Assembly: GCA_907165135.1 (NCBI GenBank)
Contig: OU015568.1
Span: forward strand, 9,796,001 to 9,860,000
Source of the DNA: Oikopleura dioica
Lineage: Eukaryota; Animalia; Chordata
Direction of reading: 5' to 3'
DNA length: 64,000 bases
In this document: positions 1 through 64,000 of the stretch, one piece after another
Layout: each line of letters starts with the position of its first letter
Numbering within the stretch: the stretch's first letter is position 1
Position numbers and translations under genes: made by a program
The notes under the pieces: model-generated
What the model was told of the DNA's origin: nothing
Database searches by the model: none
The model's input: the letters and a program-made list of their open reading frames with translations, nothing else

Positions 1-430
1 TGTGCATTTGGCCGAGCGCCTCAGACTCGAAATCCGACCACGAAGTCATTTTCAAAGTGCTTACACCAGATCGCTTTCAATACTTATGGTTTTGTAGGTT
101 CCTTCTCTCCAGATTAAAGACGCAGCCAGCCATTTTGAACCAGTTTTTGTTTTCGATGCCTTTAGAAATAAAAAAGACTTGTCAGACAAAAAGTCGTTGG
201 ACAGGAGAAAACGTCGAGAAAGAGTACTTGAAAGTCAAGATATTCCAAATTATTATATTCGGAGAGTTCATTTCTGGGGCATCTAATCTGATTTGCTAAA
301 AATAGCTGAAAGGATTCCAGAGAACAGATAGAATCGTTTAACTTTGACTAAAGAATTTGCTCCCATTGATAATTTAGCAGTTTTACCTGAAAAAGAATGG
401 ACTGAATTCTGTGGTTTGGAGAATATCTAG
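1..430 (+). CDS. 3' portion of an unidentified multi-exon gene (truncated by window edge)
   Basis: Protein-like segments VPSLQIKDAASHFEPVFVFDAFRNKKDLS...RRVHF and NRLTLTKEFAPIDNLAVLPEKEWTEFCGLENI* (TAG 428-430), separated by short intron-like stretches; no family recognised. Confidence 0.35.
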
Positions 431-559
431 TTAGAATTTGATTGAAAAAGAAAATTAATAATTTTTGATATTATCCTGATGGATGTATAAAACGTTGAGT
501 ATTCGCCAGTTTGTCCAGTTTTTTCCATTAAATAACTGAAAGTAGTTCTTGCTGTATGT

Positions 560-2130
560 TGCTGTATTAAAAAAGGAAAGAAACATTTATGAAATAGTTT
601 TTTATCGATCGAGTTTAGTCGGGTCGACGAAAATGAGCTGGTTAAGCTGCACTGGATTTCCGCAGCTCTTTTTCTGCCAACGGATATGATTGTTGGTGGC
701 GATTTTGAGGGACCACGTGACTAGCGGTCGCAAATACTTTAAGACTTTAGTCAAGGAACTTCGACGTGCACCCTAATGCTCTATAAATCGCCCGAGATTT
801 TCGTTTAATTTTTCAATTTACGACTGGCTGTAAAAATTCTCTGCTTGTTGAGTACTTTCGGGAGCTTCCGGACAAATATTTTTATATAAAAGCAAAGTAC
901 TGTTTTGTCCAGTTTTTTCGATTAGAAAGTATTTGCAAGATGATGTGGACGGAAATGTGGAGCATGTGTGAGCAACAAACACGGGAAAGTTAGCGCGTGT
1001 GTTTTCTGAAAACTCTAGTACCGCGCTTTCTAATGTTGAGGGACCCCAAGGGGGCATATATTTGCATACAAAGTCCAAGCCTTAATATTCCACTCGAGCA
1101 GGAGGAAACTGCAAGGTATTAGAATGACACCTAATTTGTTTAATTTACACAAGGGTTAACAATTGAGTTTATTACTCAAAATCTGCATTGCTTGGCATTT
1201 TTTCGCAAGAAAATGAAACATGGAAATCAGAATTCTTACTTACTATTCCAGAACAAGAAAATATAAAATTGTAGCTGAGGGTGCAAGAAGCAAATATTTA
1301 ATATCTCCGAGGTGCAATATCTCGGCCGGTCGGGCAGAGCAGGCATTTGGCTGCTCGAAATGAAGGTCGAATTCTCGACCCTTTTTGCTCTTTTTTCGAT
1401 TGCTGCTGATGCACAGAAGCCTCTGGCACGGTTTTAATACTCCCCGAGACTTATGATGTAAAAAGAGAGAGAGAGTTTACTGTATGAGAAAAAATTCGCG
1501 CGAATGAAAACGAAATGGATCGGAGGTGTTTGATAATTGACAAAATTCCCGCGAAAAAATCAGAATCGAAGATAAAGAGTAGCCGCAAAATTTGCAAAAT
1601 TAACGGCCAACTTCTGTAAATACAGGGGCCGGGATAGGATCCCTTTTTTTCCCGGCTGGCTAATACGTTTTGTGAATAAAGCCCGCTTTTTGCATCACTT
1701 TGGGACTGGTTTATCATTTTCGGACACGTTTGAGGCTTTTGCAAATATGCCCAAGCGCGAATGGTTGAACCTCAGTCCTATTTATTATACGCCAGCGTAC
1801 GAATTTTTTGATAACACAATATTCACGCCTAGAATCTCGAAAAAGGCGTCGGCAGGGCGCAGAGTATTTAAAAAGCAGTGCGGACACTCTTATCAATCGC
1901 GTGCATTTCGACTCGCAAGAGCCGTGACACATGTTCAAACCGTTCGAAAGATTCCCATTTCGGATGACTTTATCATATACACTGAAATCAGCAGCGAGTT
2001 CAGGAGATGGCACTTCGACGTTCTTAGGAAACATTTTTGTTGTACTGGTGACGTTTGCGAGTTTGGGTAGACATCACAGATGTCACATCCGTAATCCCTT
2101 TTTTCATGCGCCAAAGTTATTATAATGACA
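560..2130 (-). CDS. Possible multi-exon gene of unknown function with a Cys-containing N-terminal part
   Basis: Several minus-strand open segments (GCDICDVYPN..., NMCHGSCESKC..., DFVCKYMPPWGPS...) near plausible GT/AG sites; exon chain not resolved. Confidence 0.22.
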
Positions 2131-2356
2131 CCCCTGTGTTGTCTAATTATAAGATAACCCTTAATTAACCTCTTATCAGGGTCTTCTAAAAGCCCAAAAT
2201 CCAAATTTCTAATATATGAATATAGAGTAATATAATATTACTAATATTGAAAAAATATACATTTTGAGATCTTTTATTTTGGAGATAATGGTCTAATACA
2301 ACTTTTTATCAGCAAAATTAAAGGATTAGTATTTTAACAGGGGTAGAAACATGTGC

Positions 2357-5300
2357 ATGAAAATCGGTGTTACTGTTGGGAGGCTCCTTAGGATTTTTTC
2401 TTTTGATTATGAAGAGGGGAGTTAAACTGCCGATCTTTTACTTAAAAGTCGCTTGTACCAAAATAGATGGCTTATTTAGGTAGCAATTTTATCTTCTAAT
2501 TTCCTCTTAGAGCCAGAAAAAGGTCGCGCGGCCTCTTTGGCGAGTATTTCAGTCTAGGAAGGGATCAAGCGATAATATTGTATATCAAGATGCACAAGCC
2601 GGAAATCATTTGTTCAAGATAACCGGGTCGTGGCATCTTATCCACTCTCGCTCAACCTCGTTAGAACTTGAAGAAACTGGGGAAGGCTTTATATCTGAGG
2701 AGATAGATAGCGCCGCCAAAGGTAAGGAATTAACCTCCTCGATTGGAGGAAAACCCAGCGTTCGTAAGGTTTGAATTACCATAAAAGCATAAAATCCAAT
2801 TAGATTTGCTTATTAATATCAAGGGAGGGGGTCCAGAAATTTTAACGCTTACATGATATTTTGAGACATGATGACATTGTGGATGACCGGTTTTTAGGAC
2901 ACACGAAAAAGGAGCGCTAAAAGTCGCGTTGATTAAATGCCGAACTGATAGCTCGTTGAAAATCTGATCGGAGCGTCCCTTGTTTTTTAGACCACGGCAA
3001 TTACTTAGACACTTTTCAGGCGAATTCGGAGATGATACGAATACAACCACTCCTCAAGCAACAACGACAACAGCTTCCACAACGACGAGCACAGCATCGA
3101 CAACGACTACTCCCGCTCCAGTGTATACCTGGTACTTGACATTTACAATGTCTGGTAAGCAGTACTACTCAGCTCGACAAGCGCTATCAAAATATTTCTT
3201 AAATAAAAATTCTCGTCGAGGAGAATACTCGTGAAAGTGCGCATGGCGGTCTTTTACTCAAAACAAACTCACGTTTGTTTGGTGAAATGAGATGAATTTA
3301 GTGCACCGCAGAAGTTGTTTCTTGAGTTGGAAAACTCAAGTTTAATAAGAGAATAAACTGCTCTTTAGTCAAGTCAGCGGAGGGGAATTTTTCTCCAGAA
3401 TCTGCTCGAGTATAAAACCGATCTTTTCAATAACAGTTTTTCGAATTAATTATTGAAGAACCAACACCTGTTTTCAATCAGCTTAGCATTTGCTAGCAAC
3501 TTTTTTAACCCGCTCTACGATCTAAAAATTTTTCTTGTTTACAGAATCATCAGACGGGCTTAGCTCGAGAGTTTTCGTATTCGAGTTATCTGTAAGCTTT
3601 TTAAACAGCAACTAAATCCTTCATCTGTGACATCAACAACGGCATCTAGCCCGCTTATTAGTCTGAGTGTCCACTTGCGTCCGACGATAGTAGCTCCGTA
3701 TTTGAGTGCGCGGAAACACTTCAGTTTTGCGTCACCTTTTTAAACTTATTTTGGGCCAAAGTACCTATTGTTCTGAAAAAGGAAAATTTCAGGAAGTGGA
3801 GCAACTGTGCAGTATATTCCAGGAATCACGAAGGATCCAGCGAAACGAGGAATATTCGGCTGGGGATATGAGACGCAGGAGATTAACCCGAAAAGGCACC
3901 ACTCTCACAAAGTTCTTGGTTATTTTGGCAATGGAAGTATGGACAAGAACACGACGAATTGGTTCGTCTCGCTCTGGCGAAATCATACGTACCCTTACCA
4001 TGTCGATACTTCGGATGTGACCCTGTCACCACTTTGGTCGCGAGACGGTTCCGATTTTGACGGACGCAGTCAGCAATATTGCCAGGGGATCTAAAATGAT
4101 CATCAACGTGTTATTTTGTCGAAACTAGGTCGAAATTACCTTCATCCCTTTTCAAAGGCACTTCTCAGAAGACGCCAGGCTCTGGTCGAAAGCCATAAAT
4201 AAGGTGAGCCCGAGGAACTTGAATCCGTGACGCCTGACCCTTGCAATGCGATGATCGCATTCCTTTACACGCGTAACGAGTTATGTTGAAATCATGAACA
4301 AGTCTCTTAATAGGTCCTCGCAGCGAGCAACTTCACAGAAGAAGCGACGGTGACTACTGTGCGAAATGTCAATGTAAGAATTTTTATCATGTTTTGAGTC
4401 ACGAAAGAAAAAGTGCTTCTCAACAGTCATTCTAGGCGAAGGACAAGTACGCCCCACTACAAACGTGGAGAGTGGAGAATTTAGACCCGGACTTTGAGCC
4501 TCAATGGAAGAATTTCTCGTTTCATGATTACCAAGAAGAAATAATGCTTCGATCAGATGCCTTTGCAAAGTCTTATTCTTATCCCGTCGATCAATTTACC
4601 AATGAGTGGTTTTATACGAGTTATGACTACTGGATTCAGGTGAAACTGATTCTCTCTTATGCTTGATCTTAAGGCTAACCCTAACCCTGATTAGTCTTTG
4701 TTCGAATTCACAACGACTTCTTATGGGTATGACGTTTTGAACAACATTTGCAACACGGAACGGATCTTGCCCGATGATTGGAAATTCGGATTTGAGGGAT
4801 CAGGCGTTTAAAATTATCGTAAAAACAAGATAACTGCGAATAACATTCGCTGACGGAAGTGAGCATTGCTCATGGAACACGTGTTTCAGAAACAAGGTCG
4901 CGGCGGCATTTTTCTAAGAAACTCCTCAACGAAGACCGCCACGTTCTCGTTTCCGGAATAACGCGCTGCTGAATTTTGAGTGTTTTTCCAGAGATGTGTA
5001 TTTTGCTCCAATTGAAGTTAACGTATTAGAAATTAAACCTATCTGGGGCGGCGAGAATACCATCCAGCGCCTTTCAAAAGAAAACTGACGGCGGTTCAAG
5101 AAACTCAAATTATACAACTCACTCTGGCGCCGATCACTTTTTCTACGGGGAAAATTTCGAGTCCGAATTTGTTGAAGAGGTGAGTCTGATAAGAAGGCTC
5201 CTCGACCTTAGACCTTGCTATCGTGATCTTTTCAGACGACTGTTCGTGGCCTTCCCGCAGAGAAGTGGTCCTCTGCACTTGGAGATGGAACGCAAATCAA

Positions 5301-7958
5301 TCAGTACTTCATGAACGGATAATTATTCATCTTTTTATGTATTTTGAAGGAAAAATTGTTTATCCGCTTCGAAAGCCATCCGAATTTCACCACGTTCTCG
5401 AACAGATCTGTCCCTCTTCTAGTAGAATTCCAGCAAAATGGAACTTGGGAAGGCGATGAAATAGAGATCTCAACTCGCTGGGACATTTTCTATATGATTG
5501 GCAAGCGGGGGTCCACGTTTTACAACCGATTTTCTTGTTAAAAATCCTTATTACCCATGTTCATGAAAATCACACGCTTGGACCCATCAAAGATAAATTT
5601 GAGCGACACCAGATGGACTCGATTGTTGGAGAGGATCCATTTCGTTCTTCTAGGAAAGTTATTCTCCGAGCGAAGCTGCCAATTTTGAGAGCTTTGAGAA
5701 CAGTGAAGTCTTGACACCTGAAACGTGGTTTCCGGGCGCAATTATAGAGCACTGTCAACGGCTGGATAAAAAGGATAAACTTGAAAAGCTTTTTCTCGCC
5801 AAAATTCGGCGACTGCGATAAAGGCGTCACTCAAATGGAAATCAACTCGACTCCCGATTCACTAGGTAAGTCCAAGTCATCCGATTCAGTAGAGATCAAA
5901 AATCTATCAAGAACTCTTTTAGAAAAAAATGCATTTATACTTTAACCCTAAGGCCCGAGTTATGCTTCCGAGAATCGTGCTGCACTCGCATGAATTGGTT
6001 GATCTTGCGTTTTGCTTCTGAATTAATTGATCGCAATTAGATAACTGTATCTTTCAGCCAACAAAAATGTCGATACGAAGCTTGAAATGGTCAATGTTCA
6101 GTCGAAAAATGTCTATGCCTCGCACTTGCGATTTGATGTAAATGAAAGGATCAAAAAATCGGAGATGTGATTTTCCGCCACATGCGATTTCTCGTAAATG
6201 AAGGAAAATCGGCTATACGGAAAATCGCAACTATGCTCTTCGCGCATTTTTGATCCTTTGTTAGAACAACCTAACTAGAATGGACTATTACGACTTTGAG
6301 GAAAAAGCAAATGTCAGAGTTGTTGAGATGAAAAGTTTAGACGCGCAATTCACCATCGACATGAGTACTGGCTCATGCAAGTAAGATCAACAAACAAGTT
6401 TCCAAATGATGATTTTAAGGGTGTCAAAGCTAATTGAGAGCTTCGACTGGATCAAGAATAAGGGGCCAGAATCACCAGCAGATATTTTTGGAGTGCCGAC
6501 TGGAGCTTTCTATAATCAGGAAATGAGGACTTATCTGAAGCATATTGATTAAGACGCAGCTTTGAGCTCATTTTAAAAGCCATCCGACGTGCGACAAAAT
6601 ATTTTCTCCGATGCATGGCAAGACGTTTACGAAACTGAGCTCGACTTCGGTCCTGGGAAGGGGATAAACGCAACGTGCGTCGCAATTTACCATTATCCAG
6701 GTTGGATAATCGCCTAATCCATCGTGGTTTTATGTTAATTTAGGAGTCTGGCTCGAGCAACAAGACAATGCTGATATGTTTAATGCCGAGACTGGAATGC
6801 TCCTCAGGTATTTACGCTTCATTTTTAGAGTTTAAAAGGTTCCAACTTACAATTTTAATTAAAGCTATGAAAACCAGTGCTACGGGAACGGCTCGATACA
6901 GTTTCAGACGTCAGCAAATAACTTTGGTTCGCGGAATCGATATTTTGCGCCGGATGAATTCGATTTGACTCCTTGTTTCTCTTCTGGATCCGTTGGAGAC
7001 TCGCCTATTTATGACATCATCTTTTCCATGACAGAAAAGGGATTGAGAACAATCTGGTTTTCGAGATTCCATGAAAGGGGCGGTCCTTGCCTTGTGATTC
7101 AAAATTTTTGAAATCGGCTGTGGAATTTTTTCCTCTAAAATTTCCAGCTGCCGACCACACGGCTCGAGACTATATCTTTGATGAGGACTTCTCTTTTGAA
7201 ACTGATAAATTTGCATTGCACGAAAAAAACACTCTCGAATCTCTAGCGAAGGGCCCTTTGACGCTCTCGGAAATATGCAGCAGATTTTCGCAGATGCCGT
7301 CCTAACACAAATTCAAGGAGAGGATCGAGAATTCAGGCCTTGGCAAGTCAAGACAGCGCTTTTCTTTTGCTGATCCTCGGGAAGTCCAGACCGGTTTGGA
7401 GTTTATGTCAAGGCTGCAACACCTCGAGTGCGACTTGTTCACTGATTTCGAAATCGAGAATCCAGAAATCATCATCAAGTTCTCTTTACTGCCGCAAGTT
7501 GCGAGCTACGAGGATGGAACCTACAAGGACCTTTCGAACGATCAATTCATGGAGCGCATTTCAGAACCAATAAATGACGGATATTTCGAAGTGAGTCCGA
7601 TTTTCAAAGCGAAATCTTCCAATAAAAACTTAGGTGGAGATTTTCATGAACCAAAAGGATCTGCAATTCCTCACGATCAAGGACTCGTTGGCGATTTCTC
7701 AAGACGGCGGGTTAACATACGAGCCTGTGAGTAACAAGACTCGGGTCATCACTCGTATTCATCACGAAAAAGGTTACAAACCAGGTAAGGAGATAAGACT
7801 ACGTAGAATGTGTGTACCACTGGTATAAAAATTTAGTTGGAGTCGCGATGATGTGCCTCTTTGGCCTTTTAATCGTGCCCGGATTGATTTTTGGCGCCAC
7901 TTGGTTTCGCTTCCGACAGAGTTCAGGCACTGGATACGAGAACATGAACCACGAATGA
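2357..7958 (+). CDS. Large type I membrane glycoprotein, probably with ependymin/LolA-like repeats, a Thr-rich stalk, a C-terminal TM helix and a GYENM tail
   Basis: Chain of coding segments: TTTPQATTTTASTTT; TTVRGLPAEKW; FTIDMSTGSCK; DEFDLTPCF. Last exon 7837-7958 reads VGVAMMCLFGLLIVPGLIFGATWFRFRQSSGTGYENMNHE*, followed by AATAAA at 7958-7963. Start and single-gene status are uncertain; family call is from remembered motifs. Confidence 0.6.
6145..6259. repeat. Small intronic inverted-repeat element (MITE relic?)
   Basis: AAAGGATCAAAAA (6145-6157) and TTTTTGATCCTTT (6247-6259) are perfect inverted copies; an internal GATTTTCCG/CGGAAAATC pair is also present; no TSD seen. Confidence 0.55.
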
Positions 7959-8559
7959 ATAAAGGAACGAAGCTAGATTAAAAAAATAAACAAATAACAA
8001 ACTGACTGTGTATGCAATCTGTATATTCTGTACGAAAGAAAAGCTCCTGTATGACAACAATGTATCTAAAATAAATAAGAAATCGCGACAAAAATCGCCA
8101 CGTTTTTCTGAAAAGTAATAAAGAACTCAAACAAATGTGCGGAGAACGTGCGCAAGTACGGACTGGCCTACGTTTTTACGAAATTGAAAATATCGCTGGA
8201 ATGCGGGATCACTCAGCAGACCGAAATTACCTCAGAAATTTTTCATGCTGCTTTGAACGAGCTTTTTCAGCGGCGTTTTTTATTACTGAAAAATATTTAT
8301 CTTGCGTAAAAAAACTCACTGCGGAAAAATTGAAACGACAGTAGGTAACAGTAAAAGAGAACGAGTTCTGTTGTATTCGAAATATTCAAAATGTATGAAC
8401 AAGCAAAGTATTTTTGGTGCAATAGACTGGGGACTCTTGTCTGTTTTCTGTTTGAATTCAGAAATAAAATATATACAGATTGGATTTGAGTGTTTTTACA
8501 CCACTGCGGTTTTTTTTACTTTCGTGGAAATTTCTTTCGTATTTCTGCAAATTTAGTTT

Positions 8560-8970
8560 CTTGTCTGAGATGGGCATCGGGTCCTATTGCGCTTTCGTAG
8601 CTAGACAGTGATGGTGGACGAGCCACTGGTGTTGGAACTGCTGCTTGATTCTTCTGAGTCGCATGAAGTTTCAGAGGGGTTCTGAAAGACTACAGTCAGT
8701 TACAGTAATGAACGATGTTCGTACCTTTGATACAGTTCGACTTTGACTGCTAGTGGATGTGAAGTCTGACTGAGAGAAAATCGGCCTCGGCTCGATATTC
8801 CTCACGGCTTCCTTGGTGCATGTTTCTTCTCTGATCGGCTCCAGGTCTTCGTCTTTGGTTTCCCGGTCGGAAGAAGACGTGCGACTCTGGTCTTGAGCGC
8901 GCTGAAGTGTTCCCTGCAGTGGACGATTTTTCGCTCGCTCGATTGATTCGATGTCTTCAAAATAAATCAA
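8560..8970 (-). CDS. Possible low-complexity protein fragment, unknown function
   Basis: Open minus-strand segments including AAVPTPVARPPSLSSYESAIGP; the plus strand has many stops. Confidence 0.25.
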
Positions 8971-9087
8971 CTCAGTAGTAAATCACCAATTAGATGCATA
9001 AGATCACAACAAAGCGAAAATTAAGTTAATTTGAAATAATTTAATTTGACCCTAATTGAAATTGATAATTGAGTTTCAATCGTTCCG

Positions 9088-10001
9088 TTTATGCGTAACG
9101 TTTTTACACGTCGTTTTTACAAGATGTTTACTGCTCTGATGAAGAGACGTAAACACTCGCAAGCGGTTATAAAACACGACAACGAACAATAAACAATTTT
9201 TTTTTTTGAAAATTAAATTAATTTTTTTAGAAAAAGAAAGATCTAGTCTTTGGCGATTGAGTATTACTCAACTTAAAGTTATTTATTCAAAAACGTGCTT
9301 GAGGTTGAAATTTTTGAACAAGCTTCCATACACGACAACTTGCTCAAGAATCGATTCAAGTCAAGACTAGACCCTCGAGTATTTTGCTTTCAAATCTGAA
9401 AGTTATATATTTCTGTGTGTAGCAATTTTAGAAGGCAAGACAGGGGCATGTTTACACGCACGGCTGGACTGCCGCTTAACCAAAATGGCTCATAAATTGA
9501 GCCCTTGCGCAACTTCCAGGTAAGCGCAGATTAAATTATATGATATAATTTATATCCCTTTTCTAATACTGTGTTCAATTTGAGCAAAACCACTTTTTCT
9601 AATAAATTTCGAGAAAAAGGGAAATTCTATGTTCGATCTGGCCACTCAAATTTTTAGCATCCACGATCCGCGCTTATGAATAATTCATCAATATTCATTA
9701 TGGCGGTCTTCAAGATGATAATTTCTTGGTTAAAAAATGCGGAAGACTAGATCTTTTACGTTCTATAATCGATAATCGGGAAAATGTCGCCTTGCAGTTT
9801 TCTTTTCTTTTTTTAGAATCAATTGTTTTACCAGCATCGTATTGTCCAATGGAAGATCCGACGGCCGAGTCTTGTCCCTTGTTTCGCACGACTGATGCAA
9901 GGCGTTTGAACATCGGCTTTGAGAGGATAGAATTTCACCTTCAAAATTCGCTCATTCGATTCAAGCCTAAGACTACTTTGAGACTGAACTTAGGCTTTTA
10001 A
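9088..10001 (+). CDS. Possible small multi-exon gene, unknown function
   Basis: Segments MRNVFTRRFYKMFTALMKRRKH, LEVEIFEQASIHDNLLKNRFKSRLDPRVFCF and ESIVLPASYCPMEDPTAESCPLF, with some GT/AG boundaries; frame continuity not proven. Confidence 0.3.
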
Positions 10002-10259
10002 AATCTGCCTCTTTTCAGCCTCTTTTCATTTCGAAAGATTAATTATTTTCGCAAGATTCAATATTATTTAATATTTTTTTATCTTATGTTACATAAGTTA
10101 TGTATCAATGTTGGAAGAAACTATTTTCGTGTTCATTTTAATCTTCTGATTTAATGCCGCGTAGACATTATTTTTTTATCTAATTCTGGAGCTCCATCAA
10201 ATGATGACCAGCTTCAGCGCTTCAATCAATCATTTCAATCAATCAAACAAAAAAAAAAC

Positions 10260-11140
10260 ATATTCATCCGTTTTCTTTCGACGGGAGTTCTGCGTGGACG
10301 CTGAAGAGCCAGATTCCGTCCTCTTTGGTTTTTCGCGAACTGGCGGTTTGGAGATAGGCTTGTTGCTTGTTTCCGCCCCTTTTTGGTGGTTGGACGGTGA
10401 CGGGAAATTCACTTCAGTTCCGATGCCAGAGGTTTCTTTCTCCGACTCTGGGATCTGAAAAATGAGAAATGCAAAAGAGAAATTCTCCGTTCAACGAAAA
10501 AATAGTTTCGTGGGAACGTTTTAGATGATTGTGACGACAAGTTTTTTTTCACGTAATGCGAAGCATAACGATGCTGGTAATGAGCCCAACGGCGATAATT
10601 TTCGTTTTCTCGCGAAAATGACGCGTACGGCAGAACTCGAAATTGTAAAAAGTCGCTTTCTTACCTTTTCTTGCTTTTCGAGTTTTCGATCTTTTGATGA
10701 CTTCTTCAGGCGTTTGATAGCTTCACGTTGTTGTCGCTGATAAAGGGTTTTCTATCTTTTCAATAACCACGCTTATCTCATTAGCGTGTCTCCGTTCTAG
10801 ACGCTCTATGCATTCTAGTATCAAGTGAGCCAACAGTCACGCCTCTTTGTACGCACCCTGGGCTCGTGGCTCTCCCTTGATAAGATAAGAAACCCTCCTT
10901 GGTTGCTCTTGTGTCGACGGCGATTTGACCGTTGAAAACAAGCTGGAACATTGCCTCTTGCCTGTGGAAGTGCTCGAATCTGTCCAAGTGGCCAACATTC
11001 TTTTGCATGTTGATCTTGCCGTCTTCGACTCGGTACTTTGGCGCGACGAGCTTTGAGATTAAGTACGCCTTCATCACTTGACGATTCTCGGCGATTTGGC
11101 TTCGCTCCGACGATGTCAAGCTGCTTAGATTTCCCTCGGC
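10260..11140 (-). CDS. Uncharacterised basic protein (multi-exon)
   Basis: Exon 10781-11132 (EGNLSSLTSSERSQIAENRQVMKAYLISKLVAPKY...) follows a TTTTTTTCTGTAG acceptor; next exon RQQREAIKRLKKSSKDRKLEKQEK ends at a GTAAG donor. Confidence 0.4.
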
Positions 11141-11897
11141 TACAGAAAAAAAACATTTTTATACGAGGAAAATTGGTTAGAAAAGAGAAAAAAGCGCATG
11201 TTAAACAGCGGCGCGGTCATGTTCCCCGCGATGGCTAATCGAAAAAAACCCTCCGCAAGGACAAAACTCATTTCAAGTAGAACTCATTTGATCAGAAAAC
11301 CGAGTTTACTTTTTCGTTCAAAAGTCAAATAAATAGTAACGTGTTGAGCATGGAAAATCATTAAAATAAGTGTAAAACATGATTTTCTCTTTATTTTTGT
11401 CTCGTGTACTGCTGATTTCGTCGACTAAGACGCTATTTTTTTGCGCTAGAACTGCAAAAAATATCCTAATTAGACCGTGTTCCCGCAAATCTTATTGCTC
11501 AGTTGAAAGTCGAATCTTGTCCTACATATTTTTAGTAAAGAAAAGCTCTTTTTTTACGAAAATCTATTGCTTATCCAAAGAAAAATGTGCCCTCTTTTTT
11601 GATAATAAATTTCGTTATCTGAAAAGCCGCGAAATTTTGGGCTTCGACTGTAATACCTGGAGTAATACCTGGAGCGCAACGAATTTTTTAAGCTTAGCAA
11701 AGCATAATTTTGGGTGGCGTAAATTATATTCCTTCATCAAAAATAACACAGATTTTTCGCAATGATTATTTTCTCGGAATCACAGCGTGAGGACGAACAA
11801 CTTTGTCGACCAAAGTTTTCAAATTAAAAAAACTCTCTCGTGACAAGCTACTAGTAAAAGCGCCAGGAGGACACATTTTTTGTCGCTCAAAGAGGGT

Positions 11898-12407
11898 TCA
11901 AGCTGTTTCTTGGGAAAGTGATGGCCTCAGTGCTTGTCTAAATACCTGCAAGAAATTGAGCAGTTGCGAGAGCGGCCGCATTCACTTCCCGCGGCAGCGA
12001 TACGTTGTCGTTTCCCGACTCCGAGATGTCCATCGACTTAACAGTTTCCGCATAGCACCGGTCATAATAGTCCTGAGTAAAAGTTTAAGTTTGAGGTTAA
12101 AGCATAGGAAGTGTTTCGAAGTCGAAGAATAAAATTGTCAAACCAGGTCGCGGTCAACTTTGTCCTTGGGCGCGCAAATCACGTCGGCAATCGTCTGGCA
12201 GAGACACAGCGCGCTGCAGAGGCCACCACTTCGCCCTGCTTCCACGTCGTTCTTCTGCTCCTCCCGCTGCTGATTCATGCGACGCTGCTCGTTCAAACAG
12301 CTTATTTTATTAACGATGACCACCATCATGCAAGCAAGGGCGGCTCCTGTGAAGATAAGGGCTGCCAGCTGAGTTTCCTGCACGGATTGCTCCTGCGCAT
12401 GCACCAT
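11898..12407 (-). CDS. Small single-pass membrane protein, unknown function
   Basis: ATG 12407, MVHAQEQSVQETQLAALIFTGAALACMMVVIVNK (TM helix) then a Cys-rich cytosolic segment; downstream exons end ALRPSLSQETA* (TGA 11898-11900). Confidence 0.5.
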
Positions 12408-15118
12408 GAAAAGTTAACCTCTCTCTGCTTTTAGAAAAAACTGCGCTCTCCTGGACAAAAAAATGCTTTAGTAAAAGAAGTCGCTTGAGCACCTAAAAAC
12501 GTTTAAAGTAAAAAATTTAGCTTGCAATTGAAAATTCTCCAAATCAACGTGGAATTGATCATTGCGGTCAAAACATCTTCCAGGACACGTTGAACTTCCG
12601 TAGATCTTTTTTGAGGATGCAAAATCGTTTTGGCCAAAATAGGAATGAGTAGCGAACCGCCCAGACCCCAGGAGCTCCTCCTCCAGGAATCAAAATATAA
12701 TTCTATTAACCGCCTTGATATTTTGAAATTCATCTTTCTTCGCATTTTTTGAGAATTTCGAACCTCGATTTAGTTCTCGTTTCTGATTGTAGTTAACGTT
12801 TTTAAGATCGTTCTTTGAAAATTATGAATTTTAGAAGTTCAGGAAAGGGTTCGCCTCTTAAATTCGCAATGATTTTTCCTAAGTAACCAGATATGACGTT
12901 AGCCGGGGATCAAGAATGCCAGTTCCGGCTAAGGACCGTCAAGAGCGATACTTGGAAACTTGAGTGTTAGAACACTCTCTAGGAAATTGCTTTTTTATTA
13001 GCGGCACCGGTGCCGCGCAGCGTTATTGCTGTCATGTATTTTTGAACAGGAAAAATGAACTGATGGAAATTAAATTCACTTCATCGAAGAATCCCCTTAA
13101 TTTCTCCCTGTCTAATAGACAAGCGTCCTTATCAGCATGCGTCACATAATGTGGGATTAAATTCAAGAAAACACGCTAGAAAAAACAAACTCAGCGAAAA
13201 TAAAGAAAAGAGCCGAAAATGGTAATTGAAAATCTCAAAGGGCGAATAAAATTTCAGAGAAGACGAATCGCCCTAAACCGCCCGAACAGGGAGGAATGCT
13301 GTTCCGTTCACCCGAACACTTCAGTTTTTTGGAATTACTCCCCTTATCGCTGATTAACGCGTTGTCCACGAAAGAAACGTTGAAATTTGGTAGACAAAGC
13401 TTTAAATTTTTGCTTTCAGCACTTTGAATTTCGACATTTTCCAAAGCCAAGTTCGGGGTACTAAATTATCCCGGATTATACGTCCAAGATAATGGGTGCA
13501 GCTTGGTTTATATTTGCATCAAAAATTGATCCTTCGTAAACTTTGTCTGGCCGACAATTGTATATGCAACCTCGCCTGAAATTGTTTTATAGATAATCTG
13601 TTTCTTCTGCCGGATTGGAGTCTTCTTTCTAAAGCTATTGTGAGGAAATTTGCAGCCGATAATCTATGAAAACTGAAAATAGCCGCCTTTCTGCACCGAA
13701 AAAAATTGCTTGGTCTTCAAAGTCAAAATCAGCAGAAAGCATTTTTTTCCAACCGGACGTTTAATTTTATTTGTTCCTTGGCTTCGCGAGCTTGAACTCG
13801 AATTTTTAGAGACAATCGTGCAATTTTCATTTTTGGGATATTCTAAAAGCGAATTCGGGAATCGGAAAGACGGCTATTTTAAGTCCAACAGAGCAAAATT
13901 AGAAATGATCTAATGTAACAGCAAAATGCTTTCTATTTCAGTGTGTTTTTCGCTGGCGAGTAATATCGCAAGACGTCTTGTTTCTAAAACTATACCTGAG
14001 GCTTATTTTAGGTCGGCAATTGCATTGCTTCTTGATAATAGTAGTAATAAATAATGTTTTATTTTGGTGCATGTGCCAAAATCGTGCTTATCTTCGATTA
14101 AAAACGATGATCATTAGTAATCATATCAATTTAGAAATAACTCGAATCGTAATTTTAGCTCGAAATTTATGATTAAAAATATAAGCTTGAGAAATATGTA
14201 GACTTTCATACGAAAAATGAGAATAGAAAAATGTCATCATCGACGGAAAATGAAACAATTTATTTGACCATGCCTGATTTTCAAATTTTTCTTGAGAAAA
14301 CTCTCTCTCTTTGGGTAAACAGTTTCTTAGTATCTTCGCATAATCTCTTTAAAAAGTCATTCCTCGTTGTTAGAAGAACATTTGATTTAACGCGTAAACA
14401 ATGCAATATGAGATCGTAGCTAGAGTTGGTCCTGACAGCTCATGCTGAGCACGACTCTCGATCGCCCTCTCTACCTTTCGGCAGCTCATACTTTTACACG
14501 GCGCTTCTTCGCCCAAGCACTAACTTGGATTAATGTCGATTCGGTAAAGATTAATCTTTGCGTTCGCATCAGACTATGATCCAATTTCATAAATCTCGCT
14601 TATACTGTATAAGTTATACAATCCTGTACGTTTCCGGATATTCCAGCAAAATGCATTTTATGACGAAACGTACTCAGTACTTCCAACAATCAGTTCGGCA
14701 CATGACATGTAAAATAAATGAACACTTTATTTTTGCGCGAGAACAGCGCAAGAATTCAATTATGGATGAATGGTTGATTCCAATCTACTGCCTGAATATT
14801 CATTTTTTAAACTGCTTAAAAACATCTCCAACGGCACATTGTGTAAGAAAATGCTGCTTTTCTAAGAGATAACACAATGGGGGATGATTCAAACCCATCT
14901 GCCCAAAAGAATGATAGAAGAACCTTCGAGAGACCGAGGCAGAGCATGTGGGATCAGTCAACAGGCTTCTAAAAATTCATTTTTTTCAGCAAAGAACAAT
15001 CCTTTTTTCGAAAAACACGAGTTTTCAATGGATACAAAGGTACTTTTAAAGCACATAAAAACAATTTTTGGGAAGCCGTGATTAGGCAATATCAAATGAG
15101 TTTTTCTGCCGAGCTAGG

Positions 15119-18100
15119 CAGTGGAGAGATGTGGCAGAGTTCGAACGCAAGGAAATGGTCTTCAATTTTCTTCGGCTTTGTGGAATTTTTTAGGAGACAT
15201 TAATAAAGAGATCATGAAAAAAGGAATTACTCAAAGTTCGTGTGTACAAATCACTAAAGCTGACTTCCCGGGCGATTCTGGTTGTCACAATGAATATCAT
15301 CTTCTTGAGGTACGTGCTTTTCCATTAACTTTACGCCGCCAAGTGTGCCATATATGGCACCAAGACTTTAAACCGCCTGTAATTTTTTTTTTTACTTGGA
15401 GTAAGAGTCTCGCCGACCCCCCTTTATACCCCTACTTTTCGCTAAACTTTCACGTGGTAGGCCTTTGGTTGGCTTAGCTTCGCTACAAATGCGTCAAAAT
15501 AGTGAATTTAGCTTCGCTACTCGTGTGCCATATATGGCACAAGAATGTATTGTGATGTGCCATATTTGGCACATTTGGCGGCGGTGGGACTTTTTCCGCC
15601 TAAAATGCATTGTAAGGAATTTTCCCTTATAAGAAGAAGATAAACATTTCCGAGATGAATCTGATGTCATTTGATGTCGTCTGATATCCTATAATGTCAA
15701 ATGTCTAACATTTGGAAGCATGACAAAAAATTTCCTATTTTCAACATCTCCAGCCGACTTTTTAAGAGTTGTGCCATATTTGGCACATCGAATACATATA
15801 TGGCACATATATGGCACATTTGGCGGCGGGGGGTGAAATTCGAGTTTGGCGGCGTAAGGTTAATAATGAATCGAAATTCCAGTGTCATCGACGTGGAGTT
15901 CTATTATTCACGTTTCGGCGAGTTGATTACACCACGCCGCCTGTACCCAACTGTAACACATCCAGCTGGAGTCTTTGCGCCATGTCACTTCAACCAGACA
16001 TCTGCGCAGCCAATTATGATGAGTTTCTCTTACTTCACGCGATCACTGATTCTTTTTCTTACACGTAAGAACTCTTTGTTTTACCGAGTAATGATCGGTA
16101 GTATGCAACATGTGGCTAATTTGGTGGTATACTGAGCTCGAGAGACGACTTCTTGTGGCGAGACATCATCTCCAGGAACAATCGTCACTGCTTCTTGGAC
16201 CACTCACGACGAATCTCATGATTGAACTAGTTTCGTACAAAATGAAATCTTCAATGCAGCTTCTTCTAAAAGAAAAATACCGAAAACCTCTATTCAAAGA
16301 TCCTCATCGAAACTATGATGAGTCCTAAACGCCCTCCACGTTCCTCCTTTTCCATCTCCATGGCCGGCCGAAGTGCAGCTCTTCAGTTTTTTGAAGCTCT
16401 ATCACATTGTCAAGGACTGTCAGTTACGAAAGCATACACTTCTAGCTAAATCTGCAATTTGCCACAAAAAGTCGAAAGCAAGGGTACTACACGTATGCTT
16501 CGTATACTGAACGGAAATCAGTTTATGCGCGAGCATCACCCGATGCGATACAACCGTATGACGGAGATACTGAAAGTCGTTGCCTGTGTCAAGCTTTCCA
16601 AGGTTCGATCCAAAGATTTCGACACTTGTCGATGACTTGGCAATTCACTAATCGAGCCTTTCAGACATTCCTGATAAAGAGTTATTTCCTCCAGAAGCCG
16701 CTCCCTGTACTCACCGTTATCTATCTCTTCAATGTTTTAGGTGGCGGGTTGATCTTATTTTCAAAATTGCTCTAGTACGTTTTAGTTGTCATTATTGTTC
16801 GATAAGAAACTGGGTAGTTATTTTTGGGAGATAATTTCAAGCGATAGCTCGTTTTTAAAGCCGTCGGCTACATTGTTTTCGCGCTCGAACGTGTCTATGG
16901 AAGCTGCATGGAATATCGAGATACGATTTGGCTGATAGGTAAACTGGTGCAAAATTTAATAAAAGGCAAAGAAAATCGAATTTCGGTACAACATTTCAAG
17001 GTGTGACGCTTACAAATCTTGGTTATGGAGATTTTACGCCTTACTTCGGCCTGTCAAGGTGATTTATTCGTAGAAATCTACTGCTCACTTTTAACGTAGA
17101 TTGATTATTTCCATCCTTTCTCTGTCTGGCATCGTGCTGACAGCCCTAATTGTTGGAGTGCTTTCGGAAGCGCTACAAATTCCAACGGAAGAGAAAAGAG
17201 TTTTGGTGTCGATGGAACACCAACGTACGTACATATCCATATTGCATGTATTTGTTGAATACCCACGCTTGCAAAGACATGCTTGCGAAATTGAATACAG
17301 TCGTGGCCGCAAATAAGACACATCACGAGTTTGATTCAAAATCACAAAATATTTACCTCTGAAATTCAATTTCGTCGATTCTAGAATCTAGATGCTGTTC
17401 AACCTCAATTACTGGTCGTCAAAATTTTCTTAGAAGGGCTATTTTGTGTCAAATCGCAACTTTTCGACCGTTGATGATCTTGGCGAACTCGATTAAAAAA
17501 ACTGAAAAATCAGTGCCAAAAACAGTGTCGTATTTTCGGTCACAACTGCAACGTATCTTTTGGTTTGTAGTTAATAAGGTCTTGAATGCCCAAAACGAGG
17601 ATTTACCATTTTGCTTTTCCGCCGCTTACTTTGCCATTTCCATAACGATATTAAGGTTCAGATAAGATTCGCCAACACGCTGCGGCACAGCTTATCCAAA
17701 GCGCCTGGAAACAGTTTCGCTTTGACGTTGAATTGCAGAATAAGCGGATAAGCATTGGCAATATCGTGGACAACTCATTCACCGAGAAGATCAAATTTAG
17801 GTTCTTGTTATCGCAAGTGAAATGAATTTGGATCGTCTGTTAAGATACAACTCAATGTTTCAACAGCGGAACCTCACGCAGAAATTTGCGGATAGCTTGT
17901 GGAGATGGCGTAAAATCAAAGCCCAAACTGATCAACTAAGAAACAGTTTCCAACCACTCTTTCGTAGGAAAAATAACAGACCTAGAAACTTTTCGACAGA
18001 GCATCTATGGAGAAAGAGTTTATCCAGGAGAATACTGCTCTTGAGACTCGATTCATTTCGCAAAAACTTGACGAGCTCGAAAAAATCGTGAAGATTGGAC

Positions 18101-19473
18101 CGACAACGCAAGAGGACAAGCTTGCTAGACACAATACTTACAGTGAAGTGGATTTCCTTCTACAGGCAGGATTTTCAATTTGATAATTTTTCAACTGATT
18201 ATATTTGACAAATCCTCTCCGACGCGTCGTTCTTCCGGAAAAAAAACGGCGAAAAGAACATCTGATCGTTGGATGAGAGCCGTTCAAAAGGCCAAATCGC
18301 AGAAAGAAAAGGCAGGCTCGACAGAAAAAATCAATGGTGTCAAGCGATCATCTTCTGCATACCTTCAAGATCCTCGAAAAGACCAGCTCGAAATTAACAG
18401 CAGGAAAGATTCACTAAAGAGACAAAGAGATAAGTATTATTGAGGATTGAAAATCTGAATCTACGTAAGTGTTGGTCGGCGGCTGTCTCTTGCAAATCCG
18501 CTTTTGCCAAAGATTGACGTCGTCGTGTCACAGGCCGAATTGAAGGACGGCCATGTTCAGGAGAAGATAAAGAGCAACTCTGCAGTTTGCTTGATGCGAC
18601 GGAACTCATTTCAATCGCACTCCACTCTCAATGCGCGGCGAAGTAGGTTCCTTTATGATTTCATTGACACTATATTTTTCTTCTTAGAGTCGCGGGTGAG
18701 CGTGCACGAGTCAAGCATTCACGAAACTGTCGAAGAGGAGAAAGCTCCGTCGAACAGCTCAAGCATTAATGTGTTTTTAGACAGGTGAGAAAAATTTCAA
18801 GGAATGAATATCGGCCCCAGGGTTCGGTATTTTGAATTCGCAAAATTATTCGTTTTTCATTTGAATTTATATTTATTCGTTTACGAATATTCTCTAATGA
18901 GCGAATATGCAAAACGAATGAAAACGAATTTTCTCGGAGAATTTTTCAGAAATTCAGCGAATTTCTCAAATATTCGCTTTGCCGCGCGCTCTGATTGGTC
19001 GGGCTTTGACGTTGCGCAGCCTATAATTTTATTTTCACCCCCCAAATAACCTTATAGCTCGCGGGCGCCACCCTTTTCTCGCCCGCGGCCCTGGAGTTCA
19101 GCCAATCCAGGGCTGTACGCTCAATTTCGAGCGAATATTCGCCCGAATAGGCGATTCGCGAACAATCGCTCATTCGCTTAAGAAAAGAGCATATTCGCTG
19201 CGTGTATTGGCGAATTTTTCGACGAATTCAAAATACCGAACCCTGATCGGCCCGGGCGATGATGACCCGCAATTACCTAAGAGAGAAACCCTAGGGTTCA
19301 TCTCCATGCTAAAATTTGTTGCTAATAACTTATCATTCAGACTTCAAGAGCGCCAAGAGTCCTTTCAAAGTGAAATGCGTTCTGAGATCTCTCGTCTGAG
19401 TGAAATCCTGACAAAACAGATGCTGGACAAAGCGTCGAATTTTCGAATGATCGACGATCCACCTGACAACTAA
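15119..19473 (+). CDS. Divergent small/intermediate-conductance Ca2+-activated K+ channel (KCNN/SK family); 5' end unresolved
   Basis: S1 ...ILVVTMNIIFLSVIDVEF; S3-S4 LHVPPF...FLKLYHIV; S5-pore GYIVFALERVYGSCMEYRDTIWLIGVTLTNLGYGDFTP; S6 GIVLTALIVGVLSEALQIPTEEKRVL; CaM-binding HAAAQLIQSAWKQF...QKFADSLWRWRKIK; final exon RLQERQES...DDPPDN*. One frame break at about 15215. Confidence 0.85.
15329..15859. mobile_element. piggyBac-like MITE (531 bp) in a KCNN intron
   Basis: TTAA at 15325-15328 and 15860-15863; TIRs CTTTACGCCGCCAA / TTGGCGGCGTAAGG (1 mismatch); internal GTGCCATATATGGCAC palindromes; removing the element leaves a normal 38-nt GT-AG intron. Confidence 0.85.
18818..19245. mobile_element. 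hAT-type MITE (428 bp) in the last KCNN intron
   Basis: Perfect 23-bp TIR CAGGGTTCGGTATTTTGAATTCG (18818-18840 / 19223-19245); 8-bp TSD ATCGGCCC (18810-18817 / 19246-19253). Confidence 0.9.
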
Positions 19474-19586
19474 AATAGTCTACTGCTTTCACAATCAACC
19501 TGTTTGAAGTGCGATTCAATAAACGACAATTTTTCTTATTTCCGCTTTCTGTTTTACATTTATTTGAAAGACAAAAAGGGAGCGCC

Positions 19587-21257
19587 CTATGCGGAGGCTT
19601 CGACAACTGGGGCGGCGACTGGCTGCTCGACGGGGATGACCTCTTCCTTGGGCTCTCGGATCTCGACGATATCGGGGTAGGGGGTCTTAGGTCCAACCTA
19701 GAAATTTGAGGTCACTTTTGTTCCTTTTTGAACGCGTTGTAGCATTTAGAAACGCTCTGAATAATGATTGTTCGACTTGCGCAACGCTTTCCAGTATTAT
19801 TCGCTGTGGGAAAGTCGGTTCACGTCATGCTCTCTAAGATTAAGCCGGACGTTGTAGCCGCGGCGCACGTGCGAAATCGAATATCTTTTGGAAGGAGCGA
19901 AACTGACCTTTCCAGCGGGGTCGTGGGGGAGCATAATCTTGACTTTGAGTCCGATGACACCCTGTCGGAGCATGACGTGTCGGACGGCGGTGTCGACGTA
20001 CTCGGTGACGGGGTGACCGGTGTGGATCATGAGTCCGTCGGTGAACTTCATGGCCTTCGCTCGCTGACCTCTCAGTTTGCCAGAGATGACGACTTCGCAA
20101 CCCTAAAACTGATTTTTATAATTCCCGATTTACTTTTATTCGCGGTTTTAAAATCGAGAGGCCGCGAAGAAAATAAAGAAGATGGATTTGCTTATCACCT
20201 TGGCTCCAGACTCCATGATGAATCGGAGGACACCGTAGGCAGCTCGTCGGACGGCAAGACCACCCTCAAGCTTGTATCGGAGGGATTCGCACTGAGCGAT
20301 GGCGCAGAGACCTCGGTTGGCGACCTTCTCGGCGAAGAGCTCGACGGCGCCGTCCTTGATCTGGAATCGCTTCTGGACCAAAGCGGTCAATTCTCGGATT
20401 CGCTTGGCCTTGTCTCCCAAAACGTTCTGGGTTCGGGTGGCGAGGATGATGATCTCAGTTCGCTAAAATTTCAAGTCAATGATTTTGAATTCAAATCTTC
20501 ACAAAAAAATTTTTATGGAAAATTCAAGCAATTTACTAGAATAAAGTTTGAATTGATTTCACGGAATCTTCAGTGATAGATCTTCAACTTTGTTGTCTTA
20601 GAGAAATTATCAACAACTCTTTTCTCTGTAATTTTAGGGTAGTTTTGATGAATGAAAATGACATTCTCGGGACATAATCCTGACCCCTATGTTTCTTATG
20701 CTTTTCTGAGAGCCGGTGATCTGGCGAGTCGAATGGTATAAGTTAGGGGTCTTAGTCATCACAAATGACGTCATAGGTTCCGTGTTATTGGTTGAAACCG
20801 ACCGGGACCTGTAACTTTTAATTTTGTATATAAAAGTATTCTGATTTTAGGCTCATGTAAAAGAGCAGCTCGAGAACTTAAAAATTACAGGTTCCGGTCC
20901 CCATATGCCTCTTCAGTCACCCAGAATGACGTTATTTTCTATGACTAAGACCCCAAAAAACATACCATTCGACTCCTCAGATCACGAGCTTTCTAATAAG
21001 CATGAGAAACCTGGGGGTTAGGATTTTGCCCTGAGAATGTGACTTTACTTCATCTTTTCGTTATCTATATACAAAATTCACTAATTGATAAAGCATTCAT
21101 TTTGTCTTTTGTTAACCTTGGGGGTGATTCGGACTTCGACGCCGGAGTAGCCATCCTCAGCGAGTTCCTTTCGGAGGTATCCGTCGAGTTCGGCTCGGAA
21201 GACACCTTCGGCGACGTGCTTTCTCTTCTTAGAGATGTTGGCAGAAGCAGTGGCCAT
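19587..21257 (-). CDS. RPS3: 40S ribosomal protein S3 (4 exons)
   Basis: [24 protein letters not shown]...[13 protein letters not shown]...[15 protein letters not shown]...[12 protein letters not shown]...[11 protein letters not shown]...; canonical GT-AG introns. Confidence 0.98.
19766..19887 (-). ncRNA. Candidate intronic H/ACA snoRNA in RPS3 intron 3
   Basis: 122 nt: stem AAGAT/ATCTT hairpin, H box AGAGCA, second hairpin (CGAC..TTTCC/GGAAA..GTCG), then ACA plus 3 nt; the host intron is about 4x typical length. Confidence 0.4.
20661..21040. mobile_element. Foldback/MITE-like element in RPS3 intron 1
   Basis: Left and right arms are long imperfect inverted copies (e.g. GAGTCGAATGGTAT..GGGGTCTTAGTCAT vs ATGACTAAGACCCC..ATACCATTCGACTC; GGACCTGTAACTTTTAA vs TTAAAAATTACAGGTTCC); no clear TSD. 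Confidence 0.8.
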
Positions 21258-21504
21258 GGTTATTTAATCGTCCGAGACAAGTCTACAACCCAAAACAATC
21301 AATTCTGTGATTTTTAAATCTGTCCCGAGAAATAAAGGAATTCCCCTAAACGAAAAGCCCCCTTTACGATAAAAATTGACGGAGATCTTCTTATAATATC
21401 TCTTTTTCTGAAAATAATCTTCTATGAGTCAGATCTCTCTTACAGTAATCAATGGGGAAAAGGAAGAAATCGGCGATCAAGCCAAAAGAAAAATTCTCGG
21501 AGCG

Positions 21505-21535
21505 CATTTATTGGCGCGTGCGCTCATTGGCTGAT
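21505..21535 (-). promoter_or_regulatory. Paired CCAAT boxes upstream of RPS3
   Basis: ATTGG at 21510 and 21526 (CCAAT on minus) flanking GCGCGTGCGC, about 250 bp upstream of the RPS3 ATG. Confidence 0.35.
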
Positions 21536-21828
21536 CCAGGCGCCCACGTTACGGTCACGCGAGATTGTGAAGGAAAACGCTACTATTCGAATTTTCTACT
21601 ATTCGATAACGCGAAAAACTGGCTCTTGAAGATTCGAGAAAAAATTTCCTTCATTTACCCATATTTTTCGTTTTAAATAGTTTTCGAAGATGAGGTTCTT
21701 TTACGACGAAAACATTTGGCCGAAAGGATTCATAAGAATTTCCTTGAAATTTTTTGAATAGCGTGTTTTCGATCATTTATTGCACATTTAATCAAATCCT
21801 AATTTTCACCAGTATAATCAAGCTGTTA

Positions 21829-22440
21829 CTAAGTATCAGTGTCGATTTGCACGAAGATAATATGAAAGAAGAGAGGAATGAAGACCACTAGAATCGTCAA
21901 GATAAACGCAATGAAACTGAATGATGATAAATACAACAGAATATGCACGAATAAGAAGGCGAAGAAAGCAAGCAGCTCGGTTCCAGTATTTTGATCCCGG
22001 ACGCCCAAAATGCACAAGTGCCAAAAATCACGAAGCGCCAATCTTTCGAGAGATTTTCCGAGAAAAGGAAATTGTTAGAAATCGGAAAGAAAATCCGGTC
22101 CCTGAGTAAAAGCGGCAAGTTGCGGACGAAATCTGTCCAAGAGGCAGTGGTTCCAAATTTCCAGTTGTACAGAATAATTCGCTCATCGAGGGAGGGTTTT
22201 TCCGTTTCGTCTGGTTGAAGTGTTGAAATTTCCGTCCGGCAGAGAGGACATGAAATCGCAGAAAAGAGCCGCCCGCTTTCCCAGACCTACAATCTCTTCA
22301 TCGATTCCTCGAGTTTGGGGTCTTACTTGAATAAGACATTTCTTGCAGAAGCGGTGGCCACAGGAGGTTTCCAATTCCGTCAAGTTTTCCAGACAAATCG
22401 GACAATCGTCTGTTCGTAAACTCATCTTATTCGTGATCTT
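21829..22440 (-). CDS. RNF170-like RING E3 ligase with C-terminal TM segments
   Basis: CPICLENLTELETSCGHRFCKKC...AISCPLCR...ILYNWKFG...WTDFVRNLPLLLR, then a hydrophobic tail; matches the RNF170 pattern. Start unresolved. Confidence 0.8.
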
Positions 22441-22559
22441 CCGACTCCGATTCTTCCCATTCTAGCGCGGGAAATAATAAGATACCAGAAAATAAGTTTT
22501 AGCAAATTTTTATTGAATACAGCGTTCGTGTGAAAACACTACTTTTACTTTGAAGTTAT

Positions 22560-23225
22560 TTTTGTAGAAAGGGTTTTTATTTTCATCCCAGATGACCTCG
22601 ATTCGGGTTGACTGAAGTTTGTGGGTACAGGAATCCAACAATTGGCTTATCATCCGGTTTATCGAAATGAATAAAAGTCCTTTTCCGCGGACTTTTTGGT
22701 TTTAAAATTTTTCGAAAGAGCGGTGCTTCTTAGCGTAAACCGTGTCGAGAGAAAAGGCATCAGTTGGATGAAAACGAGCAAGTAGACGAGAAAACTGACG
22801 ATCCAGGGTCGTCTTGAGGGCACAGTTCGTCGAGAGTAGCCCGAATCGTTGCGATAGAGCGAGTTGAAATTCCGGAGTTCTTGAGGAATCGGCGCGTCGG
22901 TTGAAGTCCAACTCAGAAGTGTCACGACTTCGCGGCAGATTGGACAGAAGAAGGGAACCCACTCTTCTCCCTCGTCTGAAAATTGAACAGAAACAACAGA
23001 GAAGAGGGTGAAGAACTTACTTTCGGAATTCTCCGACTCCCACATTTTCAACATGCACCTGAGACAAAACTTATGGCTGCACAAAGTCATCACATATGTA
23101 AATGGCGAAACTAGGCAAATCGGGCATTTCTCCAGTTTTCTCGTCTCTTCGTCTGACAGATAGTCGAGGCTCTCTTCAGGCTCGGACGAAGTAGAGGCAT
23201 ACTGGGAGATGTCTGTTCCAGACAT
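22560..23225 (-). CDS. Second RNF170-like RING protein (tandem paralog, or N-terminal half of a two-RING gene)
   Basis: ATG 23225; CPICLVSPFTYVMTLCSHKFCLRCML...FFCPICREVVTLL...FNSLY, then the TM-like WIVSFLVYLLVFIQLMPFL; 3' end uncertain. Confidence 0.7.
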
Positions 23226-24487
23226 TCTTATTTTTCGCACTCTTTACCTATCCGATTCTGGTCCGATTACGATTCGTTTTACATTCGTCTTTAAAATCGT
23301 TTTGAATAATACGAAGTAAGAATATCTGAAGTTTATTGTTTTCTCAAGTCAATTGAGATTTCTGCTTTCACTTGAGACAAGTTGTTTAGTCTCGGAATAG
23401 AAGTGAGTTAACAAACTTGGTATCATCAATTTTAGGAAAGAAAATAAGAAAATTTTTATTAAAAGAAATCTTCGAAAAATTGGAAGAAAGAAATTTCAAT
23501 TGAAGAAAACTCGAACAAACAGAAGAGTTAGAGGAGCGAGAATGTTTCTTTTTTAAATTTTATAGTAACGTTGATTTTTTTGTAGAATGATGAAATCTCG
23601 ATGATTCATTAGAGGGACCGAAGAAAGGGGGAGGATGGGTCACTGAAGAACCGGAATGAAATGGGGCCGGAATGAGACTGGGCGCTAGTATTTTATTCAG
23701 AAAACTATGATATGATAAGTTGGTTTTCATTAGCTTTTTGCCCGTTTTCCAACCAAAGTTCAGTCAGAATCAAGGATGAAAATCGAAGATGAGTACTTTA
23801 GTAAAGTCGAGCGACAAAGAGCTCATACCACGATCAACATCCCTTGCCAGTAAGTGTCAGCATCCATTAGTTTAGAATTAGAAAGTAAAAAGCCAATAAG
23901 GCACTGGTAAGTAAAGCTTTTGAGGCAGAGGTGAATAGTGAAATTACATGGACAATCAGCAACTGTACAAGAAATAAAGGACGATAAAATAATTTTCGGA
24001 TAAGTTATTGTGGACATAATATTGATGAGTTGATAGTAAAGTTTGAGGAAGTTTCTTTTTAAATAAGTAAATTAAACTAAATCGTGTCGTATTTGAACCT
24101 TTTAGAAGTGCATGGGTGTGTGTCGTGCCAATACGAAGTAAGGGCGTCAGTCAAAAAGTTGTAAATGTTCAGGCATAAGAGAATAAGAAGAATAAGTTGA
24201 ACTAGAAGTTGAGAGAATTGGGAGACACTCAAATGAAGACAGTGGAATTCAATGAAAAAAAGCGGCGATAGGAAGTAATTTAAATTAATTTACAGAAAGC
24301 AAAAGTGGTCTTAATTTGGAGCTTTGCATGCAGTTGAATATTTTTTTTGTTATTTGAATGGTACTTATGAGTAAACTCGGCTTTATAATGCTTTAAAAAA
24401 GAGGCTTAGAAGTTCTAAGTTAGAACTCATTTTCATAAGTTGATAGTATAGGCTTTAAAGAGTATCAAAATCTTGTTTCTGGACTTT

Positions 24488-27400
24488 TCAGTCTTCGGGA
24501 AAGTATCCAGATCGACGGGCGTAGCGCTTTTCAATGCTATTCGATTGAGGCGACTTTTCGGAGAGCTCAGAGCTATTCGTACTCCTGATTAGGCTCGTAC
24601 GGGAGGTCAGTAGAGAACGTTCTGTACTTTGCAGAGACTGGCTGATGATGGTGAATGATTGTTAAGAAAATAGGCTTTAGAACAGGCGCTTACCTTGGAT
24701 TAGCATCGTCCGGGCCGTAGTGATAGACGTGCTTGAAATTTGAGGGGCCGGAAATGAAGCTTGTTTTTCGATTTGCCGCAACAGGCTCTGTTGACATCAT
24801 TTGGATTCCAGACTCGGGGCCCATGTGCGTCACGTGACGGAAATCAGATGGTCCGGAGATGAGACTCACCTTCCCACCTTCCTGAATTTGACCACGCAGC
24901 GACTAAAAATGAAATCATGCTTCTAGTTCACCAATTGCCATTTTACCTTTGATCTTTCAGCATCAGCTGATTTGTAGATAAGTTTCCGCTTTCCGACTCT
25001 CTGGAGGTTTCGCTTGCCATTCGGGCGAATCTTCTGTGGTAGATGAATTTCTTCTGACTGAGCTTCAAAATGAAGAATACACAGGCGCTTTTGGTCCTCA
25101 TCGGAGGTGTGTATCGATAACTGTGCACTTAGAATGGGTTATATTTGAAATCAAATGCAATTACATATTTTAAAATTACGTTTGAAAATTTGAAAATACA
25201 TGCTGATAGACCCTCGCCTAGAACTTTCGAGAGGTTGAACTCGTTTAGCATTTATTGATTGCATCCAGGTTCCCTTGTACCCATCGTAAATATCTACAGT
25301 TGACTCGGTGTAAACAACGACTAAACATTGTGGCTGTTCAGAACCATCATCCAAACGAAGCGTTCTTATTGAAATCGGTGGACTGGTCCACATGATCTCA
25401 GATTGGCGAGAACGATTGCTTCCATCGGGCGCTAGAAGTTCCAAGATTAAAAGGTTGTTAAATTTTAGGCTTACAAATGTAGATTCCAAAGGAGGAAGTG
25501 CAGACGAGATATTCTTCGTAAGCGGGGCTCAGATCAACAACAGCGAGGACGTCCATTGGTCGGTAATTTAGAAGCTTATAATTATAGTAAGGAGATAGGA
25601 AATTTTAACAGACAAATACCTGGTACAAAGGATGGTTATTGTTTTGCGTATTGAGCAAATAAAGCGGCGCAGTTGCCTGTACTGAATAAAAAGCGACTCC
25701 CGTTTCGGTACCAATACAGACGCGGTCGTTGAATATTTCAAGGAACTGAACGTGAGCTTCGCAGGGAATCTCCTTGACCTTGCGATAACGGGGTAAAGAC
25801 GTCCGAAGCTCCGTCGAGGGAAACATTTCATATACAAGAACATGTTTGGGTTTCGCAACAGCGAGCAACGCTACTTGCCCGTGCTTATACATCCCTAGAA
25901 TTGAGTTCGTAAGAGGTAGAATAGCAAAAATAACCTGTTGCCATATTATAACATCCTCTGGTCTCCTCGAGTTTTGGCGGCTCTTGGTCATAATGGCCGC
26001 TGATAGCAGCAGAAATCGGAAACAATCGGACCGTTTTTCTGTTTCCAGAAATAATCGTGATGATATCAACATCGAGACACAGTCGGATGTCCGAAACACG
26101 CTTGTCTGCTATCCTAACAAATTCATCTTTTGCCAATTCTGCACAATAAAGCCCATCATCGGTGCCAAGAAGAACTCGATTTCTGTCGATAACTTTGGCA
26201 CAGTGAGTGTTTTTGATAAGAACCAAGTTTGGATCGTAAATTTCGAAGAATCCCAGCGATGGGACCAGCTCAGTCCGATGCTGAAAACAAATAACGATCA
26301 GTTACTCAGAACGAGTCTAACCTTCATCAACAAGTCGTGCATTTTCTTTATCGCAGAGATCCATTTTTGCCTGTCTCCGGCACCACACATTATTAAGAAG
26401 GAATTGAACTGGAAGGGAACAGATTCGAAAACTGTTCTGTTTATAGAACATGAGCTCAACTTGAAGATATTGGGAAGGTCTCGTTTATTTGCATGGATAA
26501 CGTCCTAAAATGAATTTGAAAAAAAATCTAATTGAAAAAAAGATTTACCTGTTGGACAACTTTTTCAACGGTTAAAAATCGATCTTTGAGATCAACGACA
26601 ATATTTGGCACTTGTAGAATTTCCTGATTTTTTGTATCTTTCAGCGGAAACATGATCAATCGGTTTCCAGTAATGACGGCGAAGTGCTTCTGCCATCCCT
26701 TTTTCACCCCTTTTGGCTTGGGAATAGACACGTAGCCGCTCATGACTGTGCCTTGATTTCTGGCAAGATCGATCATTTCAAATCCAACTTGATTAGGCCA
26801 GGTTTGATTTTCTTCGGATCCGGGGCAAAGTTGAGGCGCGTCTTTGGCGCAACTAATATGACAAGGAAGCCAACACTCGCTGCAAATGACGCCTTGTCTC
26901 CATAAGCCTATTTGAAAAGTTTTTTATCTTGAAAAAGGTAGTGAGTTACCTGTCATGTATGTAGCGCAGATTTGGCATTGAGTTGGCTCTGAAAATGTCC
27001 GAACCATGAACAAGTGTTGCTTCGCTGGAATACCCCGCGCTGGTATATTATACAGATCTCTGTCCGTCAGTTTTCCAACTTGAGACGGCGCAGACTTTTG
27101 CCCGACGGGACTAGAGCGACCAGATCGAGAGTCAGAATCTTCATATCCAAATCGACCATTGTCTGGATAAGGCGAATGATCGGATACGCTGTGATGATAG
27201 GAGCTTTGCTCGATGTCCTGTATCTTCATCCTGGCTTGGGTGAGATCTTGCTCGACTTCTTCAAGCTTTCTTCTGAGGAGGGTGTTTTCATGCTCTACTT
27301 CCGACGTTTTCTGGAGTTGCGTCTGAAGAGCGCTCCTCAGATCCAAAATCTGAGCGTTTTTGACTTTTGTTTGACGTAGCGTCTTCCAGTTTTCTAAACA

Positions 27401-29901
27401 CAAGTGTCAGTACTAAAGTTCCATTAAGGCGGAACTGATAGCTAACAAGCTAATCAGCGTTGTATTTCCTACCTTTAGAGTCGCCCGGGGTCACTTGAGT
27501 TTTTGCATTTTGGACGTTGTTTTCAAAATGAGCGATAGGTTCTTCTGGGTTTTCTTTGCGAGCTTTTCGAATGGACTCAAGCTCATCTGACATTCGAATG
27601 GCAAGATTGTCCAGATAAGAGCGGGCGTCCTATAAATATTAGATGCAATTTAAACGGAAATTAAGCCCCTAGAAAGTACCTTTTCATCATGAACCCACTG
27701 AATAATAGAGCGCAAATGCTCTTCCCATTCACTTCTCTCCGCGACGCCTTCATTTTCTTTGGCTTTTTGTTCTTCCAAGTCTTTCAAGTTCTGTCGAAGT
27801 GCGACAAGCTCTGCAGTCGCTTCTTTTAGCTTTTCTTTCGTTTGAGAATGGTCGTTTTGAAGCAGCTCGAATTCGTTTGTCGAGTTTCTGTAGATTTGTT
27901 CTTTTTCGTTCTTTTCTTCTTCAACTTTGTGGCGGAGATCGTTGATTTGCTCCTCGTACTCGCGTTTTGTCTTGGAAATTTCTAATAAGTGGTTTTGCGA
28001 GGTTTCTTCTAGACGCAAATTGACGGCGTCGAGCTCGTGTTGGAGGTGTTTGACTTCTTTGCCTTTGGTGCGATGGAAAGCCGACTCGTTGGAAAGCTCT
28101 TCGAATTTGGCTTGTAACGTGATGATACGCTGCTGATCATTAAGCTGCTGCTGCTGTACAATATTAAGCTCGTCGGAAAGTGAATTTTTGGAATGTTCAG
28201 AGCTGCGCAGCTCCTGCTGCAAGTACTCTATTTTTGCGTTCAAGTCGCGCTCGTAACTTTCATAATGCTGGATTTTTATCTGGTCGCGGTTCTTCTCATT
28301 TGATAACGTTTCAAGTTCTTGTTCTAAAGATGATATTTTCGTTTGTAGCTCGGTCGCGCTTTGTTCACGCTCTGAAATCTCAGACTTTTGGGAGGACAGC
28401 CTCGATTCTAGCGTTTCAAGGAGTTTCTGAAGCTCGGAGGACTCTTTTCGTGATGATTGTTTTTCAAGTTCAAGCGAACGTACTTTGTCCTCCAGATCTT
28501 TTATTTCTTGCGTGTCGGTATTTCTAGCTCTTGATTCGGATTGCCGGCTGGATGCTCCAGCTCCAGCGTTAAACAGTCGCTCCATTCCGCAATCGGATAG
28601 TCTCGACTCTCTGTTGAAAGAGAAACCGACAAAAGGAAGATCTTTTCCCGAGAAAGTAGCATTACCGAGACTTGGTGGATGAGCTTCTATTCTGGCATCT
28701 TCATCGTCGACATCAAAATTTGACGTGTCCGTTTCTCCAACGATTTCTGGAACATATGGCGGTCTGATGGACTGCAAGTTGTCCCAAGCTATTTCAGCGA
28801 AGAAAGGGTGCGATTTGAACTCGTCGATTCCAATCTGACCCATTCGCGTGCTTTTATCGCAGATAAGACCTCTAATGAGCTCCTTTGTGGCTTCTGAAAC
28901 TTCAATCTCATCATCTGGGATGGAGAAACGTTCGGTGTGGTTCATAATCTTGCAGTAAGTCTCTGCCAGACCTTCAGCGTAAAAAGGCGTCTCTCCGAAA
29001 AGCATTTCATAAATACAGACACCCAAGGACCACCAGTCACATTCCTTGCCATATCTCCCGTGGCCGTCTTCATTAGCTTGCAAGATTTCTGGCGAGATAT
29101 AGTCTGGCGTGCCTACTGACGTGCGTGACCAGATCGTCCCGTCTCGACGCATTCGTAGACAAGATCCAAAGTCTCCGAGCTTGATATGGCCGCGATTGTC
29201 TATGAGAACGTTGTCTGGCTTTATGTCTCGATGAACGTATCCCATTCCGTGCAGTGCATCGATGGCGACGACCATTTCCGCGGAGTAGAATCGAGCAACG
29301 TGCTCTTCAAGAATGTCGTCGTGCTTGGAGATGAGAGTCAACAGATCACCGCCAGCGTAGTAGTCCATAACAAAATAGAGGTACCGCGGGTCTTGGAATG
29401 CGAAGTGTAGCTTTATGAGCCAGGGACTATCACCGCGCACTAGAACGTCTCGTTCCTCTCTGTAGCAAGCAACTTCCGCTCGCTGGAGCATGTCCCACTT
29501 TGATAGCGTCTTCATAGCGAACACCTTTTTCGAGCCCTTCATTCGAACAACGGCGACTTCACCAAAAGCGCCTCTGCCGATGACTCGGACTAAATCAAAG
29601 TCCGATCTTCGTATCCTGAGCTCGTTGACCTTCTGGGTGAAGGCTCGCGACCAGTCGAGGAATTCCGAGACATGGCGCTCGTTTTTGATGTTTGAGACTG
29701 TAAGTTCATTGTGGATAAGTTGCAGGACATCCAGGAGTGTCTCGTATGAGAATCCATGTACTCGTTGGTCGCCACTGTCAAGTGTCTTCAAAACTCATTT
29801 AAGTTTACCAGTCAAGGGGCGGTATTTACCGTTGCGCATAAAACTAGTTGTTCAAGTAGTTGTAATCTGCTACTTGGAGGCGAAACTGCTACATCTGACA
29901 T
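24488..29901 (-). CDS. MRCK (CDC42-binding DMPK-family kinase): kinase, coiled coil, C1, PH, CNH and two CRIB motifs
   Basis: MSDVAVSPPSSRLQLLEQLV; IGRGAFGEV, HRDIKPDN, DFG, VGTPDYISPE; C1 HLFMVRTFSEPTQCQIC; PH SGYVSIPKPKGVKKGWQK; CNH; ISGPSDFRHVTHMGP and ISGPSNFKHVYHYGP; TGA at 24488-24490. Confidence 0.95.
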
Positions 29902-30137
29902 ATTAAATGTCCGAGATTTATGTTTTCACTTATGTCCGATCTCAATTCGACATCTATAAATTCTGGGCTCAGATTTCGCGACGTGAAAAATAAACATTTA
30001 ACGTAGAAACAGTAGAACTAAAAGTGTTTACAGAAAATAATTTCATGATTCAAGTATAAAAATATGCCTAGCGACATCATACAGTTTTGCAGTTTTGAAG
30101 AAAAATAGCTTGATCTTTCTTTCTGTAATAGCTGTAT

Positions 30138-33130
30138 TTATCTGGGAACAAGGCCTCGTGATTTAGGGAAGTTTTGGTCGGTCGCTTTGAAAGAGCTTCG
30201 GGAGGATTTTGAACTGTGGTGCGATTTCGACGATTTTTGCCGATTGGAACTGCTTCTAAAGACTCCTGGAGCTGCTTGAATTACCATTTCATCTGGTTCC
30301 GGCTCTCCACCCCTCTCAAGACTGAGGAGACCTTGTCCATCTGGATCCGGCCCTTCCCAATCCCTCGTTGTTCGCGTTGGCAGTTCTAGTTCGAGAATAA
30401 GGATATTGTCGCATCGATAGCGAGGGTTGGTCGGTTCTTCAATTGCCATGTCCCGTGAAAATCGACTCATTGGTCTTCGATTGCCAAGAGCGCTTACTGG
30501 ACGCTTCATCATCGTATCCATCCCAGAAGCAAGCGGCTGAAGCGAGAATTCAATGATAAAAGAACAGAGCTTAGAGATACCTTTAGTTTCCAAATATCTT
30601 TGTCTTTGTCGAAGTAGGCGCGACTCTCGATTTTGGCGACGTCTGAAGGCTGAATGAAATTGTCTAAAAACACGGAGCAAAGTTTGCTCTCGCGCATCAG
30701 CTGATCCAGGTTTTGTTCCAGCTCTCTCATTCGATTCCTGTGCTCTTCTTGTATCTCATCAATCTCAGCCTTTCCAAAGCGTTATTTGACGAAACATGAT
30801 GTGATCTACCTTTGTGTTCTGTAGTTTACTGTAAATTTTCTTCAGTTTTCTCGTTTTTATCTCGACTTCTTGTTGTAGCGTGTTAAAATTTTCCCTCGCA
30901 TCTTCTTCCTTTTCAGCTGCTTCTTCTAGCTTCAGTTGAATTTCTCGCTCTTTCAACCTTTGTTCCGCTAGTTCTTTCCTTTTCACCTCTAGTTCCTATA
31001 AAACAACCTATTTTTAGCACTTGTTTTCACCCGCATTAGCCTCATTAAACATTCAAAATTATAATTTACAATCTGACCTTTTCTTGCTGCGTCGTCCGGT
31101 CCAGAATCGTAACTCCGCCGATAAGAAGCTTTTCTTGCATTGTTTTTAGCTTTTTCTCCATTTGCTTTTGATTCTCTTTTTGCTTTTCCAGCTCTGAAAA
31201 AGAGAGTTTTGCCAAAGAAAAGAGATTTTTAAGCTAGCCTACTTTAACTTTTATGTTTCTGAAAAGAACTGGCGACTTTTGAATTGCTACAGAAATACTG
31301 CTACGGAAAATCAAGTAGTTTGGTAGTAGAATGTATTTCCAAACTGCGGAAATAAAAAAATATTCACGCAAGATATGGTTATATTTGAAGAATATACGGT
31401 CTGTATTCACTTCTTACCAAATAAAAGTAAATAACCACCTGATTAATTATTCTAATTTTGAAACCGAAATGACAAAACAAGGAAACCTTTTGCTTTCTTT
31501 TTTGCTTCTTTGATAAGTTTTGCCTTTTCTTCTTCTGTTTGGTGTTTCGCTTCTTCGATTTCTTTCTTTTTGAGTTCGAGAACTTCTTCTTCAGACATTC
31601 CACTTATTCAAGCTCTACGATTCCTTCAGAAAACGGTTTCTTGCGCTAGAATCAAAGAGCTTTTCCTAGGAATTCCGCCTCTGCCGGCGAGTTTCTGTTT
31701 GAGCTTCTCAATTTCTTCCTGAAATTCTCGGAGCATCGCATCTTTCGGGTCCTCGTTGATTTTCGGAATGTTCTTGATACTTTTCGCTCGATTCGCATAA
31801 CGCAGAGTCGTGATTGTCTCGTCGTAATTAAAGTTGGCTATAAAAAGGCGGATAAATGCACAAGCGTCTTGAGTATCTCAAAGTTTGACATGCAGTCATT
31901 ATTCGGATTCTTCTATTCTTTTATTCTGAGTTCCAATTTTACCTGGGCCAAGATTGGCGATCATAATTGTCTTTGCATTTCCACCCAGCGAGTCTTGAAG
32001 GAGTCTGGTCAGCTTCGAGTCTCTAAAATTGACCATGAAAGTGAAAATAATTGATTAATCGTATCAAACCTGTAGGGAATATGTCCTCGGCCATCGACCA
32101 GCGCAGAGATGACGTTTCCAAGTGCAGATAACGAAAGATTAATTTTCGTCGCCTCCTTGAGACGCTGACCAGCGGCGCCAGTCTTCGCCTGCCTCTCCGA
32201 TCCCGCCAAGTCGACCATGTTGAGCCGCCCGACGCGGATGTGATCTTCGCCGATTGCATTCTGAGATCATCAATTTGATGTAGAGGAGAGCGCTTTTACC
32301 TTGCTTGAGCACTCGATATTGATGGTGAAGATTGCATGAGATCGAGAAGAGTGCTCGTTCATGTTCGTCGCGCCGACTGAACGATTTTGATTTCCAACGT
32401 TCATCACGTGCTCAATGTCTTGCACATTTTTCACGACGTAAGACTATTATCGCGGTTTTTGACAATTGTCATCATTTAGCGTCTTAGAATTGCATCTTTT
32501 CGCTGATACTCCAAGCCGCTTGCGGCTTCTCGTGTTTTGATGATCAAAAGAATAAAGAGAATAATAATAAGAAAGTAAAACCGGTGCCAATAAGTCTTTA
32601 ACTTGTACACCAGTGTCTGCTCTTTCTTTCAGCGCCAGTCTTTTCGTCTGATCTTTTGAGAGTAAATCCCGGATTTCTTCTTGATAGATTTCAAGATAGC
32701 TCGCTCGGACAAGGTATTTTTCATCTTTGGTTCGGGAAATATGCGTGAAGATATGGTCAAATGCTCTGGGAATCATCCCTTTTAGCGCCTGATCTGATCG
32801 TACTCCTTCCATTGTAAAGGTCTTTCCTGTGCCAGTTTGGCCGTAAGCAAAGACCGTTCCATTGAAGCCCGAGAGGACAGAATTCACCAGTCCTCGGAAG
32901 TTTTCTTCGTAGAGTTCTTCTTGCGTCGAGTCTGGCCCGTAAACGGAGTCGAAGGTAAATGTTCTCGTTCGCTCGGAATCGGCGTTGTGCACTTTTGGAT
33001 TCGTTATCGACAACTGGCAGATTTTCTGGTCGATTTGGACGATTTGTTTGTGTCCCTGCTGCTGCTCTTTCGAGGACATTGGGCGGCATCGCACGAGTAC
33101 GCGAACGCAATCTTCATCCCGCTTACCCAT
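30138..33130 (-). CDS. KIF3B: Kinesin-2 motor subunit, KIF3B-like
   Basis: [59 protein letters not shown]; tail [13 protein letters not shown]...[22 protein letters not shown] and terminal SRGLVPR* are typical of KIF3B. Confidence 0.93.
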
Positions 33131-34093
33131 TTTTTATTTCTTCCACGATTTTTCAATATTTCAATTCTTTCTCGATTTCTTTCTGAAATAATCAACTATT
33201 AGTAAAAGTACAGAGAATAATTCAAATTTATTTCTCTTCGTCTTAGTTGCGGCATTTTCAAAGCAAATTTGCTCGAGACTGGGCAGTGCTCGTGTCTTCT
33301 TATCACAAAAAATGCTGATTCATGACGATCAATGCAAGTGACTTTATTTTCATTTTTTTTCAAATTTAAATCATTCAAGCTGTTGAATTTTCAACTGTGA
33401 CGTGTGTTTCTGGTGCTTGAGTTTTCTATCTTGTGATTTTTGAAATAATGAATCACACGTACAGTTGTCAAATTACTGCAATTACTCGACAACAAAATCG
33501 TGACTAAACAAACAGTGAAAATTCGTACTGTAGTAAGAGTTTCTCCTCTAAGTAAAAGCTGAATATAAAGCTGTTAATCCCTAGAATCTCCTATCGGCGA
33601 TCCTTTGAATTGAAAGATTTTTCTCAAAGGAGTGTTTATTGGCTACGATGCGCCAATAGCGCCTCGTTCAGTCAATGAACTGTAGTAAACTGGAAAGTGA
33701 TAAGACGGAACAATCCATCTACAGATAGTCTGCAAATCGTTCGCAATGATTGACTGATAGTTTTATAAATTTTTCAAGTAGTAATTATTCGTCTTTTGAA
33801 ACAATCAACGGAAATCTGGCTAAGTCTCGCTAGCATCGTCAAATTGTTAACACTTTACAATAGAACAGCAAGACAAGTTCACCATCAACTTTTCCCACTC
33901 AGTTGACGGAGCGTGAATTTCGAGAATCAGGAGATTCTCAGAGTTCGTAAATTTTCAGAGGGCAGACAACCTACGCGCGCGCTTATTGGCCGCGTCAGAA
34001 ATTCTGTCTAATTTGCTGAAAAGGACCTTCCACTCAGTTCACCCCACAAGGAATAAATGAGCAAGACGAAGAGCTAAAGAGAAGAAGAAAAAA

Positions 34094-34562
34094 ATGGGAG
34101 GCTACTTCTCGAAAAAAGACCAAAAGGAGCAAAATTTTGCGAGTTCTCAAGACTACCAGAGCGGATTCAAAGTTCCTGCCGAGCCAAAGACTCTTTACAG
34201 ACCAGACGTTTTCGTTGATTTTTATCAGTCAAACCTTTTCAAGGTAAAATAAACATTGCTATTACTTCATTGACTGTATGAACTCACTCAGGACGCAGAT
34301 GGATGCGAAGCAAACGAATTCTACGTCCAGGCAGGTTCGGGTAACATGTACAAAGTGAAACGATCCAAGCTGAAACCCGTCGGCTTGAAAGAATACGCCT
34401 GGCCAATGCTTGCCCTTACTTGGTAAGACGAAAGAATCTAAAGTAAAAACTTCCTTCATTAGCCCAATGGTTGTTTGCGAAGAAGACTCGTTGATGACCT
34501 ACGTCCGTCGAAGATTCCACTATGTCGATCGCTACCCATCAGACTATATCTTCGACAAGTGA
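34094..34562 (+). CDS. Small (about 125 aa) putatively N-myristoylated protein, 3 exons, unknown function
   Basis: MGGYFSKKDQKEQNF...FK|DADGCEANEFYVQAG...LALTC|PMVVCEEDSLMTYVRRRFHYVDRYPSDYIFDK*; two clean GT-AG introns with matching phase. Confidence 0.7.
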
Positions 34563-34777
34563 AAACAAAAAAATGAGAAAACACCAAAAGCGCCCGAAGC
34601 AGCAGCTGCTAAGGACGCCACTAACACATATGTGTGCGTTCAAAAAAATATGTTCCTGTACTGTTCTGTACTCTTATCGACATTCTTCAATCTTCCTGTA
34701 CTTTCTATAAAAACACTACACATTCAAATTTACAAAATCATTTCTAATAATGTCTATTTTAGATTATAAAAAAGGGG

Positions 34778-35750
34778 ATGAGTAAAACGAGCGACTCAAT
34801 AATGCGAGTTTTGTCGCCGACAATTTTACAGAGTGTGCACGATTTAATTGATAAGGGAGGAAAAACGCCGTCGAACAGAGTTCTCGATCAACTGCAGGAG
34901 AATTTTCCTCGTATTCCGAAAGAATCATTGTACTCGATATATTCTCAACGCATCAGAAATAAATATGCAGCAGGTAGATCGAAGATTCTAGTTCAAAAAT
35001 ATTTAAATTCGAACTTTTAGCTGGGAGGAAATTGACAGATGACGATTACTGTGACAAACTGTACGATGTCTACAAAAAGAGAGTCGAAGAAGGCCTCAAA
35101 ATCAATCAACGGAGACAGCCGGTGATCCCAAAACTCGCAGAAGAGCGAGGACTTTTTCCTTGGATGACATTCAAAGCGATTGCGACACGATTTCTAGCGG
35201 AAGAAGCTGGCGCTAGCGTTTCGAAGAAGATTATTCAACAATACATCAAGAATCCGCATTCGATCAAGAATGTTCAGCTCCAACTAGAGGCGATAGTTTG
35301 CTCAACACAGGACCAGCTACAGGGAATTATTACTGATTCATTGAGGCACGTTGTTGGAAAGGACTACGAGCAGATTCTTGAAAGGCAGCTCAAAGAGGTA
35401 ATAATTTCTTCCCTTTTCTTTCAGCCCCTAACCTTCATATTCAGAAGAAAATCGCGTATATTGACGAAGAAGCCCAACGACGAATGGGCCAAGACGTTAC
35501 TCCTGATTTCCGGCTGACGGTACCTATAGCTATAAACGGAAAACCAGTTTGTTGGATCGATTCAAAAGCCCTCTTCGGCGACGCTAAAAGCCACAAATCT
35601 TACCTGGACACTCAGCTGCTATCTTATTGGAATCGCTTCGGCCCTGGACTCGTTATTTACTGGGCTGGCTACGAAGAGAACATAGAGAAACTCGCTCCCG
35701 AAGTACAAGTTGCCCATTTTCTGCCAAACTTTGAACACCCCTTTCAGTGA
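34778..35750 (+). CDS. CDIN1: CDAN1-interacting nuclease 1 (C15orf41-like)
   Basis: [13 protein letters not shown]...[40 protein letters not shown]...[20 protein letters not shown]. Confidence 0.85.
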
Positions 35751-35810
35751 TTCGAACATTCCACTTTTATTCAAATTTTACTCAAATCGATCAATTTCAG
35801 AGCTGCAATC

Positions 35811-37905
35811 ATGAGCGAGTATCAGAAGCTTTCAAGGCCGAGGCTATCGAGCTCCAGAACGCTGGCCACAGACTTCGAATCGATTCAATCATCAGCACCA
35901 CCACTGCCGGATCTGGTCATCCTTCTTCTTGCACTTCTGCCGCGGACATCATGTCCGTTTGCTTCAAAAAGGTTTGAACTTCGAAGGCAATTATATTCTA
36001 TCTCTTTATGCAACTTTCAGTACATGCGATACGACGTCAGCAACCCAGGAGACGCTGCTGCCGATCGATTCGTCCTTTCCAAGGGCCACGCTGCCCCAGT
36101 TCTTTACGCCGCGATGAAGGAAGTCGGTCACTTGACCGAGCCACTCACCAACCTTCGAAAATATACATCTGATCTCGAGGGCCATCCGCCAGTGACCCTT
36201 CCATTTGTCGATGTCGCCACTGGTTCGCTCGGCCAGGGTCTCGCTAACGCTTGTGGAATGGCTTGGGTTGGAAAGAACGTCGACAAGGCCCCTTACAGAG
36301 TCTTCTGCATGATGGGAGATGGTGAATCGGCCGAAGGATCCGTCTGGGAGGCGATGCAGTTTGCCTCTCACTACAAGCTTGATAACCTTTGTGCCATCAT
36401 CGATGTCAACCGACTTGGACAGAGTGAAGCGACTGCTCTTGGCCACGAGATGGAAATTTACAGGTAATTAATGCTGTGAAAATTTTATCGATCAATTTAA
36501 ATCAAGAGCGCGAGGTGAAGCCTGGGGAATGCACACAATCGTGATCGATGGTCACGATGTGAACGCCATCGACAAGGCCTTCCATGAAGCCGAGATTACT
36601 AAAGGAAAACCCACTCTTATCGTTGCCAAGACTTTCAAGGGTAAACACATGCCCGAGCAGGAGGATCGTGACAACTGGCATGGCAAGCCCATGAGCCAGG
36701 ACTTCTGCGACAAAATCAAGAAACACATCGAAGGACTCATGGAAGACACTGATGCCAAAATCTCCCCTCGAGCTCCAGTCGCCGCTGTTGAAAACAGATC
36801 CTTCGCCACTGATGTCAAGCTCTCCTCCCCACCTAGCTACGAGAAGACTGACAAGGTTGCCACTCGAAAGGCTTACGGAACCGCTTTGACCAAGCTCGGC
36901 GACTCCTGCGATCGGGTCATCGCTTTTGACGGAGACACAAAGAACTCTACCTTCTCCATCGATTTCATGAAGAAATACCCCGAAAGATTTGGCGAGTGCT
37001 TCATCGCCGAGCAGCTTCTTGCTGGTGTCACTATCGGTGCTGCTTGTCGAAACAGAGCTATTACCTTTGCCTCTACTTTCTCGGCCTTCTTCTCCCGCGC
37101 TGCGGATCAGATCCGAATGGGAGCTATCTCCAAGACTAACGCCAACTTTGTCGGCTCCCACGCTGGTGTCTCCATCGGAGAAGACGGCCCCTCTCAGATG
37201 GCTCTCGAAGATCTTGCCTTCTTCCGCGCCATTCCTGGATCTACCGTTTTCTACCCATCTGATGCTGTCTCCTGCGAGCGAGCGGTTGAAATCGCCGCCA
37301 ACACTGAGGGTGTTTGCTTCATCAGAACCTCTCGGCCAGCCACAGTCAATGGTGCTACGCAAATTTATCTCCACCTCATAAATTATAATTTCAGTCCACG
37401 CTAATGATGCTGAATTCGCAGCTGGAAAAGCTCACTTTGTCCGAAAGGGTAAAGCCGCTGCTATTTTCGGATCTGGAATCACTCTCCACAACGCTCTTGA
37501 AGCCGCCGAGGCCCTCGCAAAGGAAGGCATTGAGGTACTCAACCATAGAAATGTTTCTCTAGCAGATCCGATTCATTAGGTCTCCGTCATTGATCCATTC
37601 ACGATCAAACCAATGGACGTGAACGCCGTCAAAGAAGCCGTCGCAGAGACCGGCGGCAAGCTCATTACAGTCGAAGACCATTACGCTTATGTAAGTCACT
37701 AAAATTGAATCCAGTTAACTGAAGTAATGTCTCTCAGGGTGGTCTCCACTCTGCAGTCTCCGAAGTCGTCTGCTCTGAAGGCCTCGGCGCCAAGGTCAAA
37801 TCGCTCGCTGTTCCCGGCGTCTCCCGATCCGGTAAGGCCGCCGAGCTTATGGCCGCTGCCAAAATTGATGCCGCAGCTATCATCGAAGCCGTCAAATCTT
37901 TTTAA
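35811..37905 (+). CDS. TKT: Transketolase (1-nt frame break near the N-terminus)
   Basis: [86 protein letters not shown]; TAA 37903-37905. Confidence 0.97.
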
Positions 37906-38229
37906 TTTCGCTCCATGACAAGAATAATCATCGCCTCCTGAATCAACCCCTTCAAGAGGCGCGACAGAACTGCCCTGACAAAATTATGTTTCGTAAAGTT
38001 ACAATACTCTAGAAAAATTACGTGTTCTCCTTCGCTCGGAAAGTTCAAATTCATTTGCCACGCAACATTGGTGCACCAATAATTGCTCTCTGATTCAATT
38101 ATACTGTCGCTCATGCAATGAAATAAAATCAGATTGAGCTCTATCTTTACACTTTCAACGTTTCTATGTTTGAAAGAATAATTCGGGAAAAAAGCAGTTG
38201 TACTGAAAAATATAAACTGTAATTCAGCC

Positions 38230-39348
38230 ATGGTGGCTTCATTCTCTGCCGAGGTTCGCTGTATGATGTTCGTTTTTGGTGATATTGAGACCCCTTCCAT
38301 TGAGTCTGCCCAGGTCATCGAGGAACTCGTCCGTCTTGAGATCAAAAGGGTCATTGCGGACACTTCCATCGTCGAGCCATCGATCTCAGATATCCTTTTT
38401 GCTCTCAGACACGGATCTCACTTGTTCAGCAGAATAACTTTCATTTAAAGTCAGTTGAGATCCATCACGTAGATCACAGAAGAATCTAATTTTGAGGATC
38501 GTTAAGTTTATGCACGCGCTTGATACCGGAGGGCGAGGTGCGTAATCATGCACTCTGAGAAGTGTCTAACAGAAACGAATTTAGATAAAGCCAGTAAACA
38601 AGATAGAGTCGGAGAAGTTCTTGAAGCAATTGGAATCTGGGACTTTAAGAAGTCCATCCAAAGAGAACTTAAACGATATCCGAGTCATGATCCGTTGAAG
38701 CTAAAGAAATTGCAAATCATGTCTGATAGAATAAATGTTCTTTCGGCCCAAGAATATGAGCATCATGTTTATTGTCAACGAGCATCCTTTTATGGATACG
38801 CAACTCAACAGAGAAATAATATCTTCAAGACTAATGATGCGGTAGATTCAAGATGAGGTTAATAATATTCACATTTCATTTCTGCTCATTTGTTTATCCA
38901 ATTACATTCTAGTCATTTGACATATTGACCCCAGTAAAAAGAATTTCCCGTTGAAAAATCAGAAGATGGAAAAATATGGCTTCGTAAAACGGAAGGTCAA
39001 GGTCGAACGCTTTCTTGACTTCTTACGAGGAACCGACAAAGCAAAAATTCAACTGTCAGATATCGTGGTAGAAGCTTTAATTTGTTTGGCGAACGAGCTT
39101 GTGCTTCTCTTGGTAACAAACGCTCTCAAAAGGAAGTTTTATTTTACTGTTGATGGTACGTTATCCTGATCTGATGTAGTTTCTCAGTCAAAATTTTAGA
39201 GCAAATTCTTGACGGAGGCATTCAACCGCGCAGCATAAAAGCTGTGCACGCCCTTCTTCGTGATCCAGCCAGTAATAAACAGCTGAGCCTCATTAAAAAT
39301 AGCAAACAATCAGGGGACCAGTCAATTTTTCTTCTAGCTAACTTTTAA
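38230..39348 (+). CDS. SUPT3H: SAGA subunit Spt3-like
   Basis: MVASFSAEVRCMMFVFGDIETPSIESAQVIEELV...DILFALR; later DRINVLSAQEYEHHVYCQRASF, matching the Spt3/TAF13-like histone folds. Confidence 0.8.
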
Positions 39349-39503
39349 CCTTCTTGTTGTGCTCATTTCTGATTTAATACTGCCGAATCCACTTAAATTT
39401 GAGTAGTCTCAAGTCTGCATTATTCAGATTTTGTTGGCCTCGATCAGTTGGCTACAAGTTGAATTCCCCCGGGCGGTGGGTACCGAAGCTACTCGACCGG
39501 AAA

Positions 39504-41367
39504 ATGCTTTACAGGTTAGTTGCAATTTCAGCAGCGCAGAAACCTGAGCTCATATTTTGTAGAGAGCAGATTCAGACGCTCAAGAACTGGAACTCGCGCT
39601 GGGGAAGTTCTGAGCAAGTTTGCGCTATTTATTCTCTGGCGCAGTTACTCACCAGAGATATCGACAAGAAATTCGTGATTACGATCTTGTCCGAATTGGC
39701 TAACAATGTCGACGAAGATACGAGAAGCTTGGAGGGCGCAGCGAATAACTCACTTTGGTCAGAGCGGCTTCTGCAAGAAGATGCGCCGAAAATTGCGTCT
39801 GCTCTTATTGATCACCTCCCCTTAGTGAAAGGAAATTCACTTTCGCAACGCTACATGGATCTTGTGAGCAAAGTGCTCAAATTTGCAATCAAGGAAGAGA
39901 AACTGCTTGAAGAGTCTCGTCAGATTCTCTCCATCGCCATTATTCACCCAATGTTCAAAAACGACCAACGCGACCTCGAGAAGTTCGCTGCTCTTCTCCA
40001 GAGCAAGATGATATTCCGCGAGCAGAGGGAGGAAAAGATCGAAGTGACGAGCTCGGACGAATTCTCAGAAGAAGAGTTTCTCTCTGATAATTTTATTAGC
40101 TCCAGCGACTCGGATGACCCAAATGAGTTCGCTCATCTCGATCATATCAATACATTCCTCGATCCGGACAGGTATCATTTTAATCAAAAAGCATTATTTT
40201 AACAGAAAAATTAGCGGAATGGAAGACGTACCGAACTGGCTGAAGTCGTTGCGCCTGCATAAATACCAATATCTTTTTGCGAAGCTGACTTACGAAGATA
40301 TGTTGGCGTTGACAGAAGATAGACTAGGTGAGTGCAACCTGATTTCTTAATATTTTGTAATACTTCTCATTTCAGCGGAACAAAATGTGACAAAAGGCGC
40401 GAGGAAGAAAATTGCTTCTTCAGTTGCCAAGCTCCGGCAGCGCTCAAATAAGCTCCGAGAAATCGAAAAAGACATTCCAACATATGGTTCGGCGCTATCA
40501 GCTGGAAAGCTTCGGGAAAGGCTGAAAGAAATGAAGGAGATTATCGAAACCCCACTAAAGCGACCTGGTAGCGTATTTCATCTCGCTATTTTATTATTTT
40601 TCGATTTATTAAGTTGCGAATGAAGAAGATTTGCCTGGTCAATTTACAAGTGCCCTTGGAAAACTCTACGCAAACATCCATTTCTATGAAAGCGACGAAG
40701 AGAACTTGAAAACATTCGTTGGAATCGCAGAAGATGCAATGAGAAAAGCTTGTCTGACTGAAGCGCAGCGTGAACAGATTCGAAATTGGTACGAAAAGAT
40801 TTACGCTATCTATCAGCACATGCCAAAGGTAAACAAGAAAAAAGTTGACTGAATCTCAGCTCTTAATTTCAGCGGAAGCCAAAAATGTCTTCGCTCCAAA
40901 ATCGCCGAATCCCGTCTCGAGGAGGGTCGAATTCTCGTGGAAAGTCTCGGCATATGCGAGGAATTAGCCAGCCAGCAACGCAAGGACAGAATCAATCTCT
41001 TCCTTGGACCAACCCATACAATAATTTCAACAACGCCTCTGGCTCCATGTCACCAAAAATATTCCACAAAAGAGCTTCTAGTCTCGATGTCACCCACATG
41101 GTTCACCATTCAACAAGGTTCCAATAGCAAATTTAAAGAATTTTTAACCGGGTTTTCTAGTCATCAGTCTCAAGAGTCCCTAATCCAACACAGTTCACAG
41201 CAGTCACTAACTCGTCCTCATGTAAGACTCATGCCACTGATTGATATTTGTGACGTTGTTTTTAGCCATCCCTTCAAAGCTCGACAGCGTCTCTTACTGG
41301 AGATTTCAGCAACAGATATGATCCTGATTCGAACATTTCCAACTCATATCTCTATCTTCCAAGCTAG
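39504..41367 (+). CDS. SAMD4: Smaug/SAMD4 RNA-binding translational repressor
   Basis: MLYR|EQIQTLKNW..RW...EQVCAIYSL, LIDHLPL, SAM domain SGMEDVPNWLKSLRLHKYQYLFAKLTYEDMLALTE..VTKGARKKI, PHAT-like region; 3' end approximate. Confidence 0.9.
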
Positions 41368-41491
41368 AAAGAAAAGAAAGTTCATGTTTGTGCACCATTC
41401 AAGTCAAATGGGTTGACAAGCCATTTACGCCATTTCGTTTTCAGAACTTGAATATTTTTGGACAAATTGGAGCGGAACCAAAAATGCGGCG

Positions 41492-42614
41492 ATGACTAGC
41501 GAATCGAGTAGAGCAAGTGGTTTTGTTGGACGTAAATTTACTCTTGGAAATGGCCCACTTGCTACAGTACGTCGGATAAACGATTACTTCGACGATGCAG
41601 ACTCCATTTCGCAAGCGCTCGCTGATCTCGTCGGGCTATTCGATAACATGAAATTCAGAGAGTATAGGTACTTTCATTCATTAGCACTATTCATTTATTC
41701 AAGCATATTTTAGTCCTGACGAAGACGACGAGTATATTATCGAGGAGACTCGGCTAACAGCGAAGCCAAACGACACTTTTAAGGCTATCAAACAGTCCTT
41801 CCAATTACTAAATCATACTCTGAACAAATCCGATGCGTACTCTCGCTTCTCGCGCCGAGAGGGAGCGATCTTTCTCGTCGACCATCTTCTCACTTGCCAG
41901 ACGCCCAATTTCCCCACGATGATGGGCATGCTCAATATGCGCAAGAAACAGAAGTTCCACAAAGATTTCCCCGTCAACAAACCGAACAATTGTATTCGCC
42001 TTCAACCGGAGATGAAGAAAGACCCTCGTAAAGATCTAAGAGAATTGAGGAAAGAAGCCGGCGATCTCCCACTCTTTATGTCCCTCGAGATTATGCCCAG
42101 GTCGATTACTAAAAAAGAGGAGGACATGGAAATTACGATGATTCCTGGAAAATTAAACGGAAAGGGGTCGAGAAGTGAAAATTTAACGAGGAGACGGCCC
42201 AAGAACCCCCCGCTGAAGCAAATACCCGACAAAGCTAATCACCGTAAGAAACAAACTGGATATCCATTACAATCACTATTTTTAACAAAAAATCAAGAAC
42301 GAAAGAGAGCTTCCGGAGAAAAAGCCGCCGAACGGATATCGGTTATCAACAGATCTAAAAAGGTTAAATTAAAGTAAGTTTCTTCTTTACCTTTATCACT
42401 GCTACACTTAATAAATTATCTTCATCTACGAACATCTTGCTTCTTCGTTGTCACTTTTTGTCAGAATTTAAAGCTGCAATTTATGTCTACCTTCAGGAAA
42501 AAACTCAAGCTTCCAGCTGGCATCAGTAGTCGGAAATTCAGGCGAATGAGACAGTGCTCAGTTGTCATCGAGCGACTCGATCCCAAGAAATACAAAAATT
42601 TGCTCTTGAACTAA
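41492..42614 (+). CDS. Uncharacterised Lys/Arg-rich (probably nuclear) protein
   Basis: ATG about 48 nt after a TTTTCAG acceptor; exons MTSESSRASGF...FDNMKF, a long exon 41713-42374, and a last exon EKLKLPAG...RQCSVVIERLDPKKYKNLLLN*. Confidence 0.55.
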
Positions 42615-42924
42615 AAGATCCCCTGCTCGTATCAGCTCCAAGTTGTGACTCGTTCTTTTTTTTGTTGCTCTAGCGCGTTCCTTATAAGACTAGCTGACTT
42701 GAAGGCTTCGTTCAAAATGGATAAAATTCATTCAAGAAGTAAACTTATTTTAACGATTACAGTGCACGATATTTAAAAAATAAAAGACAAACCATCAAAA
42801 TTTATAGCGAGAAGATCAAAGCCTTGCTAAGTTAGGCACTGGTTTTTCTCTCTCATCTCAACTATTTTTCTTCGAAAAAAATACGTTTGTTCAATAAGTT
42901 TGATTTATTGTTTTCATTCGCAGA

Positions 42925-43122
42925 TCAGGAAAAGTCTGTGTCGTCTGTAAAAAGTGATGTTTGTGTTTCTGTTGTAGTGTGTTTTGGATGTATGTTTGTG
43001 TGGAGTGGTGATGGAGGTGGTGGTTTTTGTGTTGTTTTGTAGTTCTGTAGTGTGAGTAGTTTTGTGTGCAAGTGAGTTGTTGGTTTGTCTGAGAGTAATT
43101 TTGTGATAGAAGTGGTTTTGTA
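42925..43122 (-). CDS. Putative alternative terminal exon (Thr/Pro-rich, 65 aa) of the trypsin-CUB gene
   Basis: Long polypyrimidine tract plus CTACAG acceptor; phase-0 ORF YKTTSITKLLSDKPTTH...TETQTSLFTDDTDFS*; AATAAA about 16 nt after the stop. Confidence 0.5.
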   Translation of the reverse strand, partial: YKTTSITKLLSDKPTTHLHTKLLTLQNYKTTQKPPPPSPLHTNIHPKHTTTETQTSLFTDDTDFS

Positions 43123-43249
43123 CTGTAGAAGAGAAGAAAGTGAAAAAAGATAGAGTTTGGTACTACCAAATTGGTAGAAGTAGAAAGAAAGAACTTATAT
43201 ACACATAAATGATAAATATACAAGCATGCGCTTCTCCAGATGCTCGAGT

Positions 43250-43361
43250 GTTAGTGGAATAGCTTAGTAGGGTTAGTCGTGCTGTTAGTTTGTACAAATT
43301 AGTAAAGCTGGTGGGGTTAGTTGTGTTAGTAGATTGTTAGTAGGGTTAGTAAATTGTTAGT
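43250..43361 (-). promoter_or_regulatory. Cluster of nine ACTAAY motifs (QKI/STAR- or SF1-type RNA elements)
   Basis: Plus-strand GTTAGT/ATTAGT at 43250, 43272, 43284, 43298, 43316, 43325, 43336, 43345 and 43356; three are full TACTAAC. Confidence 0.6.
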
Positions 43362-43395
43362 GAGTTTGTTCGAAATCAATTCGAAGGCTGAGCAT

Positions 43396-46300
43396 TCAGT
43401 CAATGCAAGTCATGTTCACGCTTGATGTTACGTGCCCCTCGATAAACTTGGTTGAAATCAAGTGTTCTTCAAGATTTACAGGTTCTGCACTCTGAGCAGG
43501 ATCAAGTTTGTCCAGCAGGATATCAGGATGTTCCAGATCACTCAGAGGCTAGACAAAATAATAAGATAAGAATTTCAGCTAAAATTTCACCTGAGAGACC
43601 CGAACGATGAAGGAAAAGCCGCGAACTTTTGAAGTGACTGGAGTTGAGTTGTAATCTTTGTTCGTCAGAACAACTCTTGATTTACTCGAGTCGATCTTGG
43701 CAATTTCAGCAACTTCACTTGAAAATGTTGCCATCGTGATATTTCTGGGAATAATTTTAGATAATATTTGAGTGTTTAGTCTACCTCGAAAAGTTGAGCA
43801 CAACAGACCAGCCGTTGCTTGGGAGCTTCATTGGGTACTGAAATCGAACAAGAAGTGCAGAGTCGGTTGTTGAAGTTGTGTTGTCAATATCTCGTTCAAC
43901 AAATTGAACCATTCCTTTTGGCTGTGGTGATGCGTAGGGACAATCTGGTGAGCACATGAATGTTCCGAGACCTTTCATGTTCCACCGGAAGTTGTCTGGG
44001 ATTTTCTTTGAAAGTGGCGTGCATGTAGCCTTAATTTTTTTCGGCAGCTTGCCTCCTATAGAATAGTTAAAGGTAACTATCTAATCGAACTTCTTACCAG
44101 GAATAGTGGGGCGCAAAAACATTCCTTCTGAACATGCGATGAGGCAACTTGACCCTCTGAACCCAGGAAGATTTCCTCGACAGCTCTTAACAACAAGTCC
44201 TGTGTTTTCAGGAAGTTGGTCTTCGGTGCAATCCTTCTGCGCGATCGTTTTCCTTCCACAGATGTAGCCTCTTTGCTCTTGACATTTAGCAGATATCCAT
44301 TTTCCTGGTTGATATCCCTTTGCACTGGCAGTTCCAAAGTAAGCGCAGTTCAGTGCCTCTTCTGATGGCTTTGTTGGCTCTGATGAGTGCCAGTTGCTGT
44401 AGTATTTGCCGGAAATTGGTTGACCATCAGCCCATTGAAAAAGTGTCGGAATTTGTTCGGCTCTCTTGAGACCCAAATAAAAGTCGCCATTGATACCGGT
44501 TCGAGCGAGCTCCGTCATCAGAGCTTTTCGTTGAACATCACTGTCGATCTTGGCAAGTTGTTTGTCAATCCCCTCGCAGTCTGCAACGGCTTCTTGGTAA
44601 GTTCTTGGGCGAGTGAAAATTGTCCACGACATACCAAGGGTAGGATCTGTCAAGTGGAACATAGTGTCTTTGACAGCCCAGTTGAGCCTGAACCCAGCAA
44701 ACTCTGTTCGAGCATCTGACGTGAACTGGATCTTTAGGGTCTTTCTCGTGAATGTATAAATCTCAGGTTTCTTGCCACAGATAATTCTGTCTTCTGTTGG
44801 ATCAGAGGGCGGGCTGAGAGAAGAGTCTTCCGAGCTTATTTTGACACTATCATATTGACAGTTTTCTGATTCTTCCAGTTCAAAACCATTGTCGAACCAA
44901 ACTTGAACGACTTGTCCTTCTTGGAGTTCGCCAACGTCGATTGTCCATTGGCAGTCTGCATTGCTTTTGTAAACTGCCGGCTGTCCCGGTTTCATTGGGC
45001 CCATTGGAGAGGGGAAAGAACCAGTCACTCCGTTTGCAACTGTTACTCCGCAATTGTCATCTTGTTTGTTTTCAGCGACTCTCCAGGTTGCATTGAAACC
45101 AAGGCCTCCATCAGAAAGATCGGAGGTGAAGATGACCGTCATGGTGTTTCCTGAAGATTGATAAGGGAGCTCACGTGTTTGATTTCCGCAAAGACCTCCA
45201 GCAATAACGAAGTCTTCGTCTTCATCAACCCAGTTATCGTAGTCTTCATCATATCTCAACGATCTTCCATTTGATCCAGAGTCTGTGCCGCTTCCGATCC
45301 ACTTTTTATGAATGCCATCAAGAATTTGTACCCGATCGAATATGCAGTTCTCGTGCTCCTCGATGTCAAAATCGGTGAACTCCAATTCAACTTGAGATCC
45401 CTCTGGAACAGTGATTGTTAGGCTTATTAGATGAAAACTTGGCCCATTTTTCTAGCTTAGTTTAGGGGTCATATGTTACAGATTTAGAAAGCCCAAAATC
45501 TGAGCTTTCATTTGGGCACCAAATCAAGGGGTCTGGTTTATGCCCGCAAGGCAATTCATGAGACCGGAAGTTCCGAAATCGGCACTAGATCTCTTCAATC
45601 GAATTTTTCAGTACCGGTAGTCACTCGAAATGTCTCCAGAATAGGCGCGTTAGAAAGCCTAGTGTCTGAGCTTTCCAAAACGCAAATAAAATCTAGCTGC
45701 CCTGCTACATAGTGGCCGCTAGGGGCGCTAGAAACTCAAATTTGGCACCGTAAATGGGATTTCTTGCACTAGAACTTGCTTATTTGGTCGAAATTAAAGG
45801 TTTGAATTCGTTAATAAAGACGTAAACATCTCAGAAGTGACGTTTAACAGTGACAAAACCAACCGGTTGAGACCAAGATTATCCCGTTTTCTTCCTAGAA
45901 ATCCTTAAAATTCACTATTCTAGCGCCCCTAGCGGCCACTAGGTAGCAGGGCAGCTAGATTTTATTTGCGTTTTGGAAAGCTCAGACACTAGGCTTTCTA
46001 ACGCGCCTATTCTGGAGACATTTCGAGTGACTACCGGTACTGAAAAATTCGATTGAAGAGATCTAGTGCCGATTTCGGAACTTCCGGTCTCATGAATTGC
46101 CTTGCGGGCATAAACCAGACCCCTTGATTTGGTGCCCAAATGAAAGCTCAGATTTTGGGCTTTCCAAAACTGTGTCATTTAACCCCTAAACTAACTTATA
46201 AAAATGACCCGAATTTTCATCTAATAAGCCTAGTGATTGTCCACGTGCACTGAAGATGATCATGGTAAAAAGAAGTCTCGTTGTTCGTGAACTCATTCCC

Positions 46301-47955
46301 GATCGTAATCGTTCCATCATAGCCAATAACGTCTCCGCCACAAGCTATGTTAGTAGTTTGCTCAGTGTAATCAGTGTCGTCAGTCCAGTTGCCATTGATC
46401 ATATCGTCGATCCAATCTCGCACAGAAGCAATTTTTGCATAGAGTCCTGGTTTGTCCTCGTCCCCACAGCCTGTGCCAGAGATAACTCCGACCAATTTTG
46501 GCGACTCGCCCTCAACGCAAATCAGTGAACCCCCGCTGTCACCCTTGCAAGTATCGATTGTTCCGTCGCCGTTTCCAGCGCAGAATAAGGAATCGTGTAT
46601 CGTTCTGTTGTATCTCGTAGTACTGTTGCAATAGGCATCCTCGAAGATATCGACATGCGCTTCTTGAAGTCTACCTTCGAAAGAAGAAGAATCAGTCGCA
46701 TCAGTAAGACCCCAGCCAGCGACGTAGCAGTCTGCAGTAGTAGTGTTCGTGTCTAATGCTTCATCCTTTTTGAGGTTATAATACAGTTCAGGTCGTATAA
46801 AATTCTGAGAAAATAAAACTCATAAAAGCTTTTACTAGGGAACACCTCATTCCTGAGCTGGAAGACAAATCGGCGCTGTAATATTTCTGTCACTAAGATC
46901 CAATGAGTCTGTTTTGTAGCGAAGTAAGCAGAAGTCATTCTCAAATTCTCCTTCCTCTGTTCGCATGAAGTCCTTATGCTTCAAAATTTGGTCTGGATAG
47001 TAGGTTTTTTCATCTCCAGTATCCAGATACTGGTCGTAGTCGTTCGTGACGGTTTCATAAGCGTGAGGATTTGGGCCTTGGCAGCACTGGGCTGCAGTAA
47101 GTACCCAGTTTTCCGAAAGAATTGAACCAGAGCAGCCAAGTCTAAATAATAGTTGTTCACAAAACAAAGTCGCTGTTAATCTTACTTTGGGAATCGAACA
47201 AGCCATGTCCATCGATCTTCGACAGCATTTTTACCTCCGATGACACGTTCTTCTTGTTCCTCTTCCTCTTCGTATTTGCCCTTTTTCTTTTTCTTTTTGG
47301 CAACACGTGTTGAACGAACCATCGTTTTGTAGAATTTTTTCTTCTCTTTTTTGCTAAGAAGCAGATCTTCATCTGGCTCCTCTGGTTCTTCCTCCCATTC
47401 CGAGTAAAGAGAAAGTGATTGAGGAAGATAGACATCTTGAAGCATGAATGTTTCTCGGTCTGGCAATTCTAAGACAGTTCCTAAAAATCATATTAAATAA
47501 ATATAATATTTTATGTCACTAGTCGCAACTTTCTACCGCCAAAAAATTTTTATGGTTCAACCCTAAATTTTAGGTCCTAAACTCCAAGATTTTTGATAGA
47601 GCTTTTTTAACTCACGTATTATACATTCAAAAGCAGAAAAAATACATTTTTAAAGAAGTCTTTTAACCTCTATAGAGAGTTTTACTGAAAAAGATTTGAA
47701 CCTGAACCTTCGAAGGTTGTGTCGATTCTCCCGAGTCGGGAAGCAGATCTTGAAGACAATCCCGTATCGTCGGGGGCCCATTTTGTTCCCATATCTGCAC
47801 ATGTCTGCAAGGGGTCATCAGCCTCGGAACCGCTTCTTCCAGCAATACCACCTGATGCAGTCGCGTGAGCTTTAAAAAAAGTTAAAAAACAGGCATCAGA
47901 ATGTCTCTAACTTACCTACTCCACAAAAGACTGAGGAATAACTCGCTATCCTCAT
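43396..47955 (-). CDS. Secreted mosaic protein: trypsin-like domain (His57->Gln), 2 CUB, C-type lectin, CCP-like and a C-terminal beta domain; CUB1 exon interrupted by a MITE
   Basis: ER|VIGG, VLTAAQCC, ENDFCLL, DTCKGDSGGSLIC, VGVISG.GCG; CUB CTWTI..PEG..VELEFTDFDIE..CIFDRV; second CUB; CTL with FYLGL..FQWADG..W...C...YIC; ends VNMTCID*. Confidence 0.85.
45419..46232. mobile_element. hAT-type foldback MITE (814 bp) inserted in a coding exon
   Basis: Inverted arms of about 315 bp (45419-45733 / 45918-46232) starting TAGGCTTATTAGATGAAAA; 8-bp TSD GTGATTGT (45411-45418 / 46233-46240). Confidence 0.95.
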
Positions 47956-48273
47956 CGATTTTGTTCAATCTTGTAGGATTTCTTTTGATGCAGTTCGGTT
48001 GAACCTTTTTTTCTTTTATAGACTAGCACTTGAGATATATTTCCGCTCATTTCAGTCGTAGATGACAGCGCGCACTTGAAATGTCCGACATCCCGGAGAC
48101 AGTTTCCGAGATTTTTTTCCAAGATTTATCTTACTGTACTTGCAACTACATTTCAAGTACTCCTGAAATTTTTGTTCTGACTAAACTTACCTGTTAAAAA
48201 ATATATCTTGATGATTATAATCGCATGAAATTAAATCGTAAAATGGCTTTGATAAAATATTAAAAATTCATAT

Positions 48274-51200
48274 TTATAAACATCTATCAAGTTCTGGAAT
48301 AATGTCATTGACATTACAATTTTCTGATATGAATAACTTGTCGCTGTTGGTGGTGGATGATCACCGATCTATCTATACGTACTTGTTGTAGTCGTTGTTG
48401 TTGTTGTCGTCGTCGTAGTTGTAGTTGTCGTGGATGTTGTTGTCGTTGTCGTGGGAGCATCTGGAATTTCAGTGCAATAAATGTATGGATTCGATTCTGG
48501 CTTTGTTCCCGGGGCACCGCTATAGCAAATTCTGCAGTGAGGTTTTCCACAGTGGTTGCAACCAAGTCCCCGAAAGGATCAGAACCACTCCAGCATCGAG
48601 CATCATATTTTGTGCCTCCGCAATCGTCGCATGTGTACTCAGGTGGATCGACTGTAGTTGTTGTGGTGGTAGAAGTTGATGTTGAAGTGGTGGTAGTTGT
48701 AGGTGGTGTTGTTGGTCCTTCGGGAGCTTACAAAAATCAAATAGTAGTTCGAAATCAATTGTAAATTTTTAATCGAGAAACGGACTAGATAGCGCTGGAA
48801 CTATAAAAATGGTCAGCTTACTTGTTGTGGTTACTGTTGTTGTCGTTGAAGACACCGTGGTAGTTGTGCCTCCAGGTGCATCTGGAATTTGGAAACAATA
48901 AACATATGGATTATTGTCTGGCTTCGTTCCGGCTTCTCCATCGTAACATAGTCGGCACTTTGGAAGGCCGCAATGGTTGCAACCGAGTCCACCGAAAGGA
49001 TCGTCAACGCTACCTTCCCAGCATCGATAGTCATACTTGGTGTTACCGCATTCGTCACAAGAGTATTCTGGTGGCGGTGGCACAAAAGTAGTCGTTGTTG
49101 TAGTAACGGTTGTTGTAGTTGATGTTCCAGTTCCTAAATAAGATGTCGCGTAATGTGGTGTCATGGAATTTTTAACCTGTAGTCGTTGTTGGACCATTTG
49201 GGCCGTCAGGCCAGTATGGGATGTCCGAGCAGGGAATGTAAATAGAGTCATTAACGGATTCATCTTCATCACAAATTCTGCAATGAGATTTGCAGTGATG
49301 ACATCCGATTCCTCCGAATTCACATCTCGCATCGAAAAATGTGTTTCCACAGGGACACTCGTGCCAAGTAACTGGCGTAGTGGTTGTCGTAGTTGTTGTT
49401 GTCGTAGTGACTCCGGACATTTGAGCAAGTGTCCAGAATTTATCGGTACAGTCTCCACCAACGATGCCGTGAGCGACGCCGTTCTGAGCAACAAAAGCAC
49501 GATCGTCTGAAGCAGAAGCGCGGCACGTTATATTTTGATCTCCAATATGGAGAACAAGGTCGATGTATTCTTGCTCAGGAGTAGCGCCAGTTGAAGTAGC
49601 AAGAAGTGGATCTGAGTAGATAACGTAGATATCCCCCTGCCAGCTCATGCCATGAAGATGGTACGTTTCTCCGTTTTTAACCCAGGCACCGTAACCAGTT
49701 CCGTACTTCAAGTCTCCAGGAGTTCCCCATCGTTTGTCCACATTATTTTACCGTTGTTTATGCATCCCACATTATCATCACACGGAAGGTTCGGATCATA
49801 TCCTGGTCCAGAGAGAGTTAACTCTCCCATGTCAGGTGACCAGATCATCATGATACGGCTTTTCACCGAATTATCGCAAGCATATCCTCCGACGAATTCC
49901 GGAACCTCGTTGGTACATCCTGCAAATTCTCCGTAACCGTTCATCTGAGGCGCAGTTACTTGAGAGTATCCGCCGAGAGAATCATCATTTGTGATGTAAC
50001 TAGGAGCAACAGGGTAGCCACCTGATGCACCAAATTTAACATGACGAGGAGAGTTGAAAGAGACTTCTTCAAGTAGAATATGCACAAGGCAATAACCATG
50101 TTGTTTCATTCCAAGTCCGCAGTGTTGTGGCGCTTCTAAAGCTCCACCCCCACCATGCTGTTTCTGACCAGAAAATGTAGTGTTTTTAATTCGGAATACA
50201 TGATTCATTCCTGGAATAAGAGAATGGTGAAGATAGTCCTCGCTCAAGTAAAGACTGTCCTCAATGTGATAGGCGGTTGGATCAGCCATGTTTTTCGAGC
50301 GTTTCCAGTAGATGGCGCTGTTGACGTCGACTGATACAAATCTTCGGTAAGAGATATCGCGCGCGTCGTACTGGCCGCTGAAAATGTTGTGCCAGTCGAA
50401 CTGGTCATCAATGTAGCTCACGTGACCATTGTCGGACCCATCAGGTTTAAATCTGTTGCATGTCTTGAAATCATCAACATAACCGTCCTCATCACGTGAA
50501 AGTTGTCTTGGATGCTGGTTATCAGGGTAAACCCCGAATCGACCATTATCGTGGAAAGTATTTCGCTCGTAAATCCCGAATGGAGCACTTTGCGTGCAAA
50601 CTTTTCCGGCTGCTTGCCCCTTTCCATTTCCAGTGTTTCGAGTCCAATGACCGTGCTCATGTCCTGCTACGCGGTTTTCAATAGCGTTGTTTGTCATGCC
50701 AAACCAAAACAAGCCACCTTCTTTGACACCAGACTCTCCTTGCCACTGATGATGAGAGTATCGACAAATTGCAATATCTTCGCATAGCATGACGTTTCGT
50801 GTAAAGGTGTTGTTCATTTCATTCCCGTCTTCTGTGTATATTCCCACTGAGGCTGTGTTCCACATGACGTTCTCTTCGAGAAGCGACTGATGAGTACCGT
50901 GGATAACCATCGCTCCTTGAACAGCGTTGAAGACGGAGTTGCCGATCCATTTGCATCGAGGACATTGTTTTTTCAAATGAAAATGGAAACAGTATCGTCC
51001 CATTACGTCAAATTGGCCACAGTTTTGCGTTCTTACGTATCTAATATCGAATACAGAGTCATCATGGTTGTCAGCATTAAATGTTCCGAAATGAAATCCG
51101 TTATGCCAATCAGGGTGAGTTTGGTTCATGAAGTTCTCGTCGGGTCCGTGGATTTTGATATTTCGTGACAGATTAATGACTTCTGCAGCCATTTCTAGCA

Positions 51201-51888
51201 TGTATCCTTGAATATCTCGCATTCCTCCCCAATGAGTACTTGCTAGTGGTGTGTCAAGAGTAACAGTGCGTCCGTCAATTGCCGTGATAATGCCTCTAGA
51301 TCCTCGATCTCTGTTGGTCATGGCGACTGCGAGTTCATCACCAACTTTCCAGCCCATTGTCGTTGGATCATCTCGTAGTAAGAGCTCATTAGTGTCCTTA
51401 GCTGCATCGGTTGAAAGTAAAGTCCAAGTTCGGTCGAGTTTCCTTCCGTGCATGTAGACAGCAGTATTTTCTTCTGCTACGAAAAATCTGCTGCCGTAGT
51501 CATCGTGGAATCCAAATCCAGTCGAGTCGCTATTGATCGGATGCCAATCCGGGGTTGGTTTTCGAATATAAATTTCTGCATTATTTTCCATCGGGTCTGC
51601 CTCTGTTCCAAGCTCGAACGTTGCGCCCGGCTTGACCAGAACCCAACAACTGCTCAAGACAAGCCCATCTTTAGATGTGTCCCATTTGAAATCACCTTCA
51701 ATATCGAGTGTTCCAACGGTCATCGATTCATCAAGAATGTAAGTGTCTCCTGCTGGAAGAACACAAGCAGTGTCTGGACAACACGCTTGAGTAGAGTCAG
51801 CAACGCAATCTGGCTTTATAGAGCTCCACGTTACCGTCGCCCCAAATATGAGCTTGGCATTCAAGGCCCATTTTATAACCGAAACCAT
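48274..51888 (-). CDS. Secreted G8-domain/parallel beta-helix protein (CEMIP/TMEM2/PKHD1L1-like) with Thr-rich linkers and three Cys-rich GG(L/I)GC modules; two 1-nt frame breaks
   Basis: G8 region (GTLDIEG, FELGTEADP), AAEVINLSRNIKIHG, MGRYCFHFH, MVIHGTHQSLLEENV, IYTEDGNEMNNTFTRN; repeats C.CG....D.RC...GGLGC..C...CR.C...Y..C; 3' end approximate. Confidence 0.85.
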
Positions 51889-52268
51889 TGTCTAAAATAC
51901 CTGAAGTTAAATCGAACGTAAGCATGCTTATTTCTCTTGCTTGAGGTAATGTTGGAAAATTTCTCTCTTAAAAAGTCACTCGTGAATATGGCCCATTTTC
52001 AGCACCGACTTCTGATCCGTTAAGACAAAATAAGGTCATTGAATTGAAAATCTAAGACCTTTGAAATTCCGACTTATTCATGCGGTATAATTGATTCTGA
52101 CGAAATTCATAATTAGAAACGAAACAAAGTGATCGTAAAGCTTCTCTTTTAGTCGTCATGGTATTGACTTGAAAGCAATTGCCAATTTCCCACAACAAAA
52201 TGATAGAGATCTACGAAAGCTATATTAAAGACTGATGACAAAACAATTTTGTTTTCTCAGAATTATCT

Positions 52269-53608
52269 TCACCAGCCGCGGCAGGGCGAAATTTTCTTCG
52301 CGAACTTTCCTTCTTCAAAAAGACAATACTCAGGATGAAGAGCTGCAGTAAAACAACTGTGCGCTGGAGCAATTCGAATGAAGTCACCGACTTTGAAGCG
52401 TGTTCTTTTGGCATGATTTTAAAGCATGTCATAATAAATTTGGGGGTGAAAAAATTGGTTGTTGAAATCTTTCCTGAGGTCAAAGTCCCCAGATTTTAGT
52501 TTGAGCTTTCCGGCTTCTTGGCTCATTCCAGATATGAACATATCATCATTAGGCTAATAAATCTTAGAGTGTCCTTTCTATCAGAAAAATGCTACCGCTA
52601 GAACTTTTCCGAAATCGAGCTCGGGAGAATCCTTTGAAATTGCTAAAAATCCGGCGTCAATGACGATGTAGCTCTCGAACACAGAGTTAACTCGAGATAG
52701 AACGAAGGCGCCGATGTCGGCCTCTTTACAACTTCCTAGAGTTTCTTGGCAGTAGTCGTAGAAACAGTAGTTTCCAGGGTGTAGTTCGTCGAGCTCTCCG
52801 AATTCGTCTACGGGCTGTCCACAACCTGGAGTAGATCCAGTGCTACGAGAAGATAAAACCTACAAATACTGGTCTTGTACCCGATGAATATAGGCGCAGC
52901 ATCTTCGAATTGATCTTCCAAGTGATCTCTTAGTTTTTTCAGCTTGGCCACAGTTTCTTTGTTCATCTCTTCAATTTTCTCGACTGTCGAATCCTTATTC
53001 CTCAAATAAGTATGTCCGCAATGATTGTAAATGCCCATGAAGGTGAACCGATCTGGCGCTGCTAATAATCGTGAAAGTATTTTGGAAATTTTAGCTTCCT
53101 CTTCGACGTTGATTCCGCTTCGTTCATAGCCAGTGCTCACCTCGATTAGCACTTTCTAAAGTTTCGTCATCAAATTATCCAGTAATATCGCTGTTTACCC
53201 ATGGCTTGTTACAATCTTCCAAAATCTCGAGAACCTCAACAGTGTTCACCAAAATCGACACGTCTTTCTGCTCATGAATAGCCTTCACCCTCTTCAATTT
53301 GTCCTCAGTAATCGGTATCGCAAAGAGGATGTCATCAAAACCACCATTTGCGAAAAACTCTAGTTCTGCTAGAGTCGAGACTGAAATTTTCTTTTTACTT
53401 GGAGCCATCAATTCTCCAATTTCAAGCGTTTTGTGAGTTTTCATATGCGGACGCAAAACACAGTCATACTTTTTCGCCATGTCGATCATATTTTGACTTA
53501 ATTTTTTTTACAAAAAATGTCAAGTTGTATCTACCAATTTCGTTTGACAACATCTAAATCGACGATAAACGCAGGAGTTGATAAATCTTCAAAATTAAAC
53601 GCTTTCAT
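52269..53608 (-). CDS. D-serine dehydratase / D-threonine aldolase family PLP enzyme (fold type III)
   Basis: LSTPAFIVDLDVVKRN, VLRPHMKTHK, VSTLAE.EFF, LIEVSTGYERSG, GIYNHCGHTY, IDAG, RIAPAHSC.TAAL, terminal PCRGW*. Confidence 0.9.
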
Positions 53609-53710
53609 TTTTATCTCTTACGATCTTTCACCCAACATCAATATTTGCTAAAAAAAAGAAGATTCTGAGTCACGATTTATTGGCAATAAAAGCATAAAGA
53701 TTTTGTCGGT

Positions 53711-54828
53711 TTATTTCAAACTTTTCAGTTCTAAAACAAGAGGCCCTAGGGTCGTTTCAATATAATTCTTCATTGCTTCACAGGTTGGCCCAGTTTTCAA
53801 TTGAAAGTCTTCCAAGTTGCTATTCCAAAGTACTATTCCGTCTCCACCTCGGTCTTTTATGCCATAGAAAGCATGTTCAAGGTCATCTTTTGTGAGAAAC
53901 TCTGGTTTCATAGCAATGCTATGATATGATAGCATACTGTACTCGTTGATAATGAAACACTGGAGATGACAGTGTAAATTTGTCCCGAACACGGATTGCT
54001 TCGCCTGTTCTTGAGAACGTATACGCTGTGATGTTTGGAGAATTTTTTTGAGCAAGCGGAATATAACTTGAAGGAAAAATGGCGGTGGATTCATACCACA
54101 ACCAGTCGGTTTCGTCATCCTAGAAGATTTATACGATCAATATTTATCTTGAAAGTACCCATGTCACTGCTCTCCCATCACAGTTCATCTCTCCATTGAA
54201 TTGATTATGGCAATCAGGAAATCTATAATATCCCCACTTTCCTCCGGGTCTAAGCTTCTGACAAGTTTTCAATGTCTTCAGCATAAATTCTCTTGCAGCA
54301 TCATTGAAATCACGATGAGAATAATCTAACTGTTCATCTTCGGTCGCATTTGGATACATCTTCTTTGCTAGAAGAAGACTCTGGTCTCGATAGATTTGTC
54401 GACTGTCCCAGTTACGCTCCCAAAGTGGATCCCATTGCTCCCAGTCCAAAATTGCGATGCTGAAAGTCTCATTTTTCTGGTTTATATTTGACAATTTACC
54501 CATTGAACTCTTTATTTGGAATCATTTCGGTAACAACTCTAGCGACACTATCAAGGTGTCTATCCAAATCGCCAAGTTGTGGGAGCCCTCCATTGACAGC
54601 ATTACTATTTGCATCAAAGTAAGGCCACGTTCCAATCACATGCGAGTAGAGAATATTTACGACAGAGCCATTCCACGATTGATTCTCATTCGCTTCAATT
54701 CCGTATTTTTCCAATTGCAAGTCTATGCCATGCTTCGGACAGTTCTCTGAGGGGGTGTTCCAAAAAACTCGAAAAGACGGGTCTTCGATGGCTCCAAGGA
54801 ACCCAAAAAACTTTAGAATTTCTCTCAT
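53711..54828 (-). CDS. Hyaluronidase/chondroitinase, glycoside hydrolase family 56
   Basis: FRVFWNTPS..C, G.WPYF, VNGGLPQ, AILDWEQWDPLWERNW, RPGGKWGYYRFPDCHN, STAIFPS.Y, DGIVLW. Confidence 0.93.
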
Positions 54829-55062
54829 TCGAAAATGCAGTATCTAGTTATTTGCCGAGATTTCCTTCGATACGAGATGGTTTTGCTTGTTTAGATCTTA
54901 GCGTTGGTTGAGCGATTAACACCTGCATAAATCATGTAATATTGCTTCGACTGACGATGCTAGAGCATATACATATGATTTTATGTTAATATTTTTATTA
55001 AGATAACTATATTACCAATACAGTATTGGAACTTACAGAGGTGCTACTTTATTGTTTAACGG

Positions 55063-56498
55063 TTAATCAATCTCTGTGCCAGGATCATGAAGTCCCCAGT
55101 GTTCCAATTGACATTGAAGAGACCAAACACGGCAACAGATCCAGCACCATTCTGTATCACAAAATGGTGCCTGGCAGGTCATGTGGTTGCAGCCGGAAAT
55201 TTTCTCCGCTGGGGTTTGACAATCTGGGCATTTCTAAAAAAAGTTTTAACAGAAATCTTTTTCGGACCAACTTGTACCTTCATTTTTGCAATCAATGACT
55301 TAGAATTATCATTACTCGGTGCATTCGAACATTCGCCTTGATGAGCCTCTTCGTTACAATTAGCACAGAACTGGTAGTAGCAAACTGGGCAAGTTATAAT
55401 GCCGCCTTCTTTTGTCTCCACAAGAAATACACTTCCACAGCTTTGCTTTGGGCAAAAGAGCCTATTTTCTTGCTTGGAAAGGAAGAATTCTGTCGACATT
55501 GTTCCGTAGAGATCGTAAATTTCATCTCCAAAGAGTCGAAGAATCTGGGGTTTCCAGGTTTTATCAGGAACTGAATGACAGGCCGGACAGGCGAGCATCA
55601 CGCCGGAGGAATTGAAGGATAATGCTGGGCTTTTTCGTTCTTTGATTGAGTGTTCGGCGTAACGCTCGTAGCAGGGAAGACATGTGACGTGACAGGGCAG
55701 TCCAGATTTCTAAAAATGGAACTGAAATCAAGGAAGAAATTAAGCGTGTTTACCTGGAAAACAACGACGGGTTCTAGTCTTATTTCATCGAAACAAATGC
55801 AGCACAAATTTGAAGAACCGCCTCCTTGAAGCCGGATGTTCTCGGGAAGACGAAGTTGTGGAATGATGATTTGGTCACGATCGTGTTCTGTACAAATTGA
55901 ATTTTTCGAAGGATTTGGAACTTCGCAGGAGCATCTGGGCTTTGAAGAGATGAGGTAGCTTTGACATTGAGAGCAGGTGATTTTGGGATATGCAGGGGTT
56001 GGGCTTCGAGTGGTTTTGACGCATTCTTTGCAAATGGCGAAGTTGATTTCAGGAAAGTGAGGATGGTGCTCAACGGATTTGCCAAAGACAATCGAATTCA
56101 AATACTGAAAGAGTACGTTACAAATGGACATTTTGAGGGAAATCAAACGACATACTTTAAAAATCAGTACGGGGCAAGGTAATTTTACCGTTGAAAGGAT
56201 ATGTCCTCGAGATTCAGGCGGGAAGAGGATGAATTCAAAATGCTCCAAGGAGAAGAGATCGGATAGAACGGTCGTTGGAGTCAATTCGACTCCTGTAAGG
56301 ATGAGCCGTGAATCTGGTGCTTCTGAAAGATGTGTATGGGTGAAGAAGAAGGATCAAAAATGTGAACATACGGCACAAATCAAGAATATCTTTCACGGAA
56401 CAGTTTCGCTCAATTTCCAAATCGATCCTTTTCCCATTTTCTTTTTTCAGAAGCGAGCAAAGAACTCTCTCCCTAACCAACTTCCGCTCTTCATCCAT
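55063..56498 (-). CDS. PRKN: Parkin-like RBR E3 ubiquitin ligase (Ubl-RING0-RING1-IBR-RING2)
   Basis: Ubl SRLILTGVEL..TVLSD; RING0 FAICKEC..ITCSQC; RING1 CCIC..HVTCLPC..ACPAC..LRLFGDEIY; IBR FCPKQSCG..FCANCNEEAHQGEC; RING2 KCPDCQTPAEKISGCNHMTC..CDTEWCWICC..EHW. Confidence 0.85.
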
Positions 56499-56686
56499 CT
56501 CCACCTTTCTTCTCCAGACTCTCTTATCAGCAGCGATCGCCCATCAAGAGATTTCTGAGAATTCGACGTAGCGCCCACGATTTTCCCAAGTTGTGAGTCA
56601 CTCAGCTCCTCCCCGGGCGCTCGGACTTGAACTAAAAATGGAGAACAACTCGCCAAACTTGAGCCAGAAAGAGAAAAACGCCAGAA
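56499..56686. promoter_or_regulatory. Very short bidirectional promoter region between Parkin (-) and cyclophilin (+)
   Basis: Only about 190 bp between the inferred divergent ATGs; contains TGAGTCA (AP-1-type) at about 56594. Confidence 0.4.
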
Positions 56687-57469
56687 ATGAAGATTTTCAA
56701 GACCTTGGGACTTCTAGCTGCAGTTGCTGCTGAAAGTTATACAGTAAGAGGCCATAATTATCATGCAGTTGTAATAATTTACCAAAAAATGACGCTTTTA
56801 TTTTTTAATTCCTCACTTTCATCCTTAATTTCTTGTTTTTAGGTGACTGAGGAAGTAACATTCGTCATTTACAACCGCTGGAGAAAAGTGGGCGATATCA
56901 AAATTGGTCTCTTTGGCGAGGTAGTCCCGAAAACGGCCAAGAACTTTTGCAAACTCGCTTCAGGGTCAGCAAGAGTCGGAAAATACGCAGGGTAAATGTA
57001 CGTGGTGATAGATTTTACAGCACTCTGGCATTCTTACTAACATTCTCTTAAGATCCAAGTTCCACCGAGTGATCGAGAATTTCATGATCCAAGGCGGCGA
57101 TTTTACCCGACACAACGGACAAGGAGGCTACTCCATTTACGGGCGCACTTTTCCCGATGAGAGCTTCGCCATTCCTCACAGCACTGGAGTCGTTTCGATG
57201 GCCAACAGAGGCCCAGATACAAATTCGTCCCAGTTTTTCATCACTACTGTGAAAACATCCTGGCTGGATGGTAAACATGTTGTTTTCGGAAAAGGTTAGA
57301 ATTTTATTATTGTTCGCTTTTCTAGCCTTTTATAGTTGTCGACGGCTGGGATGTCGTGAAGACAGTGGAGCGCTATGGAAAATACGACACCTTCAGAATC
57401 GAAAGAGCAAGTTGCCGAGAAATTTTCAACGAAGATCAATACGAAATCGATATAAACGGCGAAGAGTAA
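56687..57469 (+). CDS. Secreted cyclophilin B/C-like PPIase, copy 1
   Basis: Signal peptide [15 protein letters not shown]; [61 protein letters not shown]. Confidence 0.92.
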
Positions 57470-57621
57470 CATCGTTTTCCCTAGTTTTTCTCCTTTTCCT
57501 CTTCTGTTCTTTATGCCCACTTTATTAACCTTTCATCTTTTGTTTTACACTAGAAAAGCTATCTAAACTGAGCAAAATATCTAAAACCCTCGATTCAGAA
57601 AACTCAAATAAACATTCAGAA

Positions 57622-58387
57622 ATGAAATTCCTGAAGTCTCTCTTTCTCGCTGGTTTGGCCAGCGCAAACCAATCTTTTCGAGTCACGAAAGAAGCAGTTT
57701 TCGACGTAACAATTGACGGTCAAACTGCCGGACAAGTCGTTATCGGTCTCTTTGGTGAGGATGTACCAAGAACTGTCGACAACTTTTGCCAGCTTTCTGC
57801 AGGTCATGAAGTTGGAACTTACGAAGGGTAAGTGCATCTAATCGTGTGCGAGAAAGCAAAATGACTTTAGGTCGACTTTCCATCGAATCATCAAAAACTT
57901 CATGATCCAGGGCGGTGATTTCACCCGTGGAGACGGAACAGGGGGCAAATCCATCTACGGGAACAAATTCGAAGACGAGAACTTCTCCATTCCTCATGCT
58001 ATTGGAATGATTTCAATGGCTAATGCAGGGCCAAACACAAATGGTTCACAGTTCTTCATCTGTACCGCTCCTACGCCTTGGCTCAATGGAAAACACGTGG
58101 TCTTTGGAAAAGGTTCTTTGATAAATAAATCATCTAAAACACTTGTTTCTTGATCAATTTTTCATGTTAAAACTGGTCATAGAAAGTCTAAAGGGGGCTT
58201 ACATTCAGTAGTTAAATGTTGATTCATCTTTTTAGTGAGTTCTGGATTCGACGTTGTAAAGTCAATGGAAGCTGTCGAGACTGGCGGTGCCAGAGGACGA
58301 GATTCGCCAAGAAAAGAAGTCAAAATCGCTAGATCTAGCTGCCGAGATCCAGACCATTCGTACACTCTTGACTCCAGCAACTTGTAA
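57622..58387 (+). CDS. Secreted cyclophilin B/C-like PPIase, copy 2
   Basis: Signal peptide [15 protein letters not shown]; [72 protein letters not shown]; same intron positions as copy 1. Confidence 0.93.
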
Positions 58388-58631
58388 ATTTCCTAACTCA
58401 GGTTCCATGACCAACTTCTTGATAGTTATAAATTGTGTATTTATAAATTTATCAGTGCAATATATTCAAGAGCTATCTTTTAGTAAGAAGCTCCATTCTA
58501 TAATTCATCTCAAATTTGTTCCTATTATTCTAACCCGATTTCTGTGACTCTATTTTTTCTGATGCCAACTGGTGTTCCAACTTTCCAAAGCCCATTTTTA
58601 ATGCATTTCTCAATTTCAGAATAAACTCGGG

Positions 58632-59051
58632 ATGGATTTGACTGATCCAAAAGTTAAAAACTCGGATAAACTTGAAATCTGTCGCAAGTTTTTCTTCGGC
58701 GGTTTCGCACTCCTGCCCTGGCTCTGGCTTGTCAACGGCGTTTGGTTCTTCCGAGAAGCGTATTTCAAAGAGCCCTTCGACGAGCAGATCAGAATTCGAA
58801 AGTAAGAAACCGAGTTATTAGGTATTTGCGGTATCTTAAATTTTAGATATGTAATGTACTCAATAATTGGCGCTACGGTTTGGATAGCGGGACTGACCGC
58901 CTGGAACTGCGTCTTTCAGATGAATCGTGCGTCTTGGGGTGCAACTGGCGACGTTTTATCAGGTAATATCCCCATCTCTATCCTTGCATGGTCAGTTATG
59001 CTGCATAACTTATGCTAATTTTTAGCCTACATTCCCGTCGGAATCCCATAG
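58632..59051 (+). CDS. PSENEN: Gamma-secretase subunit PEN-2
   Basis: [44 protein letters not shown]...[10 protein letters not shown]...[22 protein letters not shown]. Confidence 0.95.
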
Positions 59052-59205
59052 AATACCGCAAAAGAAGCTCAGCGTGACTCTTCATCAAAAAAATACTCAT
59101 TTTCAATGTCAAAACTTTCTTCTGTACAGAAAAATACTCGAGCCTTTAATTTCCCTCCAATAAACTCATTCCACATGAGCCTCAATAAGTTAAATTGCTG
59201 CTAGA

Positions 59206-61492
59206 ATGCGAGAGCCAGCATTTTCAAAAGCCGAAGAAAACTTTGCCAAATGTGCGATTTTCGAGGGCAACAGACTCGATGGCAGGAGCTACCTTGAGAT
59301 GCGCAAGTGTTCGATTGAATTTGGGCAGGAATTCGGCACCTGTGTCGCTAGTATAGGAAATACACGAGCCCTAGCGCATGTTTCTTGCTCTTTGGACAGG
59401 CCTAGTGAGGTTCGACCGTCAGAGGGAAAAATTGTCTTCAAAGTTGAGCTGCCGCCCCTAGCATCCCCCAGTTTTGATCTAAATAAGAAGTCTGCTTTTG
59501 CGATTGACTTAAACCGGTTGTTAGAAAAGGCTATTGTTCAAAGGTAAAAATAAATCGACCTGCTGAGGCTTGAATTGTGTTTAGCCGTTGCATTGATATC
59601 GAAGAACTGTGCGTGCGAGCTGGGGAACAATGCTGGACCCTGCGAGTAGAAGTGACTGCGCTAAATCACGAAGGAAACCTTTCCGATGCTCTTTGTCTGG
59701 CTGCTATGGGCGCTCTCATGCATTTCAAGCGACCAGAAGTGACTGTAGATGGGCACGATGTAAAAATTCATACTGCCGATGAAAAAGAACCAACAAGATT
59801 GACCCTTCATCATAAACCATTCTGTGTTACGATTGGATATATTGAGGATGATCGAACAGGTGAATTTAGCAGAAGATAAATTTGAAGATGAGAAAATTTT
59901 AGAATCGGATGGAGATAGACAAAAGATTTTGGTCCTGGATCCAGTGAGGCAGGAGGAACAAGTGTTGTCGGGAATAATTTCAATAGCTATCAACAAGCAT
60001 AGAGAGGTAAGTCAGTTCAAATAGCGGTTTTTAACCCGTTAACAGGGTGGTCGATTTCGCCTACGCCTGTTTGTGATTGAGTGAAATCATGGATTCGGGC
60101 ATGCGATTGGCTACTCGTTTCCACGCGTGGCCGTGAGACGGCCACGCGCCTGTTAACGGGTTAAGAACAACATCCTCAGCCATGTCTTCGTTAGTGCGAT
60201 AGTTTTCTACTTTGGTCTTCTTTTGGTGTCGTTGTTTGAAAGTCCACGGGTTAGGGTAAGGTGCATGACGTATATTATCATCAGCAGCGTCTGATGTTTC
60301 GGGAATGTCGGCTGCCAGGATCTCCTTGACTTCTTTCTCGGCTTTTTCGATTTCTTTCTTTGCGACAATTTCTAATGCCTTTTTGTCTTTGACACTTTTC
60401 TCGAGAGAAACAATCTTTTTCTTTTGAATTATTACAAATGATTTAAGATGGACCCTAAATGATTGAATGATTGGAGCTTGAGGATTCCCATATTCAGCAG
60501 CGATGAGTGTTTCATCTTCGTTAATTATGCTATTTGATTCGATTTCTTCACAACTTTTGGTGATCTTTTGCATAGCTTCAATGGCATTGTTAAGATTATT
60601 GACATCAAGGCTTGTCTGTTGCTGTTTTTCTTTCAGGGCATCAAGTGAGGACATTTTTTTCTTGAGCAAAGCCTCGCGTTCTGCTAGTTTTTTGTTGAAG
60701 ATTTTCTCTTTCTCCTCTTGTTTTTTCTTGAAAAGAAAACGCTTTACTTCCAAGGATCGTTTAATCAATTCCATTTTTGAAAAGAAATCTAATGAGCTTG
60801 ATTGTGATCTTCTTTGAGTTGATCCCTGCCTTTTATACCTGGGCCCGGATGTTGTTCGAAATATCATTTTATTTCGAAGTCAGTCAGTTTAATTCTTGAT
60901 TCAGATCTGCGCGATGCGAGTCTCTGGTAATCGCGAGTTGGATAGCTCGCAAATTCTTTCCTGTACCAAGATTGCTGCAAATAAGGTGAAGGATCTGCAA
61001 GAGCTGATAGAAACGGCAATCAAAAAAGATGACAAGCAACGAAAGAAGGGTCGTATTCCAAGAGTGAATTGTACTGTAATGGACTCTTATCTCGGCGATC
61101 TTGGAGACATAAGCGATATTTTGGAGCAGATCAACAATATAAAAATGGAAGCTCAGCCGGAAGTGGAAATCGTTAATGAAGTTGAACCCATGAACGAGGA
61201 TGAAGAGGTACACGGTGACGAGGAAATGGTCGAAAGTAAGCCAGATGTGACTGAGGTTGAAGTGATCACCCCGAAAACGGAGTCGAACTGGAGTGAGACG
61301 GAGAAATGGTTCGACAGTGAGAAACAAGTTTTTGTGAGGGCTTCATGTACGTTTATGTTTTTTTTATAATTTTTTCTGAATCCCTCCAAAGCAGATAAAA
61401 ACGAGACGAGCAAACAGACCGCTCCAGAAACAACTGCCGACGATAGTGAAGAAGAAGAAACAGTTCAGATTACTAGCACTGAGTTAAAATAG
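59206..61492 (+). CDS. EXOSC9: Exosome complex component RRP45
   Basis: MREPAFSKAE..RLDGR, RPSEG, SRCIDIEELC..AGEQCW.LRV, NHEGNL.DA, FKRPEVTV, LHHKPFCVT, DPVRQEE, acidic tail; contains a roughly 900-nt intron (60007-60904). Confidence 0.95.
60035..60160. mobile_element. Tiny piggyBac-like MITE (126 bp)
   Basis: TTAA at 60031-60034 and 60161-60164; perfect 12-bp TIR CCCGTTAACAGG / CCTGTTAACGGG; internal 11-bp hairpin at 60124-60148. Confidence 0.8.
60061..60774 (-). CDS. Intronless coiled-coil ORF (about 237 aa) nested antisense in the EXOSC9 intron
   Basis: The stop-free stretch 60061-60867 contains ATG 60774 (MELIKRSLEVKR); K/E-rich heptads; the last ~33 codons come from the MITE. Confidence 0.5.
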   Translation of the reverse strand: MELIKRSLEVKRFLFKKKQEEKEKIFNKKLAEREALLKKKMSSLDALKEKQQQTSLDVNNLNNAIEAMQKITKSCEEIESNSIINEDETLIAAEYGNPQAPIIQSFRVHLKSFVIIQKKKIVSLEKSVKDKKALEIVAKKEIEKAEKEVKEILAADIPETSDAADDNIRHAPYPNPWTFKQRHQKKTKVENYRTNEDMAEDVVLNPLTGAWPSHGHAWKRVANRMPESMISLNHKQA

Positions 61493-61628
61493 CAGCTTCA
61501 ATTGTATTTTAAAACTGGACGAAATAAAATCTTCTAGAACTTGTCTCTATTGATTCAACTGTACCGTGCGATCGCCCATTGTCAATATAATCCTTTAGGT
61601 CATTTTTATATTTTTTGTAGACTCAGTT

Positions 61629-63801
61629 ATGCAAGCACATGGGGATGGAATGCAAGTCCGCTACGATCCAGGACTCACACAGATGCGAAGAGAAAGGTTC
61701 GGCCAAGCTCATTGATAATAAGCTCATGGCTTTTCTAGAGACGCCCTTCAGTTGGAATTGAAATCACGAGAGACAAAAGAGAAGGAACTTGTCAAGAGAG
61801 TCCGCAGACTTGAGAAAAGACTCAATGACGCGATTGACCAAGATCAAATTGTGGAAAAGCTCAAAGCACAGGTTAAGATTTGTCAAGAAAGAAATGTTTT
61901 CAAAGAAATTTAGGTTGCGAAAAGAGACAAGCGATTCAAAGATCTCAACGCGTATCTGAAAAAGCTGCCTACAATGGACGAGTTCCACCAAGTCACCTCC
62001 GAGCGCGATCGTCTAGAATGCGAGAATAAAGAACTAACAGTCAACTTTCGTGAAATCAAAGAGAAACTCGGACCGTACATCGAAAAAGTCCAGACAATGT
62101 CGACCGAAAAGCATCAACTGGAGAAGGAAATCCGCGATCTTTATCAAGCTAAAAGCGAGCTGGAAGACAAGCTTTGCTGCACGAATGTGACGAGTATAGA
62201 TAATAAAGAAAACAACTCCCAAGAGATTCTTGAAGAGAAAATCGAGCAACAAAGGCTGATAGAGACCAATCTCATGGCTAGACTCAAAAGAGAACGACAA
62301 GAAAGACACGATGAGGTTCAAAAGTAAGAGTATTTATTCCGGTTCTTGTTTTTCAGTTGAATATTTACAATAATAGATACGAGTCGGAGATAAGTCAGCA
62401 GTCGAAGTCGCTCCAGCTGATGATGGACGCTCTGAAAGAGAAAAATAATGAAGTCGAAGTATCAAAAGCTGATATATACGAAAAAGACGCGCTGATAGAA
62501 AAACTAAGGAGAGACATTGAAACCTTGACGGGAAGCAATTGTCCGGAAGCGATCAAGGAAGAACTTACAAGTGAGTTTTGTTTTACATATTTTCCTCCTC
62601 TTCGATCGAGGGAATTGTTGGCATTGGAGTGGCTGGGTCGTTTTGTGAGAGCGGGAATTCCCGAACTATCCGGTTCGGTTTCGATGGAGGAGGTCCCCAG
62701 CAACGGTCTTTGGCCATCGGAACTAGGAAATTTTTAAAATATGATTCTGTGGCTGACAGACAACTTTACCTTGTTCTGGTGCACTTGGGACGGGCTTTTC
62801 CTCTTGGATCCTTGTTGCTCTGCTAGGTATTGGCGGTCGAGGAGCAGCTTGTTTCAGGGATGGGGCGTTTGGTTGATTTCTCGTTGCCGCTGGGACGGGA
62901 TGGTTTATCGCTCTTTTTCTAAGCGAAATTTATATTCAGTGATATCAATTTTGAATAACTTACGGAAACGCAAAGCATGAGATGCTGACTTCGCGGTCGA
63001 ATTTCAGCCGTGGTCCATTCTCACTCACGATGCAGAATGGGCATTCGCCCATGTCTGGCAATCGTTTGCATTTTCGGCAGATTTTGTGGCCACAAGAGTC
63101 GAGGCGGACGAAAGTGTTCTAATCAGTAAAATCGAAAATTTCAAAGTTTAGTGCTTTACCTCATGGTTATTCTTGCAGTGGCACATGAGCAGACTTTTTA
63201 GCTTCCGCTTCTCCATTCGCAATTTTTTGATCTCTCTTTCCCGGTTAACAGCAGTCTTCTCGTATTGTACGAGTTTCTTGTTGGCCTTTTGCTCAGCGCT
63301 AAAGCAGCCTCCCATTTTCAATATAGAGCTTATATTCTAAGTCAATTCGAAAAAGTTTAAAGTTTTGGTTCTTCTTGCTTTTTTACTGTCTATCTGTTTG
63401 GTTGGTGGGTTTATGTGGCGGATGAATGTCTCCCTCTATCAAGCAGTTTTTATCCGCCGCAAATTTGGGGGCGCTATTGAAGACTTATCACAAATTCCCC
63501 CGAACGAACCAGCGTAATGCCATATTCTCACATTATTCACGATGTGATAGCGTTCACTGATAATCGCTAGCGGTTCCCACATTTAAATTCCTATTTAGTC
63601 GCCATCGAGGAACTTCAATCTGTGATCGACTTGACAGTTGAGCACGACGACTCCGACTCTGAAATCAGCGAACTGCACATGACAATCCGCGATCGCGATC
63701 ACAAAACTTTACCGATGCTTATGGACCAAATTTCAGCAATTCGAAAAACAATCCTTGATCTACACGCTTCCCACGCTACCGAAAAGTGTCAAGTTCAATA
63801 G
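61629..63801 (+). CDS. CEP85/CEP85L-like centrosomal coiled-coil protein
   Basis: RFKDLNAYLKKLPTMDEF resembles CEP85 RIETLERYLADLPTLED; phase-1 donor about 62571 and acceptor about 63598 give a last exon IAIEELQSVIDL...IRKTILDLHASHATEKCQVQ*, resembling the CEP85 end ..ENCVTQ*. Confidence 0.6.
62583..63315 (-). CDS. Putatively myristoylated RING-finger protein nested antisense in the CEP85-like intron
   Basis: MGGCFSAEQKANKKL..coiled coil..CHC..|..SCGHKICRKC..CPFC, then a Pro-rich tail ending PTIPSIEEEENM*; GT-AG introns. Confidence 0.75.
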
Positions 63802-64000
63802 TTCTATAAACCGAATTTGCTTCTTTATCCATCATTTCCCCTCTCTGTACGTCAGCTGTATCTACCTTCTTCTCACTTCCAATATTCCACGAACATCCAT
63901 TTGCACCTGATTCTCGCTTTTTGTAAAGAATAATACAAGTCAATTCATTTTCACTCATTTTCATCACGAGTTGATTTCAGCTAAAAATGGGAGTCCCGAA

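What the first reader, a model, noticed from the sequence alone, without database searches (positions are those of the whole stretch)
45411..46240. hAT MITE in a coding exon whose TIRs supply in-frame GC-AG splice sites (introner-like)
Seen: the element splits a CUB exon (pre-insertion TGG ACA ATC ACT GTT CCA = WTITVP). On the gene strand the entry end reads ACAATCAC-TAG|GCTTATT (GC donor at 46229). The exit end reads CATCTAATAAG|CCTA-ACAATCAC (AG acceptor at 45423). Splicing removes 807 nt and leaves exactly 15 nt (TSD 8 + 3 + 4), giving WTITSLTITVPEG in frame with the downstream ORF (45421-45385 = 36 nt). Both sites come from the TIR, so the trick works in either orientation. Established: O. 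dioica tolerates GC/GA-AG introns, and transposon-derived intron gain is known. Inference: this MITE family may be a self-neutralising intron generator, caught in the act.
Basis: partly seen in the sequence, partly recalled or inferred. Interest (0 to 1): 0.9.

Follow-up and report, generated by a model that had tools for sequence, protein, structure and literature searches.

The report
Young transposon splitting a CUB exon
A small jumping element landed very recently in the most conserved part of an otherwise intact Oikopleura protease gene; its ends could on paper let it be spliced out in frame, but no RNA data could be obtained, so it may be a new intron or simply a broken allele.

Summary
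An 814-bp foldback transposon (45419-46232) has an 8-bp target duplication (ACAATCAC) and exact 19-nt terminal repeats. It splits the first CUB exon of a minus-strand trypsin-CUB-CUB-lectin gene. A related Oikopleura lineage shows the exact empty site, and every ortholog found reads CTWTITVP.

The one read-laying run returned 0, 2 and 2 RNA reads, and every other route to transcripts was blank. The sequence evidence does not single out the GC-AG pair.
- It is one of 21 in-frame, stop-free GN-AG pairs near the element's ends. One is a canonical GT-AG pair that removes exactly 822 nt and changes only W to L.
- 14-16% of random termini give such a pair.
- Both proposed sites are base-paired to each other at the foot of a roughly 315-bp RNA hairpin.
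- The insertion sits inside nine invariant residues.

The element is very young and probably still polymorphic. Without splicing, translation stops four codons into it.

This scan holds 54 similar "hAT MITE in exon" notes on other DNA of this genome; none of those shown has RNA support. My lean is a segregating null or weak allele (about 0.5), and splicing of some kind about 0.35.

The parts
45419..46232 (.). 814-bp non-autonomous foldback DNA transposon (hAT-like MITE)
   Evidence: Absent from the orthologous site in L001 and L002. No Pfam or Rfam match.
45411..45418 (-). Target-site duplication, downstream copy (ACAATCAC on the gene strand)
   Evidence: repeat D6. L001 has a single copy.
46233..46240 (-). 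Target-site duplication, upstream copy (ACAATCAC on the gene strand)
45419..45437 (+). Terminal inverted repeat TAGGCTTATTAGATGAAAA, exact
46214..46232 (-). Terminal inverted repeat TAGGCTTATTAGATGAAAA, exact
45419..45733 (.). Left arm of the palindrome. 14 of 315 positions mismatch the right arm; 13 of these lie 20-68 nt from the end, and the inner 247 nt carry one mismatch.
45918..46232 (.). Right arm of the palindrome
45734..45917 (.). 184-nt unpaired centre of the element
46228..46229 (-).
   Evidence: Use not shown.
45423..45424 (-).
   Evidence: Use not shown.
46243..46244 (-). Alternative canonical GT donor in the flanking exon (GCAC|GTGGAC). With the acceptor at 45423 it removes 822 nt, which equals element plus one TSD copy, and changes only W to L.
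   Evidence: Use not shown.
45403..45404 (-). Alternative AG acceptor with the best pyrimidine context (CACTGTTCCAG|AG), in the downstream exon. It is in frame with GG at 46230 (VPE becomes K).
   Evidence: Use not shown.
46217..46219 (-). In-frame TGA reached four codons into the element if it is not spliced (WTITRLIR*)
45961..45966 (-). AATAAA on the gene strand inside the element; a possible premature poly(A) signal
46241..46765 (-). Upstream part of the split exon: end of the trypsin domain and start of CUB1
44098..45410 (-). Downstream part of the split exon: rest of CUB1, CUB2, C-type lectin, Cys-rich module
43399..47858 (-). Host gene, ortholog of O. dioica CBY10439.1. It is colinear with residues 24-1074 of that protein and has no other lesion.

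Best explanation
An 814-bp non-autonomous, foldback-type DNA transposon inserted very recently into the first CUB exon of an otherwise intact trypsin-CUB-CUB-C-lectin gene. It has an 8-bp TSD, TAGGC... termini and hAT-like features, and it belongs to a multi-copy family that includes deletion derivatives. The insertion is shown.

The rest is my reading, inferred and not shown. This allele is a young, probably still segregating, loss-of-function or weak allele. Unspliced transcripts stop four codons into the element (WTITRLIR*) and would encode the protease domain without the CUB and lectin modules. They may also end at the internal AATAAA, or be affected by the roughly 315-bp RNA hairpin. On this reading the in-frame GC...AG pair is an incidental consequence of a terminus that begins TAGGCTT. 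Some rescue by splicing at one of several possible site pairs is possible but undemonstrated.
For: Insertion:
- TSD, terminal repeats and arms are as described.
- The exact empty site is present in L001, and all orthologs are uninterrupted.

Youth:
- The inner 247-nt arms differ at one position.
- Synonymous divergence from the L001 lineage is 0.56.

Probable polymorphism (inference):
- In DNA run X29, the flank contig ends 12 unaligned letters past 45418, and the next contig starts at 46254.
- This fits an empty allele with one variant at 46253.

Multi-copy family:
- Word depth over the element's ends is about 7300, against about 130 on the flanks.
- At least 4 foreign flanks and a 520-nt deletion derivative were seen in X29.

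Disruption:
- Unspliced, the frame stops at codon 425 of about 1050.
- The site lies inside nine invariant residues, QCTWTITVP, conserved down to orthologs only 47-50% identical.
- In a moderate-confidence model it sits at the end of a beta strand.

Splice pair not special:
- 21 in-frame alternatives exist, and 14-16% of random termini give a pair.
- Both proposed sites lie in the first helix of the hairpin.
Against: - No RNA data either way, so a null allele is a default and not a demonstration.
- The gene shows no other damage. Purifying selection is strong (dN/dS 0.07) and there is no excess of replacement changes on this lineage. The element's youth makes this uninformative.
- The same gene holds an inferred 87-nt GA-AG intron with a poor donor and an AAG acceptor, so weak non-canonical sites do seem to work in this lineage.
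- The scan holds 54 notes of hAT MITEs in exons of this genome. If real and common, this hints at tolerance.
- MITE-derived introns are documented in the related larvacean Fritillaria borealis (review PMC11282704).
Confidence: 0.5

Rival explanations
1. The element is removed as a GC-AG intron whose two sites lie in its own terminal repeats (46229 and 45423). This leaves a 15-nt scar and a protein with five extra residues (WTIT-SLTIT-VPEG). The family would then act as a self-neutralising intron generator.
For: - The arithmetic is exact, and the joined frame stays open for 1055 codons to the orthologous C-terminus.
- The termini are symmetric, so the scar does not depend on orientation.
- The exonic TAG before the donor matches the -2A and -1G seen in local donors.
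- A GA-AG intron with an AAG acceptor is inferred in the same gene.
- Non-GT introns make up 11-12% of O. dioica introns (PMC8008620, PMC7072748).
- Transposon-derived introns are known in F. borealis and in algae (PMC11282704).
Against: - No spliced read could be obtained.
- The pair is one of 21 and is expected by chance in 14-16% of termini.
- The donor GCTTAT matches the usual donor only at +1 and +6.
- The acceptor is AAG with a branch-like CTAAT only 3 nt upstream.
- Both sites are paired to each other at the foot of a roughly 315-bp hairpin.
- An 807-nt intron is far longer than this gene's 40-233-nt introns.
- The scar falls inside nine invariant residues.
- One reading phase in three would put the scar's TAG in frame.
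- No other family copy could be examined.
Confidence: 0.15
2. The element is spliced out, but through other sites. Candidates are:
- the canonical GT at 46244 joined to the AG at 45423, which removes 822 nt and gives the same protein length with W changed to L;
- GG at 46230 or GA at 46221 joined to the strong TTCCAG acceptor at 45403;
- a mixture of such isoforms.
For: - One search lists these pairs as in frame and stop-free. One search shows each gives a 1048-1051-codon open frame to the normal C-terminus.
- The GT donor lies outside the hairpin.
- GTGGAC is no worse than local donors such as GTTCAA, GTAGAC and GTGAAA.
- CACTGTTCCAG is the best-looking acceptor nearby.
- From my own memory, not checked here: maize Ds insertions in exons are removed through several donors in or near the element's end.
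Against: - No RNA evidence.
- The GT-AG product replaces the invariant Trp of the CxWxI motif. The TTCCAG products delete the invariant V-P.
- The shared AAG acceptor lies in the hairpin foot.
Confidence: 0.2
3. Assembly artefact: the element was placed here wrongly, or the locus is a collapsed or chimeric assembly.
For: - Palindromic repeats are hard to assemble.
- The best DNA holder has only 0.81 of the sampled words of the region.
Against: A perfect 8-bp duplication of exactly the sequence that is single-copy at the orthologous site, with exact terminal repeats flush against it, is the signature of real transposition and not of misassembly.
Confidence: 0.02

Closest known systems
Introner elements of Micromonas pusilla and Aureococcus (Huff, Zilberman and Roy 2016, as summarised in PMC11282704; survey in PMC9860276)
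   Same: A short non-autonomous DNA transposon with terminal repeats and a TSD sits in coding sequence. One or both splice sites could come from the element or its TSD, including GC donors.
   Different: Introners are defined by hundreds to thousands of copies that are observed to be spliced. Here there is one copy in one gene with no RNA evidence. This element is long (814 nt), forms a 315-bp hairpin, and would leave a 15-nt scar and not restore the coding sequence. The survey paper's text does not mention tunicates.
MITE-derived non-canonical introns of the larvacean Fritillaria borealis (Henriet et al. 2019, read only through the review PMC11282704 and through PMC13326754)
   Same: Same animal class. 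In both, introns with terminal repeats and TSDs at species-specific positions are interpreted as transposon insertions neutralised by the spliceosome.
   Different: In F. borealis the ends are mostly AG-AC or AG-AT, splicing is shown by transcriptomes, and the spliceosome itself has changed (U2AF paralogs, snRNA m6A). Here the proposed ends are GC-AG and nothing is shown at the RNA level.
Ac/Ds (hAT) and dSpm insertions in maize exons that are removed from pre-mRNA through sites in or near the element ends (my own knowledge; Zea is listed under 'transposon insertion' in PMC3443670, Table 1)
   Same: A hAT-type non-autonomous element in a coding exon, with imprecise removal that leaves or changes a few codons and several alternative site pairs. 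This is the closest mechanistic analogue of what is proposed here.
   Different: In maize the spliced products were sequenced and the alleles have leaky phenotypes. Here there are no transcripts and no phenotype.
Transposon-insertion intron gains reported for Oikopleura dioica (Denoeud et al. 2010, cited for this in PMC3443670, Table 1)
   Same: Same species complex. Transposon insertion is already listed there as an indirect source of new Oikopleura introns.
   Different: The original paper could not be read, so I cannot say whether this family or this geometry was described.

Membership tests
hAT-superfamily non-autonomous element | 8-bp target-site duplication | tested here: met
   ACAATCAC flanks both ends and is single-copy at the empty site in L001.
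hAT-superfamily non-autonomous element | Short terminal inverted repeats beginning with a YARNG-like motif; weak target consensus nTnnnnAn | tested here: inconclusive
   The termini are TAGGC..., which matches YARN but has C where G is expected. The TSD fits only half of the palindromic target consensus. Both motifs are recalled from memory.
hAT-superfamily non-autonomous element | An autonomous partner with the same termini that encodes a hAT transposase | not tested
   No second copy in the window. No genome-wide search tool for this genome was available.
MITE | Small size, no coding capacity, terminal repeats plus TSD | tested here: met
   814 nt, at the upper size limit. The only ORFs are 66 and 79 aa, mirror images on the two arms, without Pfam matches. 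No Rfam match.
MITE | Multi-copy family with homogeneous ends | tested here: met
   In DNA run X29 the summed word depth is about 7300 over the terminal 137 nt against about 130 on the flanks. At least 4 contigs with foreign flanks abut 45419, and a 520-nt internal-deletion derivative is present. Depth is not a copy number.
Introner / introner-like element | The element is removed from transcripts by the spliceosome at defined sites | tested here: inconclusive
   RNA runs X7-X9 laid 0, 2 and 2 reads on the gene, which is no test. The junction scan of metagenome contigs was blank. No transcript-derived protein fragment was found.
Introner / introner-like element | Many copies of one family occupy intron positions in unrelated genes | not testable with these tools
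   Only one copy lies in the 64-kb window. The scan with the terminal repeat returned only 20-22-nt chance matches. Exact look-ups of the element's ORFs found nothing.
Introner / introner-like element | Splice sites supplied by the element and/or its TSD | tested here: inconclusive
   A GC...AG pair in the terminal repeats is in frame. The same holds for 14-16% of random termini, and there are 20 other pairs here.

The most novel reading that the evidence does not exclude
This foldback hAT-like family is a working introner in a chordate. Its symmetric termini encode a GC donor and an AG acceptor, so any exonic insertion in either orientation is spliced to a fixed 15-nt in-frame scar, TSD plus TAG plus CCTA. 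The insertion seen here would be a polymorphic intron birth that can be followed in a laboratory animal with a 4-day generation time.
Probability: 0.13. Interest if true: 0.8.

Novelty: new member of a known kind. Interest (0 to 1): 0.35.

Why it matters
How new spliceosomal introns arise is still argued. The clearest cases, introners, come from protists and algae. A young, probably polymorphic transposon insertion in a conserved exon of a culturable chordate would be a natural experiment. Carriers and non-carriers can be compared directly for splicing, protein and fitness.

If the element is spliced, it would show intron birth in progress. It would also connect the many non-GT introns of Oikopleura with the MITE-derived introns of Fritillaria. 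If it is not spliced, it is an ordinary null allele. The many similar notes on this genome would then mostly reflect an active transposon family hitting a gene-dense genome.

Tried and rejected
1. RNA test. Three oligo-dT RNA-seq runs of the same species label were laid on 43500-47600 at 90% likeness. They gave 0, 2 and 2 reads, all in a low-complexity stretch at 47199-47472.
2. No RNA run of the species label holds the gene's 31-mers.
3. A scan of metagenome contigs for either an empty or a spliced junction (TGGACAATCAC, 0-30 nt, TGTTCCAGAGGGATC) gave 0 hits.
4. A scan of the same collection with the 19-nt terminal repeat gave 27 loci, all single 20-22-nt chance matches with no family copy.
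5. Exact look-ups of the two ORFs inside the element found nothing on record.
6. Three protein searches (434-aa ORF, P0001, and a 107-aa piece across the junction) found only uninterrupted orthologs and no transcript-derived or MITE-bearing fragment. Any annotated gene model of this genome was out of the length range or not held.
7. Relaxed constraint was considered as a test of pseudogenisation. It was rejected as uninformative because the element is far younger than the lineage split.
8. Misassembly was rejected because of the exact TSD.
9. A known RNA family or a protein-coding element was rejected.
10. Denoeud 2010 and Henriet 2019 are not held in the library. They are cited only through papers that describe them.

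Full report
WHAT IS THERE. On the minus strand the window carries a gene whose exons encode a trypsin domain, two CUB domains and a C-type lectin domain. The gene is colinear with residues 24-1074 of O. dioica CBY10439.1 from the Bergen assembly, at 76% amino-acid identity in the long exon. The window therefore comes from an Oikopleura dioica lineage distinct from Bergen. Earlier scan notes call it the Okinawa reference; I did not check that.

At 45419-46232 the long exon is interrupted by 814 nt. The interruption is flanked by a perfect 8-bp direct repeat, ACAATCAC on the gene strand, at 46240-46233 and 45418-45411. It ends in exact 19-nt inverted repeats, TAGGCTTATTAGATGAAAA. The whole element is a foldback: 315-nt arms that are 96% complementary, around a 184-nt centre. 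It has no meaningful coding capacity and matches no Pfam or Rfam family.

THE INSERTION IS REAL. Logan contig L001 is a genomic contig, 83-90% identical in nucleotides, with the introns present. It aligns to both flanks and joins them through a single ACAATCAC, reading CACGTGGACAATCACTGTTCCAGAGGG. The Bergen-type contig L002 is uninterrupted at this site. So are CBY10439.1, several Logan and ENA relatives, and two orthologs only 47-49% identical.

THE ELEMENT BELONGS TO A FAMILY AND IS YOUNG. In DNA run X29 the summed contig depth over the terminal 137 nt is about 7300, against about 130 on the flanks. At least four contigs with unrelated flanks abut position 45419. One contig is a 520-nt internal-deletion derivative.

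Thirteen of the 14 mismatches between the arms lie 20-68 nt from the ends, where the two ends of a family commonly differ. The inner 247 nt of the arms differ at one position only. Synonymous divergence from the L001 lineage is 0.56. The insertion is therefore a tiny fraction of the age of that split.

X29 also hints at an empty allele within the window's own lineage. A flank contig with 2 differences in 230 nt stops at 45418 with 12 further letters that do not match the element. The next contig starts at 46254. This is what an empty site with one heterozygous variant at 46253 would produce. It is an inference, because the 12 letters were not shown.

An intron from G46229 C46228 to A45424 G45423 is 807 nt and leaves TSD(8) + TAG + CCTA = 15 nt. 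I placed six small introns by homology with the Bergen protein, at 47701-47469, 47185-47142, 46852-46766, 44097-44056, 43784-43745 and 43590-43549. With these removed, the joined frame is open for 1055 codons and ends at the orthologous C-terminus. Its junction reads LQCTWTITSLTITVPEG. Without removal the frame stops at codon 425, reading WTITRLIR*. Because the first 19 nt of the two ends are exact inverted repeats, the same scar would arise in either orientation.

THE SPLICING ITSELF COULD NOT BE TESTED. The single read-laying run used three 2026 oligo-dT RNA-seq runs of the species label and returned 0, 2 and 2 reads, which the tool itself flags as no test. The runs either do not express the gene or come from another cryptic lineage.
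- No RNA run of the species holds the gene's 31-mers.
- A junction pattern covering the empty site and any scar up to 30 nt found nothing in metagenome contigs.
- No transcript-derived protein fragment exists in the protein collection.

INDIRECT EVIDENCE ON THE GC-AG MODEL.
(a) The pair is not special. Within about 60 nt of the two ends there are 21 GN-AG pairs that are in frame and stop-free.
- GT46244 with AG45423 is a canonical pair. It removes exactly 822 nt, the element plus one TSD copy, and changes only W to L.
- GG46230 with AG45403 uses the best acceptor context, CACTGTTCCAG, and changes VPE to K.
- Each of these gives a full-length frame.
- Among random or shuffled 12-nt termini, 14-16% yield an in-frame, stop-free GY-AG pair wholly inside the termini, and 24-25% yield a GN-AG pair.

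(b) The site context is mixed.
- The donor has a good exonic TAG but an intronic GCTTAT.
- The acceptor is AAG, preceded by a short TTTTCATCT run.
- Local donors are themselves loose: GTTCAA, GTAAGA twice, GTAGAC and GTGAAA.
- The gene contains an inferred 87-nt GA-AG intron, CAG|GAATGAGG...AAAAAG|GAT. It is conserved in L001 and absent from the Bergen lineage. Weak non-canonical sites are therefore not excluded in this organism, in line with the 11-12% non-GT introns reported (PMC8008620) and the abundance of GA-AG introns (PMC7072748).

(c) RNA structure. The predicted pre-mRNA fold of 45380-46270 is -622 kcal/mol. The helix starts at the first base of the element, so the proposed donor and acceptor are paired with each other. 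The GT at 46244 and the AG at 45403 lie outside the helix.

(d) Protein. The site lies inside QCTWTITVP. These nine consecutive residues are invariant in all orthologs aligned, down to 49-50% identity, and form the longest invariant run in the domain. A moderate-confidence model (pLDDT 75-81 over this part) places the site at the end of a beta strand just before the VPEGS turn. A five-residue insertion there is not obviously harmless.

(e) Constraint. dN/dS against L001 is 0.07, and dN to the Bergen outgroup is the same for the window and for L001, 0.174 each. The gene has therefore not decayed. Given the element's youth, this does not discriminate between a spliced allele and a null allele.

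READING. The insertion, its youth and its family nature are shown. Its consequence is inferred.

COMPARISON WITH WHAT IS KNOWN. The idea is not new.
- Transposon insertion is a listed route of intron gain, with Oikopleura and Zea among the cited cases (PMC3443670, Table 1).
- Introners that supply one splice site and borrow the other from the TSD are described in algae and many other aquatic eukaryotes (PMC11282704, PMC9860276).
- MITE-derived non-canonical introns dominate the genome of the larvacean Fritillaria borealis (PMC11282704, PMC13326754).
- From my own memory, the closest mechanistic analogue is the splicing of Ds, also a hAT element, out of maize exons.

This scan already holds 54 notes of hAT MITEs in exons of the same genome, on other DNA. 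The follow-up reports shown to me all say that no RNA evidence could be obtained. These notes are unchecked and add no independent support. They do suggest that the question is best settled genome-wide with RNA from the same strain.

VERDICT. If the element is spliced, it is a new member of a known kind. Otherwise it is an ordinary young insertion allele.

Noticed in passing
window 46766-46852 (minus strand): An inferred 87-nt GA-AG intron in the trypsin domain (CAG|GAATGAGG...AAAAAG|GAT). It is the only in-frame solution shared with L001, and the Bergen-lineage ORF in L002 is continuous there. Both boundaries carry a similar AGGA(A)TGA motif, which could be a duplication left by the event that created the intron.
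   Followed up: partly
window 45617-46138, seen in DNA run X29: One X29 contig joins 45617 to 46138 with 10 other letters between them. This is a shorter internal-deletion derivative of the same transposon family.
   Followed up: no
window 46241-46330 compared with L001 1190-1285: The roughly 30 codons just upstream of the insertion site are much more diverged from the L001 lineage than the rest of the gene: dN 0.109 upstream against 0.021 downstream. They also vary among other orthologs, so this is probably a variable loop region and not decay.
   Followed up: partly
loci of P0003 and P0004 (ENA metagenome contigs): Two relatives 47-49% identical encode 839-841 residues of this multi-domain protein as single uninterrupted ORFs. 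The window's gene has at least six small introns over the same span.
   Followed up: no
window 45961-45966 (minus strand): An AATAAA lies on the gene strand inside the element. It could end transcripts prematurely if the element is transcribed as part of the gene.
   Followed up: no

What the first reader, a model, noticed from the sequence alone, without database searches (positions are those of the whole stretch)
55063..56498. Parkin appears to have lost both the PINK1 phospho-switch and the autoinhibitory latches
By-eye alignment to human Parkin shows three things. (1) No Ser/Thr at the Ubl Ser65 position (SDLFSLEHFEFILF; Phe, Glu or His depending on register). (2) Phospho-Ubl pocket K161->Y (PAYPKITC) and K211->I (NSICTEH), and H302->Q, with K151 and R305 kept. 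(3) Autoinhibition residues F146->N (INFAICK), W403 absent in a shortened REP (NAPSNDNSKSLI) and F463->G (EHWG). Catalytic C431, H433 and E444 are intact. Established: mutating F146, W403 or F463 de-represses Parkin. Inference: a constitutively open, PINK1-independent Parkin.
Basis: partly seen in the sequence, partly recalled or inferred. Interest (0 to 1): 0.7.

Follow-up and report, generated by a model that had tools for sequence, protein, structure and literature searches.

The report
Oikopleura Parkin without its phospho-switch
The only Parkin gene of the tiny marine chordate Oikopleura dioica is intact as an enzyme, but it has lost the serine that the kinase PINK1 normally phosphorylates, the pocket that receives that phosphate, and three residues that keep Parkin switched off; this makes it a natural version of laboratory "always-on" mutants, though its activity has not been tested.

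Summary
Window 55063-56498 (minus strand) holds a five-exon, 404-aa gene. It is identical to the annotated O. dioica (Okinawa) protein P0001 and is the only Parkin-like gene in the genome.

- **What is kept:** all zinc ligands and the catalytic Cys/His/Glu.
- **What is changed** (alignment of 42-49 Parkins; human numbering to Oikopleura residue): S65 to F71 (Tyr in another O. dioica lineage), K161 to Y126, R163 to K128, K211 to I157, H302 to Q259, F146 to N108, F463 to G395. The REP helix with W403 is deleted. K151, R305 and Y312 are kept.
- **How unusual this is:** every other Ubl-bearing Parkin sampled has Ser or Thr at position 65.
- **Relatives:** three from ocean transcriptomes also lack REP and F463. 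One keeps the whole switch (T65, R161, R163, K211) and two keep parts of it. This fits an order in which the latches went first and the switch decayed afterwards, but the tree does not prove that order.
- **Published support:** F146A and W403A rescue S65A, K161N and K211N in human Parkin.

- AlphaFold models look "open", but so does a nematode control, so they say nothing.
- Seven scans for motifs I recalled as typical of PINK1 found no PINK1-like kinase.
- A full PINK1 homology search could not be run, so independence from PINK1 remains an inference.

The parts
56372..56498 (-). Exon 1 (ATG at 56498; residues 1-42 plus the first base of codon 43). It encodes the N-terminal half of the Ubl.
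   Evidence: Sequence reading. The spliced CDS equals P0001.
56189..56322 (-). Exon 2 (residues 43-87). It encodes the C-terminal half of the Ubl and the start of the linker.
   Evidence: GT-AG introns of 49 and 84 nt on either side. RNA reads from another O. dioica lineage lie here.
56216..56471 (-). Ubl domain, residues about 10-78, interrupted by intron 1. It has a ubiquitin fold but a diverged sequence (50% identity between two O. dioica lineages).
   Evidence: AF2 pLDDT 85-96. VIA-align to ubiquitin: Z 10.4, rmsd 1.4 A over 69 residues. No Pfam hit. Identity by domain.
56237..56239 (-). Codon of Phe71, the position of human Ser65 (Tyr in the Bergen-type lineage). There is no Ser or Thr at residues 68-72.
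   Evidence: MAFFT. Ubiquitin structural ranges. Comparison with relative P0154.
55754..56104 (-). Exon 3 (residues 88-204): linker helix, RING0 and the first zinc-ligand pair of RING1.
55856..56050 (-). Shortened RING0 (residues 106-170) with eight zinc ligands kept: C112, C115, C131, C134, C145, C147, C158, H161. It lacks the roughly 14-residue W183 segment. It holds N108 (human F146), K113 (K151), Y126 (K161), K128 (R163) and I157 (K211).
   Evidence: hhalign against canonical RING0: probability 88%, E 3e-6. VIA-align of model 103-332 to Parkin R0RB: Z 14-15. Pfam PF17976 and a PDB phmmer search do not recognise it. Residue map.
55278..55709 (-). Exon 4 (residues 205-348): the rest of RING1, the IBR and the REP remnant.
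   Evidence: Pfam IBR 2.6e-11. Best PDB hits are all Parkin.
55467..55807 (-). RING1 (residues 187-285, interrupted by intron 3). It holds the phospho-ubiquitin pocket residues Q259 (human H302), R262 (R305) and Y269 (Y312). The zinc ligand C253 is replaced by C210, next to H211.
   Evidence: PF17978 (Parkin-type RING1) scores 26.5 bits against a cut-off of 26.6. Alignment.
55329..55466 (-). IBR domain (residues 286-331).
   Evidence: PF01485, 3e-12.
55278..55328 (-). REP remnant (residues 332-348). About 22 residues shorter than in mammals and without a Trp403 equivalent. Only the stretch just before RING2 remains.
   Evidence: Alignment. The model has a short helix at 339-346.
55063..55233 (-). 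Exon 5 (residues 349-404 plus TAA): RING2 with catalytic C363, H365 and E376; W394 followed by G395 in place of human F463; then a nine-residue acidic tail.
   Evidence: PF22605, 1e-9. Best PDB hits are Parkin RING2 at 1e-10. Residue map.

Best explanation
This is the single, intact Parkin (PRKN) orthologue of Oikopleura dioica. It is a Ubl-RING0-RING1-IBR-RING2 ubiquitin ligase whose catalytic machinery is complete. Its canonical activation switch has been dismantled at both ends.

- **Phospho-acceptor:** the Ubl residue at position 65 is Phe, or Tyr in a second lineage.
- **Phosphate-receiving pocket on RING0:** Tyr126, Lys128 and Ile157 stand in place of Lys161, Arg163 and Lys211.
- **Autoinhibitory contacts:** three that hold human Parkin shut are absent. 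These are the REP helix with Trp403 (deleted), Phe463 (now Gly) and Phe146 (now Asn).

The most likely working mode is inferred, not shown. The ligase is only weakly autoinhibited, and Ubl phosphorylation has no part in turning it on.

The comparative series suggests an order of events. The REP and Phe463 latches are missing in the whole clade of close relatives. The switch then decayed in steps: it is complete in one relative, partial in two, and gone in O. dioica. This mirrors the laboratory finding that latch mutations make Ser65, Lys161 and Lys211 dispensable.

It is left open whether phospho-ubiquitin made by a PINK1 kinase still recruits or tunes the enzyme through the largely kept RING1 pocket.
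For: **Gene model and identity**
-.
- A canonical Parkin query finds only this gene's exon 5, other RBR genes and polyubiquitin in the genome, so the gene is single-copy.

**Parkin orthology**
- Best PDB sequence hits for exons 4 and 5 are all Parkin.
- Beyond Oikopleura, the best hits of an HMMER search over 1.84 billion representatives are Parkins.
- In the tree the clade groups with Parkins against other RBR ligases, SH-aLRT 97.
- The RING0 profile matches canonical RING0 at 88% probability, E 3e-6.
- The R0-RING1-IBR model matches Parkin R0RB at Z 14-15.

**Residue losses and what is kept**
-.

**Purifying selection**
- Zinc ligands and catalytic residues are invariant across five divergent clade members.
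- RING2 is 89% identical between two O. dioica lineages against 50% for the Ubl.

**Transcription**
- The orthologue in another lineage is transcribed: a few RNA reads carry that lineage's own residues.

**Graded series in relatives**
- P0158 has T65, R161, R163, K211.
- P0154 has T65, Q161, K163, H211.
- P0159 has S65, Y161, V163, S211.
- All three lack REP/W403 and F463.

**Published mutagenesis**
- F146A, W403A and F463A/Y activate Parkin.
- F146A and W403A rescue S65A, Ubl deletion, K161N and K211N (PMC10027901; PMC11106057).
Against: - No activity data exist.
- The AF2 domain arrangement is uninformative, because the nematode control looks the same.
- Autoinhibition could be rebuilt by contacts I cannot see. 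Candidates are a nearly invariant hydrophobic linker motif (residues 73-96) and a new acidic C-terminal tail, both of unknown role.
- Nematode Parkins also lack REP and W403 yet keep the whole switch, so REP loss alone does not make the switch dispensable.
- The order of events rests on five sequences on long branches. Three of them come from unnamed ocean transcriptomes.
- In the tree P0158 and P0154 are sisters and P0159 is the outermost clade member. The partial pocket losses are therefore not nested and must be at least partly independent.
- The Bergen-type lineage has a Ser one residue before the aligned position.
Confidence: 0.6

Rival explanations
1. One reading: the enzyme is constitutively open, and O. 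dioica has no PINK1 at all. Parkin would then work entirely outside the PINK1 and phospho-ubiquitin system and be controlled only by expression, localisation or turnover.
For: - Everything listed for the best explanation.
- His302 is Gln only in O. dioica; all other clade members keep His.
- Seven degenerate-codon scans of the 64-Mb genome found no PINK1-like kinase context (41/42, 74, 83). The motifs, recalled from memory as typical of PINK1, were DFGCC, HRDxKSDN, KMM[WF]N, HRDxK...DFGC, ADxWAxG, a long spacing between the catalytic loop and DFG, and GNxxLMAPE.
- The one look-alike proved to be IRE1.
Against: - Motif scans miss diverged or intron-split motifs. This genome's Parkin has itself lost family hallmark motifs.
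- The kinase-family scan scored only 121 of 857 candidates.
- No full-length PINK1 search was possible.
- K113, R262 and Y269 of the phospho-ubiquitin pocket are conserved in both O. dioica lineages.
- A permanently active Parkin is expected to ubiquitinate itself and be unstable (discussed in PMC10027901).
Confidence: 0.35
2. Gating is kept by other means. The protein is still autoinhibited through compensating contacts and still switched on by PINK1, either through phospho-ubiquitin binding alone or through a different acceptor in or near the Ubl.
For: - The phospho-ubiquitin pocket is mostly kept.
- The Ubl keeps its fold and the Ile44-patch residues R48 and I50.
- The linker motif at residues 73-96 is almost invariant between lineages that are only 68% identical overall, which suggests a functional contact.
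- Bergen-type Ser70 and Okinawa Ser67 lie close to the site.
Against: - No Ser or Thr near the site is conserved among three O. dioica lineages.
- The receiving pocket is lost in both lineages.
- Three separate latch residues are lost at once.
- No PINK1 motif was found.
Confidence: 0.2
3. Change or loss of role. The gene is drifting away from mitochondrial quality control, through a new function or slow decay, and the regulatory losses only reflect relaxed constraint.
For: - The stem branch is very long, 1.41 changes per column.
- The Ubl and RING0 evolve fast.
- Pfam no longer recognises the RING0 or Ubl in the whole clade.
- Only a handful of RNA reads were found.
Against: - The reading frame is intact with canonical splice sites.
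- All roughly 30 zinc ligands and the catalytic triad are kept across at least five lineages.
- RING2 is 89% conserved between lineages.
- The RNA runs available are from another lineage, so the low read count is not a measure of expression.
Confidence: 0.12
4. Artefact: a wrong gene model or a misalignment creates the apparent losses.
For: - The Ubl and RING0 are too diverged for Pfam or phmmer.
- hhalign stops before the Ser65 stretch.
Against: - The model equals the independent annotation, and the same architecture occurs in a second lineage and in intron-free transcript contigs of relatives.
- The losses sit next to invariant Cys/His anchors (YPKITC, ICTEH, EHWG), so the register there is fixed.
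- No register gives a Ser or Thr at position 65 in this lineage.
Confidence: 0.03

Closest known systems
Canonical animal Parkin (human/rat PRKN, Drosophila parkin, Pediculus Parkin; PDB 5C1Z, 4K95, 5CAW, 6GLC)
   Same: - Ubl-RING0-RING1-IBR-RING2 order.
- All zinc ligands.
- Catalytic Cys/His/Glu.
- C-terminal His-Trp.
- K151, R305 and Y312 of the phospho-ubiquitin pocket.
- Best sequence and structure matches.
   Different: - No Ser or Thr at position 65.
- K161, R163 and K211 pocket lost.
- H302 is Gln.
- F146 is Asn.
- F463 is Gly.
- REP and W403 deleted.
- RING0 about 14 residues shorter.
- C253 ligand displaced.
- Ubl-RING0 linker about 30 residues instead of 65.
- An extra acidic tail.
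Engineered hyperactive human Parkin mutants (F146A, W403A, F463A/Y, V393D, A401D), alone or in cis with S65A, K161N or K211N
   Same: The same interfaces are disrupted (RING0:RING2 and REP:RING1), together with loss of the phospho-Ubl switch. In the laboratory the latch mutations rescue the switch mutations (PMC10027901).
   Different: - Those are single substitutions in an otherwise canonical protein, tested in depolarization-induced mitophagy assays.
- Here the changes are natural, multiple and fixed in a species complex.
- Their effect here is untested.
Nematode Parkin (PDR-1 type; P0021 Panagrellus, P0034 trichostrongylids)
   Same: Short REP region without W403, and a similar protein length of about 390 aa.
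   Different: Nematodes keep T65, K161, R163, K211, H302, F/Y146 and F463. Pfam recognises their RING0.
Unnamed ocean-transcriptome Parkins P0158, P0154 and P0159 (Tara-type samples; probably other appendicularians, taxon not established)
   Same: They form one clade with O. dioica. They share the displaced zinc ligand (Pro-Cys-His), the deleted REP, the loss of F463 and the acidic tail.
   Different: They keep Ser or Thr at 65 and His302. P0158 keeps the whole basic pocket. P0158 and P0154 keep F146, while P0159 has Thr there.

Membership tests
Parkin (PRKN) orthologue group of RBR E3 ligases | N-terminal ubiquitin-like domain | tested here: met
   The AF2 model of residues 10-79 superposes on ubiquitin at rmsd 1.4 A over 69 residues, Z 10.4. 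The sequence is too diverged for Pfam PF00240.
Parkin (PRKN) orthologue group of RBR E3 ligases | Parkin-specific RING0 two-zinc domain directly before RING1 | tested here: met
   - Eight Cys/His ligands are present in the right order.
- hhalign against canonical RING0 gives 88% probability, E 3e-6.
- The structural match starts at model residue 103-106, equal to Parkin residue 141-144.
- Caveat: Pfam PF17976 and a PDB phmmer search give no hit, and about 14 residues are missing.
Parkin (PRKN) orthologue group of RBR E3 ligases | RING1-IBR-RING2 module with a catalytic Cys in RING2 and Parkin-type RING1 | tested here: met
   - IBR 3e-12, and IBR_2 1e-9 on RING2.
- PF17978 scores 26.5 bits against a cut-off of 26.6, which is borderline.
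- C363, H365 and E376 align to C431, H433 and E444.
Parkin (PRKN) orthologue group of RBR E3 ligases | Closer to Parkins than to other RBR ligases, and the only such gene in the genome | tested here: met
   - PDB hits: Parkin 2.8e-11 and 1.1e-10, above ARIH1 and HOIP.
- HMMER ranking.
- Tree, SH-aLRT 97.
- Own-genome search.
- The clade sits at the base of the Parkins, as expected for long branches.
PINK1-gated Parkin (canonical activation mechanism) | Ser or Thr at Ubl position 65 as the PINK1 acceptor | tested here: not met
   Phe71 in the Okinawa lineage, Tyr in the Bergen type, Phe in a third lineage. All other Ubl-bearing Parkins sampled have Ser or Thr.
PINK1-gated Parkin (canonical activation mechanism) | Basic phospho-Ubl pocket on RING0 (K161, R163, K211) | tested here: not met
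   Y126, K128 and I157 in the Okinawa lineage; F, T and F in the Bergen type.
PINK1-gated Parkin (canonical activation mechanism) | Phospho-ubiquitin pocket (K151, H302, R305, Y312) | tested here: inconclusive
   K113, R262 and Y269 are kept; H302 is Gln259. Binding cannot be judged from sequence.
PINK1-gated Parkin (canonical activation mechanism) | Autoinhibitory latches: REP helix with W403, F463 on RING2, F146 on RING0 | tested here: not met
   REP is deleted, F463 is G395 and F146 is N108.
PINK1-gated Parkin (canonical activation mechanism) | A PINK1 kinase gene in the same genome | tested here: inconclusive
   - Seven scans for motifs recalled as typical of PINK1 were negative.
- The Pfam kinase scan was incomplete, with 121 of 857 candidates scored.
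- No PINK1 sequence was available by reference for a homology search.

The most novel reading that the evidence does not exclude
Oikopleura dioica has lost PINK1 and runs Parkin as a ligase with no phospho-switch and no latches. Its relatives would record the steps of the dismantling: latches first, then the pocket, then the acceptor. That would be a natural evolutionary replay of the intragenic-suppressor experiments done on human Parkin, and an animal in which Parkin is uncoupled from PINK1.
Probability: 0.35. Interest if true: 0.75.

Novelty: new variant of a known kind. Interest (0 to 1): 0.55.

Why it matters
Parkin activation by PINK1 is the central model of mitochondrial quality control in Parkinson's disease research. 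Drug programmes try to imitate the latch-opening mutations F146A and W403A.

A natural Parkin that has fixed equivalents of those mutations, and then discarded Ser65 and its receptor pocket, would show three things:
- that a de-repressed Parkin can be tolerated by a whole animal;
- which other changes accompany it, such as the conserved linker motif, the acidic tail and the shortened RING0;
- whether Parkin can work without PINK1.

The relatives that keep parts of the switch offer ready-made intermediates for biochemistry. I found no paper that mentions Oikopleura together with PINK1.

Tried and rejected
1. **AlphaFold2 as a test of "open versus closed".** The O. dioica model (pLDDT 81, pTM 0.61) fits the R0-RING1-IBR of phospho-ubiquitin-bound or activated Parkin (rmsd 4.1-4.5 A, Z 14-15). 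It fits autoinhibited Parkin less well (rmsd about 8.5 A, Z 10.6), and RING2 is not co-aligned. A nematode Parkin with all regulatory residues, folded with the same 42 sequences, behaves the same way: rmsd 3.3-3.7 A to activated R0RB against 24-32 A overall to closed forms. The arrangement is therefore rejected as evidence.

2. **A phosphomimetic reading (Glu69 at the Ser65 position).** The model's strand boundaries (residues 70-76) suggested it. Four lines pointed to Phe71 instead: the ungapped alignment from Gly47, MAFFT, the ubiquitin structural ranges, and the relative P0154. I dropped it to a minor alternative. hhalign of the Ubl profiles stops at residue 65 and cannot decide.

3. **The PINK1 hunt.** Degenerate-codon motif scans found only PAK, STE20, MLK, PIM-like, CK1, CAMK and NEK kinases. 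The one look-alike, with a long catalytic-loop-to-DFG spacing and the motif VIADFG, is IRE1. The Pfam PF00069 scan scores too few candidates to show absence.

4. **RNA evidence for this exact gene.** All raw-read RNA runs on offer come from another O. dioica lineage. Only 1-3 reads per run lay on exons 2 and 5 at 90-95% likeness, with no splice joints.

5. **Word-index protein searches.** These found only Oikopleura-type relatives, which is why the exhaustive HMMER search was used.

6. **Literature.** No paper links Oikopleura with PINK1. A broader search on Oikopleura with Parkin or mitophagy terms listed no Oikopleura paper among its top results, and the Oikopleura kinome search gave nothing relevant.

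7. **Complex prediction** was not used. It gives no interface location, and a failure would mean nothing.
Full report
**What is there**

On the minus strand of window 55063-56498 lies a five-exon gene. Its exons are 56498-56372, 56322-56189, 56104-55754, 55709-55278 and 55233-55063. The four introns are 49, 84, 44 and 44 nt long and all are GT-AG. I never typed the joined protein into a search tool. A word search with a stop-free reference returned database protein P0001 (404 aa, 'Oidioi.mRNA.OKI2018_I69.PAR.g11201', Oikopleura dioica). A local script that spliced the window's exons showed P0001 to be identical to my model, and from then on I used P0001 by id. The genome is therefore the Okinawa O. 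dioica assembly. Earlier notes of this scan say the same.

**Is it Parkin?**

Several independent lines say yes.
- Exon 4 (RING1-IBR) and exon 5 (RING2) have Parkin chains as their best PDB sequence hits: Pediculus Parkin at 2.8e-11 and fly Parkin RING2 at 1.1e-10. ARIH1 and HOIP score lower.
- Pfam finds IBR, IBR_2 and the Parkin-type RING1 family PF17978. The last is right at its threshold, 26.5 bits against 26.6.
- The RING0 and Ubl are too diverged for Pfam or phmmer.
- A profile-profile comparison nevertheless aligns the clade's RING0 to canonical RING0 at 88% probability, E 3e-6.
- The AlphaFold2 model (pLDDT 81) superposes residues 103-332 on Parkin R0-RING1-IBR at Z 14-15, and residues 10-79 on ubiquitin at rmsd 1.4 A.
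- An exhaustive HMMER search of 1.84 billion cluster representatives returns Parkins as the best hits outside the Oikopleura group.
- A maximum-likelihood tree puts the group with 37 Parkins against nine other RBR ligases, SH-aLRT 97, on a very long stem.
- A canonical Parkin used as a query against the whole genome finds only this gene, other RBR genes and polyubiquitin.

It is therefore the single Parkin orthologue.

**The observation**

For numbering I used P0061, a 465-residue mammalian Parkin returned by the search. It served only as a ruler for the human numbering. MAFFT alignments of 49 and 42 Parkins give the following.

| Human residue | O. dioica (Okinawa) | Note |
|---|---|---|
| S65 | F71 | Tyr in Bergen-type P0003 |
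| F146 | N108 | |
| K151 | K113 | kept |
| K161 | Y126 | |
| R163 | K128 | Thr in P0003 |
| K211 | I157 | |
| H302 | Q259 | |
| R305 | R262 | kept |
| Y312 | Y269 | kept |
| W403 | none | REP about 22 residues shorter |
| C431, H433, E444 | C363, H365, E376 | kept |
| W462 | W394 | kept |
| F463 | G395 | |

Most of the changed residues sit beside invariant Cys, His or Trp anchors, so their register is secure. The RING0 hhalign reproduces K161 to Tyr and R163 to Lys.

Only the Ser65 register needed care. The ungapped alignment from Gly47, MAFFT, the ubiquitin structural ranges (model 12-79 equals ubiquitin 1-73) and the nearest relative P0154 all give Phe71. The model's strand boundaries would allow Glu69. 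No register gives a Ser or Thr in this lineage, and no nearby Ser is conserved among three O. dioica lineages.

Across the cluster representatives sampled, every Parkin with a Ubl has Ser or Thr at position 65. K161, R163, K211 and F463 are nearly invariant.

**Comparative context**

The HMMER hits and their cluster members include three full-length relatives from ocean metatranscriptome samples: P0158, P0154 and P0159. Shorter fragments also turned up. The three full-length relatives form one clade with O. dioica and share several oddities:
- a displaced RING1 zinc ligand (Pro-Cys-His);
- a deleted REP;
- loss of Phe463 (HWG or HWN);
- an added acidic C-terminal tail.

The switch itself is graded.

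| Protein | 65 | 161 | 163 | 211 | 302 |
|---|---|---|---|---|---|
| P0158 | T | R | R | K | H |
| P0154 | T | Q | K | H | H |
| P0159 | S | Y | V | S | H |
| O. dioica (Okinawa) | F | Y | K | I | Q |

P0158 and P0154 also keep F146; P0159 has Thr there. Nematode Parkins (P0021, P0034; named) also lack REP and W403, but they keep every other regulatory residue.

The simplest reading is that the latches were lost first, in the common ancestor of the clade. The phospho-Ubl switch then decayed, completely so in O. dioica. The pocket losses in P0154 and P0159 are not nested on the tree, so they must be at least partly independent events.

**Mechanism**

The following is established from papers I read.
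- K161 and K211 bind the phosphorylated Ubl on RING0. K161N abolishes mitophagy (PMC11106057).
- F146A, W403A and F463A/Y activate Parkin in vitro.
- F146A and W403A rescue S65A, Ubl deletion, K161N and K211N in cis (PMC10027901).

The O. dioica protein combines natural equivalents of both classes of change. I therefore infer that it is a weakly autoinhibited ligase that does not use Ubl phosphorylation.

The gene is not decaying.
- The frame and the splice sites are intact.
- All zinc ligands and the catalytic triad are invariant in the clade.
- RING2 is 89% identical between two O. dioica lineages, while the Ubl is 50% and RING0 60%.
- RNA reads of another lineage carry that lineage's own residues over exons 2 and 5.

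**What is not shown**

First, openness. The AF2 model resembles activated rather than closed Parkin, but a nematode control does the same. I discard this evidence.

Second, independence from PINK1. Seven scans for motifs recalled as typical of PINK1 found no PINK1-like kinase. One look-alike is IRE1. Such scans are insensitive in this genome, and the Pfam kinase scan scored only 121 of 857 candidates. I also had no PINK1 sequence by reference, so the full homology search was left out. That stretch is named here as the missing step.

The phospho-ubiquitin pocket is mostly kept, so recruitment by phospho-ubiquitin remains possible.

**Verdict**

This is a new variant of a known kind of enzyme. 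It is interesting as a natural counterpart of engineered hyperactive Parkin and as a possible case of Parkin uncoupled from PINK1. Biochemistry and a proper PINK1 search are needed before either claim can stand.

Noticed in passing
window 55686-55697 (residues 209-212, Pro-Cys-His-Val): The RING1 zinc ligand that aligns to human C253 is Lys205. A Cys sits directly next to the His ligand instead (C210-H211). This odd Cys-His adjacency is shared by all clade members seen (P0003, P0154, P0158, P0159, and fragments P0026 and P0107), so it is real and old. How the second RING1 zinc site is built is unclear.
   Followed up: partly
window 56078-56233 (residues 73-96, spanning intron 2): The end of the Ubl and the linker (FILFPPESRGH-I/V-LSTYLNS-I/L-VFGK) are almost invariant between two O. 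dioica lineages that are 68% identical overall. The model puts a low-confidence helix at 84-94. Relatives have a similar hydrophobic helix there. It could be a counterpart of the ACT element or a new autoinhibitory contact.
   Followed up: partly
window 55066-55092 (residues 396-404): After His-Trp-Gly comes a nine-residue acidic tail. Canonical Parkins end 1-3 residues after HWF, whereas all clade members have acidic tails of 9-20 residues. Its function is unknown.
   Followed up: no
protein P0010 (768 aa, unnamed source): A protein of unknown organism joins an N-terminal kinase-like domain, which has HCSLSPNN in place of the catalytic-loop motif, to a complete Ubl-RING0-RBR Parkin. A second RING2-like repeat follows at the C-terminus.
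   Followed up: no
G000:C1, about ten loci, e.g. 9166669-9166743 and 11477576-11477650: At least twelve kinase genes carry HRDIKDENIL...IDFGC. They look like a lineage-specific expansion of PIM-like kinases, several of them clustered on the window's own chromosome.
   Followed up: no
L079 = G000:C2:7261300-7264300: An IRE1-type gene (luminal domain, kinase, and an RNase domain of KEN type). Its long spacing between the catalytic loop and DFG briefly looked PINK1-like.
   Followed up: yes
L077 (metatranscriptome contig of P0158), 3-581 and 524-1828: The transcript contig that carries the relative's Parkin ORF also has an upstream 192-codon ORF overlapping the Parkin start. It could be a polycistronic (operon-type) transcript, as is known in appendicularians.
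   Followed up: no
window 56843-56995 (+) and 54144-54828 (-): Judged by eye, the neighbours are a cyclophilin-type prolyl isomerase gene upstream (with a divergent promoter region about 350 nt from the Parkin ATG) and a hyaluronidase-like ORF downstream. Neither was tested.
   Followed up: no
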